A stretch of 63,748 nt of DNA, filler included, from Sphacelaria rigidula (GCA_964200075.2; 6 parts of 6 records of this genome joined end to end with filler, not necessarily neighbours in it), one strand, 5' to 3'. Positions 1-63,748 are shown, counted from the first letter of the whole stretch. Notes: a model not told the origin generated them from the sequence alone. Translations and numbers: made by a program.

Positions 1-972
1 GACAATAGATTCGGGACATGGGACATGATATATCATTGCCGTGACAATGGAAGGGCCAATTTGTTTATCGATACATTTTTTGTTGTTGCAATAGGGTCTG
101 AATTGTGGCCACTAATGTTTATTGCCAACCACAATGGGATCTACGACGCGGCTACCAATATATATTGTTGGTCACGATAGGATCTAAATTGTGCCCACCA
201 ATGTCTATTTAGGGTCACAATAGAATCTGAATCGCGACCACCAATGTCTACCGGTGGTCACAATGCAACTTGAATCGCGGCCATCAATATCTATCGCTGA
301 CCACAAAGGTAGCTGAATGGCGTCGATCACTGGCGCTACGTATGCATATTTTTCGATGTATGTTTCCGCCTTGTTCCACAGAGGCTATGGCCAGCTATCG
401 TCTCAGGTCGTTGCGTGTTCATGTGTAAGGGGTATTTCCGTTGGTATCATGAGACCACTGAAGTGAGCAATCTATTTTCCAAAACCGATCGTCGGCGTCA
501 CTGGCTGTCGATAGGTGCTCCCGAGGGCAATCGATTGTTGAGGGCAATGCCCATATTGGTAGATACAGAAAAATGCCTTGGCATTTTTCGGCGGTAGAAG
601 CTACCGATAGACGGCTCACCAAATCTATTGATGGCGGTAATAGCTATGGATGGATAACTCACTTCATCTATTGATGACGGCAATGGCTATCGATGGGTGG
701 CTCACCAAACCTATTGATAACGGCAATGTCTATCGATATATACAACCCAAAATATATTGCGGTACACCATTTCCATCGATGGCGAGTGATGTTTATCTAT
801 TGTGATTGCCATAGGCTATCGATCGACTATTGCAACATTATCTATTGCTCCTTGCAATACACGTCAATATATATGTTTCACCATCTATCGTGTTCGATAA
901 GATATATCGATAGCTTTTTCCCCGTGTCTATTGCTGAAGCAATGAACTATTATTGTGTTCATTGTCCAGGGT
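1..972. mobile_element. Non-autonomous DNA-transposon-like element with 43-bp subterminal repeat arrays
   Basis: Degenerate 43-bp units start at 89, 132, 175, 218, 261 and 304. A second 43-bp array has units at about 613, 656, 699 and 742. The right end ATTGTCCAGGGT (961-972) is the reverse complement of ACCCTGGACAAT, and the contig begins GACAAT, as if just inside the left terminus. Confidence 0.5.
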
Positions 973-1104
973 TTGAAATCTTTCCCATCGCCAAGCCGAG
1001 GAGAGAAGTCACAGACGTGACACGACCAACATGGAAATATGTTTTTTGATGGCGATGGATTGGCTCGTTGATTTGATCTCCATTAGTGTTCTGGACATGA
1101 ACCT

Positions 1105-4100
1105 AACCTCAGTGCTATTGGTCCCTCTGACATAGCGACGCGTAGTGATCCCGGCTGCGCTTTTGCCTGTTGCGTAGTACAGCGGCACTCCGTTGGGTTG
1201 CTGAGGCAGCCAGCTTCGACGTGCTTGCGGAGGAGGTTGGTGACCTCCATTGCTTTTGGTCGAAGGAGAAGTTCTCCCGATTTCGCGTCGATCACGTTCC
1301 GGAATTGGTCGATCACTGAATCGAAACGTGCCGACAAACGTTCCCGGTTTGGTACCAACCGCCGGCAGTTCCGCAGACAAAAGGTCCAGTTTTTTCCCTT
1401 GTAAGTTGCCACCTCCTCCGGTTTCATGCCTTGCGCTTTCAGAGCTAACTCAACCTGTCATCACCGAACAGATATCTAGGTCAGAAACGAAATCGGAACG
1501 ACCGTAGTGGTTGCAATGCAAGCTTCAGCACACCGCCGGAACTCATATATGCACAAAGTTAAAATCCTCTCAAAAGTCACTCACGCGACCAACAGTAGAC
1601 GTAATGTCAACAACACTTGACTCTTTGATGTCGGCTAGATTTACGATAAAGCAAGCGTCTCTCAATCGAGCCATGAAGGGCCTAAAGGCACCATGGCTCT
1701 TTTTCAGCAGGCGCGACAGACGCTGAAGTGCGTGAAAGATGTCGAGGCGAACCTTGAGCATGCGCCTCCTTTCCTGCGAAAATTGGAGGAATACGACTAA
1801 CGTTGAATAACGGCAGTGGCAGTACACCGACGATTGGCGTCTGCAGGTAACAACCTTCAGGGACAACAGTGATGTTCACTTAAAAAAATCGCTTTCTACC
1901 TTCGCAGCACTGGTATCTCGGTCCATGTTGATATCACCATTGCTGTCGTCCACGGCTCCCGTGTGGCAAGCACGGCGCCTAAGACCGAGGTCACCGTCAT
2001 CATGCCCATCGCTGTCCTCTCCGTCCTCATCCAAGTCTTCGTCATCTACAGGGAGAACCATGCAAATAAGTTAGGTTTGGTTTATACGATATCGTTGTCA
2101 ACAAAGCGCCGAGTACCCAAAATGCAAGGGTTTCACAAACTATCACAACGCCATCACAGAAGGGGGCAAGATCTTACCTGGCGAGCGCACGACATGGTGA
2201 GGTGGATCAGCAGCGAAGAACTCGGCGTCATCATCGTAAGCGGTGCTTGCACTCTTAGTTGCCGAAGGTGCCGGTGTCGGAGGACGTGGTGTCAAACCCC
2301 TCGCGAGGCGAACATGGGCAAGACTGTCGCCATCGCTCTCGAAGACGTCTTTCAACGTCACACGTTTCACACCGGAGACAGAAGGTGCGTTTTTGTGCGG
2401 AATGAATGCAGCGGGCACGAGCGCCTCGATCAGTTTGGCTACGATAACACCTTTCTTCAACCGTTGCCAGGATCTACGGCGCCACCGACACAGAGCTTCC
2501 TCGTCACCCTGCACCTCCCCAAGACCAACACAATTGGCATGGTTGTTGCTGTAGAGACGCACCCATTAAAACAGCAGGATACAACACACAATTTGCCGGC
2601 GGGATAGCAGTATCTCTTGCGAGCGATCGTGATGTACATCCTACATGATGGAACGGCGCAAGCAAACAGCTTCGGCGCGCCTGATACAAACACGGCATTC
2701 GCACCTTTGTTCCCACTCGGCAGCGTCGTCGGTGCGGGGGTGCGTATGGGGTCTTTCAGTCTCTCGATTTTCTTGTACACGGGCACGGACGCGTACGCGT
2801 CTAGGCACGCACACTGCACCTGTGACCATGAGAAGAGCGTGGTTCATCATGAGAACATGAACAAAATAGCAAGTTGAAAAGCACCACGCAAACAACTAAG
2901 CAGTGATGAGAAGGATACCACAAGAAAATCGTTGCAGGCGCAAAAGCAACGCGCAGAGCTTCCTGAATCCCATCTGCTCACTTGTGAGGGAACCGCTGCT
3001 CCATCGAGAGAAGCGGATGGTCGGATCTTTAGGGAGTTCTTTCCCAATTAAAGCACCCGTCATGCCCGCCAGCGAACGAGACGGCGTCTCCACCCAACAC
3101 TCTCTTGCGTGAGTCCTCACGTCTACGGTGTTGGCGACGTCGACGCCATGGTCTCCCTCCAAAAGAGAAGCATCAGAATTCGCATTTACACCGACCTGGA
3201 GATGAGCGGAAGCGGCAGACTGCATGAGTAACGCACACGCACCTCATTTGTACCTCAGTACTTTGAAAATAGGCATCACTAACCATACCTTTGCGATGGA
3301 AGGTTCTTCCAGAAGTTGTCGCAAGGCAGCGGGGAAGTTCGACGGGGTGGTTCGATTTTGCCCACGTTGAAGATGAAAGCAGTAGGCGGTGCCATCAGGA
3401 AGCGACAGCTGGACAGTTGAGACAGGATTTGGTGTCGCGCCGCCGAGCGCTGGCTCCCATTCGCAGTCGAATCCCAAAACATTCCCCTGCACAGCGCAGC
3501 CTTTGGCAAGCTGAGGAACCGCCAAAGAGATGGCGCTTGCTCCCGGTGCCAGATCCCAAACGTACTTGCCACGCGCGGGCGAGGGGAATGAGAGTTCAGG
3601 TACAGTAGCCTCTTCATTTACGCTATCGGCGTCAGCAGTATTGTACAAACGGACACCAGTTTCCTCCAGTATCTCTTGAAACATCGCGAGGAGCAGTCCC
3701 CGATCCTCGCAATATTTGTCTGCGACGCGAAAACATATACAATGGATGAAGAGGCAAAACTTCGCGGTGGGATAATCTACACTATGAACAACCAAGCCTG
3801 CTCATCGAAGACAATCTGTTTTCTTCGAAACACGTGTCGTACCTGTGAAAAGGATCACTGGGACTTCAAAGCCATGACCCACGAAGCGCTTGATAAACAT
3901 CATTCTAAGATCATTCTTGAGATCGTAGATTGATCCAGTCTTTATGGCCTTTGAAAATACAACCTAGAATACGGGAAAAGCAGCCGAGGGAGCCAGCGGG
4001 GGAGGGTTGAGAGTGAGACCTCGACCGAAAAAATGGGTCAAGAAAAAAGGAGCTGTGCATCAATTGGTTGATAACAAAAAATTGCAAATCGTAACCACGT

Positions 4101-6720
4101 CGCGTTGACATGAACGGCATTTCCCCCCACCTTGTCGTACTCGTTCATGATGGTGAATATCCCGTACACGGGCCGCGCGCGTGTCCCATCTGGTCCTGTG
4201 GGCAATCGGATTACCTTGGCGTAGTTGGAGGAAGCATCGCCTGCCAGCAGCCGATCGTCGACTAACTGAGCTCGACGCTGCAGATATTCTTCACGCGTCC
4301 ACGCCTGTCCATCATCCTGACATGATACCAATCCGAGGGAATAAACAGAAGTCATGGCCACTAGCAGCACTAGCACTATTGATTCGTCCTTACCCACACC
4401 GTCTGCTGTTCCTGTCACATTCATACAGCCAAACTACGCGTACACCAAAATCTGCTAATATTTCACTTCTCCGCACCTGTATGATGGGAATTTCGTAAAA
4501 CGATTTGTGCCAGATGTCCCGCACATAGTGAGCGGATGGATGACTGCTGTTGAACCCGACAGGGTCTCCGATACACCCAAACCTTGCGATAGTAGGGCCG
4601 ACGTCAAAATCTTGCCCCCGCAAACCCTTGAGTTGAGACACACGGCGATTGGCTAGCGATACGTACGAACGGAAGAGTTTGAAGTACGTTGCAGAGTATG
4701 CCCTTTCAAGAGAGTTTGAAGTCGCCGAAAAGCCTTTCCCCTCGAGGAGATCATCCGCTAAACGGTTAACCACGGTCATACATATGGCGGCTTTCTTGGT
4801 CAGGACGAACGGGAATTCCTCAGACACGAAGTCGTTCATCCTCGCCAAAACGTCGGCATCCCATGCATTGACCGTGGTGGTTGTACGCTGATCTTTCTGC
4901 TTCGTCGTGTTGGTATCGACACACCGCTTGCAATAGTACCTGTTACAAAAGCGCGAGTTCAGCACCGAGCACGAGCGATACTCAACTGCAAGTACTTTGA
5001 AAAAATCTACCGACCGCGGTTGGAAAACAAAACACCTCACATGCAGCACTTTTATGCGGAGACCAACAGTGACATATTTCTTCGGCAGCGATGGATGTAC
5101 TCATGTTCAGAGCGCGACATGTGTTGGAAATCTCGTAGTTGAGAATTTGAGGCTCGTTTTTATTATATTTGAGAATGCACGGGTAAGCATTCGTGCTGAA
5201 CTCAAGGGTAAATAAGAATGATAAATCTAAAAGTGCCAGGGGGTCGGTAGGGAAGAATCCACAAGAATGCAGTACACATCAAAATAATTACAAATTGCCT
5301 TCACAATCACCACGGCTACATCAGGCCCTCAAACAAGCTGCCTCCTCTCTTAAACTGGCAAACATTCATATCTACTGGGACACCCGATGGATAATGACAA
5401 CCTGTCCAAAACTCGTACAGTAATGTATTTTGTTCCGATTCGTCTTTCGGAACAAGACAGATTTACGTACTGCTTACTGCTGGCGCACGGCACAGTACTG
5501 TACCTGCAATCTCTTTTGGCAGAGGATAAGAGTAGGGGGTACCTTGGATGCCCCCTTCTCCTATACCTGTGCAAAATAAGAATTTCAAAATTAAGCATTT
5601 GGCGTTTTCACCTCTTCGAACAATGAGAAATCGGATTTACGCATTTCTGCTGAAATGGGAAATAAGACGCCGAGCCAAGCTCCAAGTAAGAGTTTCTCAA
5701 CATATGTCGCGCTTTGTACTCGAAAGTATATGAACAGCAGTGTGGGCAGGTCCACCTGAATCCGATCATGTCGCAGATATCGTCCTCCAAAAAGACTCGG
5801 CGTGGTTCACAATTCCACCCATCCGGAGGCCCACGCCCGCCACAATGCGGGCAGGGGATATACTCGATCTCATCCCAGATGTACTCAGGCACCCACGTGA
5901 ACACCTTCTTCGGGTATAACGGCTCCACGCATGGTAGACCTGTAACGATCAGGAGTCCCGTATGTTACTGAAAATATCATCCCTACGGGGTATACCACCC
6001 CGTCACCAAGTGATACGTTTTGCGCATGATCTGCACCATGTGCCATGTGCCACAGACAGTAGGACACCTTCAAGTTCTACTACTGTAAAGTTTTTACCAG
6101 TCCGCGGCAGAGCCACTCACCTCCGCCTTTCTGTAGTGAGGGAACAGGAGGGTACGCCCATCCGCCAATGTAGAGGGATACTCCGACATCCGCCAGACTC
6201 CCCCGTTCTCGTGCTTCGTAGATGATTTTATATTGATCTTGATCTCCTCGATGAATTGGCGCTGAGGTGAAGCGTTCGAGGTGCAGTGGCCGCTGCCGCT
6301 GCTGCTGCTGGTGGTGTCTGACGAAGTCATGCTTGGTTGCGGTGCGTTGTTAGTCCTCGCGGATCCATTACCACTTCTCCCACCATCACGACCACTGACA
6401 TTACTGGTGTTTGGGTCACTCGGCGATGGTAGGCTTGCACCTGCGGATGACCTCCCAGCACTCGGCGATAGTGCGCCACCTGTCGACGCGCGAGACTCGG
6501 AATCTTTCCTGAACATGGTGGTAATTTTTCGGGTGTCCTTGACCGCTGCTTCGGCCAAGGCGGTCCTTGCATTTCTGCCTGACTTCAACGCCGTAGGCTT
6601 GTTCGTGCTCCCTACGGGACGCCTTCGCTTTCTGCCGACCTCCCTCGTTGTTACTGTAGCCTCCGACCTCCTCGACCTCTACCGTGCACGTTCAGCTTGC
6701 TGTTGTGCTGGGAGGGCTAT
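1105..6720 (-). pseudogene. Decayed spliced DDE transposase (MULE/ISL3-like motif order, DUF6729-like N-terminus) with an inserted DEDDy 3'-5' exonuclease
   Basis: Minus-strand exons give, in order: RKRRRPVGSTNK (AT-hook-like, ~6600-6635); FTWVP..CPHC..RRVF (5755-5930); YYCKRC..AWDADVL..FPFVLT (4477-4940); LLAGDAS..FTIMNEY (4131-4316); ILFT|DKYCEDR (spliced ~3844/3719); GFDCEW (~3460); VNANSDASLL (~3170); CACLDAY (~2800); VRLDIFH (~1740); GCLSNP..PLYY..RGTNSTE (1105-1215). Lesions are an in-frame TAG near 6680, a frameshift near 1195 and eroded splice sites. Confidence 0.8.
2770..3500 (-). other. WRN/EXD-like DEDDy 3'-5' exonuclease domain embedded in the transposase
   Basis: ExoI is VLGFDCEW followed by VSTVQLS and FPAALRQLLE. 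ExoII is VGVNANSDASLL. SLAGMTGALIGKELPKD..RFSRWS..LTSEQ follows. ExoIII is VQCACLDAYAS, where the canonical YAxxDA has Tyr changed to Cys. Confidence 0.85.
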
Positions 6721-7839
6721 TCCTCCCCGAGGGTTGTAGGGGTTTGGCACGGTGACGGAGGGGACCGGTGTTGGCGCTGCTTGCGCGATACCAAACATTG
6801 CTGGATACAGACAGACAAACAGCGGTCAATATCGCTCGACTGGCTGGGCCAGATCCCGTGCTCCGATGAAAGGAGCAACCCACAGCACAGCGCAGGTGTA
6901 CTGCATCGCTAGGGTACTGATCGCACGCGGAAGCATACAGACCGCTGTTGCTGACGTGTGCCAGGGCTCGCCGCCACGGCATGATGTAAGCGCCCTTGCC
7001 AAGGTAGGCATATATCGAAACACGAGCATCACCTGGACCCTTGCGGCAGGAGTGTACCACTCGCTGTCTGCTCGTGTGCTTGCTACTTCGTTTCTCTGTG
7101 CTCCGTCCGTCCCGGCGCGACACAGCGAACTGTCTGTAGTACGTACACCTTGAGGCGACTTGAGTCTGCGAGCCAATCAAAAGCATGGTTCACTACATAA
7201 ATCACTACGAAGGTCCCATTTCATTGGCGCTAAATTCCGCCGTATTCTTGCTGGATGGCCTCTGATTGGTTGAATTTCCCATTTCACTACATAAATATAT
7301 CCCCATGTATGGGCGTTGTGCCAGAGATTCAGGGCAGCAGCGTAGATGAAGACACACACCAGTGGCCACCGCAGAGCCACCGACTAAGGACAGAAGCAAC
7401 AACCGATATGAGCAGACAGGATTCTTCGATTGGCGGCCCTCGACGCAGCAGCCTCTCGTTTGTGACGACGGTCTGATTCTCGTTCGTCCGTGCGTCGCCA
7501 CGTGTCCTCCAACTCTTACGGTCCTTTTTCGACTCCAATATGCCATTTGCCCACGTTCTTCGCCGCAGTGACCCAATCGTATGCATCGTTTACCTCGACA
7601 CCGTAGACGGACAATTTCCGTTGGGATCCTTTGTGCGGGACAGCCCCTAGTGCACGTAGGTTCTCCTGGAGGTTATCCTCTCATTGCTTGGGGAGGCGGC
7701 TGGTCTCCTTGGGCCCTCGTGTGGTTCACCAGGCAGACCTCAAATCGGCGCCTGCGACTCCGATTCCAACAGTGCAGTGCGATGGGGTGGATGGGTTTTT
7801 GGCTGTGTTGGGGGGTTTTGGCCACCGGCAGACAACATG

Positions 7840-7935
7840 GACAAAAACGCGTCACGTGCAAGCTAGGACTCGGGACTGTCAGCACGAATGAAGATCCGAA
7901 TATTGGTGTGTATACTCGAATCAAGTGATATTAAA
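7840..7935 (-). repeat. Dispersed repeat fragment (family also at ~51020-51280 and ~53450-53700)
   Basis: AAGATCCGAATATTGGTGTGTATACTCGAATCAAGTGATATTAA resembles the reverse complement of TTAATATTACTTGATGTGAGTGTGAACACCGACGTTTGGATCTT (~53450-53492). An AAAAACGCGT motif is also shared. Confidence 0.6.
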
Positions 7936-8879
7936 GATCGCGAAGGATGCTGCTCCCTCTAGCAAACAAAGAGAAAATCCTCTACACATGCTGTTTTGGT
8001 CCTTCTCCGTCGTTTTTAAGGCCGAAAAGAGAGCTAGGCGGAGTTTGATGACTTGCTCTACTCGTTGAGGCGGTTCCAGGGCATCTTTGCGTTCCCCGGT
8101 GGCCACAGTTTTCATTTTGGCCGACCAAGCATTTTTGTCTAAGAACGGTCAAGAGCGGTCAAATCTAGAAGAAAAATGTTTTTCTTGTCTGGACTTGACC
8201 GTCTCTGGACAAAAATACTTGTTTGAAAAAAAAAACTACGGCCACCGGAAAATGCGATCTGGAAGCGCCTTAACGAGTAGAGCACGTCATTCCAAGGTGT
8301 TAAACTCCGTCGATCTCTCTTATAGGACGTAAAACGACGAAGAAGGACCAAAACAGCATTTTTACAGGACTTTTTTTCATTTGCTATAAGGGGCGGCCTG
8401 AGACCGACTCTAATGGGACCCGTTCCGATTATGTTTCTCAAAAATTTTGAACAGGTGGTCATAAAACCGACCACTATGAAACAAAATCGTCAAGATTTCG
8501 ACCTCCTAAATTCTGAACGGACCCAAAAAAATTCAAAATTTTGGCCAAACGTTCAGAATTGGGGGACGATTCTGAACGCTTGAGGACCTGTTCAAAAGTT
8601 GGCACAAGAAGTAAAATGAGACATGTCATGTTTTGTTGTACAAGAGCACACGCAGACGACCTGCGGCTCTCTCATGTGCTGCACCTATCACTGCATAATC
8701 GGTCAAACCTTGCCAAACTTGTCTACTGTAGTCTCTACTGGATTACCTGAGCTGCTGTACTACTATCGCATTCCGAACAACTGCTGTTGGAAGGCAGTGC
8801 TGTCTTGTCCAAGTTGAAAATGCGATGCTATTGACGCGAAGTTTTAAAATTTAACGTCACGTGGCTGTTCATAGGCGCC

Positions 8880-9738
8880 CAGCTGTTTCCCATCGCCATC
8901 AGTAGCCACGCTGGCTTTAATCCCATCACCAGCAGTAGCCACACGTGAGACACACTCGACGCGCACAGCTCCCACAGAGAGATACACACAGCTATATTTC
9001 CCAGCTCTTCGCCGAGTGAGCAAGCGTGGGCCCATCGGCGGGTAGTATGGGCTAGCGCTTTCCAGCACGGTGGCTATCACGCGCAAGGTGAGTGGGCGTT
9101 GTCGCACGATCGGAACGCGGACTGTCTCTCGCACGAGGAAGAGCAGCAACAAGAGCAGCAGCAGCAGCAGCAGTATTGACACCGGCAGATTCAGACCCAT
9201 CCCCAGCAGTATTCATCTACTGAAAGTAAAGATGCTGTTGCTGTTGCTGCTGCTGCTCTTGTTGAAACAAGGGTGCGAATGCCGTGGTTGAAACAAAGGT
9301 GCGAATCCCTGCTTCGACCCGCGACAGTGTCCATCACCCGGTGCATTATTGCCTCCCTACTTCGAATCGATTGTGGTTGTCACGCCCACTGCAGTGTCAG
9401 TACGTTTCACTTTTTTCCCTGCGATGGGCGCTGGCTTCATTGCTATCACCAGCAATAACAACGCGTGTGAGACACACTCGACGTGCACAGCCCCCACGGA
9501 CAGATTCGCACAGCTATTTCTCCCAGAACTTAGCCGAGTGAGGAAGCATAGACCCATCGGCGGGGAGTACGGACTAGCGCTTTCCAGCACGGCAGCTATC
9601 ACGCGCAAAGTGCGTGGTCGTTGTCGCACCATCAATATGCGGACCGTTTCTCGCACGAGGAAGAGCAGCAGCAGCAGCAGTATCGGCACCGACTGATTCA
9701 GACCCACCCACAGCAGTATATATCCACTGGTAGTAAAA

Positions 9739-9769
<31 letters not shown>

Positions 9770-9790
9770 TATTGCTTTTTCTCCTTCTCG
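8880..9790. repeat. Two diverged direct copies of a ~400-bp unit with CAG/CTG tracts
   Basis: CGTGAGACACACTCGACG..CCCATCGGCGGG..CTAGCGCTTTCCAGCACGG..CACGAGGAAGAGCAGCA..ATTCAGACCCA occurs at ~8944-9200 and again at ~9466-9710. Confidence 0.85.
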
Positions 9791-10542
9791 AGCTGGAGGC
9801 CGTCCGCGTTTCGACCGGCGACAATGCCCTTACACCCTTGCGCGTGATTGTCGCCGTGCCTGTAGTCGCCGGTCTATTCCGTGTGCTGTTACCGTCGTTG
9901 CATCACTCGTCTCTTCCCCTACATTGAAACGGCGTGTGATTTCTCGTGAAAATGAATTAGTAAACCGTCACGTCACTATCACTATATCACGAAATGATTA
10001 TCGCTTTCCTTGTTTCGTCAAAATGCCGCCTCATGTTTTATATATCTTGGAAGTGCTGTTGTAGAGATGGACACCTCCTAGGCCACGCCAACTGCATCAT
10101 CCATGTACGACTCCAAATTTATGCCATAATATTGTGCTTTTTGGTACCGGTTCAGAATCGTGGCAGAAAAAAAAACGCGTTTGAAATCCTTGAAAAATAT
10201 AATTTTGAACGGCTTCCATTAGAGTTGGCCCAAGGCCGTGTCTTTTCGGAATTTTCGATTGAAAACTTGTGGCGGAAAATAAAATGTTTGTATCTGATAC
10301 ATCCACATCGTTTATGTTCTCAGATGGCTTCAAGTCAATCCATCTAAAAATAGTTCGCATGCGACCAGCAGGGTGAAGAGCAGAAAACATCGATCGTGTC
10401 TTGACCCTTTTGGGATCAACCCCCCAGTAACACAGGGTTGACCCTGTGTTTGTGAAATAATTAATAATAGGTCTTCGAGCGACCTGCTCAATCACGGCGA
10501 GGCGATATTTATCGACCAGACCCGAACGACCAGCGCGGGGAT

Positions 10543-10642
10543 NNNNNNNNNNNNNNNNNNNNNNNNNNNNNNNNNNNNNNNNNNNNTTAATTAATTAANN
10601 NNNNNNNNNNNNNNNNNNNNNNNNNNNNNNNNNNNNNNNNNN
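10543..10642. other. Artificial contig linker N44-TTAATTAATTAA-N44
   Basis: 100-nt spacer with stop codons in all six frames; five identical copies in the window. Confidence 0.98.
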
Positions 10643-10789
10643 TTTTTTTAATGATACGCCGCCCTCCCAGACCCTCCCCCCTCCCCTCCCCCCCCCCCCT
10701 CCCATCTTTTCAGCCCTCCCACCCCCCCCCCCCCCCCCCCCCCCTCCCAGGAGTAGATAAAAAGAACTGCCTCTGTGACAAAGTAATAG

Positions 10790-11090
10790 AGCAGAAGTCA
10801 TATAGTGGCAGAATGTGAACTATACAACGAGGAACGGGACGTGCTCGAGGGGGAAATGCGGGACGTGAACAAAGGTCGCATGAAATCGTTTGATGCATTC
10901 GACAGTAGCGATAAAACGATGGCTATACTAGGAGATAGATGGTGACCAGAGACGGCGAAACAGGACGGGGATAATATATGTGATTGGTGCTGGTGCAATG
11001 AATGGAAAAAACGTAATGAGCGCCGTAATGTCGGAGGTGTCTCCACTAGGAGTAGGAACGGTGCTCCGTCTCGAAAGGGATGCGTGGTCA
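10790..11090 (-). repeat. Dispersed repeat, inverted copy of 42568-42840
   Basis: Its reverse complement ACCACGCATCCCTTTCGAGACGGAGCACCGTTCCTACTCCT matches 42568 onward. Both copies give the spurious ORF MHQTISC. Confidence 0.85.
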
Positions 11091-11166
11091 ATGGTCAAAC
11101 GACAAAGGCAATCAACAAATGAGTACGCCCCCTCCCCCCCCCCCCCCCGTCCCTTATATCCCTTAC

Positions 11167-11479
11167 CTTTCTTGCGAATCGTGCATATTATCCTCAGAAA
11201 CTACCGTGTACTCCGCTCTTGTCCCAAACAGCTCCTCGATCCAGGCAGTGAGCGCTCGTACGGTGTTCAAAGCGTAAGGCCCCGCCATGGCCGCGAACAG
11301 GAGTGACAGGATGACTTTCTCCACGAACCGCCTGAGGGCATTGCTCATGATGACGTAGGCTATCCACCGCGTGGTGTCCTCTTTCATCTTGTCTAACTTC
11401 GACAACAGCTGGAGCAACGCCTGCATCTCGTATTGTGGTCACGGGGCGTCGTAGCTCCGCTTCCTTTCCGCAAATGTAC
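11167..11479 (-). pseudogene. Isolated frameshifted exon-like fragment of unknown product
   Basis: CAG acceptor near 11480 and AG|GTAAG donor near 11167. It reads YICGKEAELRRPVT / YEMQALLQLLSKLDKMKEDTTRWIAYVIMSNALRRFVEK, which needs a frameshift (otherwise an in-frame TGA at 11439-11441). Confidence 0.4.
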
Positions 11480-11637
11480 CTGAGTCTTCTTCCAATGTGT
11501 CGCTGGGCACGGGGGAAAAGCGTAGATATGAGACGGGGAGAAGAGCGGGATGTATTACCCTTGGAGATCAACACAGTTTCATATCCTGAGTGACTAGAAC
11601 AGAGTTTGCGAAACAGATTTTTTTTCTATATGTCAAA

Positions 11638-11849
11638 TGATCATGTCCTATCTCGCTGTCTAGAGCTCAAAAATGCGCGTATCCCCAACTTCTCACAGAG
11701 AGGAGCTCAAGGGTTCTCGTTAGTGGGCTCATTGTCAAGGACCTCAGTGCACTAACGTCAACGTCTCAGAGAGGCAAAGAGTCTAATATACGCTCACAGG
11801 AGCTCCTGATGTCGAAAAAAAGCACCCTGTATGAGACAGGTCATGATCA
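11638..11849. mobile_element. MITE-like element of ~212 bp
   Basis: TGATCATGTCCTATCTC (11638-11654) and GAGACAGGTCATGATCA (11833-11849) form a 15/17 inverted repeat around non-coding sequence. Confidence 0.55.
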
Positions 11850-12743
11850 CTGGTGCAGAACGGCCTCGGACGGTGAGCTTGGCCATTAGGCATTCACGAA
11901 AACTAGGCATTTGAGAAACCGATGTTCAATTGTGCCGACACTGGCCGACCGTGTAGCCAGATATGCACCGGAATGAACATGGCGAAGATGGCAGGAATCC
12001 CCACCATCTGCCCACGTCTTTCCTGTTCTTGCTAGTTCCTTGCTTCCGATGTACCCCTCCCACGAGGTGGTATGTTGTGATGTGGTGCTTTTTTGCTCTG
12101 CCTGGTATATCCGTACATATGGCTGTCCCTTTACAGGTACAAAGATCATACGGCGCGGACGAATCATCGCCGGTTCGAATCACTAAATCCACGAATTTTC
12201 AGGCGTTATCGCTCTAACGAGAGAAAAAAAGTTGATCGCTGGTCAAAAAGGTCTCCACGCAATTTTTGCGCCATTCCACGTCCCTGGGCCGCGCGCACCT
12301 GGGTTGCAACACTGAAAACAAAGCGTAAGGACTGATTCGTACGATACGAATCGATTGCACTAAAATCAAGTGATTCCCAGACGAATCAGTAGTTCATCCG
12401 ACCCTTGCAAAGATATAACCATGTGACTCTTATTACTATTATGTGGTGGTGATCTTTGGTTCATGAGTTTGGCTCCATTTCTGTTTGGCTTCACGTGTCG
12501 ACTGGAACATTGGGCTCCACCTTCAGTAGTCCGAATGGTCGTCTGCGGCACCGGAACTCATGAGGTTAGCAAAATTTCTTTGTTTTGTATTGCGTCTGTG
12601 TGAAATTTTCTTGGGTCTTATCTTATTTTATTTTATTTCCTTGTACCTTATTTTGGGTAGTCAGCCTGTGACCACGGAAGGCGTCCGCATCAGAGGTCCA
12701 GTACGGAGTACTCCGCAAATATCGGAACGGCTTTTATGCGAAG

Positions 12744-12772
12744 ACAACAACAACGACGACGACGACGACGAT

Positions 12773-12803
<31 letters not shown>
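12744..12803. repeat. Compound (AAC)n/(GAC)n microsatellite
   Basis: Directly visible trinucleotide tract. Confidence 0.95.
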
Positions 12804-12806
<3 letters not shown>

Positions 12807-15800
12807 GATCATGACAACAACAGCCGTAAACATGAAAATATTCCCAGTCCATGAAGTCGATCATGCTGCATTTTCTCATTACAGCATCCCTGCCCTTCTG
12901 TGTATCACTGTTTGACTTCCGAGTTTTGAGATATGGAGAAACACGTCTGATGAGCTGCAATCAACCAACACGACCCCCAGCTCATACTCAACCTCCACCA
13001 CACTCACTGGTTGTACTACGCTTCAGGGGATGAATTGCTACCGCACAACGAACGACGCGATGCCTATACACCTCGGCGCCACGGTTTTGCAAGAGTGCAC
13101 ACAATTCGGATATCAGCTGTATCATCCAGCTGTGGAATAGTACGCATTATCAAAGCAGAGACGCATAAAAAAATGGCGTACAAACTCGTAGCACGGGTGT
13201 CCGTGGATTAGAATCAAGATATCAAGGTTCCCTAATGTTCAAATCCGGTGATTCGGGCAGGGGACAGGGGCGGGCACATCCATTCCTCCCCGGGCTGGGT
13301 TCCCAGCAAATTTCGTATGCCCCGAAGCGCGTAACTGATACTCTCTATCTGGATCCACTTGGTTGTTGTAACGATATAAACTGCTAGAGTTTGGTGCGCT
13401 TCATGAACGACTGAGTTGCAGTATGGGATCAACGGCTGCTGGGCTTCAGTAAGACGTCGAACTACTTGATTTTCAAGTCTTCAGTGTTACAAGGCCCGTT
13501 CTGAACGTTGGGCTTGGTATACTGAAACGCTTCTCATCGTTTTTTTTTTTTCCACCGCGAAAAATGGGATGGGGGCGGGGGGAAGGAAGTGATAGATTCA
13601 TGATGAACGGCTTTGGCCTTCCTGCTACATTCTACATGCGATCTCAACGAATCATGATAGCACCCTAAACGCCCAACTTTGTGACCATTGCAAAAAAACC
13701 CGACTGAACCACATGTACAGCACAGTACGGTGCGTCGTAGCATGTGTAATGTCGGGGCCGTGCGTGCGGGGAACTTCCTGAAACAAGGAGCAGCACCGGG
13801 TCTTCGGGGGGTGGCAAAGTACGCAGTTGCCAACTTCCCGGAAGCGAAAACTTGAGACTTGCAACGGCATTGGGGGAAGAGGTGGTGCACGTTTCCGAGA
13901 AACACGAACATGAAGGAAAATGGAGCATGAGATCCATGCAAAGAGGGACAAATATCGGTTGGAAACACTTACTTTTCCCTCCATCATGTGGAACAGCCGA
14001 AGGGCGCTTTGAACTTGAGGTCGTCTTTCAGAACAATATCACCGGCCGACCTTCAACGCGGTCAACCCCGACGCTGTGTGCACACTATGGCGATATAACT
14101 CCTCTCTCGTTGGAGGCGACATTGCCAACAACATACCGAGGATTTCGTCTGCTTCCTGTTCCCTATTTAGCTCGTGAAGTGTTGAGCTAGCTGAACAGTT
14201 GTTCTTCACAAATGTTGAAGGGTCGTCGTGGGGTATATTTGTGCACGTCGTGCTCAAGGAATGAACCCTCAACCGTCCGGGGGTGTCAGTCTTTTAAGTC
14301 GACATCACACGCACCTGATATATGACCACCAGAGTAAGGTTTCCACATAGGGGCGCCCGAAGGCTTGGCCCCTTGAGTGCGACCATCACTCTCGGAACAA
14401 AATGGCTAGCTGACAGTCCCGCAGAATAAGTTCTTGGGGGAGGGTGATACGGGAGTCATACTAAATTCAAGATGTTGGAACGGGTGAAAAATGGACTCTT
14501 CGCGCCGAGTCTGAAATCGGCAAATGGACGACTTCACGTACGTCGACGTCACATTTGCCCCCGATACCCTGTGCCGGTACTCCGGTGTGGCCGAGGGCTT
14601 ATGCGTAATGGTGTGGCCTCGTGCTTGCTTTCAGTGCAGTGCAGACGAGGGTAGAGACGGGACGACAGTACACGCAGTACAGCGAGGTGTGGTAGCGATG
14701 GGCTGGTAGCTAGGGAATGCCGGGGAGTGAGCTGGTGGCTGGTACAGCTCGCAGTAAAACTACCGTCTGCGCTGCAGGGCTGCTGGGGCACGTTGTACCT
14801 ACTTACTCGTGGTTGACAATTGTCCTTTTAGCACCACTAACACCAGAGCAAAAAAGTAACCCAACCGCCCGGGGCATGTCGACACGACCAGAACAAGAGA
14901 GTCATGGATATTTCCTGCAACGCGACTGTACCGGTGTTCAAAAGTTACATGCAAGCGGCGCGCGCGCCATGTTTTCACCACTGCAGCCATGAATACGAAG
15001 ACAAGGCCACGGAACGGCCATCACAGCATGAAAACCGGGATATCCCATACCTTGTTCCACTTCAACCCACGTTTCTTCCTACAATATTATTCTGACATTC
15101 TCATTTCCTTACATGCAGGAGATCTTAGGGCACACCTGACCGGGCCCCCCAGCGGTAAACTTGTTCACCGCGATCCCCACCCAGATCGCCCAAAATTCCC
15201 AATTGTCAGCTTGGATCCAGACCTGTGGCTCTCCCACGTGACATAGCACGCTCATTTAGATGAACATGTAGATGTCAGGTAGTTGTGCAGAAACGAGTGT
15301 AGGAAAGCCCCCGACCGGCTTTGAGCCACACGTCAAGTTCATGCACGTTTTCGCTGAGTCGTTTTCGTCGCGTGCAAGCTTCCATGCTGTACAAGAGGTG
15401 CACGCTGGCAGTCGATGCTGCTGCAATTAACCAACACTCGAATCCCGCACGTGTGTTTTTGACGAGCATGACTCAATTTGGCCAACGACTTGTTGTCGGT
15501 GTACAACTCTTTCCTGTTTTGCCGCTCACACAAGACGAGGCAGATGCTGAAAAGGAACAGGTACCCGCCCAAATTTGTGATCGAGGATTCGATACGGTGA
15601 AGTTTTTTTCGACATTGTTGTGATTGGGGCCCGCTATCGACATGTCCTAAAAACCTGCGTCTTTTTCTTCAACCCAAGTCAAGGGAACATTTTTGAGTTC
15701 ATCAAAATTCTACCGTGTCGAACTCTCCATCAAAACTCAGCGCACCCTTTCTGCATGTACCACACTTCGTCCAATGGCATTTAGAGGGGGTACGATATCA

Positions 15801-18800
15801 AGCTGGCAAGGAGACAGCAAGATATCCTGACGGCTGTGCCATGAAAGCTCGCCCGCTCATGAGACAACACTCAAAGAAACATAGCTCACAAGTATTCAGT
15901 GGGGTCCGTTATATCTGAGGGTTTGGGCCCAATGTTCTAGCTTCACCTCGCGAGACGGCTCGACGCCGAGCTCCTGTGGTTTTTTCCAAGGACCACTGCA
16001 ATGCTGGCCGGCAAGGGGGCAACGTCCCCTTACAAGCAGTATCAGACCTTCCGGGGAAGACGTCACGACAACCTGACAGTCACAGAGATGGTTCCTGTTG
16101 TACTCCTCTCCCAGTGTGAAGTTAGAGTACGATGGATCAGGGTTTGTACGTGAATTTTCCGGTGGTCCAGCAACAGTTACTTCTCTGACCTCTTGCAGAG
16201 TATTTTACTGTTACAACAAAGTAGCACGTTGTGTGAGTATGTAAAAGTCTAATATAGTTCCACGCCAGACATAGCAGTATGGTATCCGTATGCACAGAGT
16301 GGCGCCCGCAGCTCTGAGAACACAGTACCAATTTAACATTTAAATCCAGGACAAGGGCAGGTTTCGAGTAGCAACCGATTGGCGTCTGCGTAGTGACACA
16401 CGTTCTGCGTCCTCGTCGGATTAGGCTGACATGGATCTTCGATCTTTGATCTTTGCCTGTCGCGCCAGCTCTCCGTATTGATGCGATCACCTCTCTTCCA
16501 AGGATATTTTCCTCAATAGGAAAAACTCTGGAATATGACTATTGCAGCGTTTTTCTTCGTTTTGTCACACACCACATACGAAGGTACATTTTCCCGGGGT
16601 TGGGTTTATCGTCTCGAAAATTAAAAACACCGTTAAAAACTCGGAAAAAATATACGGCACGGTGCACGTGGCAGTACCGACATACCCAACACAACTAACA
16701 ACCAGAAGCACATACTGCAGTCGCCATGATGTTGTCTGTTCCGATACACGCCACGCTCTCTACCTTGGGTTTTCTGAGCCTCTCTGGGTACACAAAGCGG
16801 CAGCTTTCCCCCTTCATACGTTGTCGGCGTGCATTATGCATAGATGGGAAGTAAGCGAGCACATAGTTTTGAACTTAGAAATAATCAACACAGAACATCT
16901 TTTATTTTCGAGCTGGTAGTGGGAAGTCACGCAGAGTCGACTACGCGACAAATAGTGAGAGATGAGAGAGAGGGCGACATCATGTTACTCTTGTGCTACT
17001 CTTTACTCTGCGTTGGTTGTGCTGGCTCCGATTGAAAGTGTGATCCAAGTCACCACGGTCGGGGCGGTGGTCATGCGGCACTTACTAGCCGCACGTGTTT
17101 TTGCCATTAACCTAGGGCGCCGATGGTGCACCCGGGTGCACATAGATTTATCTGTTACAACCTCTGTCTTCAGGCGGAGAAATCTAGGGGAGATATTCTT
17201 GTTTGGTCCTCGACTCTTTATTCCAAAAACGATCGGGAAATACTTCTCGCTTCGTCCTTGGGGTGTAATTCAAATGAAAATTCTGACAAAAACTTCAGGC
17301 AAGTCTTGGGAATTTGCCCGGGGGATTTTTCCAGATTCTGAAAACAGCAGAAACCGACAACGTGATTGAGGAAAAGGCGGATCTAGGAGGTCGTTTCGTT
17401 CGCTCCTACGCGACAACGAAAATATTGGTTTCAAAATAGTACGCGGTACGCGGCAAACGTCTCTTCTCATCGATCCCCCGTGGGGCATCTTTTATTTTTC
17501 GGGGGAAACGACATTTCGCGAGATATTCTACATTTTGCCTTGCCGCTATCTGGGAGCAAAGAAGGATCATGGTATGGGTATGGTGTGCGTGCTGTTTTGG
17601 TGTTTATCATATGATGATCATGATATCACGGCATACGAAGAACGACATCTTCGATATTGATTCACCTCACGAAAAAATGGGGCAAAATGCGTGTCTTGGC
17701 ACCTTTATTTTCGATCGAAAAAGTGCGGTCGATTTTTTTTTGCCGATCTGGTAGGTCGACCGCATTTATGTTCCTTAAAGGCTTCAACGCAAAATTATAA
17801 TTAGCAGCGCGCGGAGAAGAATTCAAAGAGGTAAAAAACAATCGTTTTCGATCGAAAACATGCTGTCGAAAGGCACGAAGCGGCACTTGACTCCAATCTT
17901 ACAGACCACCACTACGCCAAATAACACCTGTTCACAGGACCATGCAAACTCCATCCAACTCATTGTCAGCTACCACCGCAACCCTGCAGCATAGAGCACA
18001 AGTTGAGCACAGGGATATATACACTGCAGTAGCCGGGTGTGCTTTGTTTATTTTTTGTTGGCGAAAACTTGCGCATCTTCTCTCATGGTAGGCATCAGCG
18101 ACGGAACTGCGTGGTACGGCGTGCAACCGAGTTGCGTGCACGCTCATGAACAGTGCAGGCAGTACAAAGCTGCACGTTGCTCAAGTCCTTTTCACGTCGC
18201 ATTGCAAGCAGAGGGAACTGATAGTCCTGGGCTGTCTACGCTGCACGTTGCCCGTTCGTCTATTAGAGTCTCCTGTACGAAACACGCACATACGCACTCA
18301 AGACACTGCTTGCAAGCAGTGCAGACAGTACAGATTGTATGTACTGTACACGAGTGACCATGTACCGTTTCGCGAATTTCGCTGCCTTTTTTTATCCAAA
18401 GCTTGAAAATCCATCTGGACCCAACTGCATCAAAACGAGAAAAATTCGCTCAGATCGATTCCACCGTCCCATTTTTTCGACCGAAGAAAAAAGTGCTGAG
18501 ACAGGCCCAGTTTGCTCAATCGAGAGTAAAATGACACATTCGGGGTAATTTCGGGGTGATTTGACCCAGAATGTCGCATTTTTCAAGAAAAAAGAAATTC
18601 CGCGGCGATTGATGTAGCTCAATCCCTTCGCCACGAACATTTTTGACCAACCTTGCGCCAAAATAAATGAAACAAATATATAACGGAATGTCCGCCCTGT
18701 ATTTGTGACTGCCCGCACTTGGCCCGCACACAAAAGTCATCGCACTTTTGTACAGAAACGTTGTGCATTTCTCGACTGTGGATAAAGTCACCGTCATGAA

Positions 18801-19322
18801 ACTTGGTGCACTAGCTGAACATAACACAGGCAGTATGTGCACCAAGTTTCAGCTCCTTTCGGCCAAGAATAAAATTAAACTAAGCGAATGCCGACATACC
18901 GTCGATACATAGGCCCTCAAAATGGCCATCTCGCAGCCCAGATCCCGTGTACCGTGAGTGAATGGATATGTGGACATGGTGGTGCACTCACTTCCACATC
19001 ATGATCTCCTGGGAGGGTACAGTGCTGGCAAATGGACATAGATCAGTACCAGCAGACCCTCTGGAAAATGACAATGTGTAGGAAAGTCATTCCGGTATCG
19101 GCTGTAGAGATGCTCAGGGCAGGCGGCACGGTCGTGCGCGCGCTGTCGTCGCTGCTATGCGCTGGAATTTCGCTAACATGTCATGTAAACCACAATCAAC
19201 AAGCCCATGCGTCTAGATATGGGCTTGGGTGGGTGTTGCAGCAGAGCGCGAGGGGATGAAAAAGGCTTCAATTCTGTTCCGAAACCACTTTTTTAGATTT
19301 TCGCGCTAAGACTGTGATTTAG

Positions 19323-19626
19323 TCGGTGTCGTTGCGCTGTCATTCTATCTATTCTGGACGCCAACCCACACTTTTCGGTATATGTTGGCGCATCAGCCGG
19401 GGTCATACAGAAGGGAGGCCAACACGGAAGCCTTTTTAAAAACTTGTTCTAGTAGTCCACCCTCCTTCTGCGGTGCTTGCCTTATTTTTACGCGAGAGGT
19501 GTTCAGTAGTCCCTTTCCTTCGTCGACAGTGAAGTCGAATTTTTGTGCACCCACGAGAAAGTCGGTCTTCACCACTGTTGGGCATATTGTGAGAAAAAAT
19601 CCAGCATCGTGTGACTTCAACCAACG
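19323..19626 (-). mobile_element. SINE copy lacking most of the tRNA head
   Basis: CTATTCTGGACGCCA..CTTTTCGGTATAT..CCACCCTCCTTCTGCGGTGCTTG..AGTCCCTTTCCTTCGTCGAC is collinear with 28493-28850. Confidence 0.85.
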
Positions 19627-20529
19627 TTTATGGCAACGAATCTCGATTTTTTTAGACAAAAAATCGGGGGAACTCAATTTCGCGAACTCAAAATTGATGG
19701 GACCGTTTTATGGTACAGACAGTACAGTATCACAGATTTGTGAAACGGTTCTGTACACAGACGGCCATTTCCTGCATGAGTGAGGTACTGCGTACTCGTG
19801 CATGGAGCCGAAGAGCAGGCAGGCGGTAAACAACCCTTCGAGTACAGTGTCGTACCTTGGTACCCTAGGGCAATACAGTGCAGGACACTCCAACAATGTA
19901 TACATGATAATGCCGTGTGGTAGTACATGATGGCACAGTCGGTATTGCGAGAACAGAGAACAAACAGTGCGCAAGCCGAGTTCAGTAATGCAGTGCCGTA
20001 CATCACCCCTCAAGTACAGCGACAACAGCTAGGAGAGTACAGTAGTGTTCGTTATAGTGATACATATGGCAGCGCAGCGCAGCATAAAATATTACCATCG
20101 CCGCAGGGTACGGCGTCAGCACTTATTATCCGCTTGTCAAACCCATGCGCAGCTGGCGCGGGGAGTAGGCACGACCTGCGCTGTCACGAGACTGTTTTCT
20201 GCTGCCGTTGCAAAAATATCAAACGCCTCGTATCCCACCTTTGTATGTCAATGGACGTACGTCACCTAAAACAAATCGGGGGAAACCGTTCCGAGTTCGT
20301 GACTCCCCGATTTGTTCGCCCCCGATTTGGTCCAAATCGGGGTCCACAAAATGCGTTCCCCGACTTGTTTTCCCCCGATGCTGTAAAAACTCGAGATTGG
20401 TGACTGCCATAAAAGTTGGTCTCACCCAGATTCGAAATCACGTCGCAACCTTCAGAAGGATTCGAAGTTATCTACTGCGCTATAAGGGCCACCGGCTTGT
20501 GTAGTCTACGATTCATTTTTCGGAATGTT

Positions 20530-20898
20530 GACTGTGTGTGTAGCATGTGTTGTCGTCCCATTCATTCCGGACGCCGGTCTACACCTTTCGGTTTATGTGG
20601 GCGCACCAGTCGGGGGCACACAAGAGGAAGGTCAACACAACTATTTTTGTTTTTCGTTTTATTTCAGTATTCCACTTTCCACCTTTCTTCGGCGGTGCTT
20701 ACCTTCATCTTTTATCGCGAGAGGAGTCCAGCAGTCCCTTTTTCTCGTCGACCGTAGAGTCAAATTGTGTGTACGCACGACATGGTCGCTCTCCACTGTT
20801 AGGCATGAGAAAAAATCCCAAATCGCTCTGACATTCGAACCCACAACCCACCCGTCACAAGGTTCCGAGGTTACCAACGGAGCCACCGGGGCGACCAG
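20530..20898 (-). mobile_element. tRNA-derived SINE, near full length
   Basis: The minus-strand head reads CTGGTCGCCCCGGTGGCTCCGTTGGTAACC..GGGTTCGAATG, followed by the same body and an ACA-rich tail. An extra degenerate head lies at ~20428-20496. Confidence 0.85.
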
Positions 20899-21184
20899 TT
20901 TTGAATACAACAGTAAAAACAATTCGATTCTACTAACTTCGAAGTTTCGACGCCGCAGGCTACCGTACGGGCCACTGGAGGCAGGGCCCAATGATCCACT
21001 CAACACGCGAGACCAAACAGGAATGGAGCCAAACTCAGGGTATGGCAGTATACCTTCAGTAGACTTAGATTTTACTTCTTGGTAGCCGCACAGCTTTCCA
21101 TCTTGCTGTCATGATCAACAGACGTCACCAACTGGTCGGAAAAAATGGTTGAAATTAAAACATACTCGTTTTAGTGTTAGTCGG

Positions 21185-21284
21185 NNNNNNNNNNNNNNNN
21201 NNNNNNNNNNNNNNNNNNNNNNNNNNNNTTAATTAATTAANNNNNNNNNNNNNNNNNNNNNNNNNNNNNNNNNNNNNNNNNNNN
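21185..21284. other. Artificial contig linker
   Basis: N44-TTAATTAATTAA-N44. Confidence 0.98.
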
Positions 21285-21293
21285 TGGGACGAC

Positions 21294-21332
<39 letters not shown>
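21294..21332. repeat. (CA)n microsatellite starting at the DRC4 exon 8 donor
   Basis: The (GT)n tract on the minus strand supplies the GT donor immediately after ..ATTTCACAC. Confidence 0.9.
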
Positions 21333-21335
<3 letters not shown>

Positions 21336-24300
21336 TGAAATGTCCAGCATCAGCTTCTGATTGGCAAGCGCTTTCTTCTTCATCTCCACCAGCTCGTCCT
21401 TCAAGGAGCGAATTAGCTGCGGGGTCCAGATGCGTCATGTGCGGGGCATGGAAACCATCGAGTCGGCAAAGGAGCAGAGAGCGAGAGCGATGAGAAACGA
21501 ATTGCACTATGGATCTTTGGGTGTACTCATGATCATGCATTTGGATCTATGGATCTTTGGGGGGGGGGGGGGGGGCGGGGGGAAGGGGAAGGGCGNNNNN
21601 NNNNNTGGTGGGGGTTGGGTTGGTGAGGTCGGGGGGGGTGGGGGGGGGGGGGGGGGGGGGGGGGGGGCGAGGGGAAGGGCAAGGGCGAGGGAGAGCAGTG
21701 TCAGGGGTCAGCTACCGCCCGTGTGGCTCCCGTGCTTCTTTACCGTTGCGTGACGGTGAGTGGCACTGGTGCGTTGTCTGTCAGCCCCCCTGAATAACCC
21801 ACCCGAGCGGTCATTGTTCGGCTACTTTGGGTATCATGCCGGGACTTACAGCCGTGTACCAGGGCACGTTATATACCACCTCTTCTGCATGTCATCCCCG
21901 TGTGATGTGTTTCCGGGTAGAAATAGCTCATCATCCGGAGGTGGTACGCACTGTGACCCACGGGCCAGTGATGTGATTCGTCGATGTTGGAAGGATTGCC
22001 ACCGGGGGGAATTGTGTGCGGAGATGTGCGTGCATGGCTGCGTGCGTCGCCTGACGAACATCGTCCCGTGCTACTTTGGGCAATATTCTATTGGTGTAAA
22101 CGAACTGTGTGTTCTCTGTTTCTGCTTTGCATCTGTCTGTGCTATTTATTCATGATTCCTCAGGTCACATAGAATCGGGTTCTGGTTCTGTCCATTCCTC
22201 CATTTTTGGGGGGGTCATATTTGTGACTTTCATTTTTTCGCTGTTTTCAAGAAGAAGCATTCAGTTGTCTGGCGATTACCTTGAGGTTGTCGTTCGTGAT
22301 GTCGTTGTAGTATGCCTTCATCTGACCGAACGCCTTTTCGTGGTTCTTCATGAGATCGTTGATGTGCAGATTCTTCCTCTCCTCTATCTCGTGGATGTCC
22401 ACCTGCTCCACACCCCAGAACAGATCAGAAACACTGGGGCTCAGTATAGAACAGAATTCCTTACGGGGCTTTCAGTCACGTCTCTAGGTTCCCAACGTGT
22501 GTACATGGTGCTTTTCACGTGCGTAGGGTATGAAACTCAGCGACTCATAGCGAGTTGATTGTAGAGATCTCAGGTGTGGTGAGAATGTGTACTTATTCTC
22601 AGGAGAGGGTTTCAGCGCCTAGATATTGTCCCCGTTTTAGATGGCCGACAAGGAGACGGAGATGCTACATCGCGTGCCAGTAGCATCGATTTATCGAACC
22701 GCACCATGCGAGGGTGCCACGTCGCGGTCTACGTCGGGTCACTCGCAATAAAAACGCCACCCCTCGCTCAAACCCCCAACTGGTAGCAGGATGTCGTCGA
22801 TTCTTGACCCCTCTGTCAACGCGAGTCGAGATCTGGACTCCTATCCCTGCTATCCAATAGGCGTATACCGTGGATCCTACACCCACTTCCTCCGTACTTC
22901 TTGGTCTCAGTCTTCAGCGCTATCATCACTACAGGTGCATAAGGATAGCATGGGGTACTGGATCCTGTGTACTAACCTCCTACCTTTCTCCGTAGTTCTA
23001 GGTCATCCTCCAGTGCGGCCACGCGCGCGTCACAGCGTTCCCTAAGCTCTGTTAAATTGGCGTCGAAGCCCTCCCTCATCTTTGTCAAAGTTTTCCCGTG
23101 CGCTTTCTTCAACTGCCATTTTTTGTTCCAATCACGAGACACATATAGCACAGGGGGCGTGCCACATGGTCAGTATGGAGTCTAGCACAGTCTGTTTTCA
23201 ATAAAAAAAGAGGAAGCACGTTTGGGACCCTTGCTGGATTTTGGCCGTGCTGTACTTCGTGATCGACTGTACAAGAAAAAAAAATCGGGAACACGTGGAC
23301 AGCACCACGACTATCATACAAAAAGTGAAGGTGAGCGTGTTCTAACAAGTTGTTTCTCCTGTAACTTGTCCCTCACAATGTTCCTCAACATGTCACAATC
23401 TTCAGAGCCCATGTCATCGTACCTCTCTTCTGAGCAACAAGATTGCACCGTAACGTTTGTGTTCTAGTTCTACCCACCAACCTGAGCAACTTCTTCGGCG
23501 TTGAGTAGGTACCGCTCTTCCACTTCGCTTTTTATGTCTTTCTTCCCTCGATTCAGCTCGGAACTTCGTTGCCTAGAAAAGCGAAGTCAGACGCAGTTGA
23601 TTGATTTGAATGGTTGAATTTCTCGCAATGATCGATCTGCTACGAGTTCAGCGGTAGCCACAAGGTAAATACTCACCACGTAATGAAGTTGTGCTTGAAA
23701 GTGAGGGGGAAAAAAGCACCTTGCGTCTAAAACCTAGCATGCAATGTGTAGAACTTGCCTACGTGACCCCACGAAAAAACAAAAAAACGAAAAAGACGTA
23801 TCTATGATTCTTCTCCAAGACGACGCTACCCGCAAGGGGTGTATTGATGTATATTTGACACAGAACCATTCGAAGCCAAGGTACAGAGCGCACGAGTTCT
23901 TACTGGCAACATCCAGCATACAGGATTATTTGGAACAACACAAAAAAAAACACCGCAAAGTTGAACCTCTGCCTTGGCAGTCAAATAGCCGTATACGTTC
24001 AGGTGTCTGAGTCGTCTCTCACCCGTGCAAGTCTGACTCTGACGTCAAGAGGCGATCTTCGCTCATGTTGATGGTCTTGATATTGTTCTGATGCTCGTAC
24101 TCCAAGTGCTTCACCTTCTGCACGTACACCCTGACCTCTACCCTGCACCAATGGCCGGTTCGTTCACGCGTCATTCGTGTTCACGTTAGCGACGACTCTT
24201 GCGGCGTGGCCGCGAAATAGACGGAGGGAAGGCGAGGAAATGATGCTCGGAGGTTCAGATGATAGCTCTAGAAATTACCGAGTGTATTTTTGCCTGGAGG

Positions 24301-27149
24301 TTACATATACTTACGCTCAATATCAGGCGAAAGTGGGACAAAATACATGCTCTTTATTCTAACCCCACGACTTGGCGAGTATGTAGACCCTCTGTCGTAT
24401 CTGATACGGACAAGGTGCTATTAATGAAAATCCTCGAGGGGGGAGCAGTGTGTCCTCTGCAAACACATAGGGGTGGGAGCGACATCGGGGTCCCCTTGGG
24501 CAACAAGACACGCCTCGCACAGGTGGAATAGCATCCTCCGGTATAATCGGCCGGTATGTACTTTGGTATATAGTCTCCCTGCTACGAAATAGATGGCCGA
24601 GCGATGTTGAGGTGCTCACACCTGCCATCTTGCATCGTTCAAAGAAACGATGGGGTACGTTAGTTGTGCCGGTGCGCTCAGACAAATAGTACACGTGTGT
24701 TTTACACACGTATTCCACAGGGGTAAGCAAAGTCTGATGTTAGGGCGTTCTATATCAAGCCTGATAAACCGAGGTTTGAAGTGATGGGTGCAGAGCTACG
24801 CTGTCCGGTTGATTGTCTGAACGAACATCGAAAATATAGTATACACTTATTTGGGTCAGTCCATTCTGTTGTTGCCACTTTATAAGTACAGCAAGGGTTG
24901 TTTTGCGGTTGAAAAGTTCAAGTAACAATTATTGCCAGTCATCCAAAGTTTGAGATGATGATTAGGCTATGATTAACCGACATGGTGTGGTGCTGACATC
25001 AGCACGTTATTTAGTGCTTGTTCTTCTAGAGATCTAAATAATTTTTACCTTTGAGGATAAATTCATTTCAGTTCGCTCTTGTACGTTTCACGTTAATTAA
25101 AGCAATTTCTATGATCGCGTTATTAACGGTATCCATTAGTTGGTTTTCAATTGTCAGATGAAATATGTGCCTACTGAACTTGTTTGCACTACAATGGCTA
25201 ACATCGAAGGAATCTATTACAGTAAATCGATCTGAGCCTTGGAGATATAGTACAATTCAGCACAGAGTAATCTCGTATAGAGTAATCTCAGCCCGTGGGG
25301 TGACGATGGTTTTAGATTATTGTGCTTTATGCAGCCCCATGTGTGTTGTGTGCGGCATAGTCGTACAAAGATTATAACTTTCACCTATGGTTGTCTTCCA
25401 TAAGCTCCATCTCCCTGTCCTTGGCGGAGATCTTCAACTCCAGGGTTTGCACTTCTCGATGCGTGATGTCGTAAAATATTTGGATCGTATCCTGCACCGC
25501 GATACATATATACATGCCGAAGTAGAGGCGTTCGATGTTCGGTAATGCAGACGTGTCTCTCTGGGTGGATTACGTTATCAGGACGTTCAGATTTCAGACC
25601 GGGACCGAACAGTTGTTGGGATTGGCTAAACTGCACTGGCGCTGGGTCCAAGTACGCGTACCGTACGCAGGTATTCCTACCCTTTCGAGCTGGACGTAGT
25701 TGCGGTCGAGCATAGATTTCTCTAGCTGCTGCTTGAGCATGGGTACCACCTCTTGCAGCATTTCCAGATCCATGTTGTCATATTCTGCGAAAGATACATT
25801 ATTGACGCGCGCAAATGTCCTTCAGTGAGTGGTGAAAGTGCGTGCGAAGATTCCAGTCAACGGCCGCAACCACATAAAACTTAGAGATGCGATGGAAAAT
25901 GTCGAAGTGTCTCCCCCTTACCGTAGATAATGTATCGTATGATACGTGCACAAAGCTACACGTTGTGTGTGACATAGAAGTCTCACGTAGTCAAGTGTCA
26001 AATCAAACAATGAGAAGCATTGCATCCACTTGATTTCCTCCACAACATTTTCATCTAGAAGCAGGTAGTTTTAAACCTACAGGAGGGAAACATGGATAGT
26101 CTGGAACTGCCGCGCTCCGTTGATTCAGCTTAGAATATTTCTTGGGTTTCACATCCCGATAAAATGGTCTCGTTACATAGCCCTTCAACCGCAAACCCCC
26201 TTAAATCACCGATTAATGCTTAGATGAGAATAGGAGTGTTTGCAAGCAAAAACGCAATTCCGTTTGTGGATTTCATATTTCTCGTGCATACCTATGAGCC
26301 GGAGTTGCTATTAATAAATTTCGGTACGGGACGATGGCCTCACTGATAGCTTATGGACGAGAAATGTAGCAGTGTCAAACGAAGATTTGGTATCGTACTC
26401 TGTAGTGGTTCGAAACCATTGCCTTTTCATTAGACAAAGCGCCTTTACACGGACGGAAAGGGGGATAGGGGCCGGGAAAATGTGTAGTATGATAACTATA
26501 ATCCTGGTACGGCGTGCTTAATACCATATTGTGGTGCTCGCTACGGGGTACGCTGTAGGGTATTGGCGGCTTCGTAGGCGGTGTTGGGAACAAGCGGGAG
26601 GGTATTGAGCGTTTGCTTTCATCACCATGGGATGCTTCAGCTCTCTTGACACCATAAGAAGGGTACGGTGTAGATGACACAAACTGCTCCAAAAAGAATA
26701 TAACGCATTTTTAACTACCGTCCCTTAGAAATGATGAGTCATGTGTCTTTGCCGGAGGCAGCATTTTAGTTTGTAACGGAGGATAACTTCCGTTTTGCTC
26801 CTTTTGATCGGTTCGAAAGTGAGATCCAACGTTTCTCGTCTCCACATGAATCGCCTGGAAACGCGAATGACTGACTTCCGAAGCTTTCCCGCTGATTTGG
26901 GATTTGGTTAACCGGCATGCCCCACCCCCATACACACACTCTGGAAACTCCTGGATACCCCGGGACCGTGAACGCAAAAGCTATTCCGAGACGAGACTGG
27001 CGGTCAAAGGGTTGAGTGTTTGACACGGAACGTGAAGTATATCGGAACAGTTTAGGGCGCTCACCAGTCTCCTCTTGTTTGACCTCCTCTTTCTTCCCCT
27101 TCTTGCCCTTGCCCTTGCCCTTTTTTCCGCCTTTCTTCTTAGCCCCCAT
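21333..27149 (-). CDS. DRC4 (GAS8): Dynein regulatory complex subunit 4 / growth-arrest-specific 8 homolog; 8 exons, 281 aa visible, 3'-truncated by the contig end
   Basis: Phase-consistent GT-AG exons are 27065-27149, 25681-25784, 25385-25491, 24023-24142, 23482-23572, 22984-23112, 22280-22402 and 21333-21416. They translate [118 protein letters not shown]. This matches the GAS8 hallmarks RNYFQLERD, VYKQKVKHLLYEHQ, HEVEERKN and YYNDIT. Confidence 0.95.
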
Positions 27150-27912
27150 GTTTTCCTGTCAAACGTTTACCCTCAATGACTGTGGCTGTTGCGACACCTG
27201 TCCGGGTCCAGGCAGCATGCAAATAGTCGCAGGGTTACGGTCGACGGATGGAACGCACGTTTGACGACCGCAGTATAGTTTCGTTCCAGGATTTGAGTTG
27301 ATTGTTCCGCTTGAAATCGCGAACAAGGATGAAGAGCTGTTCCTCTGCACAGGGATTTCCGCCTGCCCTGGCTTTCGTGTGCTCATTTGCTCCTATGCTC
27401 GACTTCAACGAGTGTAATTTTGCAACGATATCTGTATGTGTAGTCTTTCTCAGCAGTAATTGATATCTTTTTTGGGTTCAATTACGCCGCATTTCGGTCT
27501 CGAACGCACTGTAGGACAGCACCCCTTGGTACCCCTTTACAGTAGCTGCAGTGACTTGTGTGCCACTCACGACACTGGCTGTTGGCAAAAGAGAACGATG
27601 CTTGCTTCCGTGTATACTAGTTCATCCCAGGGCGAGCAGCACGCAATGTTCTGGCTCACACATCTCACCCGCAGACGTCTGTGCCGCTTCGCCCGTTGTC
27701 TCTTGATCATTCCGCCGCGTTTCCCCTAAAAAGCACTCGCATGACGGATTACAAATAGTAGTATACGAGTACTGTAATTTATACTACTACTGCAGTTACA
27801 ATCAGAACTGCATCGTTCACCGCTTAGCACAGTTCAGCACCGTACATTAAGGTTGAGCAGCACTAACTAGTTCTGGCGGTGGTGGAGGGTGGTCGTGAGG
27901 AAGATCAGGAGG

Positions 27913-29870
27913 ATGGCCCCTATAACTCAAAAACATTTCAGGGGGATGAACAGGGCCGCCAGTGGAATAAAGGTGTAGTAGCAGCATGTGAAACATCATT
28001 CTTCCCGAAACAGAAACACCAACAACATATCCAGCAGCAGAACGACCAATTTCGGAGTTCCATGGGGATGTCTTATGCTAGCAACTGAAATTTTATTACG
28101 CAAAGCAATCATGTGTAATCGATGGTTCATAGACGACGGAACTCTGTCCCGATCATGAATGACTATAGTCTATACCCCGCAACCTTCCCGTGGAAAACGG
28201 CCCATGCCTTCCCTTGCAGTTGGTTAGCCTCGTGCGAGGTGCGCCTGCGGTGAGTGAGTTTCCGAGTGTCCATAAAAGTGGACATCTCTGAGCTTTGAAG
28301 CCAGCGAAAGCTCGCTAGCCCAAATGTCGAGTGTCCGGTTTATGATCTCACTGGATCTTTCCGCGGCGCCAGCGAGGTATCTCTTGGCGCATGATTCCAG
28401 AGCTATGGGTGGCAGGAGATATCAATGCCCGCAATTTATGGATTTTTTTAGGCCTAATTTCTTCGCGAGCTACTGTGGGAGCGCCGCGGAGATTGTGTGT
28501 TGTGTATGTTGTCATCTCATCTATTCTGGACGCCAGTCTACACCTTTCGGTATATGCGGGCATATCAGCCAGAGTCACACAGGAGGAAGGCCAACAGTAG
28601 TTTTTTTTTTTTTGTACTCCACCTTCCTTCTGTGGTGCTTGACTTGTTTTCATCGCGAGAGGGGTGCAGCAGTCCCTTTCCCTCGTCGACCTAAAGTCAA
28701 TTTTTGTGTACCCGCGACAAAGTCGCTTTCCACTGTCGGGCATCGTGTCAGAGAAAATCCCAGATCGTGTGACTGCACACCGAGATTCGAACCCACGACC
28801 CAACCGTCAGTGGGTTTCGAGGTTACCAACTGAGCCACCGGGGCGACCGGCTCTGTAATTTCGCCAAAGCAGTAATCGAGCTCTTCCAATGTCCCAGATG
28901 AACATCCGTGTGGGACGTTGACGTCCACCGGGGATAGGCATCCGGGGCATTGTGACCATAAAGCGCAACCGAACCCTGACCCCAACTCATGAACAATCGA
29001 TGCGTCAGTGACGATACATCTAAGTTGGTGTGCGCTAGTGGAGCGCGATGCAATGTCCGCCAGTAGATTATACATCTAGGCTACCGTACACGTGTGCAAG
29101 ACCGTCTTTCCTGATGGCAGTGGGATTTATTTAGCTTTGACATTCGCACTTGCTTTTGGCAAAAAAAATCGCGTCCGGGCTGGCATTTCGGATTTTTACA
29201 CTGTGCGAAAGCATCAAGCTCACGTGCCTGAGACATTTCGCCCATCGGTGCGACGGCCTTGAATGCCTTGAGGCTATCATACGAACGCCGCCTTGTATGA
29301 GCGATTTGCGACGCGTGTCGGTGTCTCAGAATCATCTGGAACTTCCGACTTTCACATTTCAGCAAAAGTGACCCTGAAAGTGACATGAGTCGCCACTTCA
29401 AGGTTGGAGTACGTGTAAGCACCAGTCGTCTAACACGGTGTCAAGGGCGAATCTACAGTAAGATTACTGTAATATACAAAGGAAATCACAAACGCGTAGT
29501 GATGGTACTCAGAAGAAGCTCCGATATCCAATCACTAGATTACCTGTGGTACGATTGCGAAACTTAGCCATCCACATACACTACCCGACTGATCGACGAC
29601 ATTGGCAACACCATGCAGCTTAGACAAGATCCATTGTGCATCGCAATGGTGCGACGACGTGGCGTGCTACTACTGTGCTACTGTGAGGCATCAGCACTAT
29701 CCGATCAAACACTTCACCGCTGGACTGGTCTGCACCATTCGGTCTACATGCACGCGAAAATATATTCGCAGGGCGTTTTGGAGACCTTGGGCAACCAGCT
29801 GAAGCAGTTAGAGGGTGAAATTAAAGCCGACGAGGCCGGAAGAATGGAATTTGAGCGTCTTCTCACACAG
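27913..29870 (+). CDS. Small coiled-coil protein, two visible exons, divergent from DRC4
   Basis: Exon 27913-27972 (MAPITQKHFRGMNRAASGIK, AAG|GT) joins exon 29772-29870 (CAG|GVLETLGNQLKQLEGEIKADEAGRMEFERLLTQ|GT) in phase 0. The sequence is heptad-like. Later exons were not found. Confidence 0.55.
28493..28850 (-). mobile_element. tRNA-derived SINE, full-length reference copy
   Basis: On the minus strand it has A-box TGGCTCAGTTGG and B-box GGTTCGAATC in a tRNA-like head, a ~280-bp body, and a 3' end GGCGTCCAGAATAGATGAGATGACAAC plus an ACA-rich tail. Confidence 0.9.
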
Positions 29871-30079
29871 GTACTCACATCATCTGGGGTAGATGTGTAT
29901 ATCTGCGGTGGGACATGCACTTGCTCATGAAATGGTGACATCACCGACGGATAGAGACGAGCTCCGACGCGATCAGATTTCAACTAACCGGAGATTGAAA
30001 TAGCGTTTCAACACGGGGTTTACAAGTTGCATATGCATTTTTTCAGGAGGAGCGAAGCCAAACATGACGGTCGAAGACT

Positions 30080-31035
30080 GCATTTGCATTCTTTTTCACA
30101 AAGATTTTGATGCTTATCGAGGTTCTCACCGTGAATCCGAGTAGACTGAAGAACTGAACTACATGATAAGCACCGCCAAAAAAGTTCAGCACATCACCAT
30201 TTTGGCAACGTCGTAGCACACAAGGCATACTCAACCCATGTAAGACTAGTAGTGTAGCATCGCTGACTTCGGAGCAAGCACGGAGTAAAACTCCAGTGGT
30301 AAGCAACAGACCGGTCAGGTCCTGTTGCCTGGTGTGACAGGGAACACCTCAGCAACGCACATTGCTGTATACGATGGCGCTGCCCTGGCATCCGCTTCGG
30401 TCAATTCGATGCGGGGACAAGGCACTCTGCCATCGTCGAGTCAGGACGTGGGCCTCACAACCCCACCCCGCATATATTGTATGCTTAGCTTGTACGACGG
30501 GATGCTAAGGGTCTCACATTATATCTTCAGGTGAAAATAATGACTTATGGTGTTCGTTTGCTGAACACGACAAACAACAGTGGCGAGAGACCAATCCTGG
30601 AGATCCTACGGTCTCTACACAGAACAGGAATCAAGTTTGAGGCAACTCTATATTCCCGGAGATTTCCCAAAGTATATTTCGGAAACGGAAGAGCCAAACA
30701 TTATACTAGGGAACTGGAAAGCCGAGTTTGAGATATCTCTAAGGATCCTCTCTTTCCCCCCTGTTGTTGTCGGTCCGTGCTGCATATCGCGGCGTTGCAC
30801 AAATACAGTAGAGGAGGGGATTCCGACATGGCCCCGAAGCGATAGCTCATACTATCGCGGTCAGGTAGGCCGACGTCTACGAGCACAAGATGCACGACAT
30901 TGATACTGCACTATAACTGCAAACCGTTGCCGCCGCCCTCCCCCCCAAGCGCACTACCATCCTGACGGGGATTGTTTTCGAACCATGGTGAGAACCTCGA
31001 TAAGCACCAAAACGGTCTTGAAAAAAAACGCAAAC
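30080..31035. mobile_element. Possible ~950-bp TIR element
   Basis: TGCTTATCGAGGTTCTCACC (30111-30130) has an exact inverted copy at 30987-31006, with degenerate extension outward. Confidence 0.45.
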
Positions 31036-31367
31036 ATGTACTCTTCAGGCGTCATGTGTGGCCTCGCTCGGCCTACAAAAACTCCTTCCACAGTTTGTAA
31101 AATCCCGTATTTTGTGTGATATACCGGGAAGAGAGATCTGTGACCGGGCAACCTCTCGCTTGACACTTGACGAATGTTGAAGCCCCATATAGTGAACGAG
31201 AACTCGCCACCAGTCCCTATCGCGAGCCTGTATCGGGTGAAGACATTCTCGGCAATATAACATTGATAGAACCGGCTTGCCTTGAGTGTTCAACCGCTGA
31301 GAAACCGTGAAAGAGTCATGCCACGGTATGAGTGGACATTTCAGTGTAAAACGTTTCAGAGGCTGCA

Positions 31368-31570
31368 CACTCAGTTCAAGTTAACTTGCCTCATGTACCA
31401 AGTATCAACGGTAAAATCAAGTGGCTTGCCTCAGCTATTCTAATAGCAAGTGACTTGGTTTACCTATACTCAGTTAAAGTAAGCTGTCTCAGCTAGTCTG
31501 AGATCAAGTGACATTATTGATTTATACTCAGTTCAAGTTACTCGACTTCACTCTACGATCAAGTAACTCG
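31368..31570. repeat. Degenerate tandem array of CTCAG..CAAGT units
   Basis: ACTCAGTTCAAGT, CTCAGCTA and CAAGTGAC motifs recur across this stretch. Confidence 0.6.
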
Positions 31571-31826
31571 TTTCGTGTAAGGAGTAGTGACTAGCTTTAC
31601 ATAAGACTTCGTAACCTCGCCACCCCACCCCCTGGAGCGCCGGAAATGAGAAACTGGAGTGTGGGTTCGGGATTTGTTTTTGCTACCCTTGGTCCGCCCT
31701 ACGGATCGTAGATCATGTAAACTGACGGCCCAGAGCTTTTCGACCAAAAGCTTTCCCAGCTCTATTTTTCAACCAATTACAGAACTTCGTGCCACTTTTC
31801 ACTTTCTTTTTCTCTGGACATGTATC

Positions 31827-31926
31827 NNNNNNNNNNNNNNNNNNNNNNNNNNNNNNNNNNNNNNNNNNNNTTAATTAATTAANNNNNNNNNNNNNNNNNN
31901 NNNNNNNNNNNNNNNNNNNNNNNNNN
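31827..31926. other. Artificial contig linker
   Basis: N44-TTAATTAATTAA-N44. Confidence 0.98.
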
Positions 31927-32497
31927 GGGGTCCGCCCCTACAAAGCCGGGACGGAGCACGCCGGGTTCTCGCCGGACCAGGCTGACACGTGGGTGGGGGG
32001 TGGGTGATTATTAGGACGCTTAATCGTCATCCAGTACACGGGACGAACATTGGCAAAGTGTGTATTGTAGCTCTCACATCACGAGTGTCGCTGTACACTC
32101 CATTATCCGCATCCCAGTAGAAAAAAATACATCGAAACGGCGGCGAGCGGTGCGCGACACGCGTGCATGACCAAATACGTTAGGCCGCTAGAGGGCCACG
32201 GACGCTCGACAGGAAGCACACAGGATGGTCACGACGTCGACTTAGATCTGCTAGGGAGTATTGCATTGCATACTGGTAGCATACCGTAGGATGCGCTACC
32301 CTGTATCCGAAATAGGATGACGGAGTCATCTGTGGTACGTCGTCGGGCCGTTGGTACACGAGTTCCATGCCCATTACTATCCCGACCAGGCACACGTCTT
32401 CTCACCACAACACCGCTTTCCTCACAGCCAACGATGGACACGTTTCGATACAGCAGCAGGACATGCAAAATCTGTCAGCAAGTGCGTGTACCATTAC

Positions 32498-33160
32498 CTG
32501 GTAATGTCGATCGAGGCGATCATAGTCGGTCGTATCCAGCGTTATCGCGGCCCCCAGCCTTCCGAAGACACCACCCGACACGTCCATGGTCGGTCGCCGC
32601 CGCATGTCCGAGGCCGTATTGCACCAGCGCAAGTCCCTATCGTACGGTACTTCCTCCAGGCTCAGCGAGACCACAGGGTCCTCCACGTGTCCGCCTGCCT
32701 GCCCCGCCGCCGCCAAAAACTCGCTCTCGAGCATGGCTGGGTGGACGCCCCGCCCCCCGCTGCTGCCGCCACCCCTCCCCGCATTGTTTCTTCTACCCCC
32801 CGTTGCCGCGCCGCCCGAGCCCCCTGCGCGGCGCGCGCCAGCACCTTTAGTTGCGCCATCATCAGCATGACCGGCGCCAAGGTCATCCTTGTGTTTGGGG
32901 ACGGCAGCGGTGATCGTGGCGGTAGTATTAACTGAGGATGATGACTGGCTCACCACTCGCCCTCCCGACTTGTCCTTGTCCTCCCAAAGCGTCCGACGGC
33001 TGTGGCCACGCCCGCCTGAAACCGCCCCTGTCCCACCTCCACCGCCCCCCGAGGAGCTGCCGCTACCCGAAGTACCGTTTCGAATAGCGGGTTTTCCAGT
33101 GATGGAGGCGGTGCTGATCGGCGCTCCTAGCCCTCCTCCTTTCCTCCGCCTTCGGCTAGA
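32498..33160 (-). CDS. Large Gly/Ser-rich exon (221 codons) of a protein of unknown function
   Basis: The exon is open throughout and GC-rich, bounded by CAG|TCT and CAG|GTAATG. A possible terminal exon lies at 32229-32300. Candidate upstream exons near 40055-40200, 40930-41110 and 41360-41485 are weaker. Confidence 0.65.
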
Positions 33161-33924
33161 CTGGTGAGCGGCATTATATGCCTACTTTGTGGGGGGAAAA
33201 GAAAAAAAGAAGAGAGAGGCAAATTCGACCGTGTTTTCCCCAAGACATGCATTGATCTATTGTCGCGCATTTTGCCGAACATGTCCTCGACTACAACGTG
33301 CGCTGCATCGAGATAGAGGTCGGTGCTCGACGAGAGAATCATGTGTTCGGGAGACGATGTAATCGTTCATTTTCCGTACCCACACGTGTTGGAGGAAAAC
33401 CCGTGAACGCCGACAAGATGTGTTGTGTGTCCAACACGGTTAGCGCAACAAACGAGCAGACTCGCAAATAATACGTTTCCGAACCAAGACGTCAGCGAGC
33501 TCGGCCGTTGTCACCTTGACCAGCAAAATACACCGACCAACCATCGATTTCTTGGGATGTCATAGTCACTCTTGTAAGAGGCTTGGGAGGTCGTGCGCCC
33601 TCACCACGTGAGCAAGGCAAGGGAGAAATCCGCCACCCGTATTGAAGAGCTTGTGGGACGTCAGCCTACGATAGATGATTCAAGATAAGACAAGACGAGA
33701 AGAAAAGGCACACATACATTGAATATTACCTGTGCAACTACGGACGAGTGGGGAAGCTCCTCTGTGAACGGATCGTATGAGGCGAGACATGTTAGACACT
33801 CACGTCCCAATCATAGCCCGAGTCAGTGTTCCGTAGGAGCCACTCCGAGACGTTCTTGCGGTTGGACGGTCAATCGACAGCAACAAATCATTACCACTGG
33901 AAATACTTCAGTACACTACAGTAC

Positions 33925-34228
33925 AACATTTGGTCGAAAGATGCAATAGACGGAAATGTACTGGGTGAAGTATAGGCCAGTTGCAGCTTTTGTCGACTGA
34001 CAATTGCTCATACCCTGGACAAAAGATTACAGTAAAAAATCGTACTGCGTACAGTATCGCCTCTAGCACCTATCGCAACAGACAATATATTGTATACTAT
34101 ACGCAGTACATTTTCGACGATAGAATCCTTTGTCCAGGGTGTGCAATAGCTATCAAAGGTCTATATACTTTACACAGTGCATTTTTTCTCGTCTATTGCA
34201 TTTATCGACCATATGTCGCCCAGGGTGG
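33925..34228. mobile_element. Foldback / MITE-like imperfect palindrome
   Basis: The inner inverted repeat ACCCTGGACAAAAGATT (34012-34028) / AATCCTTTGTCCAGGGT (34124-34140) matches 16/17. Outer arms TGGTCGAAAGATGCAATAGACG and CGTCTATTGCATTTATCGACCA are also inverted. Confidence 0.7.
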
Positions 34229-35899
34229 GCAACATTGCAGCCGCGCCCAGGTGGCGTAAATTTAAATGGTCCGACTGTCAATATTAGGGTGGAGACACGA
34301 CGTGGGTTAATTTCCCGATGCGTTGGATTTTTCTTCGAGGTATCCGACTCTTCTCCGTCGAAACCGTGAGTACCTGAGTGAACAAAAAGTAATTGACTGC
34401 GTTTGTTCGACGGGAGTGGACGCGGTGCGGGAGTTCCACGAGATCAAAATGCAAGGCGTCTACCGGGGAGAGATGGGCGGGCTGATCCCTCGACACCACG
34501 GACTAATCCCCAGAAAACGCAGCGGTTCAAAGTGTGACAAGAAGAAAAAAGATGAAAAAAAAATGAGTGTCCCAGCATGGCGCGGCCCCGGGAAAAGGCT
34601 GCCGCGAGAAAACTTCCCCGCGTTTTTCAGTAAAAACGCGGCCCGCCACCAAATTAACCAAAAATCGGGTCAAGGCTTGACTCAGTGACAGCCCCAGGTC
34701 ATTACTATCATTTTTTGTTGTTTCCGCACATTCGTCCGATCACTCGTACCCGTGGTCACAGACGTAGGCCCGTCTTTCGAATACCGTCCCTGCTATTCCT
34801 TACAAGACATGGAGTCCTCCATCATTTTTCTTCGAGACTCCAGCCTAGTTACAAGGTAAAAACTCACTTTTCTGGCTCCGAAGTCTGGAGCCGTCATGGA
34901 CGGGTTCGAATACAAGGCATATTGACGTCGGCTGTATTTTTCCGGCTGGTACTCGACTGGCCAAAATCTAGGATATGTACCATAAAAAAAGCGTGCCCAG
35001 ATTTTTCTCCGATGCAACTTTGCGATACTGGGCATTCAGACAGGGATGGGAGCCCTCGACGTTTTTTCCGGGCGAAAATGTTTTCACTCAACATAAAAAC
35101 GTGATCTTGTGATTGAATCGCATGATCTCCGGTGACCTCTGACCCCACTTTTCGGGTGCACCACCCCAAAGAAAGCGGCACCCGCTCACAAGAGCATGCC
35201 GACAAGCTACGTAGGAGATCAGAGGAACCGTTACCATGCAAAGATGAACAGGGGCAGCAATGGCTTCATCAACTACTCCTGTACACCCCCCACCAGCCGA
35301 CGGTGACACTTTCGTGGGGGGTAACTTTATACTGCCTCTAGCTAGCTTGTACAAGTCAACGATGTTGAAACAGACTGATCATACGCATTACCCTCGCACC
35401 AGAAATTACCCTGGCCCATGCCGTGCAAATGAAACTGCTTTTGTCCTGGGGTTGTCTTCTGTTCCATTCAGCGACGGGAAAACACACTCCTCTGAAAATA
35501 AAGTGTACCCCTCCAAATTACCCTTGTTACAGGATTAGCAAAAACATCCACCACACCATACGCTTCCCATAGGCATTGGGTCACGAATTCACCACCCGAC
35601 ATGCGTGCTGGGTGCTTCGTACATACAGGCAAATGGATGATGACAAAGCGCAACCGACACAACATGCTTTTCGGTTTCGCAGACCGTGTGGGGTGACGAA
35701 TTACGGCACAGGCAAAGTGTTGATTGAAAGCTCCACCCACAGGCTCTGCGGCGACGCCGCTTGTACGTGTGCATGCATAGTTGGCGTAGAGAAGAGAGGA
35801 AACAAGAGAGAAAAAAATCCGCAATGAGGGGGATCACGAGTTCTGGAATACTCAATCCAGACATGCACACTTGTTCATGTCTGCATTGGAAGGCCCTTG

Positions 35900-36200
35900 A
35901 AAACGGTTCGATTCTGTGTTGGGGAAGAATCGATGTTTTGTGCAGGAACGGGAGGAATTTTCCTCGATAGTGGTAGGAGTATAGAAGCCATTTCAGAACA
36001 CATTGACCTGCACGATTGCCTGTGTGATGAGTCAGGTGGAGCAGTTCGGTGTGGGAGGAGCAGTAAGGTACAAGGGCAAATGCACCCGTAAAGTGATAAT
36101 AACGGTGTCTGGATTGAAGTCGAGGTGTGTGAGATCCGGGAGACGGGTGTGGTGCGACCATCTGTTGGTGACTGCATCTCGAAGTGATGTTTTCTGAGTT
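35900..36200 (-). repeat. Dispersed ~300-bp repeat, inverted copy of 39250-39560
   Basis: GGAAGAATCGATGTTTTGTGCAG..GGAGACGGGTGTGGTGCGACCATC is reverse-complementary to 39290-39540. Confidence 0.9.
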
Positions 36201-39159
36201 TTTTTTCCCGCTCACCCCTCCCTTTCACGTTTCATCGGATTGTCTTTGCGGCGCATGGGGCTTGCATTCGATAAGCAGGGAGGCTCGTCACTCCACCATA
36301 GGTGACAAAACCAGACACAGTCTCAAAAGCGAAGTGATTCCCGCTACCCCATCAATATACAACGCTGCTGCCCAGACATCGTGACGGAAGCCAACTTTGT
36401 CGGCAGCAGGTCTGCACACGAAAAGGCAAATCAGGGTTGTGTAGTGTGTCGTACTGCTCTGAAATTTACTGCATGCACTGGATGCGAGCCGTTCTGACTA
36501 CTGTGCGCTCCTCTCATCAGAGTGCGCGGTTCGTTTTTGACTACATGGGTTACTCGCGTTTTGGGCCCTGAGCCCCCATCTGGCCGCAGCTTGATTTCGG
36601 CTGTAAATATCTTGGATGGGCCAAGATTCACCCAAATCGTACCCCAATCGCAGCGTTCTCCATTTTCCGGACAACCTCCCACCCCACACGAATATCGTAA
36701 AACGGCACAGGGGAGGTCGTTGAGGTGATCATCTGTCTCTCCGCCGCGACAGAGTATATCTCTCAGGGTGAGCACGGCATCACGACAATAAAGCACGACA
36801 GTAGATGGAGACAAACTGGGACAGCCGAAAAACGGCCAATTCCTGTGTGTCAGCCACCAGTGAGCGTGTTGCTGGCGGGTGCTGCTCCATCGTGATGTGA
36901 TGATGCACGCAGCACTCGACGCACGGCCATTGCGAGGACATGACCTGAAAGGTCAGGGCAGGGTATGCATACACATGGACGCAATATGCTCGACGATGTT
37001 CCGTGTCACGAGATCGAAGCATGACTGTACACTCCAAACTAACTCGGGCCGGCGAAAAATTGGCGAACTTCCAGGTGTTCGCGAAAACGGGCATGCTAAA
37101 AAAAAGGTTGGTGTTACATAGCGGTGTGATATGGAGCGTGATATTATATTGAACGACCTGCCTTGCTGAAGATACGTATGGGAAGGTCAGGAAACGGAGA
37201 GCACACGGACGCATGGGAGACGATGGTCGGTCACTACTGTACGCAGTCCACTTCACGCTGTTTTCATGTTCGTTTTTTTTTTCTTCTTTTTTTGCTGCAA
37301 AACAACAGCGGCACGGAGCGCAGTCATCTTGACAACGCAGAGGGGGCTAGACAGGTGTACAAGACTGCTCACATGATATAAAATCGCCTCCTTTTTGTGC
37401 GCTTCGATGGTGACATTCACTTTCGCCCGCGAGGGTGGGTCATCTGGGTCATGTTCTTATTTTTCGAGTCAAGTTGATGCTCACGCGACAGACAACATGT
37501 GCTGGTGGTAGAAGGGCTCCTGCCAATCCAAGGGGCCTCACAGACTAGAATACGTTATACATCGCCCCCGATTCCCGAAAACCTCATTCTAGGCGACGAG
37601 GGAGGGGAGGATGGGGGGTACCCCCTTTTGGAGGTGTGGGTACCCCCCTGATCAGATGGATAATGACGATAGTAGGTACTGTACTATGCAGTGCGTGCAT
37701 GAACGGCTCTTCCCGACTTGTGTACAAGTTGTGTATGCTTCGGCTGCACGGCAGGTGGTAGGATTGTGTGTGCTACGTTCAAGTCCTGTTATTATTCGTG
37801 GGAACAGCATCTCGTAACAATCGACTCGATAGCATGCGGCACGACACAAGTCAATCTATAAAAGTTCTGGAAACGTAGCCGTGGTTGTTGTAAGACCCGC
37901 ATTTGTTGGAACAGATTGCCAGCATGAGTAAAGAATACAGAACGATGACTCGTTGACTACCTTCTTTAGCGACACCATCTTCACGAGATTCTCTTTGTCG
38001 CTTCTACCTGTGTTGCTGTGCAGTATGCCAACGATTAGAGATTGCCCCTCGACACAGCTGTCCGAACGAGGGCGCTGCCGACGCGGGCGCTGCCTACGCG
38101 GGCACCTGGTGGTCATCCTCGAATTATCTACAATTGGTTGATACCATGGGAGTACTGTCAAAACATTTTTATACCGATTGGAATTTTACAGTCAAGTCAC
38201 AGTAGAAATGCATACCTCTGGTGTCACGCCGCAACACGTACAACTCATAGCATACTTCCCTTTATGGACAAACAGAACGCCATCGGGGTCATGTCTCGGG
38301 TACGCGGCTCTTTCCAGCATTGCAGCCTCACCACTACACCACCTACCCCAAAGTCATTATCCATATGTAACCTTGACTGAAAAGTCATCATCCAACGACC
38401 GATTTCTCTTCCCTGCGACTGCTAGAGTAACAGGTATACTCGAACTCCTCAGTTTTGCGCTGCTAGAGTACAGGCCAGCATCATGGTGGTGAAGGAACCA
38501 TTCAATTTCGTATCCTGGCGAAGAAACAGGAAGGGAGGGTTTTTGGACACCATTGTTCGATTCTTCTCTGCGGGGGGGGAGCGGGGGGGGGGGGTATAGC
38601 GTATTCTAGTCTGTAAGGCCCCTTGGTCAATCGGGTAACATTGAGAAACTTTTGGTGAATGATAACCATTTCGATCAATCGGGCTACCAAAATGGTCGAT
38701 CCACCCCATCAGGCTTGTCGCCTGACCGAGGCATGCACCCTAACCACACATGGTGAGTTGTGGAAACTTTTTCGAACGATCTCGGCACCTACTCCCGGCC
38801 GCCCTCCAGTGGAAAGCCCTTCGATACTCCTTGACGATCGGCCGTTGATACCGTCTCGAGGTGGGAGCTAGCCATCAACGAGTCAAAACTTCTTGATCGT
38901 CGGGGTGAGTGGCCTGTTAAACCGGCGTCATTTTCCACTTCAGAAATGGTGGAATCACCCCTGGTAACCCACCCAGGCAGACAAAAAACTGAGGAGAAAT
39001 CTGGATGGGATGTAACTTATTGTTCATTTATACTCATGCGTCACCTCTTGCGTAGACGAGGCGATTCAGTTACCGAAGGGGTTGAAAAGGCTGCGAGTCG
39101 CCATAATGTATGTGCAAACACCCCCCGTGTTGCTTGTTCCCTACCTTCATGCAATGTGC

Positions 39160-39632
39160 CGAATCAACCTTTTTCTTCTTCCGCTTCATGCTGAGAGTCA
39201 CGAACAGACATGAAACTCTACAAAGTACCAACACCCTGCACAATGTAAAATCTCAAGACAAAATTGCTTCGCGATGCTGTCACCAACTGATGGTCGCACC
39301 ACACCCGTCTCCCCGATCTCATAAACCTCGACTTCAACCCAGACACCATTATTGTCACTTCATCGTGGATGCACCTGTCCTTGTGCCTTACTGCTTCTCC
39401 CACACTGAACTGACCCACTGGGTTCATCACACAGGTAATCTTGCATGTCAATGTGTTTTGAAATGGCTTCTAGATACTGCAACCACTATAAACATCTGGG
39501 AAAATTCTTCCCGCTTCTGCACAAAACATCGATTCTTCCCTAACACAGAATCGAGCCTTTTCTTCTCCGCTTCATGCTGAGAGTCGCGAACAGACATGAA
39601 ACTCTACAAAGTACCACACCCTGCACAGTGTA
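39160..39632 (+). repeat. Same repeat family, bracketed by ~85-bp direct repeats
   Basis: CCGCTTCATGCTGAGAGTC(A/G)CGAACAGACATGAAACTCTACAAAGTACCA occurs at ~39181 and ~39567. Confidence 0.85.
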
Positions 39633-42046
39633 CATGAGTCAATATATGCTTTAGACAAAAATGTATTGGGTAAAGTGAAGGCCTATTGCAACTATTGTCG
39701 GCCGAGAATAGTTGCAATGGGCCTGTACAATAATTGCAATGGGCGGGTACTTTATCCAGTATATTTTATCTTTTGGATCTGTTCACCATATTTTGTCCGG
39801 GGTGCGCAAAGCACACATTACTGTACGGTAACGTTCCAACACCGTGCAATGGAGCCAGCAGTTTTCAGTGTCGCTCCTGTACCCAACACATCTTGAACAT
39901 TACGTACAACAGAAGAGGTCGATAATGCGACGTGACAACACGAATCCTGGGTAATATGATACTACTGTAGCGTAAAGTACTGCTGCACTGCTGTTATGCA
40001 CTTTTAGCATCTGTCTGTGGAGACTATTCATAAAACATCCAGCCAAACCTCGACCTTGTTCATGAGGCGAGATTCATCGCCAGATGTTGAACGTTCGGCA
40101 GCGGACGCTGCTGTGTTATCTTTTTTTTCTGCATCTTGCTGCTTCTTGTCGGGTTCTCCACGTCCCCTCTCACTCAACAACACCGAATGGGACACGCCAC
40201 AGGATATAATTGAGATGATGCAGTGCGTCGCGAGAGTGAGGTCATACTGAAGACTACCGAACAGTGCCGTAGAATAGTGTCGTGGGTAGTTGTAGTGGTT
40301 CAGCGATTGGGCCGTTGACACCAGAAAGTCTGGTATATATGGACCTTCTGTCCTGTGTCTTTGGTTGCACAGCCGAAAGTCATGTGTGATCACGCGGAAA
40401 ATATAAAGCAGGCGAACCGCTTGAGAAAGCGTGACTTCCGTCGATGACTGCATGAGCTATCGCTGGAATAGCTGAAGGCGATTTTTTACTACTTAATGTG
40501 GGCCAAAGGTTAAACAAGGACTGTACGGCACAGGTGCGAGATGAAAAAATATGTTGCTCGCCGGATATTCTCACATGGAGTCGGTGGCACCGCAGCATGC
40601 GCGTATAGGAACAAAATACTTGTATAGATGAGAACGCCCAACAAGCATGCAAATCCGTCCGGTTCTTGAAAATGAAGCACGCTCTGAATAAAACGGAATG
40701 CTCAAACAGGACAACAAACATACGCCCTTTACGCGTACATGTTCCCCTATCTCTCGCACACACCACGCCCCCACATCATATCCCACCAGCTCCATCTAAC
40801 CCCCACGAGTAGTACCCCCTGAACGCGATCAACGCACCTGGTGGGAAACGGACATGCTGTTCAGAACCTGGTCTCCGGCTTGCTGTCGTTACAGTATAAC
40901 GACGTCGCCCGCTGAAATCCACGAGCAATACACTTCGAGAGTACTTTTATCCAGACCACCAAGACGCCCCTCTAACGGGTTGCCCTTGAAGGGGCCTGGT
41001 CCCCGCCCGGCCCGCAATCGTTCTTGTGCCGGGGTGGAGAATGAAAGAAGTTTACCAACAGCTGAATTATCTAATGACGATAGCAAGGTGTACTCTGGGT
41101 AAACTTTCCCTGCAGTTTTGATTATGTTCAGACCCGCGGTAGAATGATAGGAGGACGCAGGTCAACGGCGCACACAAGCGCCGCTCCTTCTCCTGAAGAG
41201 TCGCTGCAGTGACAAATTTCAAACATGAGGTATTTATTTTTTCATGCTAAAATAATGAGCTACGAAATCAAAACTGGACGCAATGTGTTGTTGAACTATG
41301 CTGTAGATCGAGGACCTGCCCAATATTTCTCATGACAGGGGTTACTGCGGTACAAACCATAGGAGCGATCTTTGCCAGCTGTGCTGCCTGTAGTAGCCCT
41401 CTTTTGTCCCCGACGCGAGAACAGCTCACAGTGTACGCACCGCTGAATCTTGAGTTCATTTCCTCCGACACATGTAACAAATTCTACATTTATTTCCTAA
41501 ACATGTACTCATAGGAACTTCCTGCATGTACATCGGTGTGTTGTGTAGTCAGTGCACCGGCGCCCGCAACTTTGATGGATGAGGTCAGCCGCAACAGGAG
41601 CATCATAAAAAGAATGGTTATAATAATGATCCAACCTTCGTCTGCGCTGTGGAAGATCCGTATCCGGACGTGGAGAGGTGGGCATTTACGAAAAGCGGCA
41701 TTGATGCTGGTACTCGTGGCTGCAGTGGTGGTGATCCCACAAGCGCATGGATGGCGGATGTGGACAAACGATGGGTGAGCGTTGAACATTTACGGCAGAT
41801 TTTACCGTGCTGACTTTTTGATTGACTGACTGCTCGTTGCGTGATTATCATACATCAACTAATCGCGGAGGCACCCAGCCCTTATAAATAGTTACAAAAT
41901 CGACGCATTCAAGGTCAACAACACGGGAACGCTCGCTAAAGATGGGGGGGAAAGGGCATACACAAACGGAGTGAATTGAAGAGCAAAACGACAGAACACA
42001 AAACACAAAACACTGAATACTGAACACAAAAAACACTAACAAAATG

Positions 42047-42127
42047 CTGTGTTGTGTTGTCATCCCATCTATTATTCTGGACACGAGTATATACTCGTAT
42101 TCACCTTTCGGTATATATATCATGTGG
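42047..42127 (-). mobile_element. SINE 3'-end fragment
   Basis: TGTGTTGTGTTGTCATCCCATCTATT..TTCTGGAC..CACCTTTCGGTATAT. Confidence 0.65.
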
Positions 42128-42467
42128 AACACTACATTCGTGAGATTCAGAACGTAGTTTCAGATTCAGAGTGGATGCTCTAGCGTTCCTAACTGGCAAC
42201 TTTTTTTGTTTTGTTTTGCTGGAGCACACGTCCTTTGCATGCAGCTACCGTGCGGTACCCTATTCGAGGAATTCGGCGGTCTGGTCGGTGAGATACCGCA
42301 CAAAGCATTTTCATGCCTGGGGGGCATTTCGGAACTGAAACTGTTTCAGGCATTATTAATCGTTTTTTCCTGAAAGAGGGGATATTTTGTTGCAATTGAC
42401 TGACTACATCGTTGCGACCAAGTGATGTGTCAAATTGATCGTGTAGGTGACAGCTTCCATTGAAGCC

Positions 42468-42567
42468 NNNNNNNNNNNNNNNNNNNNNNNNNNNNNNNNN
42501 NNNNNNNNNNNTTAATTAATTAANNNNNNNNNNNNNNNNNNNNNNNNNNNNNNNNNNNNNNNNNNNN
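42468..42567. other. Artificial contig linker
   Basis: N44-TTAATTAATTAA-N44. Confidence 0.98.
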
Positions 42568-42840
42568 ACCACGTATCCCTTTCGAGACGGAGCACCGTTC
42601 CTACTCCTGATAAAGACACCTTCAACATTCCGGCGCTCATTACGTTTCTTCCATACATGACACAAAGACCGTCTACATATCTTATCCACGCCCTATTTCG
42701 CCGTCTCTGGCCACCATCTATCTCCCAGTATAACCATCGTTTTCTCCCTACTGTCTAATGCATCAAACGATCTCATGTCACCTTCGTTCACAAAATACAC
42801 AACGTGAACCCCGCTTTTCCTCCACACTTTCCCTATTCAA
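42568..42840 (+). repeat. Dispersed repeat, same family as 10790-11090
   Basis: Collinear with the reverse complement of 10790-11090. Confidence 0.85.
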
Positions 42841-43469
42841 CCATGCCAAAATAATTGCTGTGCCCCCTTCCATGCCCCCCAAAATATTCTTCCGAAATCT
42901 CGCGGGACTTTCACCGGACGAGATCTTGGAACAGAAAGCACGGACATCCAAAGGCTCTGACTCTTTCGACGCCCGGAGACGGATATCTCAGGCTGGCACT
43001 CATTTCTCAACTGCAACATCATGCGACTTCATCAGATGGATACGCCTGTGCGGTCAAAGGGTCAAAACCTTTGAATACGACAAGATCGGGATTTTTACTG
43101 CAGGAGCAGTCGTGTTGAAAAGACCGGTAGACAAAGTGGTACATCGGCGTACATGAAGTCACACGGACTACATTCGTAGTCAAGGGGTACTGTATTTTTT
43201 CGCTACCCACGGTCAACTGTTCAGAGAATCTGACATGGCACAACCGAGTCGGGTGTTGTTGGAATATGACCACTGCAGGGATGGGTGGGCGCCAGCTAGG
43301 CCGGGTGGGCGCAAAAGTGCATTTTCGGGAGTTTCAGTTGTCACCGATAAGTAGGGGCTGGGTACTGGAACAGTAGGAGTAAACATCGGCAATGTTGATG
43401 ATACTGGCAGTGTATACTGGTACTGGAGAAAAGAGCAGCCGACACAAAATTTTCCTTCTCTCAATAACC

Positions 43470-43701
43470 TACTTTCCTTTTGCGGTGGTCGCCCTCCTTT
43501 TTATCGTGACAAGGGTTCGGCAGTCCCCTTTCCTCGTCGACCGTGAAGTCGTACTTTTTGTACCCACGACATGGTCACTCTCCGCTGCTGGGCATGATGC
43601 GAGAAAAAATCCCAGATCGTATGACTTCACCGAAATTCGAACCCACGTCCCAACCGTCAGAAGGTTTTCGAGGTTTCCAACTGAGCCATCGCGGCGACCG
43701 G
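43470..43701 (-). mobile_element. SINE 5' half with tRNA head
   Basis: The minus strand reads CCGGTCGCCGCGATGGCTCAGTTGGAAACC..GGGTTCGAATT. The body motif CAGTCCCCTTTCCTCGTCGACC is present. Confidence 0.85.
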
Positions 43702-43994
43702 TCAGTCCTAACGAAGCTAAATCGGGTAAAGATACGCCCCTCCGGGGGGGCTTCGCCGCGGACCCAACGCACTGGTAGCATCCAGTACGCTGGTTGTTGA
43801 GGCAGTCAGTGCATCATGTACTGGCTGGCTTGTCGAGTGCCTCGCCCCAGCAGTAAGACTGCAGCAGGATGCCAAACATGATGTGTAAATATTTCAGGAA
43901 GGTCCTGATCGGGAACGGACGTAAAGACACCACCTCCAGGACCTGCAGAGACCGCTGAGGACAGGAAAGGAGAAAGTGAGGATCCGCCGTATTA

Positions 43995-46900
43995 CCTTGA
44001 GCTGACTGCGGTGAGACCAGAGGTAGTCTGGAGCGCCGGCCGGAAAGTCTACGATGAAATGTAACATATTCCTGACAAATGGGCACGTCGATGGTGCTGT
44101 CCAAGTATACCAAGTTGGGGGAGTGGGCGGGACTGAAGGACGTTTTTTTGCCTACATATTCCTCAGACACACGCTGACCGAGGTCGTTAATTCTAAACGT
44201 CATGAGCCCCCCGCTTGGGTAGCGGGGGTTCGTGAGGGGGACAAGATCATCGCTGCGGTTCCATGCGCGTTGTTTGTATGTATGTCACGTCAGCGTGCTC
44301 AGCGTGCTCAAATGTCGTCGGGAGAGGGGCAAAATTTTCCACGAAGCTCAGGAGCAAAAACTGGAATTACACCCAACCATTCACACCCGAACGCATGGCC
44401 CACCGTACGTACACCCCTCGTCAAACTCATCTGCACGTGAAAAGAGTGTACAAAAGCACATATACTACTGTTGGCGCAACTACGGCTACTGCTGTGTACT
44501 GCACTACTTTCAACATAACTGTTTCGATACAGCTACTCTACCGTACTGCACTGCTTTTACAACTATTGTCCTGAGACGGCAACGCCACCGGCTGCGACTT
44601 GCTCAAATAACAACGATGCGTGGTATATTCGTGGCAACGATAGTTTACACGTAGGCACTGTCTCTCCACCGAAAGTGCCGTTCCGAATATCTTGTGAGCA
44701 AAAAAAGGGGATGGTCTACGAGTAGAGACGCATTGGCGCCAAACGGTCTATCTTGCAAGAAGATAATTGAAACGGATTGAATTTCGAAGTCGAAACGGAA
44801 AGTAACTCAGGTGATGCGGTTGGTTCGCTGTCCGAAACCGCAGCTAAACTGATCTTATTTTCCCGACCCTCGGGATATTGAACAGTGTTCATCGAATGAC
44901 AGCATGTGGATATTGGGTAAAAAATAGGTTGGGATGTGTTTCTAAACTCGGAATATTGTGGAGCCCGCTGATTGGTCAAGGCACCTTTTTGTCGTTTGCG
45001 CCATCCCTATGATCTCAGACAAAACCCAGCTATGTCAACCTCTTCTGTTGCCCATGGCAGTCAGTGTAATACCACGTGCGCGATAAATGGGTAGGTATCG
45101 CGGTGGGACTTTGCTGATTACACAATTTTGGCGATAAGCGTAAACCACCTCGTTCAAATTGTAACAGTAGCATACGCACGATTCCGTCCCCAAAATAGAT
45201 GTTCTGTGAAGAAAGTGACAGGATTGGCCATGGAGCGCCATTCTGTCCACATCCATACCATGTCTAAGCCGAGTAGCGGAGGATAGACGGATTCATCCTT
45301 GGAATCACGGACGCGTACCGAGGAAGGAGAGAGGGCTCCAAGTGTGCCAGGAAAGGAAACAGCAACGAGAGGATGGTGCCTTGTTATGTTTTTCTGTGTC
45401 ATATTTTGCAGTGCTACAAGACGCATGGATGATGTGAGGTGAATTTACGAGAGTTCTTGATCAGATTTTCATGGTTTACGCGCACTATATTTTATGAACC
45501 GTGATGCTGGTTATTATTGCGCTTTTTGATACCAAATGCTGCACTTGCGAGTGCCACGTGTGGTTTGTTGGCTTTGATTGACCCCCGCCATGCATGCCTA
45601 CTGCGCGCTGCAATTGCACCTCAATGACGATATTCTCATTATATAATTGTTTCCCCTCTGGGCCATTTGATAGCCCCATGCACCTTGTTTGAGGTCTCGG
45701 GATGCGACGTTCTCTTGCAGACTGCATAACCTCTGGTACGACCGGGTACCCTCGATTACCTCGATATCATCGTGTTTTGTAAGCCGGGAGGGGGGGACCA
45801 GGCCCCTCCGGAGGTATTATACCCCTACACACGGACGATGGTGGGGAATACCTGTACATCACTTAAGAATTTCCTGCAGTACAGTAAATGCAGCGGCAGA
45901 AACTGCAGCAACATGATACAGAACAACGGCTTACAAAAGGATACCTTTTCTCATGTTGACCATCAAGCAGTTCGAGTGCGTGGGACACAACACGTCCGAA
46001 ACTCATGACAGTCAGAACAGTATCCTGCACGAAGCTGCCAAAAACATGATACAGCCAGCATCCAATAGCCGTACGGTTGGAGTACAAACATACCCACTGT
46101 ACTTGCTGCACTTCACCTACCTGTCGAGCGCATGGCTTCCGGGGTTTCCTTGGGGAGTTCCCTCTACTGTTGTTGCCAGAGCCTTCGCCAGCACCGGGGC
46201 GTTTGCCGCCTTGGGATGATGGGCTCTTTGCCTTCATGGCTGAGCCTGTCGTCGGCCCCTCGCCCGCCAAACCTGTGCTGCTGCTGATGTGCGGCTGTTT
46301 ATCAGCTGCTGTGGATCTTGATATTGTAAATACCGAAGGCTGTCGTTACAACAGAGAGGTAGAAAGAGAGTCAATGATGCTCCAACAGTTCGCTGCTGTG
46401 CCTCCAGCAGCACGCGATCTGTCGCACACGAGGTGGGTGGGACTGTGTGTTGAATACCACCCGCACCTGCCCACCCGCACACGGTACTTTCGCGACCTGC
46501 TGCCTCTTTCACCGGTAGCATCAACAAAATTCTTGGTGCAAAGGCTTCTGCAGCTATGCACGGGATGGAGCGGAGTGGTTTCCAGTTGCAGAAGATACTC
46601 CTGCTGTCCGTCTTTGCGATTGTAGCCGAAGGTTTTGCAATCCAGCCGTCTGTCTTTGTGGTCGTCGCCGAAGGTTGCGCCCTAGTACGACAAGGGAGAC
46701 TGAAACGCAAATACTACCCCCACGAGAGATCAAGAACCAACAATGATGATAAACTATCACTATTCTGTATCCATCTCAAGCCATAGCCTGAACATTAGTA
46801 TATATTCGTCCCTATCACGTGCCATCGCACCCCAAAGGTCACTCCTGAGGCCATCCCGACACGGAATCGTAACGTCTCGGTGTGTCTTTTTAATGCTCGT

Positions 46901-47525
46901 TTTCGCCAATATTTTTCTGACCCATTTTCGGGACACCTTAACTCGACTACAAATGATAAATGATGGGGTTTACGGCGAGGAAATCGAATTCTCCCGGATT
47001 CAAATAATGATACATGTGAGTCAACTGGTTCCACTTTTTCGCATGATGTCTCTGATTTTTTTTGTGGAATACGATCTATACCCCGCTCTTACCGTCGCTT
47101 GGGCTGACTGTCACGCAACACCCCAAGTGCGAAACACGCGGCGTATCTACGAGAACGCGGCACAAAAATAGCGGCGCAATTGACTTCTCGGAGATGTGTC
47201 TTCACACTAAATCCTATACACCTCGGCGCCTTCTGTTTCGTATGCTCCGGCACCCCAACATTATTGTTCACTTTACACTATTGAGCATATATAATACGCT
47301 GTTCACATGGACCTGCTCTGCACTTTTCTTTAGCGAGCGTTTCTGTTTGGCTTAGTTGAGGTACACCTATTTTGTGACCGCGGCTGGGTTTCCCAGGGAT
47401 AATCAGTGGCGGCAATCATTCCATAAACGTGCGGAGAAAACGTCAGTTGACGAAATCCTTGAATTTCTCACTTTTCCTATCCCTGTGCGATGCAACAGAA
47501 CGTTCAGCGTATCTTCGCGGACAAT

Positions 47526-47556
<31 letters not shown>

Positions 47557-48430
47557 ATGCGTCTCGCTTATTTACTTTTTTTGCTTGGGTGAAGCAGCGC
47601 TGCTTAGATGTTCTTCAATGCAAATTTCCAACACTGGTACTTTATTCCTTGAATCGTGGGAAAGTGACCTTATACTGTGCAGTATCTATGCGATGAGGGG
47701 TTGGTTGCCCGAACAGTCTTGACTCCAGAGCATGTCTCGACCGCCGGTCTGAAAAACTCGGTAAATCAAATCGGTAACGAACTACCCGCCTTGCAAGAAG
47801 TAAGTTCACTGACTGTGCGCCTCAGAGCAAAAGTTTCTTGCGTCACCCGAAGAAGGTACCTCGCCTGCTCGTGTCGAGAAGTGGTACGTCATCAGGGTTG
47901 TAGAGTTCGACCAGAAGCAACATTCAGAAGTTCACGCAAAACATTGCATTTCAGCCAACGATAGCGCAGCCAGGTTTCAGCATCGCAGCTCCTCCTCACC
48001 GATTGCTCGGCAGGAGGGGACTCGAAGCATATCTTCATATTTTTGAGGCGACATTCCCCAATTACAACTTTCGACCCATCAAACACAGGAACACATCGTC
48101 CACGACTGAATTACTCCCCAGAGGAACAAGTGGTGAATCTTCCCGGAGGCATCGGGTGCAAGAGGAAAGAGGTACTAGGGAAGCCGCGCAAGCCTAAAAA
48201 GGAGGGTCAGGGGGGAAAACGCCAACACAGCTGACAGGAGAGTAGGCAGGCAGGCGACGGGCTGCTGCGGGCTTGTTCGCAAACTTGGTGTCTGTAACGA
48301 GATCCCAAATCGGAATCATTTGAACAGCAACAACTGGAAAAAAACGCGCCAACCGGCATGGGCTTGCTACGGCGGAGAGCGTCGGCCTTAATGGTCGGCG
48401 TGTCAGTATTCACAACAGGTGAGTCATGAT
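43995..48430 (-). CDS. Candidate multi-exon gene of unknown function (low-complexity, Ser/Pro/Arg-rich)
   Basis: Several open, splice-bounded minus-strand segments: ~43997-44252, ~45260-45370, ~45760-45852, ~46121-46272 and ~47787-47865. I recognise no domain and did not verify the exon chain. Confidence 0.3.
47524..47549. repeat. (AT)n microsatellite
   Basis: Directly visible. Confidence 0.95.
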
Positions 48431-51019
48431 CAACAAGCACAGTGAGAGTGTGAAGAACATAGACGGGGTGAAGGGGTACAAGCAAACGTTTATGTAGAAG
48501 GGATTGGCGTTGCTGTCGTTGAGGGACCCTCTGGTGACCAAGTGCTTGATTGATGTTCTGGCGACTCCCATGATGGATTGAATATGTTGTGTTTCCATAC
48601 CGAAAAACCCATGGATGAGAGGGCCCCTCGTTCGTTATCTGATGTGTGAGGCTGCTGCACGGTACGGTACCATCTTACACATGCTTCAATTTGCCTGCTG
48701 TTCTGCATCACACATCAACTCACTGGCTGTTCCTCTGCATGGGTTTGTGTAGTGTACAGCGGTGGTGTCTGGCGCCGTTACTGAACGCGATGGGAACTGA
48801 AAGAACGTGCCTTCTTTTTCCCCACCATTTTTCGAGAGTTCTCCACAACAACACAAATCCCTCTCGGGCATCAGACGACCTGAGGAACAAAAAATGCTGT
48901 GATGATCCGACTGAAACAAGTTTTTCGGCACATTTCTGAGATTTATCTACATGGCATTCCATGTTACGGCCATACTTCTGCCGTGGCCACGTTGTGCAGT
49001 ACCGACAGGATTGCTTTGCGTATGTTCGCCGATAGACGGGTTTTTGTCCGGGGTGATCTCCTTACAGCAGAAACGCCACGCCTGATGACAGGAGACACAC
49101 GAAGCAACTTCTTATGTGGGTCACATTCGCACGGGAACGTTGTTTCTCTGTCCGATTCATACCATTTTCCCTGTGCAATCGTGAACGGTGCTCCATTGCA
49201 GACATCAGTACCGCACTGTTTTTTTACTCGCGGACGGCACAACAACAGTGCTGCACAGATATGTATCATCATTTTGTCGGTTCTTTGCCCGTGTAGGGTA
49301 TCATGGCCTTCCCTCCTTCTTCTCGCCAGGACAAGTATTCTGTCTGGTGTTCGGTGCGATTTCCTAGCTTGAGGCTTCGGGGAATATGACCGACATTTTT
49401 TCGTATCTTTCTTCACTTCCCAGGTCACTCAGCACCAGCTGTGCGCACACAGCATATACTGATGGTTCGATTAACTGAACGTACCCGATCTGATTGCACC
49501 CGCTTACTGCAGCAGTCCCTTGATGGCCCATCAACATACCCCATGTAGATGTCATTTCATTTTATAGTCGTGCTGTCACTCACACCCTGTCTCCGCGTCC
49601 ACCACCCACATCTACGGTCCATGCAATACTTGAACTTTTTGATACCCATGCACAGGGGAGCAGGCACAGCTAATGGTGTTTCCAGAGATGAACGGGTAAC
49701 GGTTGACACAATCCACGACTTGATGTCTATGTCTAGGTGGTACCTGGTGGGGCACCTACAATCGTTTATTTTTTATTCACATGATTTTTTTCCCCTTCAT
49801 TTGTCTTCATCTCCCATGTACATTTTCAACGGACTTGAATTTGTCCTGTGGGTACCACAAACTCCGTCGTTCGCTGCCGCTAGAAACGGTACGGCATGAA
49901 CCACGGCAGTCAGTACAGCGCGACAGCCTACAACAGCAAGTGCTGCACTACAGTCAGTCATAAAAACTCGGCTCTCGGGCGGTAAGTAATCCATTGTACC
50001 ACCACTCCCGTGTGACACTTTACTGAGATGTAAATCACGGTGCATTAAGTCTGTATTCGGTTCAAACCTCGAAGAGACCGTAGTCCATGGTACTACAAAG
50101 CAGCTTTCGTTCTGGTTGTGCCGGTGCTATCCCGCTGTAATGGGCATGTGATCTTGTTTCATCACAAGGCTTCCTTGCATCGGGGATTGCTGGAAATGCT
50201 GATAATCGTACGACTACTGTACATGGCTTCACTTCTCTGTCCGTGTTGTGCACACACCCCACCCTCAAACCTCGCCAAGGGTCTCATCTTCCAGAAGTGT
50301 AAAAAGTGTCGTCTTCTCATCTGCTTTTAAGGATTTTTACCCGAACTCTTTGACATAATGACATGGTTGAGATTCGGCTGTTTTGCAGTATAGACCATCA
50401 TATTCGGATCTTGGAGGGGGCTCGACAGTCGCCGACCGCGCCCAAGATGTCCGTCGATTGGAACAACGGCATAGGCGCCTTGCATTTTTGCCCAGAGCAG
50501 TCGTGACACCCCCTTTGTCTTGTCGCGGTCGTTTTAACTTGGTCAAGATTTCGAATGGATGCTGGGCCCTTATTACTACGAACATTCGATCGTGAACGCG
50601 CATACTTTATCTGATGAAAAGCTGGTGCTGTAGTCATCGGTCCCAAAATTCAAAATTCCATGTGTAGTTTAGTTCCTCATATTCGGATCTTGTGAAGGGC
50701 GGATGACAATCAACATGCTGACTACTGTTCTCACAGTTTTCCTCCAGGTCTGGGGTGGTGTGTCGGTGTCTATTTTGGCTCTGTCAAGGCACACCCTGCC
50801 TTGGGCACCCTCCCTCCCACCCCAGATTTTTACGTGTGCCTTGGGTCAGAGTTTACGATATATCTTGAGGCGACCGACCGGTGTAAACGTACTTCAAGAT
50901 TGAAGAAATATATCACGAGTAAAGGCAATGTTAACAGTGCCGACATTCGAGGAATTGTCCCTTCGATGGCCAGGGAGGATCTGCTGGACCCCACGGAGTG
51001 GGCGGGAGCAATCACTGTT

Positions 51020-51280
51020 GACTTGATTTTAGAATCAACACCAACATTTGTATCTTTGGGGGGACTTGAGACTGTACTTATTATGGCTCCCTCGGAACGT
51101 GTTTTTGTCCATATCGGCGCCGCAGGCGAGATTATCGCCGATTGGAGGTCCACCAACGCACACTTTGCTGAGGACACCCTGTGCCCCCCCTGTGCCCAAG
51201 GGTTCTCTCACACCCTCGTCGGGGTTGCAGTTTGGTCTAGCGTTTGGATTGATGGCACTTCAGTTACAAAAGCGTAGTTT
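51020..51280 (+). repeat. Dispersed repeat (family with 53450-53700 and 7840-7935)
   Basis: AGGTCCACCAACGCACACTTTGCTGAGGACACCCTGTGCCCCCC aligns with AGGTCTGCCAACGTACACTTTGCCGAGGGCATCCTGTGCACCC at ~53576. Confidence 0.75.
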
Positions 51281-53108
51281 CCGACCATTTCGTAACCAGC
51301 TCTCGTTGGACTTGGGATTCAATTCTCGAGTACTATCGAAGAGGAACATCCAACAGATGACATGCTAGAGGTGGTCCAAGGGCTGAATACTCTGTTCTCC
51401 ATCCAACAACCGTCGAGCACGCCACGCCGTAGTAGTAACCACGTGGCACATGCATGGAATGTCCGTTTCAATGATCATGTGGTCACGCTTCCGGTAACTG
51501 GTGCCTTGATCATGTGTGGCCATAGGGCTGTGAGGGGTTAGGACGGGTCACCAGGCATGAACCGCACATTGGGGGGTACTCAGGTACTAGACTGTCGATA
51601 GAAGCAACACATACCCCGTGTACGTAACACCCTCTGTCACGCAGCTGCAGGCATCAATTTTGCAGCCCACTCTGTGCGGAAGTTCTACTCGTGACAAGTC
51701 CAACCGACAGCAGGTCTTGAATCATTCCAGTGAAAATAATGATTTTGTGAGATGAGGAGTAGAGCGCTGATTGAGAGTGGCTTCGGTCATTCGCTTTTAC
51801 TAAACCAGTTTCTCATTCCGTACGTGCTTTCTTTGCCTCCATCACTGGAGTGTTCTTACAGCTACACGTCGATATATCACTCAGGGATATCAAGGGCCTC
51901 AGTGGCAAGCTACAGGCTGCTTCACGGTGATCACCCAAAATTGTGTCATCAGCAAATGCCTTCCGCAATACGCACTCAATAGTCGCATGTATATTAACAT
52001 ACTGACCGCAATGTAGAGACGAAGAGTGTGACATAGCCAGATTTTTATTCAAGGCCGTAGCGGTGACGCTATGAAACATGTGTCTCATTTAATCAGTGCC
52101 CTTCAAACTGTTCCGAGATCGAAATTACGAATACCAAGCCCAATTTTCACCCAATTTCTACATGCCTCAAATCGTAGTAACCATCATCGACACGGGAATC
52201 TAACGAGAACATAATGTTTTCAAAACGGTTACGACGGGGGTCGAATTATACCCGAAACCGTGATGTTTCGGTGATGTCGGGTGTTGGCGTCGTCTAATGT
52301 CCAGTAATGATACGCTCGAAAGACCCAAGGAGCACGGTATCCCCTATATCTGTTGTAGAAGAGCTCAGATCGCCCTCTAACTCGGCAGTTCCGTGGGTAT
52401 TGATGCTCAAAATCGAAAAATTGTATCATTGACAATATACCATGGTTGGTCCGTTCACTACCGACTTCCGGGGGTCCCAGCATGCAGACCCCCGTGAGGC
52501 GGTGTGGAATGCCCTAAAATAAAAATAATGAAATAGTGCATCCCGGGAGAGTCCAAGGAACATGTGTGCAAAGTATGGTGGAGAAACTCAGAAACCTCAT
52601 CCAGTTTTTCTTGCCTTGACGTCAAATTCACCCCAAAAGATGCTTCCATACTAGAACCAACTAGTTATGCGTTGCACGTTTCAAGCCCACGTCCTCCACA
52701 AACACGCAAACTTTCTCGCTGTCATTAGGAGTTAGATCCTGAAACTTTTCATACATATGCTATGTATCATTACGCAACTTTCTACGGACGATGTTTTTTG
52801 TACTTGTTGAGTTTTTCACCGTTTTTCGAGGGTCCGACGGGATCAAAGTCGTTTTTCGAAGTAGTCTCCATTCTGGCACCCCACGAAAAAAGCACCACGA
52901 TATATTTTGTTCATTTTTTCGCGAACTATCTGGCTCCGCATAACCCAAGGATGGGCTCCACAAGTATCATTCCAGAGTGCAAGTATCTCAGGATCACGTT
53001 GCAAAATAAAAAAATAACCTTATGAAAAAAACTAAACCCTCAGACAGCGAGCGTCGCCTCGGAACAGTTTCACAGGCTGACAGTACTGAGACATTCGGGG
53101 GTTTCCAG

Positions 53109-53208
53109 NNNNNNNNNNNNNNNNNNNNNNNNNNNNNNNNNNNNNNNNNNNNTTAATTAATTAANNNNNNNNNNNNNNNNNNNNNNNNNNNNNNNNNNNN
53201 NNNNNNNN
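53109..53208. other. Artificial contig linker
   Basis: N44-TTAATTAATTAA-N44. Confidence 0.98.
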
Positions 53209-53449
53209 TCTCACAGTTCTCGTCTGTTCAAGTGTTTCTTTCTCCATTTTTTGCCTCCCCCCCCCCCCCCCCCCCCCCCCCCCGCCTTCTCCCCCTTCTT
53301 TGTGGTGATGCGAGGTCAATGGTCTTATGACTATGGCGTGGATGATCATGAGTACACCCCCCCCTCCTCTCCCTCTACACCAAGAAACAGAATATATGCT
53401 GAAAACGCTCAGTAGATTTTGTCTCAGTTCGGCGCCATTTCATCCATGG

Positions 53450-53700
53450 TTAATATTACTTGATGTGAGTGTGAACACCGACGTTTGGATCTTGAGAGGG
53501 GTCGGCAGCCCACAGTGCTTCCTAGCATGCGCAGAACGCGTTTTTTTTCAAATCGGCGCTATGGGCGTCAATTTCAGGTCTGCCAACGTACACTTTGCCG
53601 AGGGCATCCTGTGCACCCACCTTGCCCTGGGGTCCTCGGTATGCCATGGGTTGAGGTCAGGGTTAACGTTAGCGTTAGCGTTACTTAAAAAACGTGTCAA
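53450..53700 (+). repeat. Dispersed repeat (family with 51020-51280)
   Basis: Shares the motifs listed for 51020-51280 and ends in a GGGTTGAGGTCAGGGTTAACGTTAGCGTTAGCG tract. Confidence 0.75.
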
Positions 53701-54419
53701 CCATGGAAGTAAGTGATGATTCCGAGCTGGGTCAAGAACACCTTCGAATGCTTGCGGTACGCTTACAGGAGCCCGGTCGGTCGCCAAAATTCAGGCAGAT
53801 ATACGTATGGGTATGTACAGGTGAACCCTTTGGACACGAGGGCTTTACGATGTCCCGTCACCGGTCAGAAATTACTCACTTTTTTTGTGCTGATGCCACT
53901 GCCTAATCCGGCTTTACATGCGCATTGGGGGACATTGGTTCCTTGGTCCCTCAAGAAAGGGCCGAGCGGTGCTTTTCGTGAAGACGTGATTCGCGGTGGT
54001 TTCATGTTTTAGCACAGATCCGTAGTTATTACGGTCCGAGACCTCGTGTCCGTAAGGGGGCCGGGTATTATTCCTGCAGGAATGAACTCTGATAATCACT
54101 TGCTTTGCGTTGGGAGAACAAACGGACACCTAATTCAACGTTTGCCGCAAAGCTTTGACCGGCGAGAAGTCACGCAGAGGCACATACATGAATATATCAT
54201 ATTATGTCTCCATCTAACCTATCCCAATGTGTGTCGGGGGACCGAGGAGGATTCACGAGTACACCAGTTTTTTTTCTTCGCGTGGTTATATATGCGTCAT
54301 CTGCCCTCTTATCTTGGCATCATAAGGATTTATCGTGGTGAACTCGCGACGAAAACAATTGATGTGAGCAAGACACAATCGTATTTATGTCGGAATATGT
54401 CCTTGGAAAAAGTCCCAGG

Positions 54420-54776
54420 ACACTTTCAGCGTTGTTGCCAAGGCTAACGCTGGCGGCGGTTAAGCCAACTGAACAGACACACTGTCTAAGGAGTGTACAC
54501 AGAAGGTGATGCTGAAGGGGCCACTCGAGGGCAAAAAAGTCTTCGAAAACCCCCTGTGCTGTACAGTCTGGAGAAAGCGTACGGGGGGAAGGTCAAGTCC
54601 ACTTCAGAAGGAGATGGCAATGACAGTCCCGCGACGATGTACGATGCTATCTTGCCGCACCTCCCGCTTCGTATAATGATGTGCAAAGATGGTGTTGTAG
54701 TTGTCCCCTGATCTCACACAGCACACCACGTTTCAAAGCGTTGACTTCATGAGCTCCATAGCCTAATTTCTCAACA
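54420..54776 (-). repeat. 3' LTR (distal boundary uncertain)
   Basis: It starts TGTTGAGAAATTAGGC directly after the PPT and is collinear with 60700-61057 (for example GTTGTCCCCTGA(T/C)CTCACACAGCAC). Confidence 0.8.
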
Positions 54777-55005
54777 CCCCCCCTCAACGCAAGTACACGC
54801 TGGTTTGAGTTCCAAAGGGTGTCCACTCCCCAGCACGATCGTCCTAGCACGGTGCTCTGTCTACGTCATTCAGACAGGAAAACAAAAACGAAACAGATGG
54901 TAAGAACACAAAACAACGAACCAGAAGTTCTCTCCTTCGGCAGTAGTACAGCTTCCTCCTCCGAAATCCTCCGGTAGAATAAAAATTCCTAGAGATGGGC
55001 TGGCG

Positions 55006-58000
55006 TCAGGCTTTGAGGGCATTAATCAGCTTGGCGAGGGAGCTGTGCCTATGTTTCTGAGGTGCTTGGTCCCAATATCGGCAAGTTGGTCCTCGGTTTC
55101 GACGTTGCGAAGGCTGGTTCTTCCCTCCCCGAACAGTTCCTGGATGAAAAAGTGCCGCAGAGCTACGTGCTGCTCTCGCGAGCTGTAGGTCCGGATGCCG
55201 GTGACGTGAAGAGTTGAGGTGTTGTTGACGGGAACGGAGTCGAGGCGCGTACCGAACCCCAGCTCTCGCATCATTTCGAGAAAAACACGCCCTCCTCCGT
55301 CGTTAGTACTCCGGTCATGAGCTTTGCTTCCATGGTCGATTGCGCCATCAGTCCTTTTAGCCCCAGCTTGAAGTTGATCGGGCCATTCGAAAGACAGACA
55401 GGGCGCGGAGAGGTCGATTTACCGTTGTCCGACTTGTTACCTCAGTTCACGTCGAGGAGCGCCGTCAGCTTGAAGCCACCTTATTGTAGGTGATATTGAA
55501 GTTCGTTCTGACGGTCAAGTACCGGAGTAGATTTTCGGCCGCCGCCATGTTCACCTTGAACGGTTTCGACATCGCCCGCGCCAGTCGATTCACGGCATAC
55601 CCAATACCATAGCGAGCCACCCATCCGCGCTATACGGTGCTGCCTGTGATGGCCTGGAAGCGCTGCTTGTCCTCCCTGTTCAGCAGCCTCTCGTGCAGAT
55701 GATCTAGTGAAAGTTCCTGCCCCACCCCAGAAGTATCTGCTGAATTGCAGTTCGCCATCCCGCATCACTCTTGCTGGGACTTGGTAGGGTTCCCTCGGGT
55801 AATAGTAACCATCCTCTTCTCGCGGTCATGGGTAACTCCTAGCCCGACAACCAACGACACGTCTTCCATGCCGGTCATCGAGAACGGTCACATCAGTCTC
55901 CGCTGGATCTTCTCGAGCACTTCTAGATCTTTTTCTAGCAGTGAAACTTCATTCACGAACAAGTTCAAGACGTACTGAGTAGCTATTTCCGCTCTCCGAA
56001 TAGATGTATACACAGGAATTCGACTTGAGGATATTGAAATCTGTTTCCGCCCGATGTTTGTCGACCCTGCCTCACTAGAAATTTTGAACTTGAAGAAGGC
56101 CGTGGAGGTTTCTGTGAGCCCTCATTACCATTGAAACACCGGTGGCGTCAAACTCCTCGTATTCGAACGCCTGTTTCCCGTACGCTTCCTCCTTCAGTTT
56201 AGCGCTCACAAAAGTGGTATTGTAGTCCAGCTGCCAGCACTCCAGATTATACTCCGTCGCGATTGCCAGCACCGTACGGATGCTCTGAAGCCTTAAAACA
56301 AACATGCCATCGCCGTCGACGCCGGGGACTTGACCCTAGCCCAGCACGACGGCTCGACCCTTGTAGGGTTCATCCTATTTGTTCTTGTCGACCCATCCGT
56401 GTGTGACCCCGGCTCGTGCGCCCATATATACCGAAAGGTGTAGACTGGCGTCCAGGATGGATGGGACGACAACAACACCCATCGAGAACCGATCACCTTT
56501 TTTCCCGGTTGGGACGAAGGTAGCCGGCACGAGGGTGTACACATTGTTCGTCTTCGGGCTTACCACTCTCTTTGTCTGAGGCCGCCTTCCCGTGCTCCTT
56601 GGTCAGCATGTTTGATGATTCGTTGAGCATGCTCGTAACTTGTCTTGTCTTCTCCCCCGCCGAACAGTTTGAGACGCTGAGCGTCGCGTAGGAATACTCC
56701 ACGAAGGTTTTTTTGCTTCATACGTCTGGTGCGCGACATCCGGTAGAAGCGCATTGGTGTGGAGTTTCAGTCCCAGTTGCTCGAAAAGCGTGTTGTCGTC
56801 GGCGATCGCTGCAAGATGAGTGGAGGTGGGGCTGTTGTTGGCGCTGTATTCCCTCAAGGAGCGCGCTGCGATGCCTCCACGTGTCACCGCTTGTGTCACC
56901 TGGTGACGAGAGTGTGAAGGATGATGAAGCGGCGGTGATTCGGCCGGCAGCGTCTCCACGGGATTGCCAATCCCGTCCTGTGGGAGTGTCACGGGTTGCC
57001 CCAGCGATTCCCTGCCCTCTGGGATTCCCGGTAACAGCGCCCCTCTACAGTCAGGGGCACCGTCGTGTAGCATGTCCCGCCTGGTGATGGTTCTGCTTCT
57101 CTCCAGAGAGTCAACCACCTGTGGATTGCTCGAGATCCCGCCGGCAGTGGTGTGGTCGGTAGAAACACGGGCCGCTTAAGCCAGCACGGAGGTGTGGTCG
57201 CGAAGGTCGCGCAGGAAGCCGTCATCTGTGGTGTAGTTGTAACCCACAGTATCATCAGCCTCCTCGTCGCGCGGATGCGTCAGAAGCTGAGGCTCCCCCG
57301 GCGGCGGTAGGCGTGACGGCGTCTCGATGCAGACGAAGGTTTTGCTTTCCATGACGCGTCGAGTGGTCGGGTTGTAAACGCTGTAGCTGTTGCTGTCGTT
57401 GACGTGCCCAACCAATCGTCCTTCAAATGCCTTGAGAGCGATGTTTTGGGTGCGCCGCTCGATATGTACGGAAGTCTTCGCTCCGGTAACGCAAATATAC
57501 CCTAGGTCTGGCTCCGTCCTCTCCAGAATCTTTTATGAAGATTGCATATCGAGCGTGGTATACGGTGCTGTCTTTCCAATATACTCTGCCGTGAACACCA
57601 GTTCCTCCAGGGGAATATTGACAGTCCGCTGTCGGCGATCATGCACCGGACCATGGTTGCGAGCGTCCTCTCGGTGCGCTCGGATAGGCCGATTTACTGT
57701 GGCGTGCTGGTGCTGGCGTACTCAAGCAGTACTCGTGTGTGGCAGCAGAAGCCCTCGAACTCGTGGTCTACGAACTCGCCCCCTTGTCAGTCCTCAGTCG
57801 CTCGATGCAGACGCCGCCAGGAATCACCATCGACTGCACAATTGACTGGAATGCTTGGAGGTCGCCGTCCTTGGCCTGCAGGAATAAAATCTCCGCCCAC
57901 TTGGTGTACTTATCGAAGATCTTTCAGGTCTACTTGAAGCTCGCGACCGCCTCTGGCGTGGATTGTTCCACATCAACTGTATGATGACCAGCTGAAACGC

Positions 58001-59701
58001 GCGATGGATCTTGTGGTCGGCCGTCTCCGGGTGGACCAGTTGGTGGCTTTTCCCACCGACCTAAACATCACGACCCGGTACGATTCCGCCGAAGTACAAG
58101 CCGTTGGAATCCACCTTCTTCAGGAGGTTCAGGATGTTACGGTTGAGATAGCCCATTTCACCGATGCAGTAGGGTGGTAGTAACTGCAGCTTGCTTTACC
58201 AGTCCAGGCGCGCCGTTTCCGCTGTGGAATTCCAACGAAAAGAAATATAGGTCGCTCTCCGGTTCCTGGAGCGGGACGCCAAAGTTGTCTTTCTATGGCC
58301 TCGGGTCGTTCACGTCGAAGATGGATACAGTGCAGTTGCTCATCGCCTTTTTGACCGAAAACAGGTGCCGCCCCAAGCCAGGCACGACGATGATATGCCC
58401 GCGCAGAAGTCCCTAGTCAACCCTCGCCAGTTGATGCCCTTCTGCAGTTGTGATCTTCCGCGGTACAGTCAGCTCTTGACAGTTGAAGAGTTTGTACCCA
58501 AATCCGGGATGATTGTATCGTCGAAGTAGTGTCCTGACGCCCGACCATTCACCATCACGCCGACGGTACTATCGTTGCCGCCGTTTCACTTTCCTCCCGC
58601 CGGTCCCGCTTGCGAGAGCCAACCCATCCCCCGCGTTGGTGATGTCGCCAAACATTTCAGGCTAGCTAGTGATGTTGTTCTTCGACGTGCCATAGAACGA
58701 GCTACCGAACGTCAGCCAGATGTAATGTGTTGCGGCTGCTATCGCCAATGCACGGGCAATATGAACCGTGCAATGTGAACAGGGCTCCGCTGATCGCCAG
58801 CAGCATGCTATTGGCTCGGCCCCGAAGCCCCCGTCCCTCGACTGACGCTTCTTCCATTGCGAGAGCTGATCCCGCAGCCTCCTCGCCGTTCGCACAGTTG
58901 GGTCGCTTCCCACACGGCGCGATCTCTTTTGAGATGGTCTGACTTTCTGCAGAAGTAGCACTTGCTGCCGATCTTTTCACTACTGTCGGTTCCCCCGCTT
59001 GCGTGCATAGCAACGTCACGACCTGCGACCAAGTTTGCGTCGTTCGTGCGAGAGAGATGGTCGATGTACATGGTGCTGACCATGTGCCGAATGTTCGCCA
59101 AATCAAAATCGCGTTTCTCGCAACTGGCAATACGCACCCTCTAGTACTCGGCAGGAAGAGCTCGGAGAATGATATCTTCATCACGCTTGTCAGGCACTGG
59201 CTGGACCGTTCGTTGCCTCCATTTGGTTGCGATAGCCGTCCATGATGCAGTCCGGAGGTAGTCCAGACGGTTTTTTTACATCATGGTGATGTGTAACCCT
59301 TCACGGCACTCCCTCCTAGCCTCCTTCATTTTGCTGTTCTCTTCCACCGCCGCACACACCGCTTGCCCGTTCCCGACCCCATCTTCGTATGTCTTACCCA
59401 TGTGTCGTTCCAGGGTGTTTTATGCGGAGAGCTCCGTGCTGAAAAGCAAAGCACTAAACAAACGTTGATTTCTGCAGTTACATGCCGTCATGGCTACCGC
59501 ATCACGGGGCGGCGTATCGTTGCCGATCAGGGTGGTCTTCGGTGTCAGCTGGCCCTGTAGAATGTCGGCAACCCCCTGCTGATAAAGTGACAGTACAACA
59601 TGGAGTTGGTCTTCATTCTCGCTGAAGCTGGCTTTGTCCCATCCGCCGAATCGCAGACATAGTTTCAGCACCTCATGGAGGTTCTTATCGTTGTTCGGCA
59701 T
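55006..59701 (-). pseudogene. Copia gag-pol with many stops and frameshifts
   Basis: Gag MPNNDKNLHEVLKLC; Zn knuckle CYFCRKSDHLKRD; protease MVNGRASGHYFD; integrase RLRADKGGEF..NTPQ*IGLSER; RT VIGSRWV..WQLDYNTTFVSA; RNase H AQSTMEA..HVALRHFFIQEL..DQLADIGTK. Confidence 0.92.
56398..56476 (+). mobile_element. 5'-truncated SINE inserted in the Copia RT with a 7-bp target-site duplication
   Basis: The SINE 3' end CCGAAAGGTGTAGACTGGCGTCCAGGATGGATGGGACGACAACAAC is flanked by ACCCATC at 56391-56397 and 56477-56483. Removing it restores VIGSRWV-DKNK. Confidence 0.85.
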
Positions 59702-59919
59702 GGCACTACCTCTTTGACTGTAAGCAAGGGAAAAATAGCTGGCACCATAATAGCGTAGATGTCTCCCGCCGCAGCAACGGCTTGTCCCGACGCCACTGCA
59801 CTTCAAGGCCACGGAAACATGATGACACTTCCCACCGGGTCCCCCACCGTAGTACTAGCTTGACCCGAAGGCGCTTATCTTCACAGCGTGAATGAGTTGG
59901 GGTGCTATCGACATCATTT

Positions 59920-60235
59920 ATATGGTCGGTGCATTTAGGCCGCGGCACAATGCTGTACTAATAGGGACGTACAGACGTAGTGTCGCCCTCCCGAAACGAA
60001 GCACGCATCCTACGTCGTTCAGGCCACGGTGCGACACTGTAGTGCTACACGCGCACATATATAGTGCTTCACTCCTAAAAAATCACGCATCCTACCCCGT
60101 TCAGGCCGTGGCGCACTGCTGTAGTGCTACACGCACACAGATGTTGCGCCGCCCTCCTCGAAATCACGCACCCTACTTCGTTCTGGCCGTGACACACTGC
60201 TGTAGTGCTTAGCGCACACAGATTAGTGCCAACTT
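59920..60235. repeat. ~81-bp minisatellite, 3-4 copies
   Basis: CACGCA(T/C)CCTAC..CGTTC(A/T)GGCC..CTGTAGTGCT units start at 60002, 60084 and 60165, with a degenerate unit near 59920. Confidence 0.85.
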
Positions 60236-60699
60236 GGCTTTAACTTAACTCACGTTTGTTTCCAAGCAAAAACCCTCTGGTGATCCTAGCTGCTGCTGCT
60301 CCGTGCTCCGAGGGTCCTGCCACGAAGATTCCTGAAGCACGTGCCGTGTGAAAACATGCGAGGCTCAATAAACTGTTGGGAAATCATTGGGCTGAGTGAT
60401 GCCGCGACAGTTCCCCCCTAATGGTCAAACGACTAAGGCAAGCATCAAGTGAGTACGCCCCCCTCCCCCACCCCCCAGAAAAATGTCTAGTTTGAGGAAG
60501 CAAAGTGCACATGGAAACCAAAATGACAAGCCGAGCACACCGGGCAGCTGGGAATTCCCACGCTCGAGCTCGTTTTCGCCACTGTTGCCCATATGAGGGG
60601 CTTCATGAGTCTGAAACCAGCTAGCGCGTGCATTTTGACCATTTTCTCCGTGACGGTTTTGGGGCTGGTTTGGGGGGGGGGGCTGATATCGCGGCGTCA

Positions 60700-61057
60700 C
60701 TCGACAGCTTCAGTGTGACCGTAAAGGCTGGCGCTCGCAGCCGTTGAGCTGACAGGACAGACACACCGTGTCAGGAGTGTAGATAAAAGGTTGTGCTAAC
60801 GGTGCTGCTTGCGGGCAAGAAAATCTCAGCAAAACCCACTGTGCTGTGCAGTCTGGAGAAGAGTACAGGGGGGATGTCACACTTTCGACGGAGATGGCGA
60901 TAATCGTCCTGCGATGATCTACAACGCTATTCCGCTGCACCTCCCACTTCCAATGCTTGATATGTGAAAACGGTGTTGTTGTTGTCCCCTGACCTCACAC
61001 AGCACGCCACTTTACCGAGCGTTGACCTCATGGGCTCCAAAGCCTCATTTCTTGATA
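60700..61057 (-). repeat. 5' LTR-homologous segment
   Basis: Diverged direct copy of 54420-54776; it begins TATCAAGAAATGAGGC rather than TGTTGAGAAATTAGGC. Confidence 0.75.
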
Positions 61058-61556
61058 CTCTCTGGCAGCGGGCGCATCCCAGTACAACGTATTGATACCC
61101 TCGTCCTCAAACGCTGACGAACGGCAAGCTTCCCCAGAGTCATGCTATTATAGGGGGGGAGTATTTTGGGCCGTTTTCTTCCACAAAATTCCATTTCAAT
61201 CGCCGTTGAAAGCGGCCATCAGTTGTTCGAACGCGCTTGTTCCGGATACATGACGCTCATGCACACTACTTTGCATCGCTTATACCCAAATACAAGCGCA
61301 CCGTGAGTGTTTGAGGTCGTTTGACGCATCTATGAGCATATTTCTTCGTGGAATCGAACACCCCCTCTCCCTATTGTATCATGGCACCCAATCGCCTCCT
61401 GACAACTTAACTAGCCATTTCCATGAGAGATGCTCAACACCCGTTGAGGGTTTTCTTGCACGATCTCGCACCCTGTTTTCCGCCTTTGCCGCGTATGTAT
61501 ACCTCTCCCGCCCCCCCGTCCCCCCCATTCTCTCCGGCTATGAAATGCAATCGAAG

Positions 61557-63046
61557 GCTGTCTCTGTGACGACGGCTTCGAGGGGCACGATTGCTCATTG
61601 AGGAGTTGTCCTCGTGGGGATGACCCGGACACGCACTCGCAAGACAACGAGATACAAGAAATCGCCTGCCTAGACGCAGACGAGGCCGGGCAAGTGGCGC
61701 TTACATTTCGTGAGGCGGAGACCAGCGCGCTGGAGGCTACCGCCACGGAGGTACACAGATTGTTCCTGTGTGTTTTCCGTGTGTGTTGTGTTTTCTGCTG
61801 TACTGCTGTGGTCGATACAGTACAGTGGCGCTCGTGCTATGGAGGTAGACGTACTTGCGTTTAGCCCCCGTTTTTGATGTGCCAAGGTTGTACCGCTGGC
61901 GGGGCTTCTGGAGTGCAGTGCAATGCAGTGGTGCATACCACGGTGACTCGGACTTTTCGTATCGTCCGCGACGCTCTTCGCTTCGGGGTTGTCGGCAAAG
62001 GTTTAAGTTTTGATGATCGGCTGTTCTCGGGGTTACCGGCAGAGGTTTGGAAGGTCGGTCACCTGACCTGAGCGGACCAAAATGGAGCACGGGACGGGGG
62101 AAGGAAGGGAGGTCTTCTCAACGTCACTTCACATCAACACACTCGTCTCCATTTCCTTCCTTCTCATATTTCCTCGTGTTTTCCCGAGTTTCCTTCAGCG
62201 AGTATTCTTCCTCGCATGGTCATCTCGGTGGGCACGTCTATTTTGTGACCATGACTGTACGTATAGCAGATCAGTTGAAGTGCGACGATCAATCAATTCG
62301 TCAAGAGGTCAAAACGTCACCGGGAAAACACACCAACAATGCGGTTTGCTGCCGCGCCTAGGGTGTTCGAGCTGTACCTGCCATCAAAGCTAGTTTGGCC
62401 AGAGTTCTTGAGGGATTCACATTTCCACAGTACAGTCATAGTTTCGAGTGCTTGCCTCGTCCGAAAATATGATCCCAGAGTGAGTGAAGGGAAAACAACG
62501 GATCGATAACGAAGGTTGCACGGCTGCGGAAGTACTGGCTAACCCAACGCCCGAAAATACCGCTGTGCAAGACAGTTACTGGAACTGGAGAAAAATACGA
62601 CGGATCGATCTCTTGAAAAAACATAACTTATGAGAGACAGGGGGGGCGTTATTCGAAAGCACGGCAAACTAAAACCAAATCGAATCAGACCAAACCAGCG
62701 ATGAAATCGATGAATAGCGGAAGTCGAATTCAGTCTGATGGCGCTCTCCGTCCATGTCTTGAGTGATGTTCGTTGTGGAACCGGGTTCGTGCCAGTGAAA
62801 AGCAATGTAACAACGAACAAGATAACGCGCTCGACTACGCGCGCGATTACTCAGGGGGATGTGGAGGCGGCATTGGAGGCACTGTCGACCGTCATTGACG
62901 TGAGCGTGAGCTGCGACACGGGGCTGTTGTGTAACGGGACGGTGACCTCCACGTGTGCGCTGGAGTTTTTAACCGAAATGGGGGACGTACCACTCGTGTC
63001 GGCCACGGCGTCCAACATCGATTCGTTGGCTATCACGGAGTACCAG
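61557..63046 (+). CDS. Stramenopile EGF-like (tenascin/mastigoneme-related) protein, two internal exons
   Basis: Exon 61557-61750 reads CLCDDGFEGHDCSLRSCPRGDDPDTHSQDNEIQEIAC..LTFREAETSALEATATE. Exon 62855-63046 reads GDVEAALEALSTVIDVSVSC..CALEFLTEMGDVPLV. Both are GT-AG bounded and join in phase 0. CxCDxGFxGxDCSxRxCPxGDDP is the EGF-like signature. Confidence 0.85.
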
Positions 63047-63748
63047 GTATCACCAAATATAACGATGTATTCGTGAAATTGAGAGTCTAGGGTACGATCG
63101 AGAGTGAGAACCGGTCACTTGATGAAAAAACAAATTCAGTTCCGAAAGGCCCCTCCGGGCTTTATACGAGCCCCGATACGCTCTCTGTAGTAGCTTGCCA
63201 CTGAAAGCCTTCGATATCCCTGAGTAGGATATCGACGTTTAGCTGTGTAGGATATCGACGTTTAGCTGTTAGCACACGACAGTACTACAGGCAAAGAAAA
63301 GTGTACACACAAGATGAAAAGTTGGTCAAGTTGGAGCGAATACTGAAATTCACTCGCAATCGAGGCAAGACTGTCAATCTCACAGGAAAATATTGTTATA
63401 TGTGTAGTGATGAACTGTTTGCAAAGACGCCTTGTATATTGCATTTGTCATTTTTCGATTGCCCGTATGTTGAAGCATATAGTAATGAGTGACCGCTTCG
63501 TTCCGCACCCCAACTTACCGATGCCAACTGGCACTGAAGAGCGTACATACGCTTCAGTTCATGACCTGGAGCATGTATACTACGGAGTAAAACGTTTCAG
63601 TGTCAATTGGAACCAGTACTCTTGGACCAGCACAATAAGGTCAGACACTTCCTACAATAGCCCCCTCAAAAGTGCCTGGTTTGGGAAGGCAAAATCTTCA
63701 CGTAAATCAAACTGGAAAAAGCCGAGCGCAACGAGCAGCTGGGAATTC

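Follow-up and report, generated by a model that had tools for sequence, protein, structure and literature searches.

A Degenerate, Probably Dada-Type Transposon Copy with a WRN-Like Exonuclease inside Its Transposase Core in the Brown Alga Sphacelaria rigidula

The window analysed, a stretch of 63,748 nucleotides from the brown alga Sphacelaria rigidula (GCA_964200075.2), contains at 1003-~6800 what is in all probability (about 0.9) a decayed copy, truncated at its 3' end, of a DNA transposon from the Dada superfamily, belonging to the exonuclease-bearing lineage of Dada-1_ES. The membership in Dada is regarded as very probable on the basis of motifs, spacings, host group and agreement with the description in print, rather than of an alignment to the Repbase sequences. 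The transposon family is not new. The original prediction had described a poorly characterised family for which no named superfamily could be confirmed, while allowing for a match to a family already described; the novelty had to be given up, since the superfamily was named Dada by Kojima and Jurka in 2013 and the same architecture was printed there (PMC3706591). Dada is a Repbase family name, and the exonuclease-bearing lineage was first reported from Ectocarpus, with the element Dada-1_ES (PMC3706591).

As published, Dada combines a DDE triad and its DxxH with two zinc fingers, CCCC near the N-terminus and CCHC near the C-terminus; in the elements from Ectocarpus and Laccaria, a DEDDy exonuclease is located between the second D and DxxH (PMC3706591). 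Both this insertion point and the same suggested role of the exonuclease were already in print in 2013, for a brown alga. The window copy itself, a dead member of a named superfamily whose unusual feature has been known since that year, offers little to gain.

Gene Structure and the Zinc Finger Region

The gene is encoded on the minus strand and consists of multiple exons, with coding parts at 1108-6678 (Table 1). The order of its parts is the split zinc finger with DUF6729, the first catalytic Asp (D1), the second (D2), a WRN-like 3'-5' exonuclease, a beta-rich module, an acidic linker, DxxH and RGTNSTE. Reading of the translations placed all motifs of the original prediction on this strand, where they had been reported. 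The exon phases agree at all 11 junctions, with the exception of three indel sites, and 9/11 introns are of the GT-AG type. In the intron containing the nested repeat, the summed contig depth was 710-2004 in the repeat bins versus ~180-340 in the adjoining bins.

Table 1: Features of the transposon copy and its 3' neighbour in the window.
Feature	Position	Strand	Evidence
First coding exon, AT-hook-like basic N-terminus and Ser/Gly-rich stretch	6121..6678	-	tblastn, P0003 and P0005 match frame 1 to ~6175
Exon, CPHC as first half of the N-terminal CCCC zinc finger	5756..5939	-	AG acceptor, GT donor
816-bp intron with nested higher-copy repeat at ~5011-5678	4940..5755	-	Contig depth
Exon, CKRC as second half of the zinc finger and remaining DUF6729	4477..4939	-	PF20499, E 3.2e-5
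Exon, first catalytic Asp (LLAGDAS)	4131..4316	-	Aligns with the xDHSFK/GDASFK family column
Exon, ends with ILFT and the first base of the D2 codon	3843..3963	-	
Exon, completes the D2 codon (DKYCED), followed by exonuclease motif I (GFDCEWE)	3289..3719	-	92% identity to P0006
Exon, exonuclease motif II (VGVNANSD); donor after LTSEQ is AT, not GT	2974..3195	-	
Exon, exonuclease motif III (VQCACLDAYAS, Cys for Tyr); 1-bp insertion at 2717	2705..2819	-	tblastn of P0008
Exon, conserved beta-rich module after the exonuclease; acceptor is GG, not AG	2178..2562	-	82% identity to P0006 residues 229-363
Acidic linker exon (DDEDLDEDGEDSDGHDDGD)	1900..2045	-	
Exon, DxxH motif (LDIFH)	1615..1854	-	tblastn: P0003 80%, P0006 78% identity
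Exon, helical insertion domain, ends with RGTNSTE (catalytic Glu); 1-bp deletion at 1194	1108..1454	-	
Unrelated very-high-copy DNA, 43-bp tandem repeats (TRF)	1..1002	.	Depth jump at ~1003

At the N-terminus, the basic stretch GRKRRRPVG in the ORF 6094-6678 is AT-hook-like, with RRP in the window copy versus GRP in the relatives P0026 and P0005. Removal of the intron 4940-5755 brings CPHC and CKRC together in a C-x2-C-x31-C-x2-C pattern, corresponding to the N-terminal CCCC finger of Dada. The relative P0100 contains C-x4-C...C-x2-C, the same as the published Dada residues C389/C394/C429/C432 (PMC3706591). The exon at 4477-4939 shows 46-60% identity to the brown-algal proteins P0001-P0004. 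The CCCC zinc finger with DUF6729 presumably acts in DNA-end or target recognition.

The Catalytic Core and the Inserted Exonuclease

The assignment to DDE transposases of the C/DxxH (MULE/IS256-like) kind was borne out, with D1, D2, DxxH and E located in conserved family columns. In an alignment of 58 sequences, each motif of the window falls into a near-invariant column: Asp is present in 24/25 sequences with a residue at D1 and in 35/36 at D2, and the D and H of DxxH together with the catalytic E are kept in 56/56. As predicted, D2 (ILFT|DKYCED) is formed over a splice junction (3843|3719), which splits the Asp codon into G|AC. The triad with DxxH after the second Asp, characteristic of Dada, is therefore present as LLAGDAS, ILFTDKYCED, LDIFH and RGTNSTE.

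By exon arithmetic, the spacings in the window are 76 residues for D1-D2, ~470 for D2-DxxH and 158 for DxxH-E. The relatives show 68-80 residues for D1-D2 (median 70, n=24), 132-489 for D2-DxxH (median 396, in the 36 relatives covering both motifs) and 137-184 for DxxH-E (median 154.5, n=56). For Dada-U6_DR, the catalytic residues D567/D635/E811 were published, corresponding to 68 residues for D1-D2 and 176 for D2-E (PMC3706591). Comparison of the latter value with the median DxxH-E spacing implies that ~22 residues separate D2 from DxxH in exonuclease-free Dada elements.

The exonuclease was confirmed to be inserted between the second Asp and DxxH, as in the Dada-1_ES lineage, with its motifs I-III located between DKYCED and LDIFH; PF01612 matched with E 0.0023 on the ORF 2896-3243, in the motif II region. 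Of the complete DEDDy site that had been predicted, the four acids are present, but the Tyr of motif III is Cys in the window copy. This Tyr is kept in 50/53 relatives and is absent from both brown-algal sequences covering the site, the second one, Ectocarpus P0008, having Ile. Among 14 long relatives scanned with Pfam, PF01612 was identified in 14/14 and DUF6729 in 7/14. A search for exonuclease-free relatives gave just four proteins, and P0192, the sole one of these without a PF01612 call, still begins an exonuclease motif; for the existence of exonuclease-free Dada elements, the present analysis therefore relies on PMC3706591.

Comparison to Dada and Other C/DxxH Transposons

Dada-1_ES and Dada-1_LB/Dada-2_LB have the same DDE triad with DxxH, CCCC finger, placement of the DEDD exonuclease and introns as the window copy (PMC3706591). 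While Dada-1_LB and Dada-2_LB are from Laccaria bicolor, the host of Dada-1_ES, Ectocarpus siliculosus, is a brown alga, like that of the window. The window copy differs in being truncated and frameshifted and in having Cys in place of the motif-III Tyr, and no target gene or TSD is visible. The closest intact relative, P0006, ends with a CCHC-type Cys/His cluster as in Dada. For Dada-U6_DR and other animal Dada elements, which are described without an exonuclease, the D1-D2 spacing of 68 residues compares to 68-80 here, and the zinc-finger layout agrees (PMC3706591).

The members of the C/DxxH group, including ISCth4, MULE/MuDR, hAT, P and Kolobok, have in common an RNase H-like core in which the second Asp is followed by C/DxxH. 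Like the window family, they also contain a helical insertion domain ahead of the Glu and a last motif of the T/N-x-x-E type. However, none of them is known to have a domain between D2 and C/DxxH. In Pfam scans of 33 sequences (10 window ORF pieces and 23 database proteins), no transposase family (MULE, Transposase_mut, DDE_Tnp_ISL3, KDZ) was matched, and PF10551, PF00872 and PF01610 (MULE/IS256/ISL3) gave no match at E<=0.1 or E<=0.01. Of the Pfam families suggested originally as a check, DUF6729 and PF01612 were found, but not MULE or DDE_Tnp_ISL3; the likeness to IS256 transposases, seen with ISCth4, is at the level of the fold only. The inserted domain has the DEDDy DnaQ-like fold common to the WRN exonuclease (PDB 2e6l, 2fbt), EXD2 and Mut-7/Nibbler; in contrast to WRN, it forms part of a transposase and has no RecQ helicase attached.

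The lack of a Pfam transposase match, the reliance on a description in place of a Repbase alignment, and the fact that DUF6729 is named in no paper of the literature searched would be in line with a separate, unnamed C/DxxH superfamily, defined by DUF6729 and the exonuclease, which only resembles the published description. This is very unlikely, however, since the exact architecture is in print for Ectocarpus (PMC3706591) and Ectocarpus siliculosus proteins are among the relatives. In addition, the published residue numbers agree with the pattern of the zinc finger and with the spacings for D1-D2 and D2-E. As a lead only, Atlas look-alikes of the C-terminal core were identified in clusters of Basidiomycota and Chordata, groups with described Dada elements (PMC3706591). 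With the assignment to Dada, Pfam DUF6729 can be equated with the zinc-finger region at the N-terminus of Dada transposases, which may be of use for annotation.

Decay, Copies, and Flanking DNA

The window copy is unable to make the protein, in agreement with the predicted inactivity. Two frameshifts were confirmed against other copies and a third is probable. The base inserted at 2717 is missing in other copies (depth 127/163 in run X1 and 142/142 in X4, one contig each), and its removal restores LPVGTK, the same as in P0006. At 1194, other copies have an extra A behind this position, and the tblastn frame changes at ~1197. At the probable third site, near 6180, the homologous GGWAYPPVPSLQK goes on in another frame, as judged against P0003 and P0004. 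The first exon contains no start codon, with a stop directly upstream at 6679-6681, and two splice sites, the AT donor and the GG acceptor of Table 1, are non-canonical. Everything past the catalytic Glu is lost, comprising the last ~380 codons with the C-terminal CCHC finger, and repeat DNA is found there instead; the C-terminal parts of P0006 and P0026 gave no tblastn match within the whole window (best E 0.62).

Several distinct contigs, 85-95% alike, cover 1003-6680 in two DNA runs, while the window contains just the one copy. No exon-junction joints were found among the 15 joints listed (388 more exist) for the runs X6 and X7, which were guessed to be RNA, a result that is silent on expression; the X6 and X7 contigs are small unspliced pieces only.

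The targets of Dada, in animals as in general, are multicopy small RNA genes (U6, U1, tRNA), with 6-7-bp TSDs, and the elements have no terminal inverted repeats but only short subterminal ones (PMC3706591). For Dada-1_ES, no target is given in that description, nor is one contained in the name. No tRNA or snRNA genes or fragments flank the window copy (ARAGORN; Rfam gathering score; flanks E<=1), so that the hallmark Dada target is not seen, and with the 3' end gone and the 5' end undefined, a TSD is unreadable. Weak miRNA-like Rfam matches at 8065-8272 are far under the gathering score and are located within a foldback repeat.

This absence of visible termini, TSD and target, together with an Ectocarpus relative annotated as 'similar to Werner syndrome protein', could point to a domesticated or single-copy host gene, in which a WRN-like repair nuclease is combined with a former transposase. 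The decay described above, with broken splice sites and a missing 3' third, and the several diverged copies in the DNA runs argue against such a gene. Further, the relatives occur many times per assembly, as exemplified by P0026 on 10 contigs, and the flanks consist of unrelated high-copy repeats. A host gene is thus very unlikely, and the predicted membership in a transposon family was substantiated by the diverged copies and the match to Dada.

A Single Polypeptide and Its Predicted Fold

P0026 and P0036 are unbroken ORFs of 1513-1516 aa on metagenome contigs, and P0177, a 1533-aa ORF from an Amoebidium transcriptome assembly, combines DUF6729 and the exonuclease. Although the motif-III exon is skipped in the gene models P0006 and P0007, and no RNA run is recorded as containing the stretch, an origin of the exonuclease exons from another transcript, or from a gene captured in a transposase intron, is the least probable explanation, since the intron-free P0026 and P0036 carry all domains in one frame, P0177 is likewise joined, the window exon phases fit through the exonuclease, and the AlphaFold2 model of a relative packs both core halves into one predicted ISCth4-like fold. 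Exonuclease and transposase are therefore one protein, as had been proposed.

The AlphaFold2 model was obtained for the relative P0104, not for the window copy (pLDDT 82.7, pTM 0.80). It aligned to the WRN exonuclease with a Z of 27.1 and an rmsd of 1.8 (185/186 residues, 32% identity), and to the IS256-family transposase ISCth4 (PDB 6xg8) with a Z of 11.2 (362/401 residues). The resemblance to ISCth4 is consistent with the RNase H-like core originally suggested as a check. Of the 50 chains that the structure search listed, ISCth4 was the sole transposase, and the alignment covers model residues 33-1011, thus spanning the exonuclease insertion. The rmsd of this match, from a whole-protein model, is high (6.0).

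The beta-rich module comprises strands 719-794 of the model. A family profile run against PDB sequences gave exonucleases only (WRN-type match E 2.1e-53). The Foldseek and VIA listings were also filled by exonucleases, so that they probe neither the transposase part nor the beta-rich module. The confident model of P0104 gives a testable picture, in which the exonuclease would be inserted straight after the D2 strand.

Proposed Protein and Mechanism

When intact, the protein of this lineage comprises ~1,450-1,500 residues in one polypeptide chain. A basic N-terminus is followed by the CCCC finger with DUF6729 and by the first half of the RNase H-like core with the D1 and D2 strands. Right after the D2 strand, the WRN-type DEDDy 3'-5' exonuclease and the small beta-rich module are inserted. 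The acidic linker then leads to the second half of the core, with DxxH, the helical insertion domain and the Glu in RGTxxxEGxH, and to the C-terminal CCHC finger, seen as a C-x2-C...H...C cluster in P0006, P0026 and P0036.

The DDE site would nick the element ends and would join their 3'-OH to staggered target positions; published Dada elements make 6-7-bp duplications by such staggered joining (PMC3706591). The exonuclease may trim 3' ends in the cleaved intermediates, be they those of the element or those of broken DNA from the donor or target, and a 3'-trimming role of the Dada exonuclease is the proposal of Kojima and Jurka (PMC3706591). KolobokD, with a DEDDh exonuclease, and KolobokE, with a lambda-exonuclease-like nuclease, are also C/DxxH transposons with their own exonuclease, for which degradation of DNA intermediates from the 3' end was proposed by the authors (PMC9587614). 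However, these belong to another superfamily, contain other exonuclease classes, and carry the nuclease outside the catalytic core (PMC9587614).

Relatives and Distribution

In the databases, the closest proteins are those of the brown algae Sphacelaria rigidula and Ectocarpus, and the identity of the window exons to brown-algal proteins is 46-92% overall. P0006 from Sphacelaria rigidula, which carries PF01612, is 79-92% identical to the window copy, with 78% in tblastn on the DxxH exon, and a protein from the other brown alga, Ectocarpus, shows ~60% identity on the exonuclease exon. With P0006 as query, phmmer identified 2377 proteins at E<=0.001 and 863 at E<=1e-10. The one-protein architecture is also present in a chytrid, an aphelid, Plasmodiophora, an ichthyosporean transcriptome and metagenomes. 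The exonuclease-bearing form is distributed much more widely than the two hosts of PMC3706591 would suggest.

Tentatively, the exonuclease-bearing Dada elements might represent an old pan-eukaryotic clade (stramenopiles, Rhizaria, chytrids, aphelids, ichthyosporeans and green algae), in which the WRN-like exonuclease with the beta-rich module would be an obligatory second active site in the RNase H core. If so, the chemistry would be unlike that of exonuclease-free Dada elements, for instance through a 3' resection step, acting on ends or hairpin-derived flaps, that precedes strand transfer, and DUF6729 would be the end- or target-binding zinc-finger domain of the clade. In the genomes of several protists and fungi, proteins labelled 'Werner syndrome-like', 'ribonuclease D' or 'SANT domain-containing' are transposases of the Dada type.

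Gene organization of the element

The window is eukaryotic and contains no long open reading frames of bacterial style. On the minus strand, the flagged region was resolved into a gene with 12 or more exons, which were placed by tblastn of database relatives combined with splice sites and codon phase. GT-AG borders were identified for 9 of the 11 introns, and the codon phases agree at all junctions with the exception of three indel sites. The motifs listed in the original prediction were all found at their places, including the second catalytic aspartate, D2 (ILFT/DKYCED), the codon of which is divided over the junction 3843/3719. By exon arithmetic, 76 residues separate D1 from D2 in this copy, about 470 separate D2 from DxxH, and 158 separate DxxH from the Glu of RGTNSTE.

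Exons of the probable Dada copy, in order of transcription
Feature	Coordinates	Strand	Remark
Exon	6121-6678	-	
Exon	5756-5939	-	
Exon	4477-4939	-	carries DUF6729
Exon	4131-4316	-	
Exon	3843-3963	-	
Exon	3289-3719	-	first exonuclease exon
Exon	2974-3195	-	
Exon	2705-2819	-	exonuclease motif III
Exon	2178-2562	-	beta-rich module after exonuclease
Exon	1900-2045	-	
Exon	1615-1854	-	
Exon	1108-1454	-	ends in RGTNSTE; last exon of copy

Probable assignment to the Dada superfamily

The copy very likely belongs to Dada, as judged by the published description. This superfamily was defined by Kojima and Jurka (PLoS One 2013, PMC3706591), who described a DxxH-containing DDE transposase with a distant likeness to MuDR, hAT, P, Kolobok and IS256, encoded by genes which contain introns except in the Perkinsus elements. 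According to the same description, Dada elements are devoid of TIRs, generate TSDs of 6-7 bp and target the genes for U6 or U1 snRNA or for tRNAs; for the Ectocarpus element, no target is named. In Repbase, Dada is one of 20 DDD/E superfamilies and one of the five with a C/DxxH signature (PMC9587614).

The spacing of the catalytic residues can be compared with that of the animal element Dada-U6_DR, for which D567, D635 and E811 are given (PMC3706591), corresponding to 68 residues between D1 and D2 and 176 between D2 and Glu. In the family of the window, D1 and D2 are 68-80 residues apart, compared to 68 in Dada-U6_DR, and DxxH and Glu about 154, which against the 176 of Dada-U6_DR leaves about 22 residues between D2 and DxxH in exonuclease-free Dada.

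The original prediction, a DDE transposase with an inserted WRN-like exonuclease, is supported, and its observation is confirmed. The finding is already known, however: both the exonuclease observation and the interpretation drawn from it were published for a brown alga (PMC3706591). Own exonucleases are also carried by other transposons, KolobokD and KolobokE (PMC9587614). What is added here is modest. Pfam DUF6729 corresponds to the Dada N-terminal zinc-finger region, an equation not found in the literature searched, and the host range of the exonuclease-bearing form is much wider than previously described. The confident structural model of the Plasmodiophora relative P0104 adds to these by-products.

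Relatives and single-protein architecture

When the exon encoding DUF6729 and the first of the exonuclease exons were used as queries, Ectocarpus proteins showed 46-60% identity to the window, and among the brown-algal matches of the same searches P0006, a protein of 995 aa from Sphacelaria rigidula, showed 92%. A phmmer search with P0006 against 1.84 billion representatives yielded 2377 proteins at an E-value cut-off of 0.001, of which 863 remained at 1e-10 and 132 at 1e-30, the conserved block being the DxxH-to-Glu region. When 14 long relatives were scanned with Pfam, DNA_pol_A_exo1 was present in all 14 and DUF6729 in seven (E<=0.01). The hosts include the chytrid Blyttiomyces, the aphelid Amoeboaphelidium, Plasmodiophora brassicae and, from a transcriptome assembly, the ichthyosporean Amoebidium; many other relatives are metagenome contigs of 4-10 kb, each with one unbroken ORF of 1,400-1,500 codons.

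That the exonuclease exons belong to a separate transcript was rejected, since DUF6729 and the exonuclease lie in a single frame of a transcript assembly in the Amoebidium protein P0177 (1533 aa), and since P0026 and P0036, from metagenome contigs, are intron-free ORFs.

In P0192, a protein of 1108 aa from the green alga Prasinocladus malaysianus, DUF6729 is preceded by an N-terminal extension of about 650 residues, and the gene model stops shortly past exonuclease motif I.

Conservation of the catalytic residues

Conservation was tallied per motif column in a family alignment of 58 sequences. Asp is present at D1 in 24 of the 25 sequences having a residue there and at D2 in 35 of 36, while the D and H of DxxH together with the Glu are kept in 56/56. 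In the 36 sequences covering both motifs, D2 and DxxH are 132-489 residues apart (median 396). The exonuclease residues D-E-D-Y-D are unbroken in 40 of the 44 sequences spanning all five positions. A single-protein architecture was shown, and both sets of catalytic residues are conserved across distant eukaryotes.

Two relatives, P0152 and P0115, lack every one of the five catalytic residues of the exonuclease and have kept D1 or D2, DxxH and the Glu; from their sequences, they appear to be family members with a dead exonuclease. This implies that the core can survive the loss of exonuclease activity, at least temporarily.

Of 53 relatives, 50 retain the motif-III Tyr (Y-x3-D), but it is absent from both brown-algal sequences spanning it, being replaced by Cys in the window (exon 2705-2819) and by Ile in the Ectocarpus protein P0008. 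Because of this Cys, the designation of the exonuclease as a complete DEDDy type was slightly too generous for the window copy. The gene models of P0006 and of the relative P0007 omit the motif-III exon entirely.

Predicted structure and mechanism

AlphaFold2 was run on P0104 with the 58-row alignment as input and gave a model with a mean pLDDT of 82.7 and a pTM of 0.80. The predicted order begins with three strands, the first containing D1, a helix, a short strand ending at D2 and long helices, followed by the exonuclease (about residues 514-700) and a beta-rich module (719-794), and ends with a strand immediately before DxxH, a helical region, a hairpin and a helix with the Glu.

The best match among 48,161 PDB representatives was the mouse WRN exonuclease (Z 27.1, rmsd 1.8, 185/186 aligned, 32% identity), and the sequence profile identified WRN in the PDB at E 2.1e-53. 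A single transposase stood among the best 50 PDB rows, the IS256-family enzyme ISCth4 (6xg8_A) at rank 31, with Z 11.2, rmsd 6.0 and 362/401 residues aligned. As model residues 33-1011 are aligned, this match spans the exonuclease insertion. In the Foldseek and VIA searches of the structure, and with the sequence profile in the PDB, the matches listed were all exonucleases. In the model, the insert adopts a WRN-type fold, and the split core has a weaker likeness to the IS256 family; this one middling match from a whole-protein model agrees with the motifs and is not strong alone.

The beta-rich module is conserved family-wide. No fold match was assigned to it in the fold-search lists, which were all filled by exonuclease matches, and it is not mentioned in the relevant passages of PMC3706591.

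By comparison with DDE transposases of the C/DxxH group, the DDE site would cleave the element ends, and the 3'-OH groups of these ends would be transferred to staggered target positions. The exonuclease, like other WRN-type exonucleases, would trim 3' termini of intermediates, at the element ends, the donor break or the target.

Lesions and borders of the window copy

The tblastn match switches frame at about 1197, and contigs of other copies from two DNA runs have an extra A behind 1194, which indicates a 1-bp deletion in the window. At 2717 other copies have one base fewer; dropping this base changes LPSGNK to LPVGTK as in P0006 and restores the phase of exon 2705-2819, which indicates a 1-bp insertion in the window. 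A third frameshift is predicted at about 6180, where the homologous sequence, read against the relatives P0003 and P0004, moves to another frame. The donor after LTSEQ is AT and the acceptor before VRLYS is GG. The first exon lacks a Met ahead of the conserved N-terminal part, and a stop codon occupies 6679-6681.

P0006 continues for about 380 residues past the last exon of the window copy (TE/GYHRYLRR...LLEFNHRWN...) and ends in a Cys/His cluster. These residues had no match anywhere in the window (best E 0.62), the start of which is no more than about 1.1 kb away from the last exon. It is possible that the missing part lies behind a very long intron; against this, the repeat class alters abruptly at about 1003, where the sequence turns into very-high-copy DNA with 43-bp tandem repeats, which argues for loss of the 3' end by truncation. 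The adjoining positions 147-737 consist of degenerate 43-bp tandem repeats in three overlapping TRF arrays, with an extremely high summed contig depth in the DNA runs.

Copy number and neighbouring repeats

Along 1003-6680, several distinct contigs of 85-95% identity were identified in the two DNA runs, three to nine per variant site being common. The summed depth is about 160-370, compared to 17-36 for single exact contigs, and reaches thousands to 100,000 in the flanks, depth not being copy number. This was taken as evidence that several diverged copies exist and that the sequence class changes at about 1003 and 6680-6830. One end of the copy is lost and the other is undefined. The window contains no tRNA genes and no Rfam families at gathering score, and in either flank no Rfam match at E<=1 except chance-level miRNA-like matches in a foldback repeat at 7949-8397.

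In the DNA runs, this palindromic repeat (inverted self-match of 71% over 475 bp) is very high-copy; it is probably a MITE-like element. Paired 44-N blocks every 10,642 bases (10543-10642, 21185-21284, 31827-31926, 42468-42567, 53109-53208), as well as 21596-21605, represent masked or withheld sequence and not biology. Nested within the 816-bp intron that separates the two zinc-finger exons is a segment (5011-5678) with more copies than its Dada surroundings, which is probably a small repeat.
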